A stretch of DNA of 64,000 nucleotides from Polaromonas sp. Its GTDB lineage: Bacteria; Pseudomonadota; Gammaproteobacteria; Burkholderiales; Burkholderiaceae_C. The notes under the pieces are model-generated. The model did no database searches, was not told the origin of the DNA, and saw nothing but the letters and a program-made list of their open reading frames with translations. A program made the position numbers and the translations under genes. The stretch lies in the NCBI GenBank assembly GCA_046598365.1, contig JBKJIV010000078.1:6493-70492 (forward strand), in the 5' to 3' direction. Positions 1 to 64,000 of this stretch are shown piece after piece; within the stretch, counting starts at the first letter, position 1; every line of letters starts with the position of its first letter.

Positions 1-2
1 CG

Positions 3-1019
3 CTGGTCATGGTTTCGCCCGATGCTTTTCACAAGCAGCTCCTGGCCGTGGGCTTGCCCATGCGGGAAACCGGTGACTACTACGGCTACAGCCTGGCACT
101 GGGCAGCAGCGAGGTGTCGCTGCTTTCGCTGACCAACGCCTACCGCACACTGGCCAACGGTGGGCGTTACAGCGTGTCATCGCTGGTCAGAAATCCCACG
201 CCAGTCTTCAAGCCCGTCGTGGACCGCGGCGCCGCCTTCATCGTGACGGACATCATTTCAGATCCACAGGCGCGCGCGCGCACCTTCGGCACTGACAGCG
301 TGCTGGCCACGCGCTTCTGGACCGCCGTGAAAACCGGCACCAGCAAAGACATGCGCGACAACTGGGCCCTCGGGTTTTCTCAGCGCTACACCGTGGGCGT
401 CTGGGTTGGCAATGCCAGTGGCGCGCCCATGTGGGACGTCAGCGGCACCAGCGGCGCCGCGCCGGTGTGGGCCGCGCTGATGAATCACCTGCACAAAACC
501 GAACCCAGCCGGCCGCCCCTGCCCCCACCCGGGGTGGTACACAGCCGCACAAGCTTTGGCACACAGGCCGGCCTGCCACTGGAAGCGCCGCGCAGCGAGT
601 GGTTCATCAAAGGCACGGAGCAAGCCGTGTTTGCCATGGATTCAGGCGTTGAGACCGCTCGCGGATCAAGGGCACACGACCTGAAAGGTGCCGCAACAGG
701 AAGCATCGCGCGCATCATCTCCCCGGCCAACGGCACCATCGTGGCATTGGATCCCGACATTCCACCCAACCGCCAGCGCCTGAGCTTGAGCGCAGAGGGA
801 ACCAACCTGCGCTGGCGCATGGACGGCAAGGAGTTTGCCCGCGGCGCATCTGCGCAGTGGCTGCCCTGGCCGGGCAAGCACACCGTGCAGCTGGTTGGCG
901 AACGTGCAGAAGTTCTGGACGAGATCCGCATCGAGGTACGTGGCGCGGGCGTCAAAGTGGCTTTGAAACCCAATGCCGCCACAGCGGCTCGGGACGGCGT
1001 CCGATCCGCATCAAAATAA
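3..1019 (+). CDS. pbpC: Penicillin-binding protein 1C, C-terminal part (5'-truncated by window)
   Basis: Transpeptidase KTG motif (KTGTSKDMRDNWALG...VGVWVGN) and a PBP1C-type C-terminal beta domain (IISPANG...LRWRMDG...WPGKHTVQL); frame is open to the window edge. Confidence 0.88.
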   Translation: MVMVSPDAFHKQLLAVGLPMRETGDYYGYSLALGSSEVSLLSLTNAYRTLANGGRYSVSSLVRNPTPVFKPVVDRGAAFIVTDIISDPQARARTFGTDSVLATRFWTAVKTGTSKDMRDNWALGFSQRYTVGVWVGNASGAPMWDVSGTSGAAPVWAALMNHLHKTEPSRPPLPPPGVVHSRTSFGTQAGLPLEAPRSEWFIKGTEQAVFAMDSGVETARGSRAHDLKGAATGSIARIISPANGTIVALDPDIPPNRQRLSLSAEGTNLRWRMDGKEFARGASAQWLPWPGKHTVQLVGERAEVLDEIRIEVRGAGVKVALKPNAATAARDGVRSASK

Positions 1020-1107
1020 TTTCAGGCTGCCGAGGGCGGAATTCACGCCAGCCAACCCGGGTCCCCGCTACCATCGTCTCCATAACAGGATCAATCAGGA
1101 GACATCT

Positions 1108-2259
1108 GTGGCCGTCATCACCAATATCGAAGATCTGCGCGTTCTGGCGCAAAAGCGCGTGCCGCGCATGTTTTACGACTATGCCGACTCCGGCTCCTGG
1201 ACAGAAAGCACCTACCGCGCCAATTCGGACGATTTTCAAAAAATCAAGCTGCGACAGCGCGTGGCTGTGAACATGGAAAACCGCAGCACCGCCACAAAGA
1301 TGGTGGGCGTGGACGTCAAGATGCCGGTGGCCATTGCGCCGGTGGGCCTGACGGGCATGCAGCATGCCGACGGAGAAATCAAGGCAGCAAGGGCCGCCGA
1401 GAAGTTCGGTATTCCCTTTATCCTCTCGACCATGAGCATCTGCTCGATCGAGGACATTGCGGCGCAAACGCAGACGCCCTTCTGGTTCCAGCTCTACATG
1501 ATGCGCGACCGCGATGCGATGGCCGCCATGATTGAGCGGACCCGCAAGGCCGGCTGTAATGCGCTGGTGCTCACACTGGATTTGCAGGTGATTGGGCAGC
1601 GTCACAAAGACCTGAAAAACGGCCTGACCGCACCACCCAAGCCGACGATTGCGAACATCATCAATCTGATGACCAAACCGCGCTGGTGCCTGGGCATGGC
1701 AGGTACGCGCCGCCATACCTTTGGCAACCTGGTTGGCCACGTGAAAGGAGTCAGCGACATGCGCTCGCTGGCGGCATGGACCAATGAGCAGTTTGATCCC
1801 CGCCTGTCATGGGCCGATGTGGCCTGGGTCAAGGAACGCTGGGGCGGCAAGCTCATCCTCAAAGGCATTCAGGACGTGGAAGACGCCAAGCTTGCAGTGC
1901 AAAGCGGCGCCGATGCCATCGTGGTCAGCAACCATGGCGGACGCCAGCTTGACGGCGCGCAGTCCAGCATCGAGGCCCTGCCGGCCATCGTGGCTGCAGT
2001 GGGTTCGGACATTGAAGTGTGGATGGACGGGGGCATCCGCTCCGGCCAGGACGTGCTCAAGGCCTGGGCTCTGGGCGCCCGCGGAACACTGATCGGCCGG
2101 GCCATGGTGTACGGCCTGGGCGCCATGGGCGAAGCCGGCGTGACCAAGGCGCTGCAGATCATCCACAAAGAACTCGACATCACCATGGCCTTTTGCGGCC
2201 ACACCAACATCGAGACGGTGGACAAGGGGATTTTGTTGCCGGGCACTTACCCCACCTGA
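1108..2259 (+). CDS. lldD: FMN-dependent alpha-hydroxy acid oxidase / L-lactate dehydrogenase
   Basis: SNHGGRQLD, DGGIRSGQD and APVGLTGM motifs; GTG start at 1108 after AGGAG. Confidence 0.88.
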   Translation: MAVITNIEDLRVLAQKRVPRMFYDYADSGSWTESTYRANSDDFQKIKLRQRVAVNMENRSTATKMVGVDVKMPVAIAPVGLTGMQHADGEIKAARAAEKFGIPFILSTMSICSIEDIAAQTQTPFWFQLYMMRDRDAMAAMIERTRKAGCNALVLTLDLQVIGQRHKDLKNGLTAPPKPTIANIINLMTKPRWCLGMAGTRRHTFGNLVGHVKGVSDMRSLAAWTNEQFDPRLSWADVAWVKERWGGKLILKGIQDVEDAKLAVQSGADAIVVSNHGGRQLDGAQSSIEALPAIVAAVGSDIEVWMDGGIRSGQDVLKAWALGARGTLIGRAMVYGLGAMGEAGVTKALQIIHKELDITMAFCGHTNIETVDKGILLPGTYPT

Positions 2260-2337
2260 AACCACGACGAGCCTTGCCGCACAATTCCAGCAGCTCTTTG
2301 CTGCGCAGGTCTTGGCGTGCGGCGCTATGCTTGCGGG

Positions 2338-3600
2338 GTGACCTCCGTGCCGACCTCCGCCTCTCCCGTCAAAATTCGCCGCGTGGCACACCTCGACATG
2401 GACGCTTTTTTTGCATCCATCGAGTTGCTGCGTTATCCGCAGCTCAAGGGTCTGCCAGTGGTCATAGGGGGCGGGCGCCGCAAGGTGGACGACGCTTTGC
2501 AGGAAGGCCAGCCCGAGCGGGCGCTGCGTTTTATTCCGGTGGCGGACTTCCCGCTACTCAAGGATTACGTGGGCCGCGGTGTCATCACCACGGCAACTTA
2601 CGCCGCGCGCCAGTTTGGCGTGGGCTCTGCCATGGGCATGATGAAGGCCGCCAAACTTTGCCCGCAGGCGATTGTGCTGCCGGTAGATTTTGAAGAAGTG
2701 CGCAAATACTCGCGTCTGTTCAAAAGCACCATCACAGGGATCGCACCGCAAATGGAAGACCGCGGCGTCGATGAGGTTTACATCGAGTTCACCGACGTGC
2801 CGGGTGGCCAGCGTGAAGGCGGCCGTGTGCTGGCGCGGCTGATTCAAAAAGAAATTTTTGATGTCACCGGCCTGACCTGCTCGGTCGGCGTGGCGCCCAA
2901 CAAGCTGCTGGCCAAGATGGCGAGCGAGTTCAACAAGCCCAAAGGCATTTCGGTGGTTTACGAGGCCGATCTGCAGGAAAAAATCTGGCCACTGCATGTT
3001 CGCAAAATCAACGGCATAGGTCCCAAGGCCGGTGAAAAACTGGCCGGGCTGAAGATTCAGACCATCGGCGAACTCGCCGCACAGGAGCGCGCCTTTCTCA
3101 TCCGGCATTTCGGCAAGGCCACGGGCGCCTGGATGCATGAGGCCGCATGGGGCCGGGACGACAGGCCGGTTGTCACTGAGAGCGAGCCGGTGTCCATCAG
3201 CCGCGAGACCACCTTTGACCGCGACCTGCACGCGGTGCGCGACAAAGCCGAGCTGGGCGCCATCTTCACCCGCCTGTGCGACAAGCTGGCCGAAGACCTG
3301 GTGGCCAAAGGTTACGTGGCCAGAACCATTGGCATCAAGTTGCGATACGAGGATTTTCAGAGCGCGACACGGGACAACACCGCCGACACTTACACAGCCG
3401 ACGGAAAAACCATACGCAAGCTGGCGGGCCTGTGCCTCAAGCGCGTGCCTTTGAGCAAAAAGCTGCGTTTACTCGGTGTGCGGGCGGGGACGCTGGCAAG
3501 GGCGGGGGAAGAGCCCGTCATTGAACAAAAACGTCAACCTGCCCAACAGGGTCGGGACACGTTTGCTACTGCAACAGCAGCATCTGACCAGCTCTTTTAG
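2338..3600 (+). CDS. dinB: DNA polymerase IV (Y-family)
   Basis: HLDMDAFFASIE, YAARQFGV, GVDEVY and NKLLAKMAS motifs; start chosen at GTG 2338, 6 nt after TATGCT (track start 2317). Confidence 0.92.
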   Translation: MTSVPTSASPVKIRRVAHLDMDAFFASIELLRYPQLKGLPVVIGGGRRKVDDALQEGQPERALRFIPVADFPLLKDYVGRGVITTATYAARQFGVGSAMGMMKAAKLCPQAIVLPVDFEEVRKYSRLFKSTITGIAPQMEDRGVDEVYIEFTDVPGGQREGGRVLARLIQKEIFDVTGLTCSVGVAPNKLLAKMASEFNKPKGISVVYEADLQEKIWPLHVRKINGIGPKAGEKLAGLKIQTIGELAAQERAFLIRHFGKATGAWMHEAAWGRDDRPVVTESEPVSISRETTFDRDLHAVRDKAELGAIFTRLCDKLAEDLVAKGYVARTIGIKLRYEDFQSATRDNTADTYTADGKTIRKLAGLCLKRVPLSKKLRLLGVRAGTLARAGEEPVIEQKRQPAQQGRDTFATATAASDQLF

Positions 3601-3620
3601 GCACCGCGCAGGTGCCAGTG

Positions 3621-4043
3621 CTACTTCAGGGTGGCGAGGTAAGCGATCAGGTCCGCCCGCTCCTGCGCGTCGTCCACCTGAAAACCCATGCGCTGACCCA
3701 CCACCAGGTCTTCCGGATCCTGCAACCAGGCATTGAGGGTTTGCGGCGTCCAGCGCAAGCGGGACTGGGCCATCTCGTCTGAGTATTTATATCCCTTGAG
3801 ACTGCCAACGCGACGGCCCATGACACCGCGATGCGCCGGGCCAAGCTTGTTGCTGTCGACCGCATGGCAAGCCGTGCAGCGCGCGGCATATAGAGCCTGC
3901 CCTTTCAGCACATCGCCGGCAGGTGGCGTTTGCCACTCACGAGCACCGGTGTTGCTTTGCGCCAGCACGGGCCCCGCAAGCGCCAAAGTAACAAGGCCTT
4001 GAATCGTCACGCTCAATAAATGCTGGGGCACCTTAAACAACAT
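3621..4043 (-). CDS. Periplasmic class I cytochrome c (c2-like)
   Basis: Signal peptide, CTACH haem motif, GPAHRGVMGR, distal Met in GQRMGF; ATG at 4043 after AGGGAG (the track ORF is over-extended). Confidence 0.9.
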   Translation of the reverse strand: MLFKVPQHLLSVTIQGLVTLALAGPVLAQSNTGAREWQTPPAGDVLKGQALYAARCTACHAVDSNKLGPAHRGVMGRRVGSLKGYKYSDEMAQSRLRWTPQTLNAWLQDPEDLVVGQRMGFQVDDAQERADLIAYLATLK

Positions 4044-4243
4044 AGGACTCCCTGCTGGAGGACGATGAAACAGGATGGACAGATGTAACTGAAATCGCTG
4101 GAATACGGTATTGAACATTAGGCAAAGGCATGGCGTCTCCTCAGGTAAGGCCGGTTGAAGGCTTTGGATAGTGCTGGTTTTACGCAGCAAGCCCGCCTTT
4201 GGATTCGCCCAAAACCAACGAAACCGCCAGTTATTTAAAAAGT

Positions 4244-4273
4244 TGAATCCAGTGGCACCGGAATTTGCGTATT
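4244..4273 (+). promoter_or_regulatory. Putative ECF sigma promoter TGAATCC-N17-CGTATT
   Basis: Lies 60 nt upstream of the DUF3034 start; a similar motif occurs at 9548-9576. Confidence 0.55.
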
Positions 4274-4332
4274 CTGAGCGTGAACACTTTTTTACATTCC
4301 ACACCCCGCCACCACTTGAAGGATCTTCAATC

Positions 4333-5262
4333 ATGAAATTTGCACCTTCCCTGATCGCAACCTGCACGGCCCTGGTATGCGCCGGTGCCAGCCTCCCTGC
4401 CTTTGCCGAGACCGGCAAATTGCTGCTCACCGGTGGCGTGAGCAGCATCGACGGCGCCGCCGGCGGCGGTTTGACGCCGTGGGCCGTCATCGGCAGCAAC
4501 GCCACCGAAGGTGAAATTGGCGGCTCTGCCTTTGTGACCACCGCCGGCACCAAAGACTACGGTCTGAACATCGTGGGCGCCGCCATCGGCATCCACGACC
4601 GTTTTGAAATCTCGGTAGCCCAACAGGACTTCAACACGCGCGCCACGGGCACAGCCCTCGGACTGCCCGGCCTGCACCTGAAGCAGTCGATCGTCGGCTT
4701 CAAGGCCCGGGTCGCGGGAGATGCCATCCTGGACAGCGACTCCCTGATGCCTCAAATTGCAGTCGGTCTGCAATACAAGACACTGGGCTCCACCGGTCTG
4801 GATGGCACTTTACGTGCGCTGGGTGCCAAGCGTGAAGGCGTGGACCTGTATGTCAGTGCAACCAAACTCTTTTTGGGACAAAGCCTTCTGGTCAACGGCA
4901 CACTGCGCGCTACCAAAGCCAACCAGAACGGACTGCTCGGCTACGGTGCCACGCTGGGTGGCGGAAGCAACAACAGCTACAGCCTGCAGCCCGAATTTTC
5001 GGTGGCCTACCTGATCAACAAAAACATCGCAGTGGGCGCCGAATATCGCTTCATGCGCAACAAGTTAGAGACTGCTGGCCGCGCCGCAGGCCTGGGCAAC
5101 GGATTGCGCTCGGAAGACTGGAAAGACATCTTTATCGCTTGGGCACCCAACAAAAATCTCTCAGTTACCTTGGCTTATGTAGATTTGGGCGTGATTGTTC
5201 CGGCTACCACAGCAAGCCGAAAGCAAAAAGGCTACTACCTGTCAGCCCAGGTCGCTTTCTGA
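4333..5262 (+). CDS. DUF3034-family predicted outer-membrane beta-barrel protein
   Basis: Signal peptide, GKLLLTGGVSSIDGAAGGGLTPWAVIG N-terminal signature, amphipathic strands, C-terminal YLSAQVAF (terminal Phe). Confidence 0.82.
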   Translation: MKFAPSLIATCTALVCAGASLPAFAETGKLLLTGGVSSIDGAAGGGLTPWAVIGSNATEGEIGGSAFVTTAGTKDYGLNIVGAAIGIHDRFEISVAQQDFNTRATGTALGLPGLHLKQSIVGFKARVAGDAILDSDSLMPQIAVGLQYKTLGSTGLDGTLRALGAKREGVDLYVSATKLFLGQSLLVNGTLRATKANQNGLLGYGATLGGGSNNSYSLQPEFSVAYLINKNIAVGAEYRFMRNKLETAGRAAGLGNGLRSEDWKDIFIAWAPNKNLSVTLAYVDLGVIVPATTASRKQKGYYLSAQVAF

Positions 5263-5295
5263 CCCCCCTCACAAAACATCATTGAAGGAATCGAC

Positions 5296-5739
5296 ATGAA
5301 AAAAACCCTTATTTCTCTCGTACTGGCAGGTTCTGGTCTGCTGATGTCTGGCGCTTCTTTTGCGCAAATGGCGCCAAAGGATGACCAGCTTTACAAAGCC
5401 TTTGGCGAAAAAGCCGGACTCGTCACCCTGATGGACGACTTCATGGTCCGCCTGCTGGCAGACCCCCGCACCGGCCCCCACTTCAAGCCTTCCAATCAGG
5501 AACGGGTCAAGGAACAACTGGTCGACCAGTTGTGCTCGCTGGCTGGCGGCCCTTGTGTTTATAAGGGCGCTGACATGAAAAGCGCGCATGCCAATCTGGA
5601 CATTAAAAAGTCAGATTTCAACGCGCTGGTTGAAGTGCTGCAGCAAAGCATGGACGCCAAGGGTATTCCCTTCCGTACCCAAAACCAGATGCTGGCGCTG
5701 CTGGCCCCTATGCACCGCGACACCATTACGGTACGCTGA
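5296..5739 (+). CDS. Exported group I truncated haemoglobin
   Basis: LYKAFG, DPRTGPHF, AGGPCVYKG and proximal His in MKSAHANL; Sec signal peptide ending ASFA. Confidence 0.88.
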   Translation: MKKTLISLVLAGSGLLMSGASFAQMAPKDDQLYKAFGEKAGLVTLMDDFMVRLLADPRTGPHFKPSNQERVKEQLVDQLCSLAGGPCVYKGADMKSAHANLDIKKSDFNALVEVLQQSMDAKGIPFRTQNQMLALLAPMHRDTITVR

Positions 5740-5770
5740 GCCATCGCCCTACTCCACACTTGGACCTCCC

Positions 5771-6421
5771 ATGAAAAAAACGTTGCTTTCCCTGGCCCTT
5801 GGAGCCATATCCAGCTTTGCCCTCGCGGGCAATCTGCAGGTTCTGGTGCTCGACAAAGACGGCAAACCTGTACCAGATGCGGTGGTAGTGGTCGTGCCTG
5901 CGAACAAAGGCGCGCCCAAGGCCGCTCTTCCCATGCAGGTCACCATCAAGCAGGAAAAAATGCGTTTTATTCCGGCAGTCAGTGTGGTCGGGGTGGGTGC
6001 CAAAGCTTCTTTCGTCAACGACGATCCCTGGGAGCATCATGTGCGCGCCTCGGCTGCCGGGCTGGCGCAATTCAACACGTCGAGCAGTGGAGGTTTTGAG
6101 CTGCGGATCGATGGCAAACCCGAAGGCAAGCCAGGCAAGTCGGCAGATGGCGTGTTTGAAAAGGCGGGTGCGGTGCTGCTGGGTTGCCACGTTCATGGCT
6201 CCATGCGCGGCCATGTGTATGTGAGCGACTCGCCCTGGGCCATATTGACCGGCGCCGACGGAATAGCCAACCTGGAGCAGATTCCGGACGGCGCTGCGCA
6301 GATCAAAGTCTGGCATGCCGACCAACTGCTCGATATCACGCCGCAGCAGACATCCGTCAGCGCGACGCCCGGCAAGGTCACCATGCAACTGAGCGTGGTG
6401 CCTCGCCGCCGCAGGGTCTGA
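5771..6421 (+). CDS. Exported cupredoxin-domain protein ('methylamine utilization protein'-like)
   Basis: Signal peptide, NDDPWEHHV, type-1 copper loop GCHVHGSMRG, C-terminal beta-sandwich. Confidence 0.78.
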   Translation: MKKTLLSLALGAISSFALAGNLQVLVLDKDGKPVPDAVVVVVPANKGAPKAALPMQVTIKQEKMRFIPAVSVVGVGAKASFVNDDPWEHHVRASAAGLAQFNTSSSGGFELRIDGKPEGKPGKSADGVFEKAGAVLLGCHVHGSMRGHVYVSDSPWAILTGADGIANLEQIPDGAAQIKVWHADQLLDITPQQTSVSATPGKVTMQLSVVPRRRRV

Positions 6422-6502
6422 TGCGTTTTTAACGCGCAGGCTGCCGTTCTTTCATGCCGGCAGGTGGTTGTTGCAATGGCATAACTCCCTATACTCAGCC
6501 GC

Positions 6503-7129
6503 ATGAACCAGCCAGCCGGCACAGACACTGAGTCAGGCAGAGAAAGCCTCCAGGCATTGCTGCATGCGGCGGCTCAGGGTGACCACGCGTGTTTTGCCCG
6601 GATCTACGAGCGCACCCACCTGCATCTGTTTGGCTTTGCCGTTCGTATATTGGGGCAAGGACAAGCGGCCGAAGATGTGCTGCAAGAGGCTTATGTGAGC
6701 ATCTGGAAAAATGCCCCGCACTACCGCAGTGAGGTCAACGGGCAAACCATTCAACCCATGACATGGCTGATAGCCATTGTCCGCAACAAGGCGCTGGACG
6801 CCTACCGTGCGCGTGCGCGCCGCAAGGAAAGCGAACTGCCCGAGTCCGGCGATGTGGATCAAGACGAGGTGCTGACCACCACGCAAGCACTACCCAGTGC
6901 CATGCAGCTGCTGGAGCAGGCGACCCAGTCCCTGAAGATAGAGACGTGCATGAACGGGCTGGACGGCAGTCACCGCCAAAGTCTGGCACTGGCTTATTAC
7001 CAGGGTCTGTCGCACACCGAAGTTGCCGCGCAAATGGGCGCGCCACTGGGATCGGTCAAGGCCTGGATACGGCGTGGGTTGGAAAAACTCAAAACCTGTC
7101 TGGCCGCGCAGGGCGTGGTGGCGTCATGA
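6503..7129 (+). CDS. ECF RNA polymerase sigma factor (SigK-like)
   Basis: AEDVLQEAY...WLIAIVRNKALD region 2; AYYQGLSHTEVA...PLGSVKAWIRRGL region 4. Confidence 0.92.
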   Translation: MNQPAGTDTESGRESLQALLHAAAQGDHACFARIYERTHLHLFGFAVRILGQGQAAEDVLQEAYVSIWKNAPHYRSEVNGQTIQPMTWLIAIVRNKALDAYRARARRKESELPESGDVDQDEVLTTTQALPSAMQLLEQATQSLKIETCMNGLDGSHRQSLALAYYQGLSHTEVAAQMGAPLGSVKAWIRRGLEKLKTCLAAQGVVAS

Positions 7130-7860
7130 GATACACCCACCCCAACGTACTGGAACACCTGGCATCCAGCTATGTGCTGGGTACCCTGACCGGCGGCGCG
7201 CGCCGCCGCTTTGAGCGCCTGCAGCGCGACCGCGCCGATGTACGGGACGTCGTCATTCAATGGGAAACACGCCTGGGACAACTGGCGGTGTCCGTTCCGC
7301 AGCAACAACCTTCGGCCCGCTTGTGGCACGCCATCGCAGCACGTACCCGCCCTGCGGCCGCCGTGTCTGCAGGTGCTGGCTGGCTCGGCTGGTTCAGACC
7401 CGCGGGCTTCGGCTTTGGTGGGCTGGCCACTGGCGTTCTCGCCGCCAGCCTGCTGTTTGTCATGGCCCCGGGCCTGTTCACCTCCAGTGACCGGCTCGCC
7501 ATGCTTTCCGGTGAAAAGCTGCCCCAAAGTTATGTGGGCCTGCTCACCGATACACAAGGCAATGGCAAGCTGCTGGTCAGCTCGCTGCGCCATGGCAAAA
7601 CCATGACCATCAAGGTCATCGGCCCCATCACACCGCCCGCCAGCGGCAAACTGATGCTGTGGGCCGTGCCCGCAAACGGGCCGGCGTTTTCGTTGGGCAC
7701 GGTACCCACGAGCGGATCGGCTGTTTCCATGCTGCCCGACACGTCAGAAAAACTGCTGTCCAAAGTCAGCAAGCTGGTGGTCACGCTGGAAACTGACGCA
7801 AACGCAGCCAAGCCCGGCGAGACCGTTGTTTTCAGCGGCAACTGCGCCAAGTTGTGGTGA
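7126..7860 (+). CDS. Anti-sigma factor, RskA-like
   Basis: ATGA overlap with the sigma gene; LASSYVLGTL N-terminal domain, one TM helix, extracytoplasmic LWAVP...SLG...LVVTLE domain. Confidence 0.85.
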   Translation: MRYTHPNVLEHLASSYVLGTLTGGARRRFERLQRDRADVRDVVIQWETRLGQLAVSVPQQQPSARLWHAIAARTRPAAAVSAGAGWLGWFRPAGFGFGGLATGVLAASLLFVMAPGLFTSSDRLAMLSGEKLPQSYVGLLTDTQGNGKLLVSSLRHGKTMTIKVIGPITPPASGKLMLWAVPANGPAFSLGTVPTSGSAVSMLPDTSEKLLSKVSKLVVTLETDANAAKPGETVVFSGNCAKLW

Positions 7861-8057
7861 TTCGAAACATCTGCGAGTTCTGATCTGAGCGCCACGAAGG
7901 CGATGGAGAATCCAAGCTGACAAACCGCATTTTTGGCGCGGCACTCCTCGCAGGTCAGGTTCAACTTTCGTAGCGCCTTCACCAACATCAATGGTAATCT
8001 CTGCATCGAAGGCGCGGCCTCGATCACATCAGCGAATTCAACAAGGAGAAAACCAGC

Positions 8058-8963
8058 GTGAACTCAAGCCTGAAATTATTCCTCGCCGTCTCAGCCATCA
8101 TTGTCACCCTCAGCGGGTGTGCAACGTCGCCTGCTTCTGAAATCGCGCCCACCCAGCTGACCCTTGCCTGCCCTGTCTCCCGGGTCAATGTTCCTGCCGC
8201 GGACTATATCGGTCCCTATGCGGGCGTTGAAAACGTCATTCCCTTGCAACTGATGGCTCAGGATATTTATTGCTCCGACTCTGTGAAGGCCATGAAATTC
8301 CCCCGGGGCTTCGTCGCTATCTACGGCAGCTCCCGTATCAGGGAGAAAAATGCGTCCTGCGATGCGCGAGGCGAAAACTGCAACGACGCCATCAGGGCCG
8401 CAAGCGACACCATCTACGCGGACATCAGAAACTTCGCCTACGCGTGGACGGCGCGCTATGGCAAGCAGTACCCGATCATGACTGGCGCGGGCCCAGGCCT
8501 CATGGAGGCCGCAAACAAGGGCGCGAAGGAAGCGGGCGGTCCGAGCGTGGGGTACACAACGTATTACGACCGTTCGACCAGCAATGACGCCCTGAAGCCT
8601 TATGGTGGCGATCCCAAATTGGCGTTGAATCCTCATGTCACGAACGGGCTGATTTTTTCCAGTGTCTCCATTCGGGAGCTGGCCATGATCAAACATTCTG
8701 CGGCCATCGTGATCGCCCCGGGCGGAACTGGCACCGAGTGGGAAATGTTTCAAATCATCGAGATCATCAAAAGCAGGCAGCTGACCAAGGTTCCGGTGTA
8801 TCTTGTGGGCAATCGCCAAATCCACTGGCAGAGCCTGGAAGCACGTCTGAATGACATGGTTCTGCGCAAAACCATCAACAAGGACGAAGTGGCCTTCCTG
8901 AGATTTGTGGAAAGCAGCGAAGAGCTGGTTAAACAACTCAGCGCGGATATGAAACTCAACTGA
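8058..8963 (+). CDS. LOG-family (nucleotide monophosphate phosphoribohydrolase-like) lipoprotein
   Basis: YGSSR, TGAGPGLMEAANKGA and PGGTGTEWE motifs; lipobox LSGC after a hydrophobic stretch. Confidence 0.8.
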   Translation: MNSSLKLFLAVSAIIVTLSGCATSPASEIAPTQLTLACPVSRVNVPAADYIGPYAGVENVIPLQLMAQDIYCSDSVKAMKFPRGFVAIYGSSRIREKNASCDARGENCNDAIRAASDTIYADIRNFAYAWTARYGKQYPIMTGAGPGLMEAANKGAKEAGGPSVGYTTYYDRSTSNDALKPYGGDPKLALNPHVTNGLIFSSVSIRELAMIKHSAAIVIAPGGTGTEWEMFQIIEIIKSRQLTKVPVYLVGNRQIHWQSLEARLNDMVLRKTINKDEVAFLRFVESSEELVKQLSADMKLN

Positions 8964-8979
8964 TTCAACACAGGCGTAT

Positions 8980-9516
8980 GTGATGGGACTGGCCCGGGGT
9001 TTACTTGATCGGATTGTGCTGATTGGCGGCGTGCTTTGCGGCGGCATGACACCGAGCTTCATGGCGCAATACCGCCAGCGCGTGGGTGGACAGCTCAGTC
9101 AAGTCGTGCAGGACCTCGCGCCGTTTCAACAGATTGCCAACCTGCGACACAAGGGCAGCCTGGATGCTCTAGTTGCGCACCATCTCAATAGCAGCGACGC
9201 TACTTTTCAGGCTGAAGGCGCGGCCATCCAGGCCATGATGGACGCAGCGCTGCGGCTCAAGGAGGCTTTTGAGGGGTTGAATGGCAGCCTGACCCAGCAA
9301 ATCGGGTACTTGCTCCAGCATGCCGACCCCGCGGTGCTTCGGGCGACCTGGTCTATCTATCAACCCTCTTTTTTGCTCACGGTCGACGGGCTGATCTTTG
9401 CCATTTCTTTCGGACTCATCATCTGGCTGGCGTTTCTGGGGCTGTGGATGTTGGGGTCTGCCCTTGCTTCACGCGGTCGCGCTGGGGGGCATTCCCGAAG
9501 CCGCCGCGCTCTTTAA
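8980..9516 (+). CDS. DUF2937-like membrane protein
   Basis: N- and C-terminal TM segments; PSFMAQYRQRVGG motif. Confidence 0.65.
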   Translation: MMGLARGLLDRIVLIGGVLCGGMTPSFMAQYRQRVGGQLSQVVQDLAPFQQIANLRHKGSLDALVAHHLNSSDATFQAEGAAIQAMMDAALRLKEAFEGLNGSLTQQIGYLLQHADPAVLRATWSIYQPSFLLTVDGLIFAISFGLIIWLAFLGLWMLGSALASRGRAGGHSRSRRAL

Positions 9517-9547
9517 TCTTCAAGCTCGCAAATAAATATCCGCGAAT

Positions 9548-9576
9548 TGCATCCGTTTTCGTCGTCACCGCGTTTA
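9548..9576 (+). promoter_or_regulatory. Putative ECF sigma promoter TGCATCC-N16-CGTTTA
   Basis: Upstream of the TPR gene; matches the motif at 4244-4273. Confidence 0.5.
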
Positions 9577-9630
9577 TCTAAGGTGCTGACTTGCAGCGCA
9601 TCTACGTTACCCATTATTCAAGGAGCCCCC

Positions 9631-10101
9631 ATGAACACTTTTTCCATCCGCAACCTCGTCGCCCTGCCCATCCTGGGTCTGGCTATGGCCGGCGCCGTGC
9701 TTGCCGCCGATTTTCAGTCGACGCCAATGGAGAACGCGCGCATAGATGATTTCGCCGCCGGTCAAAAGGCGCTCGCAGCCAAAAACTGGTCTGAGGCCGC
9801 CAGCAGCTTCAGCAAGGTAGTTGCCAAAAATCCGAAAAACGCCGACGCCTATAACTACCTTGGTTATTCCAACCGCTGGCTGGGTAAATATGACGAAGCC
9901 TTTGCGGCATATAACAAAGCCCTGACGCTGGACCCTAAACACAAAGGCGCGCTGGAATACTCAGGCATCGCTTACCTGAAAACCGGCCAGAAAGCACAAG
10001 CCGAAGCCCAACTGGCCAAACTGCAGGCGATCTGCGCCACATGTGAGGAAACCACAGACCTTGCAAAAGCCGTCGCAGACTTCAAACCAGCGGCCAAGTA
10101 A
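9631..10101 (+). CDS. Exported tetratricopeptide repeat protein with C-terminal CxxC
   Basis: Signal peptide, TPRs (PKNADAYNYLG, ALTLDPKHKGA), ICATCEE; AGGAG RBS. Confidence 0.85.
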   Translation: MNTFSIRNLVALPILGLAMAGAVLAADFQSTPMENARIDDFAAGQKALAAKNWSEAASSFSKVVAKNPKNADAYNYLGYSNRWLGKYDEAFAAYNKALTLDPKHKGALEYSGIAYLKTGQKAQAEAQLAKLQAICATCEETTDLAKAVADFKPAAK

Positions 10102-10150
10102 CCCAACAAGCCCAACTGCTCCGTCACTGGTCCGACAAGACCCCACTGGG

Positions 10151-10184
10151 AGGTGTTGACAACACCTTTCACGAAACTTACAGT
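10151..10184 (+). promoter_or_regulatory. Sigma70 promoter (TTGACA-N17-TACAGT) overlapped by a perfect 8-1-8 palindrome
   Basis: TTGACA 10156-10161, TACAGT 10179-10184; AGGTGTTG-A-CAACACCT 10151-10167. Confidence 0.65.
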
Positions 10185-10208
10185 GAAGCTTCTGCACGGA
10201 GGCTCTGT

Positions 10209-10508
10209 ATGTCGGACCCTTTCTCACCCCAGCCGCGCCACATCTCACTGGCGCAATTCGAGCGCTTGAAAAACTGGCGCGTTGCTCACCACGCGGCTCA
10301 ACCGGCGGAATGCTATGTGTGGGAAGCGGTGTTGACGCTCTGGATGATGGGCTGGGTGGGTTGGTTGCCAGCTTTTGCGTTTGATGCGCCTTGGGCCTAT
10401 CCGCTGTGCCTTCTGGGCATGTGGATGCCCCTGCTCTACGTGCGCATGCGGGCACGTGCCCACGCGACAAAGCGTCTCAGGTGCGACTGGCTGGATCTGG
10501 TGACCTGA
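10209..10508 (+). CDS. Small Trp-rich hypothetical membrane protein
   Basis: GGAGG RBS, two hydrophobic segments, C-terminal RLRCDWL. Confidence 0.65.
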   Translation: MSDPFSPQPRHISLAQFERLKNWRVAHHAAQPAECYVWEAVLTLWMMGWVGWLPAFAFDAPWAYPLCLLGMWMPLLYVRMRARAHATKRLRCDWLDLVT

Positions 10509-10523
10509 CTTACATTGGCAGGC

Positions 10524-11369
10524 ATGAACCCACTCACCTGCTTTAGCCTCTCCACAACCGATCACATCGCCCATCTGGTGCTCAACCGCCCCGAGGCGAT
10601 GAACACCATGCACCCAGGCTTCTGGCGCGAGCTGGATGAAGTGCTGACGCAGATTCACAAGGCGGGCGAAGCGCGCGTGCTGGTGATCTCCAGCACCGGC
10701 AAACATTTCAGTGCCGGCATGGCACTGGAGACCTTTGGCGGCGCCATTGCCATGGACGACCAAAGCCCGGAAGGCCGCGCTGCGATCTTTGACATGCTCA
10801 CCAGCATGCAGGCCACTTTCACCAAGCTGGAGACACTTCGCATCCCGGTGATTGCGGCGATACAAGGCGGCTGTATTGGCGGCGCGGTCGACATGGTGAC
10901 CGCCTGCTGCCTGCGTTATGCCACCGCCGACGCGTTTTTCTGCATCCAGGAAATCAACATCGGCATGGTCGCCGATGTGGGCACCTTGCAGCGCCTGCCC
11001 AAGCTGGTGCCGCTGGCCGTGGTAAAAGAGCTGGCCTATACTGGGCGTCGCCTGCCGGCGCAGAAAGCGCTGGGCTACGGACTGGTCAACGAGGTGTTTG
11101 ATTCGGCTGACGCCATGCTGGCCGGCGCACTGCAGTGCGCCAAAGAAATCGCCAGCAAACCACCCGTCGCGATCTGGGGCACCAAGCAGGCTATCCACTA
11201 CACCCGTGATCATTCGGTGGACGATGCACTCAAACAAATGGGTTGGCTGCAAGGCGCGATCTGGAGCAACCAGCATGTGCGCGAGGCGGTGACGGCAATG
11301 AAGGAGAAGCGCGCCGGAGAGTTCCCGGGCCTGTCACCGCTCAAACAGTTCAATGAAATCGGGCTCTAA
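10524..11369 (+). CDS. Enoyl-CoA hydratase/isomerase (crotonase) family protein
   Basis: LNRPEAMN, FSAGMAL, GGCIGGAVD, EINIGMVADVG. Confidence 0.9.
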   Translation: MNPLTCFSLSTTDHIAHLVLNRPEAMNTMHPGFWRELDEVLTQIHKAGEARVLVISSTGKHFSAGMALETFGGAIAMDDQSPEGRAAIFDMLTSMQATFTKLETLRIPVIAAIQGGCIGGAVDMVTACCLRYATADAFFCIQEINIGMVADVGTLQRLPKLVPLAVVKELAYTGRRLPAQKALGYGLVNEVFDSADAMLAGALQCAKEIASKPPVAIWGTKQAIHYTRDHSVDDALKQMGWLQGAIWSNQHVREAVTAMKEKRAGEFPGLSPLKQFNEIGL

Positions 11370-11396
11370 CCCTTTCAAACCGGCACAAGAAGCTAC

Positions 11397-12113
11397 TTAT
11401 TTGATAGCAAAAGTGGATGGCAGCGAGGGCATAGACGAGATGAATTCGCTCACCGCGCGGGCGGCTTCCGCGGGCGCCACCTGCAGCAGAAAATGCGGTG
11501 CGTCCAATACCAGCATGGTTGTTCCTGGTTTCACCGCCAGCACATGCTGACCGGCGCTGCAGGGAACTAAATCATCGTGCGCAGCGCGTAGATAGAGCGT
11601 CGGAACAACGACATTTGCCAGTTGACGGGAGACGTCTGCCGAAAGCACGGCACGCAGGCGGGCACGCAAGACCTGAGGCGCGACTTGCCCGAGCGCTCGC
11701 GACAAAGCCTGGCGCCAGGCCGCGGTATAAAACCGCCCGAGCAGCAGCCGGGCTAAAAGTCCCACGGGCATGACCGCCATCGGCAACAGGCCAATCCAAG
11801 GCCTGACCACGCCCATCAAGGGGCGCGGATTGCGGGCAAAGGTGCAACACAGCACTAGACCCAGGAGTTGCGGCGGACGACTTGCCGCCAAGGCAATAGC
11901 AATAGGGCCAGAGAATGACTCGCCAAGAAGCACATAAGGTTCGTCCACGGGCAGCGCAGCTCTCGCCACCGCTTCAAGCCCCGCATAGTCCAGCGCCTCG
12001 GTCGTAGGATAGCGAAGCACCTTGACCTTGATCCCGTCCGACATGGCGGCTGCAAAAGCATCCAGCAGCTCGCCTGTGCCATCCATGCCCGGTAAAAGGA
12101 CCAAGGTGACCAT
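11397..12113 (-). CDS. Alpha/beta hydrolase
   Basis: LPGMDGTG, GESFSG nucleophile elbow, C-terminal APHFLLQ. Confidence 0.85.
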   Translation of the reverse strand: MVTLVLLPGMDGTGELLDAFAAAMSDGIKVKVLRYPTTEALDYAGLEAVARAALPVDEPYVLLGESFSGPIAIALAASRPPQLLGLVLCCTFARNPRPLMGVVRPWIGLLPMAVMPVGLLARLLLGRFYTAAWRQALSRALGQVAPQVLRARLRAVLSADVSRQLANVVVPTLYLRAAHDDLVPCSAGQHVLAVKPGTTMLVLDAPHFLLQVAPAEAARAVSEFISSMPSLPSTFAIK

Positions 12114-12128
12114 GGCGAACGAACGTGT

Positions 12129-13037
12129 CTACTGCCGCGCCGTCCGCACATTCGCCGGCAATGCCTGCGGATGGCTGGTGCGAAACGGGTTGATGTCCAG
12201 CCCGCCGCGCCGGGTGTAGCGGGCATACACCGACAGCTTGAGCGGCCGGCAGCGCGTCCACACGTCCATGAAGATGCGCTCGACACACTGCTCGTGAAAC
12301 TCGTGGTGGTTGCGAAAGCTCACCAGGTATTGCAGCAGGCCCTCCTGATCTATAGGTGCGCCTTCGTAGCGGATTTGCACGCTCCCCCAGTCGGGCTGGC
12401 CGGTCACCAGGCAATTGCTTTTGAGCAGGTTGGAGACCAGGGTTTCGCTGACAAGTGGTTCTTCATGATCAGCAAACAGAAGTTCCGGCGCGGGAGTGTA
12501 GTGCAGGCACTCGACGTCGAGGCGGTCGAGATTGAGGCCATCGAGCTCATGCACCGGCTCCTGGTCAAACAGCTCGGGGCCCAAGGTCTTGACGCCCACG
12601 CCAGCGCCCACCGCTGTATTGAGGTCGGCGCGAATGCGCTCGCGCACCTCGCGTGCATCGGCGAACCGGGTGTTGTTGAAACTGTTGAGATAGAGCTTGA
12701 AAGACTTGCTCTCGACGATGTTGGGCGACTCGCAAGGTACGGTGATGTGCGCCAGCGCCACTTGCGGCTTGCCGCGCAGGTTAAGCCAGCTCAGCTCGAA
12801 GACCGTCCACATGTCGGCGCCCATGAAAGGCAGCGAGCCAGTCAAACCGAGCTCTTCGCGTTTGGCGGCGCGCGGAATCGGGAACAGCAGCGAAGCATCG
12901 TACTGGTCAACGTAAGCCGAGGCTTTGCCGAGCTGGGATTCTTCCGGACTGTTGATGGCCCCCACGCTTGCGGCTGGCGCCGCTGCGCTGCCCCCCGAGG
13001 GGGCGTTCGCGCCTTGGGGCGGCCCGTCGGCGCTCAT
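12129..13037 (-). CDS. queF: NADPH-dependent 7-cyano-7-deazaguanine reductase (bimodular QueF)
   Basis: [42 protein letters not shown]. Confidence 0.95.
12958..13025 (-). repeat. 68-bp GC-rich dispersed repeat, copy 1 (inside the queF 5' end)
   Basis: GGGCCGCCCCAAG-N8-GCCCCCTCGGGGGGCAGCG-N15-CAAGCGTGGGGGC; same length and blocks as 32606-32673. Confidence 0.85.
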
Positions 13038-13924
13038 GCCGCGGCTCCTGCAGTCTTGAGGTGAGGAATCAGCGGCTCCAGCAAACGCTGGACCACACCG
13101 GGCGGCAAGTCGTGCCCCATGCCTTCAATGCCGATCAAGGTAGAACCAGGTATGCGCCGCGCAGTGTCTTCGCCGCAGGCAAAAGGCACTAGCGGATCCG
13201 CCTTGCCGTGCAACACCAGCGTCGGCAGGCGCAGGGCCTTGAGCTCGGCAGCGCGGCGGCTGTCAGCAACAATCGCCACCATCTGCCGCACGGTCCCCGC
13301 CGGGTGAAAGCCGCGTTTCATGCCAATCGAAATCCGTTCGCGCAGCACCGCTTCATCCACCGGAAAACCCGGGCTGCCAATGGTCTTGAACAGCTTGACG
13401 TAATGCGCCAGCACCGAGGCCGGGTCTTTGCCATTGGGCCGGCCCATCAGGACACGCATCACATGGGGCTTGGCCTGCGGCAGGCCGCGCGCGCCGCTGG
13501 AGCTCATGATGCTGGTCAGGCTGAGCACCCGCTTGGGCGCGGCCAGCGCAATTCGCTGCGCAATCATGCCGCCCATGCTGACACCCACCACATGGGCCTG
13601 GCTCACGCCCAACCCATCCAGCACGGCCAACGCATCAGCCGCCATGTCATGCAGTGAATACGGCGCTTTCACGCTCAGACCCAGTTTGTATTTGATGCTT
13701 TCCCACACGATGTTGGGATGGCCCAGATGATCAAACTTGTCGGACAGACCGATGTCCCGGTTGTCCAGCCGGATGACACGAAAGCCGGCATTCACGAGGG
13801 CCTGCACCATATCGGGCGGCCAGGCTACCAGCTGCATGCCCAAGCCCATGATCAGCAACACAGCCGGGCCCGCGCCTCCCGTGTCTTCCACCTCGATGTC
13901 AATCCCGTTTGCTCTCATTTTCAT
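13034..13924 (-). CDS. Alpha/beta fold hydrolase
   Basis: [34 protein letters not shown]. Confidence 0.9.
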
Positions 13925-13975
13925 AGCCAACTACTCCCGATCTTCAGAGGCAAAGCCCTGATTTCGTCACACACG

Positions 13976-14812
13976 TCAACTGAACACATTTTCACGCAGC
14001 CATTTGGTGGCAATCCATTTCTCGCCGGCCAGCACCGGCAGGCCACCATGCAGTGAGTGACTGCATGGGTGCGGCTGGCTGTAGCTGAAAAACACCGCAT
14101 GCCCACGCCGGGGCACCACCTGCAAGCGCACATCGGGAAATACGGTCGCGCCGCCCTGCTCCGGCTCCTGCAGGTACATGATGACAGTAGCCACGCGCTG
14201 ACCGCCACGCTCCAGAATCGCTGGTGTGCCAGGCTCTGCCGGGTCAAAATAATCGTAGTGCGGCTTGTACTCAGCGCCGGGCCGGTAGCGCAGCACCTGC
14301 AAACCCTCGCCGTTTTCGACCGGCCAGTCCAGCAGCTTTGCAATGCGCTCCTCGATTCGCTGGGCCAGGGCGTTTTCACCGCGGGTAAAAAACATGCCGT
14401 CACTGGTCCGGTCTTTGTGGATCTCTTCACCACCGGTTTCGATGGAGACCGTCAGGGACCGCTGCATGCGCGGCTTCGCAGCTTCAATCAGTGCCAGGCA
14501 TTCCTCATCGCTGAGCAGGTTTTCAAACACGATGATGTCCGGCGCGCGCATGACCGTGGTCAGCTCTACCCACCTGTCGCCGCCATCCAGCCGCACACTT
14601 GAGGAAGCTAATTCGGGCCAGGGTACAGACACTGGACGAGGTAACGATGAGGTGAGGGCCTCCATCGCCACCTGGTGCTCCCAACCGGCGTAAAGCATGG
14701 CTTGCAGTACCGTGTCATGGCTGCGCCCCTGCGACTTTTCCGAAGCGATCCAATCAAGAAGATCGCGCGTGATGACCTGGCTACTGGTGCGATGGGAAGT
14801 GGGCGTGGGCAT
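13976..14812 (-). CDS. Prolyl 4-hydroxylase-like 2OG-Fe(II) oxygenase
   Basis: EGLQVLRY...PHYDYF, GGATVFP, LHGGLPVLAGEKWIATKW. Confidence 0.9.
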   Translation of the reverse strand: MPTPTSHRTSSQVITRDLLDWIASEKSQGRSHDTVLQAMLYAGWEHQVAMEALTSSLPRPVSVPWPELASSSVRLDGGDRWVELTTVMRAPDIIVFENLLSDEECLALIEAAKPRMQRSLTVSIETGGEEIHKDRTSDGMFFTRGENALAQRIEERIAKLLDWPVENGEGLQVLRYRPGAEYKPHYDYFDPAEPGTPAILERGGQRVATVIMYLQEPEQGGATVFPDVRLQVVPRRGHAVFFSYSQPHPCSHSLHGGLPVLAGEKWIATKWLRENVFS

Positions 14813-14838
14813 GGGCTTTTCTCGCAGGGGGATTGACG

Positions 14839-15615
14839 TCAGGCCTGCAGCTTACGCCGGAACACAAGCCGGTCCGCCGCGGACACCGCCGGTTCAAAAC
14901 GGTAGCCCTCCGCGTCGAAGCTCTGGAGTTTTTTAACGCTGCCTATCCGGTGCTCGATGGCGTAGCGAAGCATGAGGCCGCGCGCGCGTTTGGCATTGAA
15001 ACTGATGATTTTGTACTTGCCGTTTTTGAACTCTTCAAACACACAGCTCACCACGCGGGGCTTCAAGGTCTTGCGGTCAACAGCCTTGAAATACTCCTCA
15101 CTCGCCAGATTCACAATGACGGGTGAGGTGTCTGCGGCAGCCCGCTCATTGAGGTAGCTGGAAATTTGCGCATTCCAGAACTGATACAGGTTTTTTCCCT
15201 CAGGGGTGACCAGCGCAGTCCCCATCTCCAGCCGGTAGGCTTGCATCCAGTCGAGAGGGCGCAGCACGCCATAAAGCCCGCTGAGGATGCACACATGCTG
15301 CTGGGCCCAGGCCAGTTGCTTTTCACTCAGGGTTTTGGCCTGCAGCCCGCCGTAAACGTCGCCATCAAAAGCCAGCACCGCCTGTTTGGAGTTTTTGGCG
15401 GTGAATGTAGGGGACCAGGCTTGGTAACGCGCGACATTGAGGCCAGACAGCGCGTCCGACAGTTTCATCAGGCTGCTGATCTGGGACGGTGTTTTGGTTT
15501 TGAGAACGTCGATCAGGCGGGCCGACTGGCGCTTGAACAGTGGCTGGGTGTGCGCCGCGGTGTGGGGCGGCGTATCGTAGTCCAGCGCTTTGGCGGGCGA
15601 AATAAGAAACAGCAT
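14839..15615 (-). CDS. yaaA: Peroxide stress protein YaaA
   Basis: ISPAKALD, SGLYGVLRPLD, YRLEMGT, NLASEEY, AKRARG. Confidence 0.95.
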   Translation of the reverse strand: MLFLISPAKALDYDTPPHTAAHTQPLFKRQSARLIDVLKTKTPSQISSLMKLSDALSGLNVARYQAWSPTFTAKNSKQAVLAFDGDVYGGLQAKTLSEKQLAWAQQHVCILSGLYGVLRPLDWMQAYRLEMGTALVTPEGKNLYQFWNAQISSYLNERAAADTSPVIVNLASEEYFKAVDRKTLKPRVVSCVFEEFKNGKYKIISFNAKRARGLMLRYAIEHRIGSVKKLQSFDAEGYRFEPAVSAADRLVFRRKLQA

Positions 15616-15679
15616 GGCTTAGAGTTATGGATTCACTGAAAGCCTGACTTTACGTCATGGGGCAGAGCCCCGTCCCTGC

Positions 15680-16270
15680 TCAGCGCAGGTCGCTGGCCAG
15701 CGAAGCAAGGGCTTCAGCGGGAATGTTCATATGCGCAGGGTAGTGGGTATGGTCGCAGCCCAGCTTGACATTGGCGCCAGCCTTGACGGCTGCGCACATG
15801 GCAGCATCGAGTTCAAAGCGCACAAAATGCACGGCCGAAGTTTTCTCGGCGTTCTCGCGGTCCATGTCTTCGTCGGCGATGGCATAAACCCGGGCGTGGC
15901 CTTCGACCTCCACAAACATGCGGTCTTCCACACCGATGAGACGCGCCAGCTCGCGCTTGCGCTCATTCACGTCGGGGTACTCGATCAGCATGGTCGCCTT
16001 CCAGTTGCTGCCCTCCGGCATCAGGGGGGCGTAAGCCTCGATTTCCTGAACAATCGCTTCTTCCTCGAAGATTTTCTCCAGGCGCAGCATCTCCTGAATT
16101 TGATAGCGAATGCTGGTCTCGCTTTCAAACTGCACGTTGATGTGCTCGCCCAGATGCACGCTGCGCAACTGGCGGTGCGCCATGATCTGCGCCTTGTTTT
16201 CCTTGCGGTACTTGCTGTAGGCCTCCAGTGTCATGAGGCTCTCGCGCGTGATTTTTCCGGTGGTTTGCAT
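15680..16270 (-). CDS. DUF3501 family protein
   Basis: FESETSIRYQIQEMLRLEK, ATMLIEY, SAVHFVRF; third gene of the rubrerythrin cluster. Confidence 0.85.
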   Translation of the reverse strand: MQTTGKITRESLMTLEAYSKYRKENKAQIMAHRQLRSVHLGEHINVQFESETSIRYQIQEMLRLEKIFEEEAIVQEIEAYAPLMPEGSNWKATMLIEYPDVNERKRELARLIGVEDRMFVEVEGHARVYAIADEDMDRENAEKTSAVHFVRFELDAAMCAAVKAGANVKLGCDHTHYPAHMNIPAEALASLASDLR

Positions 16271-16286
16271 ATCGAACTCCAAAGGG

Positions 16287-16368
16287 TGTCATTCCGGGCT
16301 TGACCCGGAATCCATGCCTCGCACGCCGAGGTACTCCACATGGATTGCGGGTCAAGTTCGCAATGGCA
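16287..16368. repeat. REP/REPIN-like inverted repeat pair
   Basis: Arms 16287-16316 (TGTCATTCCGGGCTTGACCCGGAATCCATG) and 16339-16368 match 25/30 as inverted repeats; each arm is itself palindromic. Confidence 0.75.
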
Positions 16369-16379
16369 AAGTCAAAAAA

Positions 16380-17729
16380 TTACTTCAGGCCGTAGGCCGT
16401 GCGTATCAGTGTCAGGGGGTGTTTTTGCGGCGGCGCGCCCAGGTTGTTAACTTCAAAACCCTGGGCAATGTGGTGGCCACCGAGCGGGCAGTCACTGCTG
16501 ATGACGTCGGGCAGGCCGCCGTCCTTGTGGTTGGCCATAGCCTTGAACAAGGGCTTGCCGATTTTCATGGCTTGCTGGTGGTAAGGCACCTTCACGCCAA
16601 AAGTGCCGGCATGGCCAGAGCAACGCTCATGCGTGTGCACACTGGTGCCCGGCACCATCTTGAGCATTTCCTCGGTTTTCTTGCCGATGTTCTGAACCCG
16701 CCCGTGGCAGGGAATCTGGTAGCTGATCTTGCCCAGCGGCACCGGAAACTCTGTCTTGAGCAACCCGTCGCGCTTGCGCGCCATCAGGTATTCAAACGGG
16801 TCCCACACGTGCTCCTTGACGAGCTGCACGTCGGCGTCGTCCGGATACATCAGCGGGATTTCCTGCTTGAACATCAAGGTGCAACTGGGCACCGCACTCA
16901 ATATGGCAAAACCGTCCCTGGCGTACTTCACCAGCACCGGAATGTTCGCTTCCTTGCTGTGGTTGACAGAGTCCAGGTCACCCAGCTCCAGCTTGGGCAT
17001 GCCGCAGCACTTTTCTTTTTCGACCAGCACATAAGGCACTTCATTGTGGTCCAGCACCTTGAGCAAGTCGTGGCCAATGCCAGGCTCGTTGTAGTTGATG
17101 TAGCAGGTGGAATAGATCACCACCTTGCCCGGCGTCTTGGCTCCGTCCTTGACGGGGTAAGGTGGCGACTCCGCAGCGCCTGAACGAAACTTCTTGGTGG
17201 CCAATTCAGGCAGCCAGGCGTTTTTATCGACGCCCAACACTTTTTCCATCACCGCTCTGGCCGGCTTGGTTTTGTTGACAGCGTTGGCGACCTGGACCAC
17301 GATGGGAATGCCTGCAAACTGGCCATGCACATCGGTGGAAGCCAAAAACTTCTCACCTGCGCCCACGTCGCCCTTTTTGAACTTGATGGCTTTGGCGCGC
17401 AGCATGGTGTGCGGAAAATCAAGGTTGAACTCGTGCGGTGGGACGTAGGGGCATTTGGTCAGGTAGCACAGGTCGCACATGTAGCACTGGTCCACGACTT
17501 TCCAGTAGTCCTTCTTGTCCACGCCATCAACTTCGCCTGTCTTGCTTTCATCAACCAGATCAAACAAAGTGGGGAAGGAACCGCAAAGACTGACGCAGCG
17601 CCGGCAGCCATGGCAGATGTCGAAGATGCGCTCCATCTCGTGGCGGGTTGCTTCTTCGTTGTAGTAGTCCGGATTTTTCCAGTCGATTGCGTGGCGCGTC
17701 GGTGCCTGCAAATTGCCTTCTGTGGCCAT
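16380..17729 (-). CDS. Rubrerythrin-associated Fe-S oxidoreductase (GlpC/CCG-domain)
   Basis: CHGCRRCVSLC, CYMCDLCYLTKCP, CCGMP, CSGHAG. Confidence 0.9.
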   Translation of the reverse strand: MATEGNLQAPTRHAIDWKNPDYYNEEATRHEMERIFDICHGCRRCVSLCGSFPTLFDLVDESKTGEVDGVDKKDYWKVVDQCYMCDLCYLTKCPYVPPHEFNLDFPHTMLRAKAIKFKKGDVGAGEKFLASTDVHGQFAGIPIVVQVANAVNKTKPARAVMEKVLGVDKNAWLPELATKKFRSGAAESPPYPVKDGAKTPGKVVIYSTCYINYNEPGIGHDLLKVLDHNEVPYVLVEKEKCCGMPKLELGDLDSVNHSKEANIPVLVKYARDGFAILSAVPSCTLMFKQEIPLMYPDDADVQLVKEHVWDPFEYLMARKRDGLLKTEFPVPLGKISYQIPCHGRVQNIGKKTEEMLKMVPGTSVHTHERCSGHAGTFGVKVPYHQQAMKIGKPLFKAMANHKDGGLPDVISSDCPLGGHHIAQGFEVNNLGAPPQKHPLTLIRTAYGLK

Positions 17730-17759
17730 GGTCTGCTTCTTTTTTTGTCGTGGGGTGGG

Positions 17760-17792
17760 TTTAGGAGAAGGTTCGCAGAACCCTCTCCTAAA
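17760..17792. other. Intergenic stem-loop between rubrerythrin and the Fe-S oxidoreductase
   Basis: TTTAGGAGAAGGTTC-GCA-GAACCCTCTCCTAAA (one mismatch in the DNA arms). Confidence 0.6.
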
Positions 17793-17833
17793 CCGCTACG
17801 CGGTAACGGCGTACCGGCGTAGCGGGGGGCGAG

Positions 17834-18256
17834 TTAATCGACCAGTTCTGCAAGCGCCTTGGTGTAGCGGTTCGCGTGTGAGCGTTCAGCCTTGGCCAGG
17901 GTTTCAAACCAGTCGGCCACTTCGTCGTGACCTTCGTCACGGGCCGTCTTGGCCATGCCGGGGTACATGTCGGTGTACTCGTGGGTCTCGCCAGCTACAG
18001 CAGAAGCCAGGTTGTCACGGGTAGCGCCGAAAGGCATGCCGGTGGCCGGATCGCCGCATTGCTCCAGCCACTCAAGGTGACCGTGTGCGTGACCGGTTTC
18101 GCCCTCAGCGGTAGAGCGGAACAACGCTGCAACGTCAGGCTGACCTTCAACGTCGGCCTTGTTTGCGAAATACAGATAGCGGCGGTTGGCCTGTGATTCA
18201 CCGGCAAATGCGGCTTTCAGGTTTTCTTCCGTGCGGGAGCCTTTGAGAGCAGCCAT
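17834..18256 (-). CDS. Rubrerythrin (short form without rubredoxin domain)
   Basis: GESQANRRY, EGETGHA, GETHEYTDMYP, AERSHA di-iron ligands. Confidence 0.95.
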   Translation of the reverse strand: MAALKGSRTEENLKAAFAGESQANRRYLYFANKADVEGQPDVAALFRSTAEGETGHAHGHLEWLEQCGDPATGMPFGATRDNLASAVAGETHEYTDMYPGMAKTARDEGHDEVADWFETLAKAERSHANRYTKALAELVD

Positions 18257-18322
18257 GGAAATCTCCTTGAGGGTTGGTAAAAATTGTTTCTCGCCTTGAA
18301 CATGATCGTCAAAGACCGAGTA

Positions 18323-18388
18323 ACCATAGCCGCATTCAAGGCCTGCGTCTAATTGCTTGGTTCAATGCAGGCAATTGGATACAACTAT
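18323..18388 (-). promoter_or_regulatory. Rubrerythrin promoter (TAGACG-N17-TATGGT) with an abutting OxyR-type operator
   Basis: Minus strand ATAG-N7-CAAT-N7-ATTG-N7-CAAT at 18388-18352, directly upstream of the -35 at 18351-18346. Confidence 0.7.
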
Positions 18389-18402
18389 GGGAACAATCTA
18401 TT

Positions 18403-18417
18403 TGATAACCATTCTCA
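18403..18417. promoter_or_regulatory. Fur-family 7-1-7 box
   Basis: TGATAAC-C-ATTCTCA, 12/14 match to TGATAAT-N-ATTATCA. Confidence 0.6.
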
Positions 18418-18511
18418 ATACTCCGCCATTCCTGCTCCTAAAAGACGGCTTGCCGTCGCCAATAATTACGCTATAGTAAATTCGTTATGAATAGGTGAAT
18501 GACACATCGAA

Positions 18512-19165
18512 ATGAAAGCCGCCATGAACGCCCCACTCAACCCCCTTAACGCGCGATCTACCTTGTCGCTTTTGCCAGCGCCAGCACCCGTCCGGCAACT
18601 GCACCATTACGCCTACCGCGCAAAAGATGCCGAAGAAACCCGGCATTTTTACGAAGACATTCTTGGACTGCCGCTGTATCACATCATTCAGAGCGACTAC
18701 GTGCCGAGCACCGGCGAATACTGTCCCTACACCCACTTCTTTTTCCGCTTGCAAGACGGCTCTTTCATCGCGTTTTTTGATCTGGGCAACGACGAAGCGG
18801 CCCTGCCCTCGCCCAACACGCCGCTGTGGGTCAACCACATTTCATTTCGGGTCGACACCGAGGTCGAGCTGAACGTGATGAAAGCGCGCCTGCAAGCCGA
18901 GGGCGTGGAAGTACTGGGCGTGACCGATCACCACATCTTCAAAAGCATTTATTTCTTTGATCCCAATGGCGTGCGACTGGAACTGACGGCGCAGTTGGCC
19001 GACGAATTTGAAATGCTGGAAGAAAGCAAAACCGCCCACGCCCGCCTGGCCGAATGGACGGCGCGCAAAGAGCAGTGGCGCAAGGACAAGGCGGCCGGCC
19101 GGGCCGCCACCGCGCTGAAGCCGCAGCAAAACGACAGGCCGGAAGTGACCGGAAAACCCGGCTAG
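18512..19165 (+). CDS. VOC/glyoxalase family protein
   Basis: LHHYAY, FYEDILGL, NHISF, SIYFFDPNGVRLE. Confidence 0.88.
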   Translation: MKAAMNAPLNPLNARSTLSLLPAPAPVRQLHHYAYRAKDAEETRHFYEDILGLPLYHIIQSDYVPSTGEYCPYTHFFFRLQDGSFIAFFDLGNDEAALPSPNTPLWVNHISFRVDTEVELNVMKARLQAEGVEVLGVTDHHIFKSIYFFDPNGVRLELTAQLADEFEMLEESKTAHARLAEWTARKEQWRKDKAAGRAATALKPQQNDRPEVTGKPG

Positions 19166-19189
19166 AAAATGCGAGGAGCACTTTCAGCC

Positions 19190-20935
19190 ATGTCCGAGAC
19201 CACATCCGCCTACACCCCTACGGCGTTCACCAACAGCTACGAGTTCAGCCAGGGTGGCGGTTACGTCTTGCCTGAGTACCCCTTTGTCGCGCCTCCGGAC
19301 TTGCGTGCAAAAGATGTTCGGCGCTACCCCATCGTCATCGCAGGAGGTGGCATCGCCGGGTTGACGCTGGCCTGCGCGTTAGCCCGCTACGGTGTACGAG
19401 CCTTGTTGCTGGATGAGGACAACACGGTGGGCGTCAAGGGGGCGTCTTCGCGCGGTATTTGTTATGCGCAGAAAACGCTGGAGATCTTCAAGCGGCTGGG
19501 TATTTATGAGCGTATCGCCAGCAAGGGCGTGCAGTGGAGCGTGGGCCGCACCTTCGCCGGCAATGACGAGGTCTATTCGTTTGACCTGCGCCAGCAAAAC
19601 ACCCATTCGATGGGTAAGGAGCCGCCATTCATCAACATCCAGCAGTTCTACATTGAAGGCTTTCTGGTCGAGCAGATTGCTGAACTGAACAGATCGAAAC
19701 CGTGCATAGACATCCGCTGGAACAACCGGGTCACCGCGCTGACGCAGAACGCGGAATGCGCAACGCTGTCTGTCACCACACCTGCGGGCGACTACACACT
19801 GCAGGCTGATCATATGATTGACTGCACCGGTTCACGCAGCCCCTTGCGCGCCTGGTGCAACGCATCAGTGACCGCCAAAAAAGGCGACGACCGTTGGTGT
19901 ATTGCCGACGTGCGCTTTAAGGAGCAACCACCGGTAGAGCGCCACACCTGGATTGAAGCGCCCTTTAACGAAAACCGCGCCGTCTGGCAGCACCTGATGG
20001 CCGATGGCGTCTGGCGCATTGACTATCAAATGGCGCCTGATTGCGACCCCAGGGAGGTCAGCCGTGAAGAAGTGGTACGAGCCCGGTTGAATGCCCAGTT
20101 CAAGCGCGAGTTGAGCCAAGACGAATGCGAGATTGTCTGGGTCGGGCCGTACGCTTATCGAAGCGAATGCCTGGACCAGCTAAGCCACGGCCACGTATTT
20201 TTCATGGGTGATTCAGCTCATGTCGTCAGCCCCTTCGGTGCGCGCGGCGGCAACTCCGGCGTGCAGGACGCCGACAACCTCGCCTGGAAACTGGCCGCCG
20301 TGTTGCAGGGCCGCGCCAACCCGACTTTGCTGGAAAGCTATCACGCTGAGCGCCACGAAGCGGCTCAGCAAAACGTGTTGGTCACCAACCGCACAGCTCG
20401 TTTCCTGCGGCCAGCCGACGGCGTGGAGCGCCTCTTTCGTAGCGCGGCCCTGAGCCTGGCGCGCAAGCACCTGTTTGCGCGGCAACTGGTCAACACTGGC
20501 CGCATGTCGGTGCCTAACCGCTACTCGCGCAGCCCGGTCTGTGAAAAAACGGGAGGCGTGGCTACCCAAAATGTCAGCTTTTTATGGGCTGACGGACAAG
20601 CAGGTGAACTGGTGGACCTGCTGCGCTGGGCCGATGGTCGCTTGCTGCTGCTGGTGTTTGGTGCCCTGCCGCTGCCCGCCGCCAACCGGTTGCAGACCCT
20701 CGCAGCGCAGGCCGACCTGCGCTGTGTGCAGGTGCTGGCACCGGGCGAGCGCCCCCGCGCGACTGAACATGTGGTTGACGTCCACGGTCATCTGCAGGCG
20801 ACCTGTCATGTGTTCGGCCACGCCTGGGCTTTGTTGCGACCAGACAGCTATGTGGCCGCTACTGGCGAAAGTGTGGACGCTTCGCTGGTTCGCGCAGTGA
20901 CCACGGCCATGGGCCTGCAAGGAGAACCCACATGA
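19190..20935 (+). CDS. FAD-dependent aromatic monooxygenase (MhpA/PheA-like)
   Basis: GGGIAG, DCTGSRS, GDSAHVVSPFGARGGNSGVQDADNLAWKL, C-terminal LRPDSYV. Confidence 0.88.
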   Translation: MSETTSAYTPTAFTNSYEFSQGGGYVLPEYPFVAPPDLRAKDVRRYPIVIAGGGIAGLTLACALARYGVRALLLDEDNTVGVKGASSRGICYAQKTLEIFKRLGIYERIASKGVQWSVGRTFAGNDEVYSFDLRQQNTHSMGKEPPFINIQQFYIEGFLVEQIAELNRSKPCIDIRWNNRVTALTQNAECATLSVTTPAGDYTLQADHMIDCTGSRSPLRAWCNASVTAKKGDDRWCIADVRFKEQPPVERHTWIEAPFNENRAVWQHLMADGVWRIDYQMAPDCDPREVSREEVVRARLNAQFKRELSQDECEIVWVGPYAYRSECLDQLSHGHVFFMGDSAHVVSPFGARGGNSGVQDADNLAWKLAAVLQGRANPTLLESYHAERHEAAQQNVLVTNRTARFLRPADGVERLFRSAALSLARKHLFARQLVNTGRMSVPNRYSRSPVCEKTGGVATQNVSFLWADGQAGELVDLLRWADGRLLLLVFGALPLPAANRLQTLAAQADLRCVQVLAPGERPRATEHVVDVHGHLQATCHVFGHAWALLRPDSYVAATGESVDASLVRAVTTAMGLQGEPT

Positions 20936-21123
20936 AAAGCACCCTCCACTTCCAGGACGCCGATGCGTTTTACGAACGCCTGCTCGACGCGCACCAGGGT
21001 CTGAGCCGGGAGCAGTCAGAGCAACTCAACGCCCGCTTGATATTGATTTTGGCTAACCAGGTGGGGGACACCCAGGTGCTGCGGGCCTGTATCGAGGCGG
21101 CAATGCCCGCGTCTCCCGGGTAA
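20932..21123 (+). CDS. DUF2783 domain protein
   Basis: [15 protein letters not shown]...[15 protein letters not shown]; ATGA overlap with the upstream gene. Confidence 0.85.
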
Positions 21124-21203
21124 GGCCGCCTCAGTCGAATAAAATCGGGGCAACTGTCTCCACCCAGCGGCATCTCACCAGATGCCGTTTTTCATTGCAC
21201 CCC

Positions 21204-24110
21204 ATGACCGACTCTGCCAAACCCACGCCCGCCAACCCTGCTGCCGACGCCACTCCAGCGCGGGCCTCTGTCCCAACACCGGGGCTGGACAGCCTGGCCA
21301 AGTCTTTTGAGCCCGCCGCGATTGAAAGCCGTTGGAGCCCGCTGTGGGAGCAAAACGGCTTGTATGAGCCGACGCTGGACGCGGCAAAGCCGTCGTTTTC
21401 CATCCAGTTGCCGCCGCCCAATGTGACCGGGACTCTGCACATGGGCCACGCCTTCAACCAGACCATCATGGACTCGCTGACGCGTTACCACCGCATGCGA
21501 GGCCATAACACCTTGTGGGTACCCGGCACCGACCATGCCGGCATTGCGACGCAGATCGTGGTGGAGCGCAAGTTGCAGGGTGAAGGCAAAAGCCGTCACG
21601 ACCTGGGCCGCGAAAAATTTGCAGAGAAGGTGTGGGAATGGAAAGAAGAGTCCGGCACCACCATCACCCGCCAGATGCGCCGCATGGGCGACTCGGTGGC
21701 CTGGAAGCACGAATACTTCACGATGGACCCCAAGATGTCCAAAGTGGTCACCTCGACCTTTGTGCAGTTGTATGAGCAAGGCCTGATTTATCGCGGAAAA
21801 CGCCTGGTCAATTGGGACCCGATTCTCAAATCTGCCGTTTCGGACCTGGAAGTTGAGAGCGAAGAGGAAGACGGTTTTCTCTGGCACATCTCTTATCCGC
21901 TGGTTGACGGCTCGGGATCGCTCACGGTAGCCACCACACGTCCCGAAACCATGCTGGGCGACGTGGCCCTGATGGTGCATCCCGAAGATGAGCGTTACAA
22001 GCATCTCATTGGCAAGTTCGTCAAACTGCCGCTGTGCGACCGCGACATCCCGGTGATTGCCGACGACTATGTGGACAAGGCTTTCGGCACCGGCGTCGTC
22101 AAGGTCACACCCGCGCATGACAGCAACGACTATGCGGTGGGGCAGCGCCATCAGTTGCCCATGATTGGTGTGCTGACGCTTGACGCCGCCATCAACGACA
22201 ACGCACCCGAAAAATATCGGGGCATGGACCGCTTTGTGGCTCGCAAGGCCGTGGTGGCAGACCTCGAAGCGCTGGGCTTTCTGGTTGAAGTCAAAAAGCA
22301 CAAGCTCATGGTGCCGCGCTGCGCCCGCACCGGCCAGGTGATAGAACCCATGCTCACCGACCAGTGGTTTGTGGCGATGACCAAGGTCAGTGACAAGGAC
22401 CCCACGGGCAAATCGATTGCGCAAAAAGCCATTGATGCCGTTGACAGCGGCGCCGTCAAGTTTGTGCCCGAGCAGTGGGTCAACACCTACAACCAGTGGA
22501 TGGGCAACATCCAGGACTGGTGCATCTCGCGCCAGCTCTGGTGGGGCCACCAGATACCGGCCTGGTACGACGAAGATGGCAAAGTTTATGTCGCCGAAAA
22601 CGAGACGGCGGCTCAAGCCCAGGCACCTGGCAAAACGCTGCGCCGCGACGAAGACGTTCTTGACACCTGGTACTCCTCGGCTCTCGTACCCTTTTCGTCA
22701 CTGGGTTGGCCCGAAAAAACCAAAGAGTTCGACCTTTTTCTGCCGTCCAGCGTGCTGGTCACGGGCTACGACATCATCTTCTTCTGGGTCGCCCGGATGA
22801 TCATGATGACGACGCATTTCACGGGTCAGGTGCCTTTTCACCATGTCTACATCCACGGCTTGGTGAAAGACGCGCAGGGCAAGAAAATGAGCAAGTCCGA
22901 AGGCAACGTGCTGGACCCGGTCGATCTGATCGACGGCATTGAGTTGGCACCGCTGCTGGACAAGCGCTCGCAAGGCCTGCGCAAGCCCGAGACCGCACCT
23001 GCCGTGCGCAAGAACACCGAGAAAGAATTTCCGGCAGGTATTCCGGCCTACGGTGCCGACGCGCTGCGTTTCACCTTTGCCTCGCTGGCCAGCCTGGGCC
23101 GCAGCATCAACTTCGACAGCAAACGTTGCGAGGGTTACCGCAATTTTTGCAACAAGCTCTGGAACGCCACACGGTTTACCTTGATGAACTGCGAAGGTCA
23201 GGACTGCGGGCTGGCTGAACACACCAAGGCGCAATGCGCGCCGGGCGAGGAATTCCACAATTACCTGACTTTCTCCCAGGCCGATCGCTGGATTGCATCA
23301 ACCATGCAGCGCGTCGAAGCCGATGTTGCCAAAGGTTTTGCTGACTACCGCCTCGACAACGTGGCCGGCAGTATTTACCAGTTTGTATGGGATGAGTTCT
23401 GCGATTGGTATCTAGAGATCGCCAAGGTGCAGATTCAGAATGGGACCCCGGCCGAACAACGCGCCACACGTCGCACCTTGATTCGCACGCTGGAAGGCAT
23501 TTTGCGCCTGGCGCACCCGCTGATCCCGTTCATCACCGAGGAGCTCTGGCAAAAAGTTTCTTTCGTCGCTGGCAACAAGAAAGTGGAGTTGATCGGCCAG
23601 GCTGCTTATCCCCAGAGCCAGCCGGAAAAGATAGATGAGATCGCCGAAGCGCATGTGACCAAGCTCAAGAAGCTGGTGGACGCCTCGCGGGTCCTGCGCG
23701 GTGAGATGAAGGTGTCGCCTGCAACCCGTCTGCCTCTGTATGTGGTGGGTGACAGCGCCTTCATGACGAGCGTTGCACCCGTTCTCAAAGCCCTGGCCAA
23801 ACTCAGCGAGGTCAAGGTTTTCGATGACGAAGCCGCCTGGTCTGCAGCAGCACAGTTGGCACCGGTGGCCGTGGTCGGACAGGCCCGCATCTGCCTGCAC
23901 ATGGAGGTGGACATCGCCGCGGAAAAATTGCGCGTAGGCAAGGAAACCACCCGCGTTGAGGGCGAGTTGATCAAAGTCAAAGCCAAGCTGGCCAATGAAG
24001 CGTTTGTAGCCAAAGTGCCGCCGGCCGTGCTTGAACAAGAGCGCAAACGCCTGGCCGACTTCACCGCGACGCTGGAAAAACTGAAGGAGCAGCTGGCCAG
24101 GCTGGCCTAA
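21204..24110 (+). CDS. valS: Valine--tRNA ligase
   Basis: [31 protein letters not shown]-terminal coiled coil. Confidence 0.97.
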
Positions 24111-24160
24111 GGCCGTACGGCACCAGCGAGAGCGGTAGCGCCGGGGGTGGAGGCCTGTGC

Positions 24161-25183
24161 CTACCGAACCATGAATTCGGGCTCAGACCATTGGGAGGGC
24201 GATCCGCCGCCCGCGCCGGGAAGGTCCATATCCATGGGGGCGCTGGCAATATAGTCCACGCCGCGTTGCTCCGCAGAAATGGCTTCATGCATGCGGTGTG
24301 CGACATACCAGCTCGAACGCAGGCGGGCTTCCCGCGTGTGCGAACCCAATCTGGGCGTGATAAACAGATTTTTCAATCCGTTGATCGGGGAGGCGTCACT
24401 TGTGAAATTGTCTTCGGCTCCATCCAGAATGCAGGCCTCGATGCGGCCATCGCACAGGGCGGCGGCCAAAGCCTTCTCCTCGAACAGCGCGCTGCGGCTG
24501 ATACCCACCCACAGCTGCCCGCGTTTGCAGGCCGCCAGCAGCTTCTCGTTGACGAAGCCCCGAAAGCGGGTGGCGTACAACATCTGTACAGATACTGCAT
24601 CTGACTCGCTGACCAGTTCGGTCAGGGTCACGGGCTGAATACGCAAACGCTCCCAGATGGGGGCTGTGTGGTGCACCGCCGGGTCATAGCCGATCAGCCG
24701 CACACCGAGACCCGTCAACATGCCCGCCAGGGTATGGGCTGTCGGGGCCAGGCCCAGGATGCCCACCGTGCTGCCGTGAAGCTCCCGGCCCATCTGAGCG
24801 GTGGGATGACGCCGTCCCATCAACGCCGAGACAACGCCGCGGCGGTACAGCAGCAACAAACTGCTCAGCAGGTATTCGGCGTTGGAGCGAACGTTGGCGC
24901 TGCTGGCGTGTATGACTTTGATCCCGCGCTCGTTGCAGGCTTCCAGGTCGGTGTTGTCGGTCCCCACATGCAGTCGGCCCACGGCCTTAAGCTTTGGCAG
25001 GAAATCAAGAAACTCGCGGGTTACAACCGTTTGCCTGGGAAAGACGATGCCACGCGTTTTATAGGCTGCTTTGCGCAAGACGGTCAGGTCATCTGCCAGC
25101 TCGGGCCGGTACTCCACGTTGTGCCGTGTTTCCAGCCAGGCCACGGCCTCCGGCACCAATGCATCAAGAAGTAAGATGTCCAA
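24161..25183 (-). CDS. D-2-hydroxyacid dehydrogenase-like protein (degenerate active site)
   Basis: Overall D2-HDH pattern ([22 protein letters not shown]) but GLAPTA and TPRLGS replace the canonical motifs. Confidence 0.8.
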
Positions 25184-25291
25184 TTGAAGTTCCCCTTTTC
25201 CGGGCCGCAGCAGGCGTTGTTTGTTATTCTCGTTGACTGGCGAGGCTGTATCAGCAACACAACACTCTATCTTCTTTCCAAACCTGTGTCG

Positions 25292-26221
25292 ATGACAAAA
25301 ATCACAACATTAAACAAAGCAGTTTTCCCGGTTGCGGGCTTGGGAACCCGGTTTTTGCCGGCCACCAAAGCCCAACCCAAGGAAATGCTGCCTGTGGTGG
25401 ACAAGCCGCTGATCCAGTATGCCGTTGAGGAAGCCTACGCCGCCGGGATCCGACACATGATTTTCGTCACCGGACGCAATAAACGGGCCATCGAAGATCA
25501 TTTCGACACCGCTTATGAACTTGAAGCGGAACTGGAAGCCGCTGGAAAACATGACTTGCTGACGCTGGTGCGGTCCGTCCAACCCGGGGACATGGATTTT
25601 TCCTACGTACGCCAGCCGCGGTCCCTGGGTCTGGGACACGCCGTTTTGTGCGCCGAACACCTTGTTGGCGACGAACCCTTTGCAGTGCTGTTGGCCGACG
25701 ACTTGATGGTGGGAACGCCCCCCGTATTGGCGCAGATGGCGGCGCAGTTTGAAGAACTGCAGCAATCCATGCTGGCTGTGCAGGAAGTGCCGCTGGCTCA
25801 CACCCGTCGCTACGGCATCGTTGCTGCCGAGCCGATCAGCGAGCAACTGATGAAGGTCACCCGAATGGTGGAAAAGCCCGCCCCCGAGGTAGCCCCCTCA
25901 CGCATGGGCGTGGCCGGTCGCTACATACTGACGCCAAAAGTCTTCAAACACATTCGGCAGCAAACAACCGGCATAGGGGGGGAAATTCAGCTGACCGACG
26001 GCATTGCCGGGCTGATGACAGAAGAAAACGTTTACGCTTTTCTGTACAAAGGCAAACGTTATGACTGCGGCAGCAAAGAAGGTTTTCTGGAAGCTACCGT
26101 TGAATTGGCACTGCAACACCCCGAAGTGGGTGCGCATTTCAGGACTTATCTGGAGAACCTGCAGATCGGCTGGTCCGGCCGGGAACGCCGAAAGCAGGAT
26201 TCCCTGCCCCTCAGCGGCTAA
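25292..26221 (+). CDS. galU: UTP--glucose-1-phosphate uridylyltransferase
   Basis: [42 protein letters not shown]. Confidence 0.95.
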
Positions 26222-26235
26222 CGAAATGCGCTGAG

Positions 26236-26463
26236 TTAGCGGCGCTTGAGGACATGGATGAAATCCCCGCCCTCCGTCTGCTGCTCCACCAGTTCATTGC
26301 CCGTCTGTTTCGCAAACGCCATGAAGTCGCGCGTAGAACCTGAATCGGTTGAAACCACCCGCAGCAGTTGCCCGCTTGTCATCTCTGCCAGTGCTTTTTT
26401 TGCCTTGAGAATAGGCAAGGGGCAATTCAGGCCACGTGTGTCGAGTTCTTTGTCAATGTGCAT
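26236..26463 (-). CDS. TusA/SirA-family sulfur carrier
   Basis: LDTRGLNCPLP motif. Confidence 0.9.
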   Translation of the reverse strand: MHIDKELDTRGLNCPLPILKAKKALAEMTSGQLLRVVSTDSGSTRDFMAFAKQTGNELVEQQTEGGDFIHVLKRR

Positions 26464-26546
26464 GCGCTAGTCCTTGGGTTGCCGCTATTTTAAGCAGTTC
26501 TTTGCTGGGTGCGCCCAGGCGCGAATGTTGTCCCCAGCCAAACGCA

Positions 26547-26578
26547 GAAAATCCCGAACCTGCAGGGCAGGCCGGGAT
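26547..26578 (-). terminator. Possible intrinsic terminator
   Basis: Minus-strand hairpin ATCCCGGCCTGC...GCAGGTTCGGGAT followed by TTTC, downstream of 26614-27186. Confidence 0.4.
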
Positions 26579-26613
26579 CGTCAGGGAGCACAACGGTCAC
26601 GCCGCCCTGATTG

Positions 26614-27186
26614 TTATTTCATGCCAAACTTTGCCTTGGCATCGTTTTGGCACGCATCCTTGGCATTGCCTGAAAGGGCGTCGCAGCGCTCTTTGGCTAC
26701 CTTGTACTGTGCTTCTTTCTTGTCTTCGGCTGCGTCTTTTTTGACGTCTGCGACGTCCTTGGATTTGTCTTTGCTAGCATCTGCGGAGGCTTTAGTCACC
26801 TTCGCATCGGCCTTGGCTGCCGTTCGGGCGGCCTTGGCTTCCTTGATGCAGACATCTTTAGGGTTTCCTGTGAGGTCGTCGCACTTTTCCTTGGCGATGT
26901 CGTAAGTCGCTTCCGCATTGGCGTTACGCACTTTCAGATCATTGCGTGGGCTGGGCTTGTACTGCGCCTCCAACTCAGCCTTGGCCACCTTTTCAGCGCC
27001 TTTGGCCTCTGCCTTGCAGATATCCTTGGCATTGGCAGTCAACGCGGCACACTTGTCCCGACTGGCCTTGTATGCGGCCGACACGCCGTCTTTCTGGGTT
27101 TTGTACTCGTCTTTGGTCAGCGCCATGGCATTGCCCGCAAAAGCGCAAGACACGGCCAGCGTGAGCATGATTAATTTCGATTTCAT
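26614..27186 (-). CDS. Secreted Lys/Ala-rich protein with three Cys-paired repeats
   Basis: Signal peptide; KCAALTANAKDIC, KCDDLTGNPKDVC, RCDALSGNAKDAC. Confidence 0.8.
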   Translation of the reverse strand: MKSKLIMLTLAVSCAFAGNAMALTKDEYKTQKDGVSAAYKASRDKCAALTANAKDICKAEAKGAEKVAKAELEAQYKPSPRNDLKVRNANAEATYDIAKEKCDDLTGNPKDVCIKEAKAARTAAKADAKVTKASADASKDKSKDVADVKKDAAEDKKEAQYKVAKERCDALSGNAKDACQNDAKAKFGMK

Positions 27187-27239
27187 GATGGTTCCTCTTG
27201 TTAATTTTTGATAAAGGCCTCGGCAGTCAAGCCCAAGCC

Positions 27240-27461
27240 TTAAACCCGTTCGAAAAAGTGGGTCGGGTTGCGCGCCTGGAAGGCGTCAAGCTGCTGCTCC
27301 GCCTCATCTTTTGCCAAGCCGTGCCGTTCCTGAATTCGGCCCAGCAATTGATCGCGCTTGCCCGCAATGATGTCCAGATCGTCGTCAGTGAGCTTTCCCC
27401 ATTGCTCCTTGACCTGCCCTTTGAACTGAAGCCAATTCCCCTCTACACGATCCTGATTCAT
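27240..27461 (-). CDS. CsbD/YjbJ family general stress protein
   Basis: GNWLQFKGQVKEQWGKLTDDDL...GKRDQLLGRIQERHG. Confidence 0.92.
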   Translation of the reverse strand: MNQDRVEGNWLQFKGQVKEQWGKLTDDDLDIIAGKRDQLLGRIQERHGLAKDEAEQQLDAFQARNPTHFFERV

Positions 27462-27672
27462 GGTTTTCTCCTGAGAAGTTGATAAATCCAGCCCGCGTTT
27501 TTCGCGGAGTGAAACTCACCATACTTTTCAGGCCTTGCCAGGTTCGTAGGCCCGGGGGTTTGATATGCGTAGGCTCCTGCTTACATATCCGTCCTGCTGC
27601 TACTCGCCTTCCAGGCGCATGCAGGACCGGAACATGATTGAGGCGGAGCGCTGAATCGTGGAGCGTGCCGGT

Positions 27673-29283
27673 CTACTTTGCCCGCAGTGTGCGGCCAAGC
27701 AGCAGAACCGGCAACAGCCCCACAAGCACCAATGCCAGCGCAGGCAGAGCCGCCTCGCCCAGACGCTCGTCGCGCGCCAGTTGGTAGGTCACCACAGCCA
27801 GCGTGTCGCTGTTGAAAGGGCGCAGCACCAGCGTAGCAGGCAGCTCCTTCATCACGTCGACAAACACCAGCAAGGCGGCAGTGCCCACCGATCGCTTGAG
27901 CAACGGCCAATGTACCTTGGCCAGCAAGCCTGCCCCCTTGGTGCCCAGCATGCGTGCGCTGTCGTCAAAGCTGACGGGGATGCGTGAATAGCCGCTTTGC
28001 ACCGACTGAAGTGCCACCGCGGTGAAGCGTACAAGGTAAGCCCAGACGATGCCCAACACCGTTGCCGTCATCCAGTAGCCCGCAGCCGTTTGCGGAGCTG
28101 CCGCCTGGAGCCAGCCCACCGGCAACAGCAGCCCCACCACAATCACGGCGCCTGGCACGGCGTAACCCAGACTGGCCAGTTGGACCGACGCCCGCGTGAG
28201 AATATGCGGCTGACGGCGCATCGCAAAAGCCAGAGCGATTGCCACCAATGTGGCAAGTGCGGCACTCAGACCGGCAAGCCCCAGGCTGTTGAATGACCAG
28301 CGCGCAAACTGCGCCCACGGCAATTCGCCCCAGCTGGCTACCAGAGGCCGCAACATGAACAGTACCGGCAACACAAAACCCAGCGTGATGGGCACGGCAC
28401 ATACCGCCCACGCGGCGGAAGCCCGCAGCCCGCAAAGTGGCACAGCGGCAGCGTCCGCCGACCCGGCACGAGCTCCTCGTGCGGTGGCAAAACGCATGCG
28501 CTTTTGCGCATGGTGTTCGATCTTCAGCAGCACAGCGACGACCAGCAACAGAGCGGTGGCCAGCTGCGCTGCAGCCTGGCGGTTGTCCATGGCGAGCCAG
28601 GCCTTGTAGATACCAGCGGTAAAGGTCTGGATACCAAAATAACTCGACACGCCGAAATCGGCCAGGGTTTCCATCAATGCCAAGGCAACGCCCGCCGCGA
28701 CGGCAGGCCGGGCCAGCGGCAAGGCCACTTCACGGATTCGTCGCGACAGCGGAGCGCCCAACAGCCGGGCCGCTTCCATCAAATGCACGGCACGCTCGGA
28801 CAAAGCCGTGCGGGCCAACAAATACACATACGGATAAAGCGAAAAAGTAAACACCAGCACCGCACCGCCCAGACTGCGCACATCAGGCAATAGCCGGCCT
28901 TGCAAGCCGAAACTGGCCCTTAACCAGCTTTGCAAGGGGCCGGCGTACTGAAGAAAGTCCGTGTAGGCGTACGCCACCACATACGCCGGCATGGCCAATG
29001 GCAAGAGCAAAGCCCACGAAAAAAACCGACGCCCCGGGAATTCGAACAAGGTCACCGCACAGGCCGTCCCCATTCCAACCAAGGCCACACCAAAAGCCAC
29101 GGAAATGCACAACAACAGGGAAGTGAATGCGTACTCAGGCAACACCGTCTGCAACATTTGCTGCAGGACAGGCAAGGATTGCGCATCCAGATCCAGCCAG
29201 GACAGCATCACCGCCAGGATAGGCAGCGTCAGTACCGTCATGAGCGCAAATAACAGGACAGAGGGCAGAAAGCGACGAATCAT
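27673..29283 (-). CDS. Fe3+ ABC transporter permease (FbpB-like)
   Basis: Duplicated permease with EAARLLG and DSARMLG loops, LAMPAYV, KELPAT. Confidence 0.88.
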   Translation of the reverse strand: MIRRFLPSVLLFALMTVLTLPILAVMLSWLDLDAQSLPVLQQMLQTVLPEYAFTSLLLCISVAFGVALVGMGTACAVTLFEFPGRRFFSWALLLPLAMPAYVVAYAYTDFLQYAGPLQSWLRASFGLQGRLLPDVRSLGGAVLVFTFSLYPYVYLLARTALSERAVHLMEAARLLGAPLSRRIREVALPLARPAVAAGVALALMETLADFGVSSYFGIQTFTAGIYKAWLAMDNRQAAAQLATALLLVVAVLLKIEHHAQKRMRFATARGARAGSADAAAVPLCGLRASAAWAVCAVPITLGFVLPVLFMLRPLVASWGELPWAQFARWSFNSLGLAGLSAALATLVAIALAFAMRRQPHILTRASVQLASLGYAVPGAVIVVGLLLPVGWLQAAAPQTAAGYWMTATVLGIVWAYLVRFTAVALQSVQSGYSRIPVSFDDSARMLGTKGAGLLAKVHWPLLKRSVGTAALLVFVDVMKELPATLVLRPFNSDTLAVVTYQLARDERLGEAALPALALVLVGLLPVLLLGRTLRAK

Positions 29284-29358
29284 GGATTCCAGGAGGTGCG
29301 TGTTACCGATCCGGGCAGCAGGATGCGCGCCGGTTGGCGCGCGTCAAAGGCAGCAACT

Positions 29359-29386
29359 GCAAATGAGAATTGTAAGCATCTACAAT
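29359..29386 (+). promoter_or_regulatory. Fur-like box next to a TACAAT -10 element
   Basis: GCAAATGAGAATTGTAAGC matches the 19-bp Fur consensus at 12/19; lies between the divergent iron ABC genes. Confidence 0.6.
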
Positions 29387-29393
29387 AGCAAGC

Positions 29394-30470
29394 ATGTTTT
29401 TGGACATTTCCCAGCTGGTGGTGCACTACCCAGGACGCTCCCGTCCCGCCGTGAACGGCGTTTCACTGGGGCTGCGAGCAGGGGAGATTGGCGTGCTGAT
29501 CGGGCCCTCCGGCTGCGGCAAAACGACCCTGCTGCGCGCTGTAGCGGGCCTGGAGCGAGCGCAGGCCGGGTCCATCGCCCTGTCGCAGGAAACTGTCAGC
29601 AGCGGCAAGGCCAGTGGAGGGGTTCACGTGCCTGCGGAGCACCGCCGTATTGGGATGGTGTTTCAGGACTTCGCGTTGTTTCCTCATCTGGACGTTTGGC
29701 ATAACGTGGCATTTGGGTTGACGCATTTGAACCAGGCCCAACGCCTGCAGCGTATCAGCGAAGTGCTGGAGCTGGTCGGCCTGGGCAACATACACAAACA
29801 CTACCCGCATGAATTGTCGGGCGGTCAGCAGCAACGAGTGGCCTTGGCCCGCGCACTTGCGCCCAAGCCGCGCCTGCTACTGCTCGATGAGCCATTTTCC
29901 AATCTGGATGTGGACTTGCGTGAGCGCCTGGCGCACGAGGTGCGGGGTATCCTGAAGCTGGCTGGCGCAACCGCCCTGTTTGTCACCCACGATCAGCTGG
30001 AAGCTTTTGCCATCGGTGACCGCATCGGTGTCATGCATGAAGGGGAGCTTCACCAATGGGACGATGCTTACGAGTTGTACCACCGACCTGCGACACGCTT
30101 CGTAGCCGACTTCATCGGCCACGGTGTATTTACCCGCGCCCGTATTGCCCAACAAGGCGACAACGTCGTTGTACATACAGCGCTGGGGGATTTGAGTGAT
30201 GTGTTGGAGTGCCCGCTTCCAGCAGCGTATGCCGATGGGGTGTGCGACGTGCTGCTGCGTGCCGATGACATTGTTCATGACGACTCAGCGCCGGTGAAGG
30301 CGCAAATTCTGCGCAAGACCTTCCGTGGCTCTGAGTTTTTATACACGCTCAGGCTTGGATCCGGGGAAACGGTGATGGCACACGTTCCTTCACACCATGA
30401 TCACGCCATTGGTGAATGGATTGGCATCCGCGCAGAAGTCGACCATGTGGTGACTTTTCAGCCCGAGTAA
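29394..30470 (+). CDS. Fe3+ ABC transporter ATP-binding protein (FbpC-like)
   Basis: GPSGCGKTT, LSGGQQQR, LLLLDEP, C-terminal TOBE-like region. Confidence 0.9.
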   Translation: MFLDISQLVVHYPGRSRPAVNGVSLGLRAGEIGVLIGPSGCGKTTLLRAVAGLERAQAGSIALSQETVSSGKASGGVHVPAEHRRIGMVFQDFALFPHLDVWHNVAFGLTHLNQAQRLQRISEVLELVGLGNIHKHYPHELSGGQQQRVALARALAPKPRLLLLDEPFSNLDVDLRERLAHEVRGILKLAGATALFVTHDQLEAFAIGDRIGVMHEGELHQWDDAYELYHRPATRFVADFIGHGVFTRARIAQQGDNVVVHTALGDLSDVLECPLPAAYADGVCDVLLRADDIVHDDSAPVKAQILRKTFRGSEFLYTLRLGSGETVMAHVPSHHDHAIGEWIGIRAEVDHVVTFQPE

Positions 30471-30507
30471 GACAGCCTGCAACGCGTCCGTTTGCGAAAA
30501 AAAATTC

Positions 30508-31251
30508 CTACTGTGAATTGCTGAGCAATTGCTCGACGTTTCGCTGCAGATCCGCCGCCCAGGTTCGCCGGTCACGGCCATTAGAACGTTGGGGCTCGCC
30601 GAAAGTGACTTCGGCTCGAAGGTTGCCGACACACAGTGTTTCCCAGATCGACACGAAGATGGAGTCATCATCAATGTAGCGAGGCGCAAAACTGGTTTCA
30701 CCTGTCTGCGCATCAACAAAACGCAGCGCAATGGGTTGAACCGGGGCGTCAACAGAAATCGCAGCCTGGAGCAAATTGGCGTGAAACGGCTTGAGCACGA
30801 TGCCATTGCCGGTTGTGCCCTCGGGGAACACGGCCAGCACCTCTCCCAACTGCAAGCGTTCGGCCATTTGGTGCACAAGACGGTGAGCGTCGCGTCTGGA
30901 TTCCCGTTCGATGTACAAGGTACCCGCGCCCGCCGCCAATGTCCCCACGAGGGGCCAATGCTTGATGTCAGACTTGGAGACAAAACGGCAGTAGCGCGAA
31001 GCGTGCATCACGACAATGTCCAACCAGGAAAGGTGGTTGGCCACCAGCAGCGCGGGGCCGCTCGCCACGGGCGTACCGCGCACAAAAAGCGAAATGCCCA
31101 CGCCCCGCAGCATTTCCTGGGCCCAGGTGTGAACCCGCGTTTCCTTTGCGCTTTGTGCAAGCTTGGGGAACACGATGACGATGGTCCACATGCCGCCCAC
31201 AATATGACTCAGCGCCCATAGCAGGCGCCAGACAGCCCGTAATTGGCGCAT
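30508..31251 (-). CDS. Lysophospholipid acyltransferase (PlsC-like)
   Basis: NHLSWLD and FPEGTT motifs. Confidence 0.88.
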   Translation of the reverse strand: MRQLRAVWRLLWALSHIVGGMWTIVIVFPKLAQSAKETRVHTWAQEMLRGVGISLFVRGTPVASGPALLVANHLSWLDIVVMHASRYCRFVSKSDIKHWPLVGTLAAGAGTLYIERESRRDAHRLVHQMAERLQLGEVLAVFPEGTTGNGIVLKPFHANLLQAAISVDAPVQPIALRFVDAQTGETSFAPRYIDDDSIFVSIWETLCVGNLRAEVTFGEPQRSNGRDRRTWAADLQRNVEQLLSNSQ

Positions 31252-31256
31252 GCCCC

Positions 31257-32549
31257 TCAAGCCTCGTACGCGATTTGCCCGCCGACCAGCGTCCACCGCA
31301 CCCGCGCTGGCATCTGGTACCCGGAAAACGGCGTGTGCTTGCCCTGGCTGCGCAATGCGTCGGACTGGACCGTCCACTCGGCCACGGGGTCAAAGATACA
31401 AATGTCTGCAACTCCGCCTTTTACCAACTGCCCGGCACTGGCCTGCAGGGTTCCCAAGGTAGTGCCCAGCACACGGGCCGGCTCGCTGGTGAGTACCGCC
31501 AGCGCACGAGACAGTCCCGCTCCACTGTCCAGGCCCCACTTGCAAGCCAGACCCAGCAACAATTCCAAACCCGTCGCGCCCGGCTCGGCTTCGGCAAAAG
31601 GCAGAGTTTTCGCATCCGCCTCTACAGGCGTATGGTCGGACACCAGCGCGTCGATGGTGCCATCGGCCAAGGCTTGGCGCAGCGCATCGCGGTCTCGCTG
31701 CTGTCGCAGCGGGGGATTCAGGCGCATGCGGCTATCGAAATAACCAATGTCGGTATCCAGCAAGTGCAGGCTGTTGATGCTGACGTCCGCAGTGACGCTC
31801 AAACCGTCAGCTTTTGCCCGGGCCAGCAGAGCCACCCCGGCTGCGCTGCTGAGACGGCAAATATGCACTCTCGCACCGGTGACACGCATCAACTCAAAAA
31901 GGGTATGCAAGGCTATGGTTTCAGCCGCTACAGGCACGCCGCTCAGGCCGAGCCGGGTGGCGAGCGCTCCGCTGGCCGCAACCCCCGCGCCCAACCAGCT
32001 GTCTTGGGGCCGCAACCACACGGTGTAGCCAAAGCTGGCAGCGTATTGCAAAGCACGCAACAAGACCTGTGTGTTGGCCAGCGGCACATCGGCCTGGCTG
32101 AAACCAACACAGCCGGCCTCAGTGAGTTCAACCATTTCCGTCAGCGCCTGCCCTTGCAGCGCCCGTGTCAAGGCGCCCAGTGGAAACACACGCGACTGGT
32201 GCTGCTTCTCGGCGCGGAATTTCAACATCTCAACCAGCCCCGGCTCGTCCAACACGGGGTCCGTGTCTGGCGGACAAATGAGGCTGGTCACCCCGCCCGC
32301 TACTGCTGCTGCCAACTCGCTTTCGAGCATGCCTTCGTGCTCATGGCCAGGCTCGCGCAAGCGTGCGCAGAGATCAATCAAACCAGGGGCGACGACGCAA
32401 CCCGCTGCATCAATCGTCCGGTTGGGTGAGAAATCAGGCAGCGTGTTTTTCAATGACACGATACGGCCGGCGGCAATGGCCACATCGCCGATTTCGTCGA
32501 GACCGGAGGCCGGGTCGATCACGCGGCCATTTTTGATCAGTATTTTCAT
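31257..32549 (-). CDS. pyrC: Dihydroorotase-like protein (PyrC', probably non-catalytic)
   Basis: PGLIDLCARLREPG, NPPLR, SDHTP; downstream of pyrB; start MKILIKNG. Confidence 0.88.
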   Translation of the reverse strand: MKILIKNGRVIDPASGLDEIGDVAIAAGRIVSLKNTLPDFSPNRTIDAAGCVVAPGLIDLCARLREPGHEHEGMLESELAAAVAGGVTSLICPPDTDPVLDEPGLVEMLKFRAEKQHQSRVFPLGALTRALQGQALTEMVELTEAGCVGFSQADVPLANTQVLLRALQYAASFGYTVWLRPQDSWLGAGVAASGALATRLGLSGVPVAAETIALHTLFELMRVTGARVHICRLSSAAGVALLARAKADGLSVTADVSINSLHLLDTDIGYFDSRMRLNPPLRQQRDRDALRQALADGTIDALVSDHTPVEADAKTLPFAEAEPGATGLELLLGLACKWGLDSGAGLSRALAVLTSEPARVLGTTLGTLQASAGQLVKGGVADICIFDPVAEWTVQSDALRSQGKHTPFSGYQMPARVRWTLVGGQIAYEA

Positions 32550-32605
32550 TGGGGTTCTCCGCAACACGCGAAGCGACAAGCGCCGCGATGAAGGTGAGCA
32601 GCGCA

Positions 32606-32673
32606 GGGCCGCCCCAAGCAAGCACAGCCCCCTAGGGGGGCAGCGTAGTACGCGAAGCGACAAGCGTGGGGGC
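32606..32673 (+). repeat. 68-bp GC-rich dispersed repeat, copy 2 (pyrB-pyrC' spacer)
   Basis: GGGCCGCCCCAAG...GCCCCCTAGGGGGGCAGCG...CAAGCGTGGGGGC; the 17-mer ACGCGAAGCGACAAGCG occurs at 32566-32582 and 32650-32666. Confidence 0.85.
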
Positions 32674-32679
32674 TAATCT

Positions 32680-33642
32680 TCATGCTTCGTTTCCCGCAAC
32701 AATGCTCATCACTGCCATGCGCACGGCAATACCGAACGTGACCTGCGGCAGGATGACGCTTTGCGCACCATCCACCACAGCCGAGTCGATCTCCACTCCG
32801 CGGTTGATCGGTCCGGGGTGCATGACGATGGCGTCGGGTTTGGCGAGCTGCAGCTTTTCGTTGGTCAGGCCAAAGCTCTTGAAGAACTCCTGACTGCTGG
32901 GCAACAAGGCGCCTGACATGCGCTCGCTCTGCAGCCTGAGCATGATGATGACATCGGCCCCCTTGACGCCCTCTTCCAGCGTGTGACATACGCGCACACC
33001 CATTTGAGCCATATCGGCGGGCACCAGGGTTTTAGGCCCCACCACGCGCACCTCTGGACAACCCAGCGTGGTCAGTGCGTGAATGTCGGACCGGGCGACG
33101 CGAGAATGCAGCACATCCCCAACAATTGCCACCGTCAGCTGGCTAAAGTCCTTCTTGTAGTGGCGGATGGTGTACATGTCCAGCAGCCCCTGAGTCGGGT
33201 GCGCATGGCGACCGTCTCCGGCATTGATCACATGCACATGCGGCGCCACATGCTGAGCTATCAGGTATGGCGCGCCCGATTCGCCGTGGCGCACCACGAA
33301 GAGGTCGGCGGCCATGGCACTGAGGTTGGAGATGGTGTCGAGCAAGGATTCGCCCTTGGAGGCCGACGAGCGTGCGATGTCAAGATTGATCACGTCAGCC
33401 GACAAGCGGGTAGCTGCTATCTCAAACGTGGTGCGGGTGCGGGTGGAGTTTTCGAAAAAGAGATTGAAGACGCTTTTGCCGCGAAGCAGCGGTACCTTCT
33501 TGACCTCCCGGTCGCTGACGCTGACAAAGCTTGCGGCGGTATCAAGGATTTGCGTCAGCGTGGCTTTAGGCAAACCTTCAATGGAGAGCAGATGAATCAG
33601 CTCGCCGTTTTTATTGAACTGCGGATTTCTTCGGTACAGCAC
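32680..33642 (-). CDS. pyrB: Aspartate carbamoyltransferase catalytic subunit
   Basis: [23 protein letters not shown]. Confidence 0.97.
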
Positions 33643-33685
33643 AGTTAACCCTTACGAACGGTGGTAGCCCCGCCAATGGATGGAT

Positions 33686-34198
33686 TCATGTCATTGCCCC
33701 TTGCACTTGAAAACTGAAACGACCGTCGTCACCGCGCGCCAATGCCAGCGACTGGGATGCGGGCAGCGCAACCCTGGCCGCAGCAAACTCCGCCTGTATC
33801 GGCAACTCCCGTCCGCCCCGGTCAACCAAGACCACCAGTTTGACGCTGGCCGGACGGCCATAGTCAAACAACTCATTGAGGACGGCCCGGATGGTGCGAC
33901 CGGTGTAGAGAACATCGTCAAGCACGATCAGGTCGGTGCCGTTGACATCAAAGGGCAACACCGTTTGCCCACTGGCCGACAGGCCGCGCCGGGAAAAATC
34001 ATCACGGTGCATGGCAGAAGAAAGGGTTCCCACTTCTTCTGTCAATTCCAGATCGGTGCGCAGGCGCTCCGCCAACCAAACACCGCCGGAAGCTACACCG
34101 ACCAGTCGGGGCGTCACGGCATAGGTCGTCAATAGCTGCTGCATGCTGCGAAGGACTTCGCGGTACAGCGCTTCGGCGTCCAGCGTCAGGTTGGTCAT
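33686..34198 (-). CDS. pyrR: PyrR pyrimidine regulator / UPRTase-like protein
   Basis: LDDVLYTGRTIRA, LVDRGGRELPI. Confidence 0.92.
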   Translation of the reverse strand: MTNLTLDAEALYREVLRSMQQLLTTYAVTPRLVGVASGGVWLAERLRTDLELTEEVGTLSSAMHRDDFSRRGLSASGQTVLPFDVNGTDLIVLDDVLYTGRTIRAVLNELFDYGRPASVKLVVLVDRGGRELPIQAEFAAARVALPASQSLALARGDDGRFSFQVQGAMT

Positions 34199-34611
34199 GT
34201 GAGGTTCCTCAAAAACTGCTCCAGAATTATGCCGGCTGATGCCGCGTCGGCGTCACTCGCGCCTTGAGACAGGGCCTCGGTGGTGGTGTAACGCTCGTCC
34301 ACCTCAAACACCTGCAGACCAAACCGGCCACGTAACTGGCGGGCAAATTTTTGGGCGCGCGCAGTGTTGTCGTGGCTGGCGCCGTCAGGATAAAAAGGAA
34401 TGCCTACCACCAGTGCGTCGGGTTGCCACTCCCTGATTTTCAGCGCTATGGCAGCGAAACGGGCATCCCCGGTGGCGGCGATGCTGCCCTGTGGTGTGGC
34501 CGTACGGGTGAGCCGGTTACCGGTGGCAACCCCGGTACGTTTGAGGCCAAAGTCAAAAGCGAGGAATGTTTGCAGCTCAGCGGCCATGGCAGGCTGGGCT
34601 ACAACGTTCAT
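34195..34611 (-). CDS. yqgF: YqgF/RuvX pre-16S rRNA nuclease
   Basis: LAFDFGLKRTGVA, VDERYTT, DAASAGIILE. Confidence 0.92.
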   Translation of the reverse strand: MNVVAQPAMAAELQTFLAFDFGLKRTGVATGNRLTRTATPQGSIAATGDARFAAIALKIREWQPDALVVGIPFYPDGASHDNTARAQKFARQLRGRFGLQVFEVDERYTTTEALSQGASDADAASAGIILEQFLRNLT

Positions 34612-35195
34612 GCGTGCCCGGCCTCGGGCGACAGCATCCAGCTTTGCAAGCCGAGCAGCAGCAGCGCCTTGTCGTACCGTTGCTCCACGGGCGTATCAAA
34701 AATCAGCGACAGATCGGCCTCCACGGTCAGCCAGCTGTTGTCAGATATTTCAGACTCCAGTTGCCCCTCACCCCACGCCGAGTATCCCAATGACACGAAC
34801 ACCTTGCGCGGTCCCGCACCGGTAGACAGTGCCTCCAGGACGTCTTTGGAAGTCGTCATCTCGAGTCCTCCGGGAATCGTCATCGTGGAAGCGTAAACCG
34901 ATTCGTTGCCAGCAAGCATGCACTCGTGAAGGACAAAACCGCGTTCGGTCTGCACCGGGCCGCCCTGGAAGACGGGAGACTGCGTCAGATCATCACGCCT
35001 AAGGGGAAGTGCAACCTTGTCGAACAGGTTTTTGAGATTGATGTCACTGGGCTTGTTGATCACCAGCCCCAAGGCGCCCCGATCGCTGTGCTCGCACATA
35101 AAGATCACGCTTTTGGCAAAGGCTTCGTCGTCAAGCCCCGGCATGGCAATCAAAAAGTGGTTCGTGAGATTGATCGGTGCAGAATCCATGGCCAT
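34608..35195 (-). CDS. yqgE: YqgE/AlgH family protein
   Basis: HFLIAMP, GGPVQTERGFVLH, GYSAWGEGQLE, C-terminal AGHA. Confidence 0.93.
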   Translation of the reverse strand: MAMDSAPINLTNHFLIAMPGLDDEAFAKSVIFMCEHSDRGALGLVINKPSDINLKNLFDKVALPLRRDDLTQSPVFQGGPVQTERGFVLHECMLAGNESVYASTMTIPGGLEMTTSKDVLEALSTGAGPRKVFVSLGYSAWGEGQLESEISDNSWLTVEADLSLIFDTPVEQRYDKALLLLGLQSWMLSPEAGHA

Positions 35196-35304
35196 GCCGC
35201 GATTTTACGCACAGAGGGCCGTTGAAGGAAGAAAACCATTTGAAGTCGACGAGTGCCCGCGTCTAACCGGTGCGAAAAATGTCGCAACAAGGCAAACTCC
35301 TGCG

Positions 35305-36783
35305 ATGACGAAGCAATACGAGACTGGGTTGATGTGGTTCCGGCGCGACCTGCGGGTTGAGGACAATGCCGCGCTGCATCAGGCGCTCAAATCGTGTCGG
35401 CAGGTATTTTGCGTCTTTGTGCTGGACCGTGACATTCTGGACAAGCTTGCGCGCGCAGACCGACGGGTTGAATTCATACGCGAATCGCTGGTAGACCTGG
35501 ACGGGCAATTGCGGCAATTAGCCAGTCAACATGGCTGTCACAAAGGCGGGCTGATTGTTCTGCACGCAGGGGCAGCGCAGGCCTTGCCTGACCTGGCCGT
35601 GACCCTGACAGCCAATGCTGTATTTGCCAACCATGACGATGAACCCTACTCACTGGAGCGCGACGCCACAGTGGGCCACGCACTGGCGCGATCCGGCAAG
35701 GCATTCCACACCTTCAAGGATCACCTGATTTTCGAGCGCACGGAAGTGCTGACCCAAAGCGGCAAACCGTATAGCGTGTTCACGCCATACAAAAATGCGT
35801 GGCTCAAGAAGGTGGACGACTTCTACCTGAAGCCTTACCCCGTGCGTCTGTACGGCGCTGCATTGGCCGACAGACCTGCAACATATGGCATGCCTGTTCC
35901 TGCGCTGGCCGACATTGGTTTTGAACAAACCAACCTCGCCACCTTGAAAATTCCGACGGGCAGCACCGGCGCTGCAGGTCTTGTTAAGGAGTTTCTGGGT
36001 CGCATCGACCGCTACCATGACACGCGTGATTTTCCGGCCATCAAAGGGCCGAGTTATCTGGGCGTTCATCTGCGCTTTGGCACGTTCTCCATACGCCATC
36101 TGGCAGCAACTGCTCTCCGTTTGCAACGCCAGGGCAGTCCAGGCGCCGCGGTGTGGTTAAGCGAGTTGATCTGGCGGGATTTTTACGCTCAGATTCTGAG
36201 CAACTTTCCGCACGCGGTATCTCGCTCTTTCAAGCCGGCGTATGACGCGATTGCATGGGAAGGGGGCGATAAGGCCGAAACGCTTTACGCCGCCTGGTGC
36301 GACGGCAAAACCGGCTATCCGCTGGTGGATGCCGCGATGGCTCAGATCAGACAAACCGGGTACATGCACAACCGCTTGCGCATGGTGACCGCGAGCTTTC
36401 TGGTGAAGGACCTGGGGCTGGACTGGCGCTGGGGTGAACGCTATTTTGCCGAGCATCTCAATGACTTTGATCTGTCAGCCAACAACGGAGGTTGGCAATG
36501 GGCCTCCAGCAGCGGCTGCGATGCGCAACCCTATTTCCGGATTTTCAATCCCGTCAGTCAAAGTGAGAAGTTTGACGCAGAGGGGAAGTTCATCCGCAAG
36601 TACTTGCCCCAGCTTGCAGGGTTGCCAAACGCAGCGCTGCACAGTCCTTGGCTTGCCAGTCCCTTGGAGCTAGAGGCAGCCGGAGTGCGCTTGGGGGAGA
36701 ACTATCCCTACCCCGTAGTGGATCACGCGGAGGCCAGAACCCGGACAATGACGCGTTATGCCTGTGTGTCCAAACGGCCCTGA
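35305..36783 (+). CDS. phrB: Deoxyribodipyrimidine photolyase / cryptochrome family protein
   Basis: WFRRDLRVEDN, TGYPLVDAAM, HNRLRM, NNGGWQW, RIFNP. Confidence 0.9.
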   Translation: MTKQYETGLMWFRRDLRVEDNAALHQALKSCRQVFCVFVLDRDILDKLARADRRVEFIRESLVDLDGQLRQLASQHGCHKGGLIVLHAGAAQALPDLAVTLTANAVFANHDDEPYSLERDATVGHALARSGKAFHTFKDHLIFERTEVLTQSGKPYSVFTPYKNAWLKKVDDFYLKPYPVRLYGAALADRPATYGMPVPALADIGFEQTNLATLKIPTGSTGAAGLVKEFLGRIDRYHDTRDFPAIKGPSYLGVHLRFGTFSIRHLAATALRLQRQGSPGAAVWLSELIWRDFYAQILSNFPHAVSRSFKPAYDAIAWEGGDKAETLYAAWCDGKTGYPLVDAAMAQIRQTGYMHNRLRMVTASFLVKDLGLDWRWGERYFAEHLNDFDLSANNGGWQWASSSGCDAQPYFRIFNPVSQSEKFDAEGKFIRKYLPQLAGLPNAALHSPWLASPLELEAAGVRLGENYPYPVVDHAEARTRTMTRYACVSKRP

Positions 36784-36819
36784 TCGCCAGTGGCTACGAT
36801 GTCAATACCCCATCAATCT

Positions 36820-39800
36820 TCAAGCCGCAGCCTCAAGAGCGCAGTAGTGACGGATCAGACTCAGCAACTCGTCTTCGTTGTAAGGCTTGCCCAGGTAGTG
36901 GTCGACGCCGAGCTCATCCGCGTGCTCCCGATGTTTTTCCGCAATTCGTGAGGTGATCATGATGACCGGCAGACTACTCAGGCGTACGTCGGCGCGGATG
37001 TTGCGCACCAAATCGAAGCCGTCCATGCGCGGCATTTCGATGTCCGACAATACCAAGGTAGGCCGCTCTTCCTGAAGACGTTCCAGCGCCTGCAAACCGT
37101 CTGCAGCCATGGCCACACGATAGCCCTCTCGCTGCAAGAGGCGCTGCGTCACACGCCTGACAGTGATGGAATCGTCGACGACCAGAATCAGCGGAATTTG
37201 CGGGGCCGCCGGAATCGCGGAAGTGACCGTCGAGAGGCCTCCTTCGGACGACTGCGCACCGGATCGCTCGAGCATGTGCGGCTCGGCACTGTCCGAGCTC
37301 AGCGCACGCGCCTGCGGGCCATAAACCGTTGCGAGCGCTACAGGGTTGTAGATGAGCACGACCGCGCCGGACGCCAACACCGACATACCCGCCAAACCAG
37401 GCAGCCGTGACAGCTGCGGCCCCAGGTTCTTAACCACCACCTCCCGCGTGCCAAGGACTTCATCAACGTGAAGGGCGAGGCGCTGGGCAGCGCTTCGAAA
37501 GATCACCACCGGGGTTGTTTTGGTCTGTGGTTCACTGGTTCGGCGTGAGGCCTGCAGCAGCGCACCCGCCCAGAAGAAGGAAACAGCCTCGCCCGCAACG
37601 TCAATGACGCCAGTGTTATAGGCCTGCTGCAGGTCTTTCGCGGAAATCCTGCGCACGGTTTCAACCACGTTGGCAGGAACACCTATTGAGGAAGTGCCGG
37701 CCCGAAGCATGACCACCTGCGTGACAGCTGTGGTCAAAGGCAAAATCAGCTTGAATTTGGTACCCCGCCCAGCGACCGTGCTGGTTTCAATGCGCCCGCC
37801 AAGCGCGTTGATCTCTGAGCGCACCACGTCCATGCCGATACCACGGCCAGCGAGTTCGGTCACTTGGGTGGCCGTAGAAAAGCCTGGCATGAAAATCAGG
37901 TTGGCCGCTTCATCATCATTCATTTGCTGATCGGCCGCGATCAGCCCTGAGGAAACTGCCTTTTCCCGAATTCGCTGCAAGTTCAAGCCGGCACCGTCGT
38001 CGCTAAATTCGACAGACACATCATTGCCTGATTGCTGCAAGCGCACCGTGATCATGCCGCTCGGGTCTTTTCCGGCTGCAGTGCGGGTCTGCGGATCTTC
38101 AATGCCATGCGCCACGCAATTTCGCAGCAAATGCTCAAACGCTGGCGTCATGCGGTCCAGCATGCCGCGGTCCATTTCGATGGTGCCGCCCTGCAAATCA
38201 AGCCGAACCTGTTTGCCCGCGTCCTTGGAGGCCTGCCTCACAACCCGATAAAGCCGTTCGGAAATACCTTCGAACTCCACCATCCTGGTGCGAAGCAGGT
38301 CACGTTGCAGTTCGCGCGTTTGGCGCGCCTGGGCGATCAAATCATCCTCGGTGGCTTCAACTGTCCGTTGCAAGGTACGCTGAACCGTCGCCACGTCGTT
38401 GACCGATTCGGCCATCATTCGGGTCAGTTCCTGCACCCGGGTAAAACGGTCGAACTCCAGCGGGTCAAATCCGAGCTGAGCCTCTTTGGCTTGCTGCAGG
38501 CGTGACTGCATCTGTGTTTCGGAATGCAGTTCCACGTCACGCAACTGTGAACGCAACCGGTTCAAGTTTCCGCTCAGGTCGTTGAGCGAGCTGCGCAATT
38601 GGTTCAGTTCGGCCTCCAGCCGGGATCGCGTGATCATCACCTCACCGGCCTGGTTGACCATGCGGTCAAGCAATTGTGAACGGACGCGGATCGAACCCGA
38701 TGCCACTGTGCGCAATGGCTGCAATGCGGTAGCCTGCGCAAGAGACATCGTGACTTTACGCCCGGTAGGCTCGACAGTCCCGGTTGCCTCACCCGGCAAC
38801 TCCGGAGAAGCTTGTGCCTGCGCAGCTTGCGCAAGCGGCTGAAGCGGCTCCAGCGTTTCGGGCACATCACCAGGATGACGCAAGGATTCAAAGTTGGCCT
38901 GCATGGCGTCGAAAGTCGCCAGCAAGGAATCAAAGTCCTGAGACGCTGCCGCGTCGCTTCCCAGACGCTCGATATCGGATTCAATGCGGTGGGCCATTTC
39001 ACCCAGGCGCATGGCACCGGCCAAGCGTGCGCTGCCTTTGAGCGTGTGCAAAGCTCGCAAGACCTCGTTGCGTGCACCGTGGTTGTCCGGGCGCGCTGCC
39101 CACTGGCGCAAACCACCGCCCAGCTGAGGCATCAATTCAGCGCCTTCTTCTTCAAATATCGGGAACAAATCCGGATCAATCGCATCCACCGCGTCAAATT
39201 CGTCATCCATGTCTTCACTGAAAGCAGCTGCGACGGATTGGGCGGACACGGGAGCTACGGGTGCTACGGGTGCTACGGGTGCTACGGGTGCTGTCGCAAT
39301 TGGAGCAACGATGGCTTCGGCAGGAAGGGCATCGGGGATGGATGAGGCCGGCAACACAACTGATGCTGCAACCGGTTGCAGAGTCGGGGTGGCAGGTTGG
39401 GATGGACCGGAGGTGTTGGTGATAGCCACGGAGCCAGTGATCATCTGTCCGGAAATCGTCATCACACGGAATGGCGTTACGGGCGCCACGCTGGCATTGG
39501 CAACACTGATGATGTCGACCGTCCCGGACACCGGAGGCTCTTCGTCCTGCGCCTCTGACAAATCAATGGCCCTCAGGGCCTGCAAAATGTTCGGATCGGG
39601 TTGCTTGAGGAATCCGGCGGCAAACTGGTGCAGCAGGCGCCGGATGTCTTCAGCGGCATCAACAAAGGTCTGGTTATGCCGGGTACCGCCCTTGGCGTTT
39701 GGGCCTTGCGATTGCTGCAGTGCATGCTCGAGCGCACGGGCCATTTCCGACAAGGCCTCGAATCCCACAGTAGCCGAGCTGCCAGCCAAGGAGTGAGTCA

Positions 39801-42800
39801 GCGCAAGAGTCGAATCCCCGATAGGGCGGTCCGACTCCATCGTCCACTCAGTGACTTCGGTCACCAACCTGCGCGACCACTCGTCCGCCTCGTTCAGGTA
39901 TACGTTGTAAAGGGGAATCCCAATACGCAGCGTGCCGATGACCTTGACGGGATCCTCTTCAAAGACTTCCGCAGCAACTGATTCGTCGGGTTCAGCTACA
40001 GGTTCTTCTGCCGGTGGCGGGGATTGCGTTTGCGCCGATGGAGCCTGGCCAGTCAGTGGTTCAACAACGCCAAGCTCTTCGATATCAAGGTCGAAAACGT
40101 TCGCCAAGTCATCTGCTGACGCCTCGGCCACAGCGGGCAACGGCGCAACAAGCTGGATCTCAGCGGCTGCCGGGGAAAGGAAATGGGAATCAAAATCGGC
40201 CGCGGACAACTCCATGGCATCGGGAGCAGCCGCCGGCGACAACTCGGGCAAGTCCAGTTCGAAGTCACCCTCCGCGAAGGTCTGCTCGGGCGCCACAGTG
40301 CCTGCCTCTGCTGTGCTCAAGGCCGCCAGACTGTCAAAGTCAATGCCCTGAATATCGGAAAGTTCGATTTCGGCCTCAACGACGGGCGGTTCCTCAGCCA
40401 ACGCTGCAGGCACGGCGACTTCCTGGGCTGGAGCATCCAGCCCAAAGTCAAAATCGATATCTGTTGCCACCTGCAGTTCTGCTGCCTCTTGCGGCGCAGC
40501 GAGCTCGGCCGCCTCAACAGCGGGGGCTTCTGCAGGTGCTGGCATGTCCATCACAGCGGGCTCGGCGGACATGGCGGGCTGCTGTAGCGCGAAAAACCGC
40601 CCTTCGGTCCGCATGGCATCAGCCGATGCACGAAAGGCAGACGACTTCCACGACGTTTCGCGATTGGCCGCAATATCGTCGATCCAGGCGACGAATCCAG
40701 CCATAACCTGTACACACAGGGTTCGGAATTCATCGTTGGATGACTTTTGCTCAGCCAACCAGCCGTTAAGCAATTGCTCCATTGACCAAGCGGCCTCACC
40801 GAACTCGTTGAGTCCGACCATGCGCGAACTGCCTTTGAGCGTATGAAAGGCGCGGCGAAGTATCGTGAGTTCCCCTATATCTCCGGGCTCAGCGGCGAGC
40901 GCAGCAACAGCGGCTTCAGCCTGCCCTGCGACCTCTCGCGCCTCCTCCAGAAAGATATCGCGCAAATCATCTTCTTCAAAATCTGCGGAGGCCGCAGCCG
41001 AACCCGCTGGCGCGGGCTCTGGCACCGTTGCCGGAGCCGCGGCGGCTACCAGCCCGGTCAGGGAGCTGGTGGCCATCGTCACAGGTTGCTCGACAACCGC
41101 GATCGCGGCATTGCGGGCGGTTTGTGCAAGCGCAGGTTGCTCAGCCAAGGCCGCGTGCGTAGCCAGCACATCCAGCTTGACGCTGAGGTTCTCCACGGAG
41201 GCGCCTGCCTGGGCATCCTGCACAACGGACAATACTTGCTGGGACAACTCGCTCTGGACCGCCGCCGTGGCAGCCATGTCGACTTCGCTGCGGATACGAC
41301 CCATGACAGGCTTCAGCTCTCCAGTCTTGTCGTCATAGACGAAAAGTTTTTTCGCAAGTGCCGGCTGGTAATTGAGCATGTCAATCAAAAAGCTCAAAGC
41401 ACCCAGATTGTTTCCGAGCTGATCAAAAGTCCCGGCTGACCGGGCCATTTGTTCGTCTACCTCTGTCACCAGCATCTGCTCCACGCTCTCGCGCATTCGC
41501 ATCACCGCTTGCGAGGCCTGGTCAAGCCCGAGGACGGAAAGTACGCCCCGCATTTGCGCCAATTGCCCTGGCACAGCGGCAAGAGACCCTTTTTCCTTGG
41601 GGTTGCGGAAAAACTGGTCCAGTGATTTTTCGAGCTCACTGAGGGATATGCGCAGCTCACCGACCACGCTGCCCATGGTTTGTTTATCGCTGACGCGTCG
41701 GTACAACTCCTCCATCCAGGATTCGAGGGGCTGTGCATCGCCACCCGTGCGGACGCCTTCCAGCCGCTCAGCCAGCCGCGCGGTACGAACGGTCAGTTGT
41801 GGGTCGTTGGGGTCCAAGTCGTCAAAGGCCGCTTCAAGATAAAGCACAGCCGTAGCGACCTCCAGTGCCAACTCAAGCGGAGGTGCCTGTGCGGAACGCA
41901 CCGTCGTGTCAACCACCCGCGTCAGGGCCAGCGCCAGTGGGCCGCTGGGCGGATGTAGCTTGACGAGTGAGTCCGTCACAAGACTGAACTGGTCAGCCAG
42001 AGTCTTGAACTTGCCGACGTCGCCTGCCGTCAGCGAAGACCATGTCTCCTTGGCCGACACAATGCGTTTTCGCGCCTGCGCCAGCAACGCTGGGTCAAAG
42101 CGACCAAATTGAACCTCTTCATAGTCCACAGGTTTGAATCGGGCAAGCCCATAGCTTGACCGGATTGCTGCCAAGGTGGGTGCGTCACTCGGACGGGGAG
42201 GCTGTGCCTGGGCACAGAAAAAAAGCAAGTCCTGGGCGAGCCTGTCGGACGCATTGGTGCTGCCTTTTGCAAAGGCAGCGTATTGCAACAAAACGCGCGA
42301 GGCGGCCCGCTTCACGTAGATATCGACTTTCAACAACCCCAACGCCATCGCCTCAAAATAGGCCGCAGCGATTTTCCAGAAGACTCTGGGCTCAAGACTC
42401 TGGTCGGACTGCGCAAAGCCGAGACACATGTCCCTGAATGTCTGCGCAGCCTGAGCGTCCCCGCCCCGCATGATTTTCAGGACCAATGGGTCCATCAGTT
42501 GTCTTGCTGAATCGCTGTAAGCCCTTGCCTCAACAGTGCTTGCGAGGACCGGATCTATCCATCGCCACTCAAAAACCCACAGGTCCGCAGGATGAATCCG
42601 ATCGGCGCCAACCAGCCCCTGGATATCACGGTATTGGGGGAACAGGGAAACGGCAGACACCGGCCTGTCGGCCAGTACACCCTCAAGATATTCTGTTAGC
42701 GCAAAACTGGCCAGCTCCACCTTGGCTGCCGCTTCCTGATTGCACTGTTCGGGGTGTTGCACGAACCGTTGTACCGCTGCCTCCATGGAACGCAAGACCA

Positions 42801-43080
42801 AAGCTGGCGCGCCCAAACCCACCATTTCAAGCGCACCAACGGCTTGGTGCAACTGCTGCCGTGCGATTCGCAACTGGCTGGCATCAAGCGCGGCAAGGTC
42901 GGAGCCGCGAGCCATTTCGGCGTCGCGTACGAACCGCTTCAGGGCTTTAGCCGATCCATCCAGCGATTTGCGAAGCTCATCCAGCACCCACGCAAGCGGG
43001 CCCAGATCATTGACAGCCAGGTCAAGCTCAGCGGCTGAAGAATTCGGATCGTTCGATTGCATAGATGGAAAGCCGGTCAT
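36820..43080 (-). CDS. chpA: Pil-Chp hybrid histidine kinase (multi-Hpt, CheA-like, CheW, receiver)
   Basis: Hpt motifs (HTLKGS x2, HSLAGS), HLLRNCVAHGIE, GRGIGMDVV, C-terminal REC domain DIEMPRMDG. Confidence 0.92.
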   Translation of the reverse strand: MTGFPSMQSNDPNSSAAELDLAVNDLGPLAWVLDELRKSLDGSAKALKRFVRDAEMARGSDLAALDASQLRIARQQLHQAVGALEMVGLGAPALVLRSMEAAVQRFVQHPEQCNQEAAAKVELASFALTEYLEGVLADRPVSAVSLFPQYRDIQGLVGADRIHPADLWVFEWRWIDPVLASTVEARAYSDSARQLMDPLVLKIMRGGDAQAAQTFRDMCLGFAQSDQSLEPRVFWKIAAAYFEAMALGLLKVDIYVKRAASRVLLQYAAFAKGSTNASDRLAQDLLFFCAQAQPPRPSDAPTLAAIRSSYGLARFKPVDYEEVQFGRFDPALLAQARKRIVSAKETWSSLTAGDVGKFKTLADQFSLVTDSLVKLHPPSGPLALALTRVVDTTVRSAQAPPLELALEVATAVLYLEAAFDDLDPNDPQLTVRTARLAERLEGVRTGGDAQPLESWMEELYRRVSDKQTMGSVVGELRISLSELEKSLDQFFRNPKEKGSLAAVPGQLAQMRGVLSVLGLDQASQAVMRMRESVEQMLVTEVDEQMARSAGTFDQLGNNLGALSFLIDMLNYQPALAKKLFVYDDKTGELKPVMGRIRSEVDMAATAAVQSELSQQVLSVVQDAQAGASVENLSVKLDVLATHAALAEQPALAQTARNAAIAVVEQPVTMATSSLTGLVAAAAPATVPEPAPAGSAAASADFEEDDLRDIFLEEAREVAGQAEAAVAALAAEPGDIGELTILRRAFHTLKGSSRMVGLNEFGEAAWSMEQLLNGWLAEQKSSNDEFRTLCVQVMAGFVAWIDDIAANRETSWKSSAFRASADAMRTEGRFFALQQPAMSAEPAVMDMPAPAEAPAVEAAELAAPQEAAELQVATDIDFDFGLDAPAQEVAVPAALAEEPPVVEAEIELSDIQGIDFDSLAALSTAEAGTVAPEQTFAEGDFELDLPELSPAAAPDAMELSAADFDSHFLSPAAAEIQLVAPLPAVAEASADDLANVFDLDIEELGVVEPLTGQAPSAQTQSPPPAEEPVAEPDESVAAEVFEEDPVKVIGTLRIGIPLYNVYLNEADEWSRRLVTEVTEWTMESDRPIGDSTLALTHSLAGSSATVGFEALSEMARALEHALQQSQGPNAKGGTRHNQTFVDAAEDIRRLLHQFAAGFLKQPDPNILQALRAIDLSEAQDEEPPVSGTVDIISVANASVAPVTPFRVMTISGQMITGSVAITNTSGPSQPATPTLQPVAASVVLPASSIPDALPAEAIVAPIATAPVAPVAPVAPVAPVSAQSVAAAFSEDMDDEFDAVDAIDPDLFPIFEEEGAELMPQLGGGLRQWAARPDNHGARNEVLRALHTLKGSARLAGAMRLGEMAHRIESDIERLGSDAAASQDFDSLLATFDAMQANFESLRHPGDVPETLEPLQPLAQAAQAQASPELPGEATGTVEPTGRKVTMSLAQATALQPLRTVASGSIRVRSQLLDRMVNQAGEVMITRSRLEAELNQLRSSLNDLSGNLNRLRSQLRDVELHSETQMQSRLQQAKEAQLGFDPLEFDRFTRVQELTRMMAESVNDVATVQRTLQRTVEATEDDLIAQARQTRELQRDLLRTRMVEFEGISERLYRVVRQASKDAGKQVRLDLQGGTIEMDRGMLDRMTPAFEHLLRNCVAHGIEDPQTRTAAGKDPSGMITVRLQQSGNDVSVEFSDDGAGLNLQRIREKAVSSGLIAADQQMNDDEAANLIFMPGFSTATQVTELAGRGIGMDVVRSEINALGGRIETSTVAGRGTKFKLILPLTTAVTQVVMLRAGTSSIGVPANVVETVRRISAKDLQQAYNTGVIDVAGEAVSFFWAGALLQASRRTSEPQTKTTPVVIFRSAAQRLALHVDEVLGTREVVVKNLGPQLSRLPGLAGMSVLASGAVVLIYNPVALATVYGPQARALSSDSAEPHMLERSGAQSSEGGLSTVTSAIPAAPQIPLILVVDDSITVRRVTQRLLQREGYRVAMAADGLQALERLQEERPTLVLSDIEMPRMDGFDLVRNIRADVRLSSLPVIMITSRIAEKHREHADELGVDHYLGKPYNEDELLSLIRHYCALEAAA
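39254..39292. repeat. 9-bp tandem repeat (GCTACGGGT x4 + GCT) inside chpA
   Basis: Perfect repeats; encode an APV-repeat linker. Confidence 0.9.
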
Positions 43081-43118
43081 AAATCAGAGGTAACGGGCAG
43101 GAGCAGCTCAGGCGCTCA

Positions 43119-45431
43119 TCAGGCAATCTTGAATCGTGAGACAGATTGCCGCAGTTCTTCCGCCATGCGTGACAAATCCCGCACCTGCTGGGCGGTAGAA
43201 CGGGTACCCTCTCCGGTTTGCTCTGTCACCGCGAAAATATGCTGGATGTTTCCAGCCACCACGTTGGCTGATTCGGCCTCCCTGGATGCAGAGGTGGAAA
43301 TCTGCTCAATCAGGTCGGCCAGTCGGCGTGACACCAAGTCAATTTCTGACAAGGCAGTGCCGGCGCTGTCGGAAAGTTTTGCCCCTTCCACCACACCCTG
43401 TGTCGAGCGCTCCATAGCGGCGACGGCATCCTGTGTGTCGGTCTGAATTGCTTTCACCAGCGCGGAAATCTGGCGCGTAGCGTCTGCGGAACGCTCAGCC
43501 AGCCGCTGCACCTCCTCGGCAACCACTGAGAAGCCCCGTCCGGCTTCACCGGCTGATGCCGCTTGAATAGCCGCATTAAGCGCCAGCACGTTGGTCTGTT
43601 CGGTAATGTCGGAGATCAGCTCTGTAATCTCGCCAATCTCCTGGGAAGATTCACCCAGCCGTTTGATCCGTTTGGAGGTTTCCTGGATCTGGTCGCGGAT
43701 GGAGTTCATACCACCAATCGCGTTTTGCACAGCTTGCAGGCCCGACTCTGCAGCGGTCAGTGATTGGCGCGCCACCTGGGAGGATTCCTGCGCCTGACTG
43801 GACACCTCGTTGATTCGGGTCGCCATGTCGAGCACGGACTGGCCGGTTTCACGAATTTCGCGCAGCTGCTCAGTTGACGCAGCCAGCAGTTCGGTTGAAG
43901 TGCTTTCCACCTGTGCAGTAGTCTGCGCCACCCGTGTCGCCGTGTTCTGTACGTTACCGACCAGCTGGCGCAACTCCTCTACCGTGTAGTTCACCGAGTC
44001 GGCAATAGCTCCGGTGATGTCCTCGGTCACCGTTGCCTCCTGAGTCAAGTCGCCTTCAGCAACCGTCTGCAACTCGTTCATCAATCGCAAAATGGCGGCC
44101 TGATTGGCGTCGTTGACGCGCTTGGCGTCCTGCTCCTGACCTTTGGCCTCTTGTCTCTGGCTCTCTGCAATACCCTGACGCTGCAAGCTGTCCAGCACCT
44201 GCAAACGCGCCAAACCGACTGCACATAGAAGGGCAAAGGCAGCAGCAACGGCCAAGGTCGTCAGTGGGCCGACACCCAGACCGGTCTGGGAAGACAGCTT
44301 GCCCTGAATGTCTTCCAGGCCACGGCGCAAGGGCTCGCTGTCCGAAATAATCGATGCCTGCGCCTCACGAGCCGACACCAGGCCCTGCAAGTTACCCAGA
44401 ATCGCACCGGCCTGTACCCGGGTCTGTTCATACAATGCCATCAGGGCTTCAAGCCGCTCACGCGTCTGTGGATCTTTGGAGCCGGCAAGTCGCAGCTCGG
44501 GGCTTCCTTCCTGCAGACCCTGGGCAATTTCCTTGAAGGAGTTCAAGTCCTTACCCAGAAGAAAAACCGCCTCCGGGCTCACGCCTTCCATCGTCAGGAA
44601 CTCATTGGCAGACTTACCAATGCGCTGGGTCAACATCACAAGCTGGCCTGCTGCTGAAATCTCCGCCGGGGCCGCATTTTGTTGCAACTTCAGGGAGGAC
44701 ACCGTCTCTGCAATCTCAAGCAGGTCGGAAGATTGCCGGTTGATGGTGCGCAGCGCGTTACCCACCTGCGTCAAAATGGCCTGCTGCCCCATCACGGTGG
44801 ATGCGTTTTTCTCGGCGCGCTCCATCAGAGGCGTGACGGTTTCCACGTCTGGCATGAGCTCAGTGTTCACGGGCTCGAGCCGCAGGGACTCGTCCCCCGC
44901 CTTTAATCCGCGCACGGTTTTAGCCAACACGTCGGAGCTCTCGCGAACGTCGGGGAATGCCTGTGCGCTGCCCACCAGCGCTTGCGAAACGGACTTGGCC
45001 AGCCGCTGCGACTGCATCAGCGATTGTCCGGTAGCCGCCACCTGCTGCGCGACCCTGTCAGCCTGAGCCAGCGCAATGTATGTCACCGAACCCAGCACAA
45101 TGACGGCGAAAGTCATCAAAACCACAAGCACACGCTGATGCTGGCCCATGGGCCTGCGCCCCAGTATCGGCAGCTTCAGCAACTCGACTTTCTCCTCCGC
45201 CGAATCCTCTCCGTCCATGCTGTCAGGGCCCTGATTGCCACTCTCGGCCGTCTGCATCTGCTCCGATGGTGCAACAGGGGCAGCGGTCATCGCGGTCGTG
45301 TTGACCGACGCGTCCATCGACCCGGTGACCAAGGGATCTACCGACATGTCCAGCGACACATGATCCATGCTGTCTGGGGGCGACTCAGACTTTCTGCTGA
45401 ACAGGTTTCTAATTTTGTCAATCACAGCCAT
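43119..45431 (-). CDS. pilJ: Methyl-accepting chemotaxis protein PilJ
   Basis: Two TM segments, MCP hairpin [26 protein letters not shown]; operon position. Confidence 0.92.
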
Positions 45432-45462
45432 GATGTGCCTTCCAGGGAAAAAACGTATAGCG

Positions 45463-45993
45463 CTAGGCGCTGATGGTCAGAAAATGAGCTTGCTGCGCGA
45501 GTAGCTGCAGGTTGATTTCCTGCCAGCTGACACCGTTTGCGTCCACATAACTGTGGCCAAAAAATTCTGGCGCTTCTGGCGACTTTTCGGAGAAATCGGT
45601 AAAGGCTTCGGGGTTTCGCAGCCCGGACAGCTTGTCAACCTGCAAGGCGCAATTGATCTCGAGCGCGCTGTTCAGCGCAACGAGGCGCGATTCCGTGCGC
45701 GCCAATTCGTTGCGGGCTGGCGGTAGTTTTCCGCTGACAAAACTTGCCAGATCAACGACACCATACAAGCCGCCTCGCAAGTTGGCAACGCCGGCAAACC
45801 AAGTCTGGGTGTAAGGGACATTTTGCGCACTGACCCACGGAAAGATCTCACCAGACTGGTTCAGTGGAAACAGGTATTTCGATCCGCCCGCCTCGACAGC
45901 GAGCCACGAAGCCGAAACACCTTGAGTCTTGGCAGCCTGCAACCTCTCAGCGAGGCGGCTCTGCAGTTCCCGAAGTGCTTGTCGATTGGCCAT
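45463..45993 (-). CDS. pilI: CheW-like adaptor PilI
   Basis: [24 protein letters not shown]. Confidence 0.88.
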
Positions 45994-46016
45994 GCTTTAG
46001 TGGAGTCGGAAGGGGT

Positions 46017-46382
46017 TCAACCCAGCGCCTTGATTTTGGCCATCAAATCATCGACATCAACAGGCTTGGTGATGTAGTCCTTGGCACCTTGCCGCATACC
46101 CCAGACACGGTCCGTTTCCTGGTTTTTGCTGGTGCACATGATGATCGGCACGTCAGCGTACAGCGGATCGCGGGTGATGGCTCGCGTCAACTGAAATCCG
46201 TTTTGGCCAGGCATCACCACATCCATCAGGATGAGATCGGGCTTTTCCTCGGCAAGGCGGCGGAAAGCGTCCTCGGAATTTTCGGCCGTTTTGACAGAAA
46301 ACCCGTTCTTGCCCAGCAAGTCGGTCATGAACATCAACTCTGTTTTAGAGTCGTCCACAATCAGAATTTTTTTAATCGCCAT
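46017..46382 (-). CDS. pilH: Response regulator PilH
   Basis: ILIVDDS, MDVVMPG, TDRVWGMRQGA. Confidence 0.92.
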   Translation of the reverse strand: MAIKKILIVDDSKTELMFMTDLLGKNGFSVKTAENSEDAFRRLAEEKPDLILMDVVMPGQNGFQLTRAITRDPLYADVPIIMCTSKNQETDRVWGMRQGAKDYITKPVDVDDLMAKIKALG

Positions 46383-46393
46383 AGCGTTACTCC

Positions 46394-46780
46394 TTATTTT
46401 GCGCTGCCAAGTTCTTGAACCGTGTGCAGCAATTGATCTTTGGTGAATGGTTTGGTCAGATAGTCCTGTGAGCCTACCATCCTGCCGCGCGCTTTGTCGA
46501 AAACACCGTCCTTGGAGGAAAGCATCACAATCGGTACCTTTGCAAACCGCTCGTTGCGCTTGATGATTGCGCAGGTCTGGTAACCGTCCAGACGGGGCAT
46601 CAAAATGTCGCAGAAAATCAGGTCAGGCAAATAGTCATTGACTTTGGAGAGGGCATCAAAGCCGTCTTCTGCCAGCAGCACCTCATGGCCACCTTGCTTC
46701 AGAAATATCTCAGCGCTGCGCCGTATGGTATTGCTGTCGTCGATGACCAGGACTTTGAGTCCTGAGCTGGGAATACTCAC
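46394..46780 (-). CDS. pilG: Response regulator PilG
   Basis: IDDSNTIRRSAE, DILMPRLDGY, SSKDGVFDKARGR. Confidence 0.92.
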   Translation of the reverse strand: MSIPSSGLKVLVIDDSNTIRRSAEIFLKQGGHEVLLAEDGFDALSKVNDYLPDLIFCDILMPRLDGYQTCAIIKRNERFAKVPIVMLSSKDGVFDKARGRMVGSQDYLTKPFTKDQLLHTVQELGSAK

Positions 46781-46854
46781 TGGCTGTGCTCCTTAATACG
46801 CGCGGCGTCCTTCATGACACTCCTCGCGATGACATGAACAACTGGTCCCGTCAT

Positions 46855-47028
46855 TCAGATCTCGACCATTTCAAAATCCTCTTTTCGCGCGCCGCATTCT
46901 GGGCAAGTCCAATTCATGGGCACCTGCGCCCAAGGCGTACCTGCTGCGATGCCATGCTCTGGCGCGCCGACTGTCTCGTCATATATCCACCCACAAATTA
47001 AACACATCCACGTCATTGTTTGAGTCAC
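46855..47028 (-). CDS. Rubredoxin (absent from the ORF track, <60 aa)
   Basis: Manual translation: MTQTMTWMCLICGWIYDETVGAPEHGIAAGTPWAQVPMNWTCPECGARKEDFEMVEI; two CxxCG knuckles; alternative ATG at 47016. Confidence 0.93.
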   Translation of the reverse strand: MTQTMTWMCLICGWIYDETVGAPEHGIAAGTPWAQVPMNWTCPECGARKEDFEMVEI

Positions 47029-47110
47029 AGCTTAAGTTGCCTTCGAATAGAATGCAACAATTGTATCGAGGCGGCGTTGCTTATTCGCGTACAAGGCAAA
47101 ATCGGGCCCT

Positions 47111-48073
47111 ATGGCAAACCCCAACACACCTCCTCTGGATACCCGCCAAATGCAAGCAGAGGAAGGCGAAACATCTCCCGCTTGCGTGATGACATTCAAC
47201 GCCAACGACCCCAGTGGCGCTGGCGGCCTGACTGCTGACATCAGCGCCATTGTTTCTGCCGGCGCGCACGCCCTGTCCGTGGTTACCGGCACCTATGTGC
47301 GCGACACAGCGGAGATCTTCGACCATATCTCATTCGATGAAGATGCCGTCACCGAACAGGCCCGCACGGCGCTTGAAGACATGCCTGTCAGCGCCATCAA
47401 GGTGGGCTTTGTCGGTAATCCCGAAAACATCAGCGCCATCGCAGAAATTGCCTCGGACTATGCAGACGTGCCGCTTATTGCCTACATGCCGAATCTCTCG
47501 TGGTGGGAGGAGGAAGCCATCGACAGCTATCTCGACGCATTTCGCGAGCTGATGCTGCCGCAGACCACTGTGCTGGTAGGCAACCACAGCAGCTTGTGGC
47601 GGTGGTTGTTACCCGACTGGGCGGGTGAAAAGAGCCCCTCAGCGCGGGACATCGCTAAAGCAGCCGCCGAATTCGGAGTTCCCTACACCCTGGTAACCGG
47701 CATGCCTCTGCCGGAACAATTTATAGACAACGTGCTGGCTACACCCCAAACCGTCCTGTACAGCGAAAAATTTGAACGCTTTGAGGCCGTGTTTGCTGGC
47801 GCCGGCGACACGCTGACCGCCGCGCTTTCCGCGCTGCTGGCCAACGGTCACAACCTGCAGGCCGCCACCACCGAGGCTCTAACCTACCTTGACCACAGCC
47901 TGGATGCGGGTTTTCACCCAGGCATGGGCAACATCGTCCCAGACCGCCTTTTTTGGGCGCAAACGGAAGGCGATGAGGCTGACGGAGAGGATGTGGCGGC
48001 CGACAGTGACTCCCCAGACCCGATGCTTAGCCTGCCCCCCTTCGATTTACCTTCCAATGGCACCAAACACTGA
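47111..48073 (+). CDS. ThiD-like hydroxymethylpyrimidine/phosphomethylpyrimidine kinase family protein
   Basis: [28 protein letters not shown]. Confidence 0.8.
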
Positions 48074-49373
48074 TCTCCAAACCTCCCGTAACGCAGCCCT
48101 TTTCGAGCGCGCCAAAGCGCTTATTCCCGGCGGCGTCAATTCACCCGTTCGGGCTTTCAAGGCCGTAGGCGGCACACCGCGTTTTGTACAGCGGGCCCAG
48201 GGAGCGTACTTTTGGGACGCCGATGGCAAGCGTTACATCGACTACATAGGATCCTGGGGTCCGATGATCCTGGGGCATGGCCACCCTGACGTGGTCGAGG
48301 CAGTGCAGCAAGCGGTGCTGGAAGGCTTCTCTTACGGCGCACCGACCGAACGCGAAGTTGAGTTGGCCGAAGAAATTGTCCGGCTGTTGCCGTCGATCGA
48401 GATGCTCCGACTCGTCAGTTCTGGTACCGAAGCCGCCATGAGCGCGATCCGGCTGGCACGCGGCGCCACCGGACGCAGCAAGATCATCAAGTTTGAAGGC
48501 TGTTACCACGGGCATGCCGATGCACTCCTGGTCAAAGCCGGCTCGGGCTTGGCCACCTTCGGCAACCCCACCAGCGCTGGCGTGCCACCAGAGGTTGTGC
48601 AACACACGCTGGTGCTGGAGTACAACCACATCGCCCAGCTTGAAGAAGCGTTTGCCATCCATGGCAGCAGCACGGCTTGCCTGATGATCGAGCCGATTGC
48701 CGGCAACATGAACTTCGTGCGGGCCAGTGTGCCTTTCATGAAACGCTGCCGCGAACTGTGTACACAGTACGGTGTGCTGCTTGTTTTTGATGAAGTGATG
48801 ACCGGCTTTCGCGTCGCTCTGGGCGGCGCTCAAAGCGTCTACGCCAAAAGCATTCCCGGCTTCAAGCCTGACATGACGGTCTTGGGCAAAGTGATTGGCG
48901 GCGGGATGCCGCTGGCCGCTTTTGGCGGAACACGTGCCGTGATGGAGCAACTCGCCCCGCTGGGACCGGTCTACCAGGCCGGGACGCTGTCTGGCAACCC
49001 CGTAGCCACCGCCTGCGGCCTGGCTACCTTGCGACAACTGCAAAAACCAGGTTTTTATGAAGCGCTGGGTGAGCGTACACGCAGTCTGATCAGCGGTTTG
49101 AGCAAGGCCGCCGCAGACGCCGGCGTCACGTTCAGTGCCGACAGCGAAGGTGGCATGTTTGGATTTTTCCTGCTGAATCCTTTACCGCAGAACTACGCGA
49201 CAGTGATGACCACTGACGGGCCGTCCTTCAACCGATTCTTTCATGCAATGCTGGACAAAGGCGTGTATTACGCGCCCGCTTTGTACGAAGCAGGTTTTGT
49301 CAGTTCTGCGCACACTGTGGATGACATTGCGACGACGGTGAAGGCAGCGGCAGCGTTTTTTAATCGCGGTTGA
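48057..49373 (+). CDS. hemL: Glutamate-1-semialdehyde 2,1-aminomutase
   Basis: [44 protein letters not shown]. Confidence 0.96.
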
Positions 49374-49375
49374 GC

Positions 49376-50947
49376 TCAATGCCTGAAGTGCCGCACACCG
49401 CTTAACACCATCACCACACCGCGCTCATCGGCAGCAGCGATCACTTCGTCGTCGCGCATGCTGCCACCGGGCTGAATCACACAAGTCGCTCCCACATCAA
49501 CCACGACGTCCAGCCCGTCCCGGAAGGGAAAGAAGGCATCGCTCGCAACGACCGAGCCAGTCAACTCAAGCCCTGCATTAGCCGCCTTGATGGAGGCAAT
49601 GCGTGCCGAGTCGATGCGACTCATCTGGCCCGCGCCCACGCCCAATGTCATGCCACCGCCGCAGAAAACAATGGCGTTGGACTTGACATACTTGGCTACT
49701 TTCCAGGCAAACAGCAAATCCTGTAGCTGGGCTTCTGTCGGCTGCAACTTGCTCACCACCTTCAGGTCGGCCAAGGCAAGTTCGTGGTTGTCAGCGGTTT
49801 GCATCAAGAGGCCGGAGCCGACACGCTTGACGTCAATCAAGTTACGCCCCTGCTTCCAGGCGGTGTCGCCGCCAGGCGGCAAGTCGATCTGCAGGATACG
49901 TACATTGACCTTGGTCTTGAATACTTCCAGCGCTTCCGGTGTGAAAGCCGGGGCCATCAACACCTCGACAAACTGTTTTGCAATTTGCTGCGCGGCCGCC
50001 TCGTCCAGCGTGCAGTTCAGCGCAATGATGCCGCCAAAGGCCGAGGTGGGATCGGTCTTGAAAGCCTTGCTGTAAGCCTCCAGCGCGTTTGTTCCCATCG
50101 CCACACCACAGGGGTTGGCGTGTTTGACGATGACGCAGGACGGGCCCGTGAAACTCTTGACACATTCCCAGGCCGCATCGGCATCTGCAATGTTGTTGTA
50201 AGACAGCTCCTTGCCCTGTAGCTGTTTGGCGGTGACCAGCGATCCGGGGGCAGGGAAAAGGTCGCGGTACAACGCTGCCTGCTGATGCGAGTTTTCGCCA
50301 TAACGCAGGTCCTGCACTTTGACGAAGCGGCCATTGGCCTGACCCGGGAACATGCCGTGCGCACCGTCGGCCTGAATACCCGAAAGGTAATCGCTGATCG
50401 CGCCGTCGTACTGGCTGATGCGGTTGAATGCGGCTACCGACAGCGCGAACTTTGTCTTGTCTGTCAGCTTGCCACTGTTTTTGAGCTCTTCAAGCACTGC
50501 CGCGTACTGCGACGCATCAGTGAGCACACCCACATCTTTCCAGTTCTTGGCAGCCGAACGCACCATGGCCGGACCACCGATATCGATGTTCTCAATCGCG
50601 TCTTCCAATGTGCAGCCGGGTTTGGCGACGGTGGCTTCAAAGGGATAAAGGTTGACGATGAGCAAGTCGATGGTGTCGATGCCGTGGGACTTGAGCGCAG
50701 CCATATGCTCAGGCACTTCGCGGCGTGCCAGCAGGCCACCGTGCACATTCGGGTGCAGGGTTTTCACGCGGCCATCGAGCATTTCCGGAAATCCGGTCAG
50801 CGCAGCCACTTCGGTCACGGGCAGACTCTCGTCAGCAAGCAGTTTGGCGGTGCCGCCGGTCGAAATCAGCTTGATGCCCAGCGCGTGCAGCGCCCTCGCA
50901 AATTCGACAACGCCGGTTTTGTCGGAGACGGAAATCAGTGCGTTCAT
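49376..50947 (-). CDS. purH: AICAR transformylase/IMP cyclohydrolase
   Basis: [36 protein letters not shown]-terminal RHFRH. Confidence 0.97.
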
Positions 50948-50995
50948 GGGTTTCTTGTATTTGTAAAAAGGGAACAGAGCCGCAGGTGAAGCGGA

Positions 50996-51232
50996 TCACT
51001 TGATCAGCTTGTGCTCGACCAGCTTCTTGCGCAGGGTATTGCGATTCAGACCCAGCCACTCGGCGGCGCGAGATTGATTGTGGTCGGCCTGCTGCATGAC
51101 CACCTCAAGCAACGGTTTTTCGACCACACGAACCATCATGTCGTACATGCCATCGGGCTCGGTGCCGCGCAAGTCCTTGAAGTAGCCTTCCAGGCTGGTC
51201 CGCACACACTCTTCTATATGTTTTTTGCTCAT
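50996..51232 (-). CDS. fis: Fis family DNA-binding protein
   Basis: NQSRAAEWLGLNRNTLRKKL; directly after dusB. Confidence 0.93.
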   Translation of the reverse strand: MSKKHIEECVRTSLEGYFKDLRGTEPDGMYDMMVRVVEKPLLEVVMQQADHNQSRAAEWLGLNRNTLRKKLVEHKLIK

Positions 51233-52278
51233 GCGAGCTCTCCCTCCGTCATCTTGTCTTGTAGTCGCCGGGCATCCATGCCAACCGGCATGCGGTCCAT
51301 GTGCGCGCCCAACGCATCAAAAAAATCGGCTACTGCCTGCCACTGCGTTTCGCAGTCTTCGATCAGATTCATGTGTCCCCGAAAATCTTCTCCGCCAGGC
51401 AGGGATTTCACATACCACCCAATATGCTTGCGTGCCGTCCGCACGCCCGTAAAGGCGCCATAAAGTTCATAGTGATCCAGCAAGTGATCAAGCAACACGC
51501 GTTTGACCTCGGCCACCAAGGGCGGAGCAAGATGCGTTCCAGTTGCCAGAAAATGTGCAACTTCACGAAAAATCCATGGCCTGCCTTGTGCGGCCCTGCC
51601 AATCATGACAGCGTCAGCACCGGTATAGGCCAGAACATCGCGGGCTTTTTCAGGGCTGGTGATGTCCCCATTGGCCACCACGGGGATGCGCACGGCCGCC
51701 TTGACAGCAGCGATGGTGTCGTACTCTGCATTCCCTTTGTAACCCTGTTCGCGGGTGCGGCCATGCACGCTCAACATTTGCACACCAACGGACTCAAACG
51801 CGCGGGCCAAGGTCACTGCGTTTTTATGTGATTCGGCCCAACCGGTGCGCATTTTCAGGGTAACCGGCACACCCCGCGGCGCGCAGACAGTCACCACGGC
51901 TTGGGCTATGGCCAAAGCCAGCGGTTCGTCCTGCATCAGAGCGGAGCCAGCCCACTTGTTGCACACCTTTTTGGCCGGACAACCCATGTTGATGTCAATG
52001 ATCTGGGCACCGCGGTCGATGTTGAAGGCGGCCGCTTCGGCCATCATCAGCGCATCTGTCCCGGCGATCTGCACCGCAATGGGCGCAACTTCACCGTCGT
52101 GGTTGGCGCGGCGCGATGTCTTGAGTGTGTCCCACAGGTCGCGGCGGGAAGTCACCATCTCACTGACGGCATAACCGGCGCCCAATGTTTTGCATAAACG
52201 CCGGAAGGGTCGGTCAGTGACGCCAGCCATCGGCGCGGCAAACAGATTGTTTGCCAAAACGTAGGGGCCGATGTTCAT
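51229..52278 (-). CDS. dusB: tRNA-dihydrouridine synthase B
   Basis: APMAGVTD, DINMGCP, VHGRTR, MIGR. Confidence 0.94.
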   Translation of the reverse strand: MNIGPYVLANNLFAAPMAGVTDRPFRRLCKTLGAGYAVSEMVTSRRDLWDTLKTSRRANHDGEVAPIAVQIAGTDALMMAEAAAFNIDRGAQIIDINMGCPAKKVCNKWAGSALMQDEPLALAIAQAVVTVCAPRGVPVTLKMRTGWAESHKNAVTLARAFESVGVQMLSVHGRTREQGYKGNAEYDTIAAVKAAVRIPVVANGDITSPEKARDVLAYTGADAVMIGRAAQGRPWIFREVAHFLATGTHLAPPLVAEVKRVLLDHLLDHYELYGAFTGVRTARKHIGWYVKSLPGGEDFRGHMNLIEDCETQWQAVADFFDALGAHMDRMPVGMDARRLQDKMTEGELA

Positions 52279-52414
52279 GGAATGCTGGTGATGAATGCTG
52301 AAAAACGAGGCACGATTGTAACTGCCTCAAATTTCAGCAATCGAAATTTGCACACGGATTTGCAAGCGCCTTCCCTACAGGCCATAAGGCGGGTGCTACC
52401 TATACTCGCCTCAG

Positions 52415-52906
52415 ATGGAAATATGGTTGCAAAAACTCATTGAAGCCTTGGCCCTGCCCGAGTTTGGGTTGAGCACGGTATTTGTAGTCTCTTTCATATC
52501 CGCCACCTTGCTGCCTCTGGGCTCCGAGCCTGTGGTCTTCGGCCTCGTCAAGCTCAATCCGGCCATGTTCTGGCCCGCCATATTGGTCGCCACCGCTGGC
52601 AACACACTGGGTGGCGCGCTGGATTGGTGGCTGGGCTACGGCGCACACAAGGTAGTTGACAAATACTCGCACTCATCACATCACGGACACGCCATTCGTT
52701 GGCTGGAAAAATTGGGGCCCAAAGCCTGCCTGCTGGCCTGGCTGCCTGCTGTCGGTGATCCACTGTGTGCAGTGGCCGGCTGGCTCAAATTTCCGTTCTG
52801 GCCCTGCGTTGTTTACATGGCGATCGGGAAATTTGCGCGTTACTTCATGATGACGGGCGTCCTGATCTGGGCTTTCCCAGGCGGTTTCAAATTTTTAGGC
52901 GGCTAA
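52415..52906 (+). CDS. YqaA/DedA family membrane protein
   Basis: SATLLPLGSE, GNTLG, WLPAVGDPL, GKFARY. Confidence 0.9.
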   Translation: MEIWLQKLIEALALPEFGLSTVFVVSFISATLLPLGSEPVVFGLVKLNPAMFWPAILVATAGNTLGGALDWWLGYGAHKVVDKYSHSSHHGHAIRWLEKLGPKACLLAWLPAVGDPLCAVAGWLKFPFWPCVVYMAIGKFARYFMMTGVLIWAFPGGFKFLGG

Positions 52907-52923
52907 CGGACGGCCGCCACGTT

Positions 52924-53670
52924 TTAAAACCGCTCAGTAGGCAGCAGGTAGCGCCACTGCCCAACTGGCAAGCTGCTCATGGGCACACGTCCGACGCGAA
53001 TGCGCTTCATGCCTTGCACGGTCAGCCCTACAGCTTCACACATATAGGCGATCTGTCCAGGCCGCTCGCCTTTCAGCGCGAAGCGCAAGCGCGTTTCGTT
53101 TTGCCAGCTCACCTTGGCTGGCGGCAACAGCGCACCGTTGAACGTGAAGCCATGCTCAATACGGTTCAACCGCGCCAGCCCACCGGCAACCAGGGCCCCA
53201 GTCACTTCGACGATGACCTCATGCTCCATCACCGATGCATCTTCACTGAGCTTGCGCGCGATGCGCCAGTCCTGCGTGAACACCACCAGTCCGCTGGCCG
53301 CGCTCGCCAGCGGCGTTGCCAGTGTTTGTCCGTTGAAATGTTTTTTGAGCGGCCGCAGATCCGCATTGTCGTCCTGGGAATGGTGTGGAACGTCCAGAAG
53401 CGACACAGCACTGGCTGCCGCGCCTGACGAACCCTGAAGCCCCGCCTCATAACCCGCAGGTTTGTGCAGGAGCAAGGTCACAGGCGCGAGCGCCAGCAGG
53501 CTGGCATTGGCATCGACCTCAATGGTTTGCGCCAGCACTCGAAACTGCGGCTCTTCCACCACCACACCGTCCACGCGCACCCAGCCACCTTCGATGTACT
53601 GCTCGGCCTCGCGGCGCGAACATGACAGCATTTCGGCCAGACGTTTGGCGAGGCGAACGGGTTCTGTCAT
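52924..53670 (-). CDS. S4-domain pseudouridine synthase-like protein (catalytic Asp absent)
   Basis: RLAKRLAE..CSRREAE S4 domain, LHKPAG, KRIRVGRV; ATPLASAASGL where GRLD is expected. Confidence 0.82.
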   Translation of the reverse strand: MTEPVRLAKRLAEMLSCSRREAEQYIEGGWVRVDGVVVEEPQFRVLAQTIEVDANASLLALAPVTLLLHKPAGYEAGLQGSSGAAASAVSLLDVPHHSQDDNADLRPLKKHFNGQTLATPLASAASGLVVFTQDWRIARKLSEDASVMEHEVIVEVTGALVAGGLARLNRIEHGFTFNGALLPPAKVSWQNETRLRFALKGERPGQIAYMCEAVGLTVQGMKRIRVGRVPMSSLPVGQWRYLLPTERF

Positions 53671-53789
53671 GGGATCTGCGCAGTCCGGTCAAGCGCCACC
53701 GCCGAACCGCCTCCGCCGGGCGACCGAAGGCGTACCCTGCAAGGGGAGAATGGCCCACACGCAGTGTGCCCAGGCAGGGGTGTATCCAT

Positions 53790-54881
53790 CTAGCTGCTGA
53801 ACAGGAAATTCATCACGTCGCCATCCTTGACGACATAGTCTTTGCCTTCGCTGCGCATCTTGCCGGCGTCTTTGGACCCCTGCTCGCCTTTGAACGCGAT
53901 GTAGTCGTCAAAGGCAATGGTCTGGGCACGGATGTAACCCTTCTCAAAATCGGTGTGGATCACGCCGGCCGCCTGCGGCCCGGTGTCGCCCACATGGATG
54001 GTCCAGGCCCGCACTTCCTTCACGCCTGCAGTGAAATACGTCTGCAGACCCAACAACTTGTAGGCGGCCATGATCAAACGATTCAGCCCCGGCTCGTCCT
54101 GTCCAATTTCAGCCAGAAACATTTTCTTGTCTTCTTCCTCCATGTCAGCCATTTCGGCTTCCATCTTGGCGCAGATGGCGACCACCGGCGCGTTTTGAGC
54201 GGCGGCATAAGCCTTCAGACGATCCAGGAAGGGGTTGTTCTCGAACCCATCTTCCGCCACGTTGGCTACAAACATGGCCGGTTTGGCCGTGATGAGAAAA
54301 AACTGCGCCAGCAGCGGCAGCTCTTCCTTGCTGAATTCCAGCGTGCGCACAGGCTTGGCTTCGTTCAGTGCCGCCTGGCACTTTTCCAGAATCGCCACCA
54401 GCTTGACCGACTCCTTGTCGCCAGAGCGCGCGGTCTTGGTCACGCGGTGCAGGGCTTTTTCGACCGCCGTCAAATCGGCCAGACACAGCTCGGTCTGGAT
54501 AACCTCGATGTCCGAGATGGGATCGACCTTGCCCGCGACGTGGATAACGTTGTCATCCTCAAAGCAGCGCACCACATTGACAGTGGCGTCGGTTTCGCGG
54601 ATGTGGGCCAGAAATTTGTTGCCCAGACCCTCCCCCGTGCTGGCACCCGCCACCAAGCCCGCGATGTCCACAAACTCGACGATTGCCGGCACGATACGCT
54701 CGGGCTTGACGATTTCGGCCAATTGCGTCAATCTCGCGTCAGGCAGTTCGACGACGCCAACATTCGGTTCAATGGTGCAAAACGGGTAGTTTTCCGCAGC
54801 AATCCCCGCTTTGGTCAATGCATTGAACAGGGTGGATTTTCCGACGTTGGGCAAGCCCACAATTCCGCACTTCAAACTCAT
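53790..54881 (-). CDS. ychF: Redox-regulated ATPase YchF
   Basis: [27 protein letters not shown]-domain end VKDGDV. Confidence 0.97.
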
Positions 54882-54912
54882 GAGAAACCTTCAAAAACAG
54901 GCTGAGAAGTGT

Positions 54913-56715
54913 ATGCGATACGCCGCTGGTCATCTGGCAGCCCTGCTGTTGACCACGCTGCTGGCTCTATTGGCCGGCCCCGGTCGAGCCCAGCCGGTCG
55001 TGGTTCTGGACGACCAAAAACCGGTGATCAACCTGCAATCAAGCGGCCTGGTGTGGATGGATCCGCAGGGCGAAACCACGGTTGGGCAAATGGTCGCCGG
55101 CAAAGACCAGCCGACCATGAGCCCTGCAAAAGCTGACACCATTCACGCCCTGGGACCGCAACCCGCGCTGTGGCAGCACTATCGTTTCAGCAAACCAGCT
55201 GGCTCACGGCAAGACTGGTTGCTTGAGTTTCCCTTGCCCTTGCTTGATCGGGTCACCGTGTATCAAAAAACACAAGGGGACGGTTGGGAAGCACAGACCG
55301 CAGGTGATACCGTGGCCGTTTCCACGTGGCCCGAACCTGGTCGGTATGCGCAATTTCGCCTGCTTCTGCCGGATGACCGCGTGCATGACGTGTACGTTCG
55401 CATCCAGCACGTGACAAAGGTCAACATCCCGGTCAATGTCATCTCCGGTAGCGCACGAAGTCATCGGCTGCAAATCGAATACATGGTGATCGGAGTGGTG
55501 TTCGGCGCCCTGCTTTTGCTGATTGTGGCTGGCGCAGCACAAAGCTGGGTTTACCGCGACGCCGCTTATGGCTGGTACGCCGTGTACGCAGCCATCATGA
55601 CTTTGGTGGTTGCGACGACCAGTGGCATGGCCGGCCACTTGTTGTGGGCCAACTTTGCAGCATGGAACAACGCTGCCCAAGGGTTTTTGGGGCTGCTAGG
55701 AGGCAGCACAGCCTTACTCGTTATCCGCAGCCTGTGTGGACTTTCTGGTCGTTACCGGTGGTTTGACCTTGCGGCGTACGGGACGGGCCTCGCGGGCCCC
55801 GTCTTTGCGCTGATCTATCTCGCCATGGACCGCCAGTGGGGCGTACACCTGCTGGGCGCTTACCTGATGGCGGCTGTTGTTTTGGGAGTGGCGACTTCTT
55901 TTCTTGCGTGGTGGAAAAAAGACGTCGTAGGAGCCTGGGTGCTGGCTGGTTTTACGCCGCTTGCATTGGTCACAGTAGTACTGGTTGCAGGCATTTTCGG
56001 GTGGATACCCAGCTCCTGGCTCTCGCAGTACGCACTCATGCTGTCGCTGGGCATCGAAGTACCCATATTGCTCGTGGCGCTGAACATCCGGTCCCGCGAA
56101 AGGCATGGTATCCAGGCCCGAGAGCAAGCCATGTCCAGTCACGACGCGTTGACAGGGCTGCTGGCTCAGCATTTGTTCGACGACAGGCTCAATCAGGTGG
56201 TGTCCCGCGCCAAACGCTTCAAGGAACCTGCAGCGGTGCTCTACGTCGAGCTGGTCAACTACGGGTACGTCAAACGCACCTACGGTATCGCGGTGGCCGA
56301 GCAAAGCCTGCTGCGCAGCGTGATCAAGTTGCGCCGAATTTTGCGCGATGTCGACACCGTGGGACGGGTCGACGAAGCCCGCTTCGGGCTGATCATGGAG
56401 GGCGTTTCATCACGAGAGCCGGTCACCGAACTGGCTGCACGCCTGATTGCGGCCGGTCTGATGCCACTCAAAGGCCTTACTCCGGAAATTGTCCTGCAGT
56501 TCCACATTGCCTGCGTCGTTCTCACCGAGAGGCTTATGGAAGGGCCTGAACTCTCACAAGCACTGTCCGACGTGCTTACCGGCATGGCCGCGCGCACACG
56601 CAGACCCATCCGGTTTCTGGAGCCGGAGCTGACCCGGCCTATGCCACTGGAGGCCGACTCCATGCTGGAAGACAGCGACACCTACAGTGAACCCGGTCGC
56701 CAAACTTCCCCCTGA
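54913..56715 (+). CDS. 7TMR-DISM sensor with degenerate GGDEF domain
   Basis: Periplasmic DISMED2-like region (LLEFPLPLLDRVTVY), about 7 TM segments, HDALTGL, RDVD..GRVDEARF. Confidence 0.85.
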   Translation: MRYAAGHLAALLLTTLLALLAGPGRAQPVVVLDDQKPVINLQSSGLVWMDPQGETTVGQMVAGKDQPTMSPAKADTIHALGPQPALWQHYRFSKPAGSRQDWLLEFPLPLLDRVTVYQKTQGDGWEAQTAGDTVAVSTWPEPGRYAQFRLLLPDDRVHDVYVRIQHVTKVNIPVNVISGSARSHRLQIEYMVIGVVFGALLLLIVAGAAQSWVYRDAAYGWYAVYAAIMTLVVATTSGMAGHLLWANFAAWNNAAQGFLGLLGGSTALLVIRSLCGLSGRYRWFDLAAYGTGLAGPVFALIYLAMDRQWGVHLLGAYLMAAVVLGVATSFLAWWKKDVVGAWVLAGFTPLALVTVVLVAGIFGWIPSSWLSQYALMLSLGIEVPILLVALNIRSRERHGIQAREQAMSSHDALTGLLAQHLFDDRLNQVVSRAKRFKEPAAVLYVELVNYGYVKRTYGIAVAEQSLLRSVIKLRRILRDVDTVGRVDEARFGLIMEGVSSREPVTELAARLIAAGLMPLKGLTPEIVLQFHIACVVLTERLMEGPELSQALSDVLTGMAARTRRPIRFLEPELTRPMPLEADSMLEDSDTYSEPGRQTSP

Positions 56716-56729
56716 CCCAGCGCAAGCTC

Positions 56730-57635
56730 TCAAGCAAAACAAAAATTGCCTTTGATGGACTGCCCCACCTGAAGCAGGTGGTCCGTTCCCTGCAACACGA
56801 TGAGGTTCATGCCAAAAGTCAGAGCCCCATTCACTCGGGCATCCTGGCGGTAGGTTTGCAAGGTGTCGCCTACCTCCGGGCTGGCAATGGCGGTTAGCGG
56901 ATCAATGTTCGGAATCGGGCAACGCGCGCATGGCTTGACGAGTTTGAGTTGCACAGAGCCCTGCCCGGTGATGATTTCAAGCAGGTCCAGCCTGTCCTCG
57001 TCATGGGCTGTCAGGCCGCTACCCTCTAAATGGTTACCGATGACGATATTGGGTCGAAACCGCTCCATGCCCACGGGTGCGAAGCCCCTCGTTGCAAGCT
57101 TCTCGTTAAATCCGTCAAGGGAAGCCTGACTGATGACCAGCAACGGATAGCCGTCGCTGAACTGGTTAAGCGCTTCCACCTCACCGGTCCATTGGCGGCT
57201 GCTTGCTCTTTTATGCTCGGGATCAAAGCGCACCAGACGCACCCGGGCACCCAGAAAATCACTGAACCATTGCGCAGCAATCGGCCCCATGTCGTAGGCC
57301 TTGACGTCGTCGTCCCAGATGTGCACGCGCACCGGCTGCTCCACCTGATCCAGCGCAACGTGCAAAGCCAGCATGCCCGGAGCGCGCAGGACCATGTCAT
57401 GGTGTTTGAGCTGCGGCTGGATCAGCGCCATGCGCGGCAGCTCGCGCTGCGTGACAAAGACACCGCGCTCGTCCACCACCATCCAGGCTCGGTCAAATTC
57501 CAGCCCGGTCTCGATCAGCAAAGCCTCCTGTACCTGCACTCCGGCGCAAGATTTGACGGGGTAAACCCACAGACTGGCAATTGTGGCTGTCACGTCGGCT
57601 ATCGCGTCAGATGTTTCGATCAATGATTCAGTCAC
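56730..57635 (-). CDS. MOSC domain protein (YcbX/mARC-like)
   Basis: YPVKSC, FDRAWM, FSDGYP, RFRPNI, KPCARC. Confidence 0.9.
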   Translation of the reverse strand: MTESLIETSDAIADVTATIASLWVYPVKSCAGVQVQEALLIETGLEFDRAWMVVDERGVFVTQRELPRMALIQPQLKHHDMVLRAPGMLALHVALDQVEQPVRVHIWDDDVKAYDMGPIAAQWFSDFLGARVRLVRFDPEHKRASSRQWTGEVEALNQFSDGYPLLVISQASLDGFNEKLATRGFAPVGMERFRPNIVIGNHLEGSGLTAHDEDRLDLLEIITGQGSVQLKLVKPCARCPIPNIDPLTAIASPEVGDTLQTYRQDARVNGALTFGMNLIVLQGTDHLLQVGQSIKGNFCFA

Positions 57636-57707
57636 TTGTCAAATCCTTAAAAATTCGCGTCAAATCACGCCAGAAAGCAGATTTTGCACTGGCTTCTAGA
57701 ATGAGTC

Positions 57708-58862
57708 ATGTTCAAGCCCTTTGATGTCTGTATTCGCGGTAATGGCGTGGTGGGCCGCACGCTCGCCCTGCTCCTGGCCCGTGAGCGTTTGCGTGTTGCA
57801 CTGGTCGAGCGGCCCGTCTCTGCCGATACACCACCAGAGCGACCTCTGCAAGACGTTCGTGCCTACGCCCTGAACAGCGCATCCCGCCGCTTGCTCGAGT
57901 CACTCCGAGCGTGGCCCCAAGCCGCTTTTGCCACCCCGGTGCACGAAATGCGGGTTTGGGGCGACGATGGTGGCCGGCTCGATTTTTCTGCGCAGGCCAA
58001 TAGCGGCGCGGCTCTCGCCTGGATTGTTGATGTACCCGCGCTGGAGCAACAGATAGCGCAGGCCGTTCTTTATCAGCCCGAAATAGAAACAGTGCCAGAG
58101 CCGGTCAAGGCCGCGCTTCAGGTGGTCTGTGAAGGGCAAAAAAGCAGCAGCCGCAATGAATTTGGCGCGGTGTGGACCTCCAAACCGTATTTCCAGAAGG
58201 CCATTGCTGCGCGCCTGCAGAGCGACCAGGCCCACCGCGGTGTGGCCCGTCAGTGGTTTGGCAAGGGCGAAATACTCGCTCTTTTACCGATTTCCGGCGA
58301 GGGAGGGAACTCCGTGGCGCTGGTCTGGTCTGTCTCTGTAGAGCGCGCAGCCGTGCTGGAAAAGTTGTCGCCGGAAGAGTTTGCCGTGGCGGTACAAACC
58401 GCCTGCCATACGGATTCGATGGAAGTGGGCCGCTTGGAGTTGAGCAGCGGCCTTTCGAGCTGGCCCTTGACATTGTCCAGTGCCGAACGTTGGACAGGAC
58501 CGGGCTGGGCGCTGGCAGGTGATGCGGCGCATACAGTGCATCCGCTGGCGGGCCAGGGCTTGAATCTGGGTTTGGCGGACGCGACCGGACTGGCTGCCGT
58601 TATTCGCGAACGCGAATACTGGCGCGGTCTGGGGGACGAGAAGTTGCTGCGTCGTTATGAGCGTGCCCGCAAGGCCGATGTGGCGGCCATGGGCGCAGTG
58701 ACCGATGGATTACACGGGCTGTTTGCGCAAAACGATGTGCGCTGGCAGGTATTACGCAATTGGGGAATGAATGCTTTCGCGGGCAGCGGTCCTCTCAAAA
58801 CCTGGATCACCCGTCAGGCGATGGGTTTGCCGCCAAGCGGGCCACGGGAACTTGGTTCTTGA
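57708..58862 (+). CDS. UbiH/UbiF/UbiI-family FAD monooxygenase
   Basis: GNGVVG, RAYAL, GDAAHTVHPLAGQGLNLG. Confidence 0.88.
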   Translation: MFKPFDVCIRGNGVVGRTLALLLARERLRVALVERPVSADTPPERPLQDVRAYALNSASRRLLESLRAWPQAAFATPVHEMRVWGDDGGRLDFSAQANSGAALAWIVDVPALEQQIAQAVLYQPEIETVPEPVKAALQVVCEGQKSSSRNEFGAVWTSKPYFQKAIAARLQSDQAHRGVARQWFGKGEILALLPISGEGGNSVALVWSVSVERAAVLEKLSPEEFAVAVQTACHTDSMEVGRLELSSGLSSWPLTLSSAERWTGPGWALAGDAAHTVHPLAGQGLNLGLADATGLAAVIREREYWRGLGDEKLLRRYERARKADVAAMGAVTDGLHGLFAQNDVRWQVLRNWGMNAFAGSGPLKTWITRQAMGLPPSGPRELGS

Positions 58863-58932
58863 TGAGCCAGCGTTGACCGCAGCGCGAGAAGCATGAAGTG
58901 ACAGATTGCATTGCATTAGCCGGAAACAACAA

Positions 58933-59652
58933 ATGACATTATTCAAATCAATCGCAAACAGTGTGATTCTGACCTTGAGCCTCGGTGTTGTATGGGCCGA
59001 TGAAGCGGCGATTCGCAAGAATCTGCCCGAACGCATTCCCAGTCTGCCAATGATTGAGGAAGTTAGCAAAACACCCATGCCTGGTCTGTATGAGGTTCGT
59101 GTCAATGGCAACGAGATTTTCTACACAGACGGCGAAGGCCAGTACATGATCCAGGGCAATCTGTGGGACACCCGCCAACGCCGGGACCTGACAGAAGAGC
59201 GTGTTCAAAAACTCAACGCCGTCGCGTTTGATGCACTGCCGCTCAAGGACGCCTTCACCATCGTGCGCGGCAATGGCAAGCGAAAGCTGGCGGTATTTGA
59301 AGACCCCAATTGCGGCTATTGCAAACGTTTTGAGCGCGACATGCAAAAGGTCAACGACGTCACGGTGTACATGTTTCTTTATCCCATTCTCGGCCCTGAT
59401 TCGGTAGAAAAATCCAAAAACATCTGGTGCGCCAAAGACAAGGGCAAAGTCTGGCAAGACGTCATGGTGCGGGACCAGCCGGTGCTTACCGGCAATTGCG
59501 ACGCGAGCGCGTTAGCCCGGAACGTGGAGTTTGGCAAAAAATACCGAATCACCGGTACCCCAACCCTTATCTTTGCTGACGGCTCAAGGGTGCCGGGGGC
59601 CATCAGCGCCCAACAGGTCGAAAAACTTTTGAACGATGCCAAGGCACAGTAA
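58933..59652 (+). CDS. dsbC: Thiol:disulfide isomerase DsbC
   Basis: Signal peptide, TPMPGLYEV dimerisation region, DPNCGYCK, GTPT. Confidence 0.92.
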   Translation: MTLFKSIANSVILTLSLGVVWADEAAIRKNLPERIPSLPMIEEVSKTPMPGLYEVRVNGNEIFYTDGEGQYMIQGNLWDTRQRRDLTEERVQKLNAVAFDALPLKDAFTIVRGNGKRKLAVFEDPNCGYCKRFERDMQKVNDVTVYMFLYPILGPDSVEKSKNIWCAKDKGKVWQDVMVRDQPVLTGNCDASALARNVEFGKKYRITGTPTLIFADGSRVPGAISAQQVEKLLNDAKAQ

Positions 59653-59798
59653 GGTCCTTCGGGCGTCGCTGTAAGAAAAAACAAGTTTTTCCTTTACGGC
59701 GAAGACGAGTTGCTATGCTACTAATGGCATTTTGTTCAAAATCCACCCAGCCGGACACGGTCCCCGAACTGCGGGCAGGTGCGGTATTCTTTTGACCT

Positions 59799-61628
59799 AT
59801 GCCTCAAAGCCGATCCACGCCAAACCACCCCCCGTCTTCAAACCTCAGCTACCGGGTCGAGATTGCCGATCTTCACGCCCACCTGTTTCGCGTCACACTG
59901 ACCATCGCCAAGCCCGCTGCGCTTCAGCAGCTCGCATTGCCGGTGTGGATTCCGGGCAGCTATTTGGTGCGCGAGTTTTCCAAGAACCTGCAGGGCTTGC
60001 GTGCAAAGCAGGGATCGCGGTCCCTACCGACCAGTCAGATCTCGCAGCTCGATAAATGCAGCTGGGAGATTCGTTGCGTGGCGGGCAAGCCCCTGGTAGT
60101 GACTTACGAGGTCTACGCCAACGACAACTCGGTACGCACAGCATGGCTGGACGGCCATCGGGGTTTCTTCAACGGTAGCTCGCTGTGCTTGCAGGTCGAG
60201 GGCCAGAGCCACACCGCACACCGGCTTGAAATTGAGTCGTCGCCATCTATCTCAACCTGGGCGGTGGCCACTGGCTTGAGCCCGCTAAAGATCACCAAAC
60301 AGGGTTTTGGCAGCTACCTTGCTGCCAACTACGACGAACTGGTTGACTGTCCCGTCGAAATGGGGACCTTCTGGAGTGGCGCTTTTGTGGCCTGCGGTAT
60401 ACCCCACCGGTTTGTGGTGGCTGGTGCTCCGGCGAGTTTTGACGGGGTTCGGCTGATGGCTGACAGTCAGAAAATTTGTGAATCGCAAATCCGCTTTTGG
60501 CATGGCGGTAAAAAACCACCGCACAAGAACTACCTGTTCATGCTCAACGCCGTGGACGACGGCTATGGCGGGCTGGAGCACCGCAACTCCACCGCGCTGA
60601 TCTGCACGCGCAAGGACCTGCCGCGCGTTGGCGACAGCAAAACGTCTGAGGGCTACACCACCCTAAGGGGACTGATCAGCCACGAATACTTTCACACCTG
60701 GAACGTCAAGCGACTGCGCCCTGCAGAGTTTGCTCAATACAGCTATGGCAGCGAGAACTACACACAGCTACTCTGGTTTTTTGAAGGCTTCACCAGTTAC
60801 TACGACGACCTGTTGCTGCGCCGCGCCGGTTTGCTCGACGACGCGGCGTATGTGAAGCTTTTGAACAAGACGATCAACCAGGTGATGCAGACGCCGGGGC
60901 GGCTGATCCAGTCGCTGGCGCAGGCCAGCTTTGATGCCTGGGTGAAGTACTACCGGCAGGATGAAAATACGCCCAACGCCACCGTCAGCTACTACACCAA
61001 GGGCGCTTTGACGGCCCTGTGTTTTGACCTCAGCCTGCGTGCGGAAAGCAAGGCGGTGTCTCCCGTCACCCTCGACGATGTGATGCGCACCTTGTGGCAG
61101 CGCTGCCGCGGTGGTCCGATGAGCGAGGCAGATTTCGCTGCCGTTTTGCAGGAGATCGGTGGGCGGTCTTACGCCCCGGAAATTGCCAGCTGGGTGCATG
61201 GCACCGGAGAGTTGCCGCTGGAGGAGCTGCTGCAACGTCACGGTGTAGCCGTGCTTCAGGAACCGGCTCAGCCAGCGCAGGCGCTCGGCTTGCGCGTGCA
61301 GGAATCCAATGGCGTGATCATCAAGACGGTCATGCGGGGCGGGCCAGCCGAACGCGCTGGTTTTGCCGCTGGCGACGAATGGCTGGGGGTGGATACGCCC
61401 GCGGCTGGCAAAGGCAAAAAGGCAGGTGCGCCAGCAAGCACCGGCTGGCGCCTGACAAAGCTGGACGACCTGCCTCTGTATGCGGGCGCCAGCAAAAAAG
61501 TCGTGGCACTGGTGGCGCGCGACAAACGCCTGCTGCGTTTGGAACTGGTGATGCCACCCGCCACGACCACTTGGCGTCTCGTGCTCCGGGACACGGCGCT
61601 GGTGAAGAAGTGGCTGGAGGCAGGCTGA
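59799..61628 (+). CDS. M61 family glycyl aminopeptidase with PDZ domain
   Basis: PVWIPGSY, GGLEH, HEYFH, EGFTSYY, C-terminal PDZ (GPAERAG). Confidence 0.92.
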   Translation: MPQSRSTPNHPPSSNLSYRVEIADLHAHLFRVTLTIAKPAALQQLALPVWIPGSYLVREFSKNLQGLRAKQGSRSLPTSQISQLDKCSWEIRCVAGKPLVVTYEVYANDNSVRTAWLDGHRGFFNGSSLCLQVEGQSHTAHRLEIESSPSISTWAVATGLSPLKITKQGFGSYLAANYDELVDCPVEMGTFWSGAFVACGIPHRFVVAGAPASFDGVRLMADSQKICESQIRFWHGGKKPPHKNYLFMLNAVDDGYGGLEHRNSTALICTRKDLPRVGDSKTSEGYTTLRGLISHEYFHTWNVKRLRPAEFAQYSYGSENYTQLLWFFEGFTSYYDDLLLRRAGLLDDAAYVKLLNKTINQVMQTPGRLIQSLAQASFDAWVKYYRQDENTPNATVSYYTKGALTALCFDLSLRAESKAVSPVTLDDVMRTLWQRCRGGPMSEADFAAVLQEIGGRSYAPEIASWVHGTGELPLEELLQRHGVAVLQEPAQPAQALGLRVQESNGVIIKTVMRGGPAERAGFAAGDEWLGVDTPAAGKGKKAGAPASTGWRLTKLDDLPLYAGASKKVVALVARDKRLLRLELVMPPATTTWRLVLRDTALVKKWLEAG

Positions 61629-61635
61629 AGAAGGC

Positions 61636-62139
61636 TCAGCCCGCTGGCATCTGCGCTTCGATCTGGGTCACAAAAAGCTCGGCTTCGGCGCTGCCCTTGA
61701 TCTCGCGAACAATCTCGCGTGCCCGCTTGATGGCGGCGATAAAATCAGGCAAATCGCTTGCCCCCTCAATCTTGATACACAGCGGCTCGGCCGTGGGACC
61801 CAGCATGTGTTCGAGCAAATGAGACGAAAAAAGCTTGGCCTGGGCGAGGTTGGCGGCGCGCGCCACTGCAGGCGCGGCCTCCGGTGAATCGATCGGCTCC
61901 AGCGCCGCCGGCATGGTTTTTTCTTCGACGACCTGCGGCTCCACCAAGCCTTCGTTTTCCAGCTCCGCCAGGCGATCCGCATCGCCCAGTGCGGTGGCAA
62001 TGGTGGTCAGCTCTGCATGGGTGCGTTTGCCATCCACCATGATCAACAGCGAACGCAGCTTGGGCGCCAGACCAGATTGCCGGTTGGCAATGGCCTCCGC
62101 TCCCTTTGGCGTCTTTTGGTAAATCGTTTGCTTGCTCAT
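61636..62139 (-). CDS. Conserved hypothetical protein (winged-helix-like N-terminus)
   Basis: IYQKTPKGAEAI...LRSLLIMVDGKRT...LENEGLV; GGAGAG RBS. Confidence 0.7.
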   Translation of the reverse strand: MSKQTIYQKTPKGAEAIANRQSGLAPKLRSLLIMVDGKRTHAELTTIATALGDADRLAELENEGLVEPQVVEEKTMPAALEPIDSPEAAPAVARAANLAQAKLFSSHLLEHMLGPTAEPLCIKIEGASDLPDFIAAIKRAREIVREIKGSAEAELFVTQIEAQMPAG

Positions 62140-62256
62140 TGTCCCCTCTCCGCCTCAAAGCTTTTTGTAAGACCAGTGTAGGCCCGAAACCAGGCGACGT
62201 CGATAGGGTTGCTACCCGGGAAAATCAGGATGCACAACACTTCCAACCGCTTGTGC

Positions 62257-63549
62257 TCAGCGCCTGCGGTCCAGCACCCGTTTGGCCTTGCCGCCACTGC
62301 GCTCAACGCCACCTTCAGTACGCAGCTCGATCTCGGCGGTGGTGCCGACATAAGCCTTGATCTCATGCTGCAACTGCCGCGCCGCCCCCTGAACTGCAGG
62401 ACTGTCCAGCGCCAGACCGGGCCGGGTTTCCACGGCCACCGTGAGGCAGTCCATCGCGCCTTCGCGCGTCAGGATGCACTGGTAGTGCGGCGCCAACTCT
62501 GGGCGCTTGAGAATCAACTCCTCGATCTGCGTGGGAAACACATTGACGCCGCGCACGATCATCATGTCGTCGCTACGCCCGGTAATTTTCTCCATGCGGC
62601 GCATGGTGCGTGCAGTGCCGGGCAACAACCGGGTCAGGTCGCGGGTGCGGTAGCGGATGATGGGCAAGGCCTCCTTGCTCAGGCTGGTAAACACCAGTTC
62701 ACCCATCTGCCCGTCTTCAAGCAGTGCGCCTGTGTCGGGGTCCACGATCTCGGGATAGAAGTGGTCTTCCCAGACCGTGGGGCCGTCCTTGGTTTCAACA
62801 CACTCGCTGGCAACGCCCGGACCAATGACTTCGCTCAATCCGTAGATATCCACCGCATCAATGCCCATGCGCTGCTCGATCGCACGGCGCATGTCATTGG
62901 TCCACGGCTCGGCGCCGAAGATACCGGTGCGCAGGCTGGAACCGGCAGCATGTAAAGCCTGTTTTTCGAATTCGTCCGCAATCGCCAGCATGTAGCTGGG
63001 GGTCACCATGATGACGTCGGGCTTGAAATCGGCGATCAGTTGGACCTGGCGCTCGGTTTGCCCGCCGCCAAAAGGCACCACCGTCAGGCCCAGTTTTTCC
63101 GCCCCGTAGTGCGCGCCCAGACCGCCGGTAAAAAGTCCGTAGCCATAGCTGATATGCACCAGGTCACCAGGCCGCGCACCCGCCGCGCGTATGCTGCGCG
63201 CCACGCAACCAGACCACATGTCCACGTCGTTTTTTGTGTAAGCCACTACCGTCGGCTTGCCGGTGGTTCCGCTGGATGCATGCAGGCGCACGCACTGCTC
63301 GCGCGGTACGGCCAGCATGCCAAAAGGGTAGCTGTCCCGCAAATCCTGCTTGGTGGTGAAAGGGAATTTTTCCAGATCGGCCAATGATCGGCAATCGTCC
63401 GGATGCGCACCGGCGGCGTCGAACTTGGCCCTGTAAGCCGGAGAGTGGCTATAAGCGTGTCTCAGCGTGGACTGCAGACGCTTGAGCTGCAAGGCGCGCA
63501 GCTCGTCGATACTTGCCTTTTCTATGGGCTCCAGAGGAAACCGCTTCAT
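62257..63549 (-). CDS. paaK: Phenylacetate--CoA ligase
   Basis: HASSGTTGKP, YGYGLFTGGLG, GAEPW, YGLSE, RYRTRD, GRSDDM. Confidence 0.93.
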   Translation of the reverse strand: MKRFPLEPIEKASIDELRALQLKRLQSTLRHAYSHSPAYRAKFDAAGAHPDDCRSLADLEKFPFTTKQDLRDSYPFGMLAVPREQCVRLHASSGTTGKPTVVAYTKNDVDMWSGCVARSIRAAGARPGDLVHISYGYGLFTGGLGAHYGAEKLGLTVVPFGGGQTERQVQLIADFKPDVIMVTPSYMLAIADEFEKQALHAAGSSLRTGIFGAEPWTNDMRRAIEQRMGIDAVDIYGLSEVIGPGVASECVETKDGPTVWEDHFYPEIVDPDTGALLEDGQMGELVFTSLSKEALPIIRYRTRDLTRLLPGTARTMRRMEKITGRSDDMMIVRGVNVFPTQIEELILKRPELAPHYQCILTREGAMDCLTVAVETRPGLALDSPAVQGAARQLQHEIKAYVGTTAEIELRTEGGVERSGGKAKRVLDRRR

Positions 63550-63980
63550 GACAGGTCCGCAATCACGGCGCCCGCGATCTGAGCGCTTTTTCCGCGGAAC
63601 ATCGCAATGATCTCGCCGCGCTGGTTGGTAACTTTCATGTCGTAAATGCCATGCCGACCCTGCAGCATTTGCTCCACGCCCTCGCAACTCAGTACATCAC
63701 CGAGCTGTCCGGGTTTTAGAAATTCGATGCTGCAACCTGCCGCCACCGTTACCTTGTTGCGGCTGTTGCAGGCAAAGGCAAACGTCGAATCAGCCAGCGT
63801 GAAAATCAACCCGCCGTGGCAGATCTTGTGACCATTGAGCATGGCCTCCCGCACGGCCATGCGCATCACGGCTCGCCCAGGCTCGCAGCAGACAAGCTCC
63901 ATCTGCATGAACTCCCGCGAGGCGCTGTCGGCAGCAAACATGGCCTGGCCAACCTGGTGAGCCAATTCGTTGGCGTCCAT
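63546..63980 (-). CDS. paaI: Hydroxyphenylacetyl-CoA thioesterase PaaI
   Basis: NGHKICHGGLIFTLADSTFAFACNS; overlaps the paaK start. Confidence 0.92.
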   Translation of the reverse strand: MDANELAHQVGQAMFAADSASREFMQMELVCCEPGRAVMRMAVREAMLNGHKICHGGLIFTLADSTFAFACNSRNKVTVAAGCSIEFLKPGQLGDVLSCEGVEQMLQGRHGIYDMKVTNQRGEIIAMFRGKSAQIAGAVIADLS

Positions 63981-63982
63981 CG

Positions 63983-64000
63983 TTATGCGCCTTTGAACGC
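63983..64000 (-). CDS. 3' end of an upstream gene, possibly a PaaG-type crotonase (truncated by window)
   Basis: Reads ...AFKGA*, like crotonase C-termini (FxG); paa operon context; only 6 codons visible. Confidence 0.35.
   Translation of the reverse strand, partial: AFKGA

Follow-up and report, generated by a model that had tools for sequence, protein, structure and literature searches.

A conserved barrel–globin–cupredoxin gene trio in Polaromonas as a candidate envelope redox unit with ECF18-type promoter motifs

In the Cyc2–rusticyanin–Cyc1 and MtrAB systems, an outer-membrane barrel holds a haem protein, to which it is sometimes fused, near a blue-copper protein and a class I cytochrome c. 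In the YfiBNR envelope-to-c-di-GMP relay, an outer-membrane component acts through a periplasmic mediator on an inner-membrane GGDEF-family enzyme. The known ECF18/RskA systems include P. putida RpoT, B. multivorans LitS and C. metallidurans RpoP, to which M. tuberculosis SigK–RskA is related (PMC7826278, PMC7509140, PMC13492112). In P. aeruginosa, the sigma/anti-sigma pair FroR/FroI is required for msrPQ induction under HOCl (PMC12139993).

The locus described here lies in the window, a 64,000-nucleotide stretch of Polaromonas sp. DNA, and has a core of three genes, encoding a DUF3034 barrel, an exported globin and a type-1 cupredoxin. Like the Cyc2 and MtrAB conduits, the module has a barrel with a predicted docked or fused haem protein, and a cupredoxin and a cytochrome c encoded nearby. 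Unlike them, it has a globin as haem protein, predicted to sit on the periplasmic side, its barrel is modelled as 12-stranded and plugged, the c-type haem motif CxxCH occurs in 0/59 DUF3034 barrels, and nothing suggests a surface-exposed haem. One form of the module, which includes a membrane c-di-GMP phosphodiesterase (PDE), resembles the YfiBNR arrangement, although the proteins differ and bear haem and copper motifs; in contrast to YfiBNR, the window contains no inner-membrane GGDEF-family enzyme. The features shared with the ECF18 group are two sigma4 cysteines 50 residues apart, a single-helix RskA at position +1, a TGCATC/CGTA promoter, and a context of fasciclin, DUF3455, DUF4331 and cyclopropane-synthase genes (PMC7826278). 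However, DUF3034, globin and cupredoxin genes are not listed among the conserved context genes in the ECF18 section of that source. FroR/FroI is likewise a sigma/anti-sigma pair linked to msrPQ, and the source describing it mentions no barrel, globin or cupredoxin (PMC12139993). The globin resembles Shewanella benthica SbHbN (PDB 8UGZ/7TT9) in its 2/2 fold, His F8, apolar B10/E7/E11/G8 positions, Cys at E16 and use of the G-H face for assembly, but has Phe at CD1 where SbHbN has Tyr (PMC11904497). Also unlike SbHbN, the window globin is exported and has an invariant second Cys seven residues on from E16, and the module globin has a predicted barrel partner in place of the homodimer.

An ORF and Pfam check of the span 3621–10101 recovered every gene named in an initial annotation of the locus (Table 1). 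That annotation had described a cluster of exported proteins (DUF3034 barrel, globin, cupredoxin and a divergent cytochrome c), a DUF3034 product ending in Phe, an ATGA-coupled sigma/RskA pair directly after the cupredoxin gene, a downstream CxxC TPR gene and the absence of a GGDEF/EAL gene. All of this proved accurate: the DUF3034 product has the C-terminus AQVAF, the sigma factor starts 81 nt past the cupredoxin stop, the TPR protein carries CATC, and the locus contains no GGDEF/EAL gene. The cytochrome c and barrel genes diverge across 289 nt. The span also contains two genes absent from the initial annotation, for a LOG-family lipoprotein and a DUF2937 protein.

Table 1. Features of the locus, in window coordinates (numbering of the cupredoxin ligands refers to the full-length protein; counts at passenger genes are from a 56-locus sample).
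Feature	Position	Strand	Basis
Exported class I cytochrome c, 140 aa, signal peptide, CTACH, Met119; probable co-regulated accessory	3621..4043	-	PF00034
Predicted ECF18 promoter, cytochrome c	4181..4207	-	CGAATCC-16 nt-CGTA
Predicted ECF18 promoter, barrel-globin-cupredoxin-sigma-antisigma operon	4244..4271	+	TGAATCC-17 nt-CGTA
DUF3034, predicted 12-stranded outer-membrane beta-barrel, Gly-rich N-terminal plug; core	4333..5262	+	PF11231 at 1e-95
Exported group-I truncated globin, apolar distal pocket, invariant C-x6-C pair; core	5296..5739	+	PF01152
Exported type-1 cupredoxin domain inserted in transthyretin-like domain; core, less tightly linked	5771..6421	+	H89/C139/H142/M145
ECF18-type sigma factor, sigma4 cysteine pair C149/C199	6503..7129	+	cysteines invariant in 8/8 aligned
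RskA-type anti-sigma, one predicted TM helix near 95-119, ATGA-overlapping sigma	7126..7860	+	PF10099 (RskA_C) above cut-off; hydropathy
LOG/SLOG-family lipoprotein; passenger	8058..8963	+	PF03641; 0/56 loci
DUF2937 membrane protein; passenger	8980..9516	+	PF11157; 1/56 loci
Variant ECF18-like promoter before TPR gene	9548..9574	+	TGCATCC-16 nt-CGTT
Exported TPR protein, C-terminal CxxC; nearly genus-limited accessory	9631..10101	+	7/113 loci

DUF3034 was found in 42 of 401 sampled genomes of the phylum (about a tenth) and in 65 of 201 genomes of the host family (a third). Conservation was assessed over 113 loci. (This count leaves out L059, with a frameshifted DUF3034 gene, L072, where the profile found no DUF3034, and 20 loci centred on the cupredoxin, L074–L093; L040, which has two modules, was counted once, by its first copy.) A globin gene lay within 1.2 kb of DUF3034 in 111 loci, the two misses both being contig ends, which is clustering far beyond chance. 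The cupredoxin was within 6.5 kb in 81 loci, leaving 32 with no nearby copy. The ECF18 motif was present upstream of DUF3034 in 45 loci and a membrane dCache-GGDEF-EAL enzyme (the PDE) in 39, with none having both and 29 having neither; a relaxed motif gave 50 motif loci and 40 PDE loci, again without overlap. The window is thus the ECF18 form of the module. The partner enzyme has intact EAL motifs and an often degenerate GGDEF domain, and a profile of its periplasmic part had no match in the 83%-complete host genome. The trio had been called uncharacterised and often adjacent to a GGDEF/EAL gene; we found no published function for it in the literature searched, and such a gene accompanied it in 30 of 34 loci outside the host family. 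The survey gave a divided answer on the conservation of the ECF pair and cytochrome c beside the trio: they were present in 12 and 12 of the 65 family loci, respectively, and in 0/34 loci outside the family.

The assignment of the sigma factor to ECF18 is based on its sigma4 cysteines, the RskA gene at +1 and the promoter motif. The locus motif, TG[AC]ATCC-16/17-CGTA, fits the published ECF18 consensus TGCATC (-35)/CGTA (-10) as a motif match, and the divergent promoter pair serving cytochrome c and the barrel operon recurs in relatives. Elsewhere in the host genome the motif lies upstream of msrPQ, glutathione peroxidase, fasciclin, DUF3455, DUF1365 and a second ECF18 sigma gene, with 12 sites in total compared to 0–8 in permuted controls. 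Some of the sites are probably due to chance, for example one inside fdhD. The same target set was found in a complete genome of the host genus (12 sites vs 1 in the control). In the two other host-family genomes checked, the motif sites did not cover msrP and the peroxidase together. Scans for sigma-70 promoters and terminators gave results at chance level, and a search for RNA runs covering the locus returned none. With a common motif upstream of both the barrel operon and cytochrome c, the adjacent sigma pair is the likely regulator of the trio, in line with the initial proposal of an ECF sigma in this role. Since the genome encodes further ECF18 sigmas, these promoters may be read by a sigma other than the adjacent one. 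If the adjacent sigma does read them, the operon promoter would give positive feedback, since the sigma and anti-sigma genes close the operon.

The AlphaFold2 model of DUF3034 has 12 strands (pLDDT 78.8, pTM 0.80), with residues 1–22 poorly predicted. When the barrel was paired with the globin, a check proposed with the initial annotation, the predicted complex scored 0.85, while the best of three controls scored 0.00. (The mark used for this score was reached by 116/157 solved complexes and 2/215 mismatches, counts that hold only roughly here; haem was included in the prediction and left unscored.) The runs agreed in at least 96% of contacts, with partner pLDDT of at least 92. Barrel residues 33–36, 64, 105–112, 156–159 and 202–205, which correspond to periplasmic turns given the modelled strand order, contact globin residues including E90 and N107, A114 and P115 (mature numbering). 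Each of these globin residues is conserved at 91–96%, and conservation of the barrel-side contacts is no higher than the average for that protein. The globin is thereby predicted to dock on the periplasmic (inner) face of the barrel. SbHbN uses the docked G-H face for its homodimer, and AlphaFold docks this face readily. The predicted interface may therefore be generic in part, although the swapped-barrel control scored 0.00. Natural globin–DUF3034 fusions were found in L038 and P0142, and a single sequence, P0135, is a globin-globin-cupredoxin fusion. (L038 and P0142 resemble each other and may reflect one event.) A rough lipobox-like pattern is present in 20 of 29 globin copies of the PDE type, whereas the window copy has a signal peptide. 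The initial annotation had an oxidant or gas entering through the barrel. Gases need no porin for entry, so the barrel more plausibly serves as a docking site or lets a polar species through.

The globin is a probable member of group I, subgroup 2, judging by its pocket residues and structure matches, the best solved-structure matches being HbN proteins. Among 53 aligned globins, B10 is L, V, M or I in 51, and E7 and E11 are apolar and F8 is His in all 53; in the window copy, B10, E7, E11 and G8 are the hydrophobic residues M, V, L and L. A classical NO dioxygenase pocket was rejected, as Tyr B10 occurred in none of the 53 rows; an apolar pocket with neither Tyr B10 nor Gln E11 speaks against both a classical NO dioxygenase and a peroxidase (PMC11904497).

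The cupredoxin matched the Pfam copper-binding family only below the cut-off (E 0.007), but its profile matches were amicyanin, pseudoazurin and plastocyanin, and its model (pLDDT 91.2) superimposed on plastocyanin with Z 11.7 and rmsd 2.4 over 90 aligned residues. The ligand set His...Cys-x2-His-x2-Met was invariant in 45/45 aligned homologues. By fold and ligand motif it is a type-1 (blue) copper protein, and is predicted to bind copper. In a quick-search tree, the window copy belongs to a 43-member branch (SH-aLRT 99) with no PDE neighbour, so the trio persists in the absence of this enzyme. (The DUF3034 tree was made with FastTree.) A role in methylamine utilisation (mau), suggested by the NCBI name of the cupredoxin, was set aside. 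The ORFs identified in the locus include no methylamine dehydrogenase genes, and the PF02975 profile had no match in the 83%-complete host genome, in a search that returned no control match either.

We tentatively favour, at somewhat short of an even chance, a reading of the trio as one ECF18-controlled envelope redox unit. In this reading, the barrel would keep the globin at the periplasmic surface of the outer membrane, and the haem of the globin would trap a small reactive ligand and then be reset by the cupredoxin. By analogy, the ligand is most likely NO or a related oxidant, since the pocket offers no hydrogen-bond donor that could stabilise bound O2; the cytochrome c' pocket likewise lacks such a donor. 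In the host lineage, cytochrome c may link the unit to the respiratory chain. The adjacent ECF18 sigma would control the trio, and the unit would be an output of an envelope oxidative-damage regulon, together with MsrPQ and glutathione peroxidase.

It is possible, if on the whole doubtful, that the trio is instead a sensory antenna, in which a gas or oxidant would be detected by the docked globin and its redox state passed on by the cupredoxin to an inner-membrane receiver, namely the dCache domain of the c-di-GMP enzyme in most proteobacteria and the periplasmic domain of RskA in the window; this could coexist with an effector function. The apolar pocket suits a sensor, and the cupredoxin gene lies directly before the sensor enzyme in 12 of the 20 copies found away from any DUF3034 gene. 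At PDE-free family loci, the cupredoxin was present in 11/12 with RskA vs 19/43 without, and in 45 full-length loci of a second sample in 22/24 vs 8/21, figures in which kin are not independent and the samples overlap. At L046 and L221, it is located on the sigma–antisigma side, apart from barrel and globin. Against this, most promoter-type loci have no adjacent RskA gene (17/113 loci have one), and ECF18 pairs are commonly found beside their own targets, such as fasciclin and DUF3455 (PMC7826278), which explains the sigma–trio adjacency without signalling. Furthermore, two other ECF18 subtypes, about 37–41% identical to the window sigma, occupy the same position elsewhere. As dCache and RskA_C belong to separate Pfam families, a single cupredoxin surface would have to serve two receivers, even if there are differences between the cupredoxin branches. 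A general envelope sensor class, in which the cupredoxin relays the haem redox or ligand state of a barrel-held globin to interchangeable receivers (in most proteobacteria a c-di-GMP phosphodiesterase, but in Burkholderiales an RskA anti-sigma), seems to us rather improbable; if true, it would give ECF18 anti-sigmas a defined input.

The barrel might also import or export a specific organic molecule or metal complex, with the globin and cupredoxin receiving or oxidising the cargo, which we consider unlikely. The closest folds to the DUF3034 model were the FapF secretion channel (Z 19.4, rmsd 3.8, 231 aligned), the KdgM/NanC porins (KdgM Z 17.8) and the COG4313 channel Pput2725 (Z 17.3, rmsd 3.8, 229 aligned). 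Like FapF and COG4313, the modelled barrel has 12 strands and an N-terminal plug, the latter poorly predicted alone. High conservation is seen at plug residues T8, G10, G16, G19 and G21 and at the polar residues that alternate along the strands, beyond the needs of a passive anchor. However, a common fold shows no function. Identity to FapF and COG4313 is 8–12% and the gene context is different; a DUF3034 profile found no sequence relative among solved structures and no FapF or COG4313 match at E up to 1. Moreover, no transporter, catabolic gene or amyloid subunit was conserved near the DUF3034 loci. An Atlas query with a close homologue returned DUF3034 clusters only, and a search for DUF3034 forms of 575–2000 aa, which is weak evidence, found none.

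Similarly improbable is a role for the unit in capturing or buffering O2 at the outer membrane, or as a small respiratory branch of globin, cupredoxin and cytochrome c, with no stress chemistry. Apolar B10/E7/E11 residues are associated with low O2 affinity, suiting O2 transport or storage (PMC11904497), and periplasmic globin–cytochrome fusions of cable bacteria have been proposed as terminal oxidases (PMC11976967). Nevertheless, the putatively co-regulated genes are for repair and antioxidant functions and not respiratory, and cytochrome c is missing from all 34 loci outside the host family, by which we rejected it as a universal member. Its motifs are kept in 11/11 genus homologues, and it occurs near DUF3034 in 24/113 loci, none of the PDE type; in 13 of the 24 it is accompanied by a ferritin-like gene. 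Since it often travels with that gene, the three-cofactor relay of the initial annotation need not be a fixed one: the trio stands as a conserved unit, with cytochrome c as a lineage-limited addition.

In the full-text literature (subscription journals and most supplements lay outside the search), we found no account of a barrel–globin–cupredoxin module, no functional study of DUF3034 and no precedent for a globin docked on an outer-membrane barrel. (DUF3034 appears once each in three papers on retrons and Streptomyces.) The assembly would be new, while its ECF18 regulation is of a known kind and its chemistry is putative. The predicted docking parallels porin–cytochrome complexes, but with a ligand-binding haem. 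The module gives a testable role to the domain DUF3034, whose function has been unknown, and also to exported members of a globin clade in which, according to the clade's authors, one protein has been studied (PMC11904497). It may further help to show what ECF18/RskA systems respond to, and the promoter motif, the predicted interface residues and the two wirings are convenient starting points for direct experiments.

That unrelated genes for exported proteins came together by chance is true of the LOG-like and DUF2937 genes and, for the most part, of the TPR gene; as an account of the cluster it is highly improbable, and it is already refuted for the core trio by the barrel–globin adjacency, the fusions, the common promoter motif and the complex prediction. 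The LOG-like, DUF2937 and TPR genes were rejected as core parts by their rarity at DUF3034 loci. Cytochrome c and the TPR protein are likely lineage-limited, co-regulated extras. The CxxC was found in 6 of the 7 TPR genes examined, the seventh being cut by a contig end, and an ECF18-like site also precedes the TPR homologues in L060, L063, L066 and L162.

All the genes named in the initial annotation were found in the span, on open-reading-frame and profile evidence. The genes from the barrel to the anti-sigma factor are spaced by 33, 31 and 81 nt and then joined by an ATGA overlap, a spacing that fits a single operon. Among named homologues, Polaromonas proteins match the barrel best, and the window's genome is Polaromonas-like. 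The LOG/SLOG-family protein carries an apparent lipoprotein signal and additional cysteines; the family is generally cytoplasmic, and such a lipoprotein copy is unusual. A small membrane protein that matches no Pfam family (10209-10508) is kept 3' of the locus in several members of the genus.

Features of the locus and the ECF promoter patterns matched in it
Feature	Position or pattern	Strand	Remark
Cytochrome c	3621-4043	minus	divergent from barrel operon
DUF3034 barrel	4333-5262	plus	
Truncated globin	5296-5739	plus	
Cupredoxin	5771-6421	plus	
ECF sigma factor	6503-7129	plus	
RskA-type anti-sigma factor	7126-7860	plus	
LOG-like lipoprotein	8058-8963		after anti-sigma gene
DUF2937, then TPR protein			3' of LOG-like lipoprotein gene, within the span
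ECF promoter pattern	TGAATCC-17-CGTA		before barrel gene; motif match
ECF promoter pattern	CGAATCC-16-CGTA		before cytochrome c gene; motif match
ECF promoter pattern	TGCATCC-16-CGTT		before TPR gene; motif match

The barrel-globin-cupredoxin module is real and widespread, and apparently undescribed so far, a search of the open literature having found no description of it. DUF3034 turned up in 42 of the 401 phylum genomes sampled, in 65 of 201 from the family and in 16 of 41 close relatives. The locus flanks were fetched and mapped with profiles built from the loci themselves. Among the 113 DUF3034 loci counted, several of them cut by contig ends, a globin lies within 1.2 kb in 111, a cupredoxin nearby in 81, and a gene for a dCache_3-HAMP-GGDEF-EAL membrane protein (the sensor enzyme) in 40; other neighbours are cytochrome c (24), RskA (17), ferritin-like (8), TPR (7) and DUF3455 (6) genes. 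Barrel and globin form the core, and the cupredoxin is a mobile third member. The expectation that the trio often sits with a GGDEF/EAL gene was borne out outside the family (30 of 34 loci). The ECF pair and cytochrome c occur beside the trio only within the family, where RskA and cytochrome c are each seen at 12/65 loci (5/14 and 12/14, respectively, in the genus); sigma factor, RskA and cytochrome c were all absent from the 34 loci outside it. The 80 closest GTDB loci, a sample that partly overlaps the 113, have a much shuffled gene order, with globin in 76, cupredoxin in 48, RskA in 35, cytochrome c in 24, a ferritin-like gene in 19 and the sensor enzyme in one.

Of 24 loci with cytochrome c, 13 also carry a ferritin-like gene beside it; no such gene was found in the window's (incomplete) genome. 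This exported ferritin-like protein (PF13668) pairs with cytochrome c in loci L104, L114, L127, L130 and L145 and in 13 loci of L195-L274, the pair sitting under an ECF18 motif, and is possibly a periplasmic di-iron peroxidase with the cytochrome as its electron donor.

The regulation of the module is of a known kind, ECF18. The promoter pattern in the span is the ECF18 consensus of PMC13492112 (Table 4) and PMC7826278 (supplement part 8), and the sigma factor carries the ECF18 cysteine pair described in PMC7509140. Of the 113 loci, 45 have the strict motif 5' of DUF3034, 39 have the sensor enzyme within 4.6 kb, 29 have neither and none has both; the two states alternate over several branches of the DUF3034 tree, none of which combines them, and one locus (L040) holds both module types in tandem. 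The window's genome has 12 strict motif sites, compared to 0-8 in permuted controls and 0-4 with other spacings, and some of the 12 are probably due to chance. Their targets include DUF3034, msrPQ, glutathione peroxidase, fasciclin and esterase genes, a cluster of DUF3455 genes, more ECF18 sigma factors and the DUF1365 gene of a cyclopropane-synthase cluster. In a complete genome from the genus, 12 sites were counted, compared to one in the control, and nine targets are shared, including cytochrome c. The counts in two further genomes of the family are 9 and 6, each against one in the control; both genomes have the motif before DUF3034 and DUF3455, one also before genes for a ferritin-like protein and a peroxidase, and the other before DUF4331.

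The motif precedes DUF3455 in 4/4 genomes checked, and in the window's genome is followed by three tandem DUF3455 genes (L153:1351-4064, G000:C38). It also lies ≈200 nt 5' of DUF1365 in a cluster of amine-oxidase-like, DUF1365, cyclopropane synthase, chalcone-isomerase-like and DUF3833 genes (L161:266-6212, G000:C208), an arrangement repeated in genome G550 and similar to light- or singlet-oxygen-induced lipid-modifying clusters. LitS controls similar genes (PMC7826278, supplement part 8).

The sigma-RskA-TPR unit has been duplicated separately from the trio. A second sigma-RskA pair in this genome (L162:19-1800, G000:C146; sigma 69% and RskA 78% identical to the window's) has the variant promoter after it and then a shortened TPR gene. 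A third copy, which is broken, lies behind a divergent promoter pair (L160:2150-2990, G000:C206). A more distant ECF18 pair (L157:2483-3972, G000:C126; sigma 38% identical), with its own motif upstream, is of the subtype adjoining the trio in L048 and L069.

The AlphaFold2 model of DUF3034 is a 12-stranded barrel (pLDDT 78.8, pTM 0.80), in which ≈36 residues at the N-terminus are poorly predicted. A sequence search of solved structures found no relative; the nearest solved folds are FapF (Z 19.4), KdgM (17.8), the COG4313 channel (17.3) and NanC (17.2). The C-terminal residue is aromatic in 55 of 59 sequences. Since a gas needs no channel, the barrel would be a docking site or let a polar species through; the conservation of its plug and of polar residues in the strands hints at passage. 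The layout resembles that of porin-cytochrome conduits, but CxxCH, the c-type haem motif, occurs in none of the 59 barrels.

The globin's structural matches are group I HbN structures. His F8, Phe CD1, Met F4 and a cysteine pair spaced seven residues apart, which we infer probably forms a periplasmic disulphide, are invariant (53/53), and positions B10, E7 and E11 are apolar. From its sequence, the pocket fits the subgroup-2 pattern described for Shewanella benthica haemoglobin (SbHbN), such apolar pockets being tied to low O2 affinity (PMC11904497); unlike that subgroup, this globin is exported. Exported proteins built from two to four such globin domains in tandem also occur (P0121-P0141, some named from Acidobacteria), and three proteins, P0149 among them, fuse such a globin to PF11578.

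Globin-DUF3034 fusions (L038 and P0142) look related and may reflect a single event; P0135 fuses two module-type globins to a cupredoxin. The predicted barrel-globin complex scored 0.85 in three runs, compared to 0.00 in three controls, with contact agreement of 96% or more and a partner pLDDT no lower than 92; the pass mark was reached by 116/157 solved and 2/215 mismatched pairs, a calibration only roughly valid here. The predicted contacts involve the barrel's N-terminus and turns, placed in the periplasm by strand order, and globin helices G and H, including residues 91-96% conserved. Two points call for caution: the G-H face is the homodimer face in SbHbN, and the barrel-side residues are not unusually conserved. 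The GH turn, where the long SbHbN ligand tunnel begins, adjoins the predicted interface, which is suggestive only.

The His/Cys/His/Met copper-ligand set is kept in 45/45 cupredoxins. The cupredoxin, which NCBI names "methylamine utilization protein", is modeled as a cupredoxin domain inserted into a transthyretin-like domain. The window's copy belongs to a 43-member branch, all from its order, with no sensor-enzyme neighbours; some of these genomes hold a second cupredoxin that adjoins the enzyme.

That the trio persists where the c-di-GMP enzyme was lost, and shares its promoter motif with genes of envelope repair and antioxidant defence, is most simply read as a protective activity of its own. 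We propose, tentatively, that the globin haem would trap NO, or an oxidant related to it, on the periplasmic side of the outer membrane, and that the copper protein would then reset the haem. Cytochrome c may be the electron link in this lineage. The globin's ligand, the transfer of electrons and control by the sigma factor are what we infer. A less likely but plausible alternative is that the trio acts as a sensor: 12/20 cupredoxin genes away from DUF3034 lie directly before the sensor-enzyme gene, and the cupredoxin is enriched where RskA adjoins (22/24, compared to 8/21 without it, the kin not being independent). The layout also recalls YfiBNR, but the window's locus has no GGDEF-family enzyme.

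Beside other members of the cupredoxin family lies an exported protein of ≈410 residues with no Pfam match (L082:6718-7968, L084:6428-7678 and L089:6377-7603; L084 and L089 copies 32% identical). It looks like a different outer-membrane barrel, and the two proteins are possibly a sister module without a globin.
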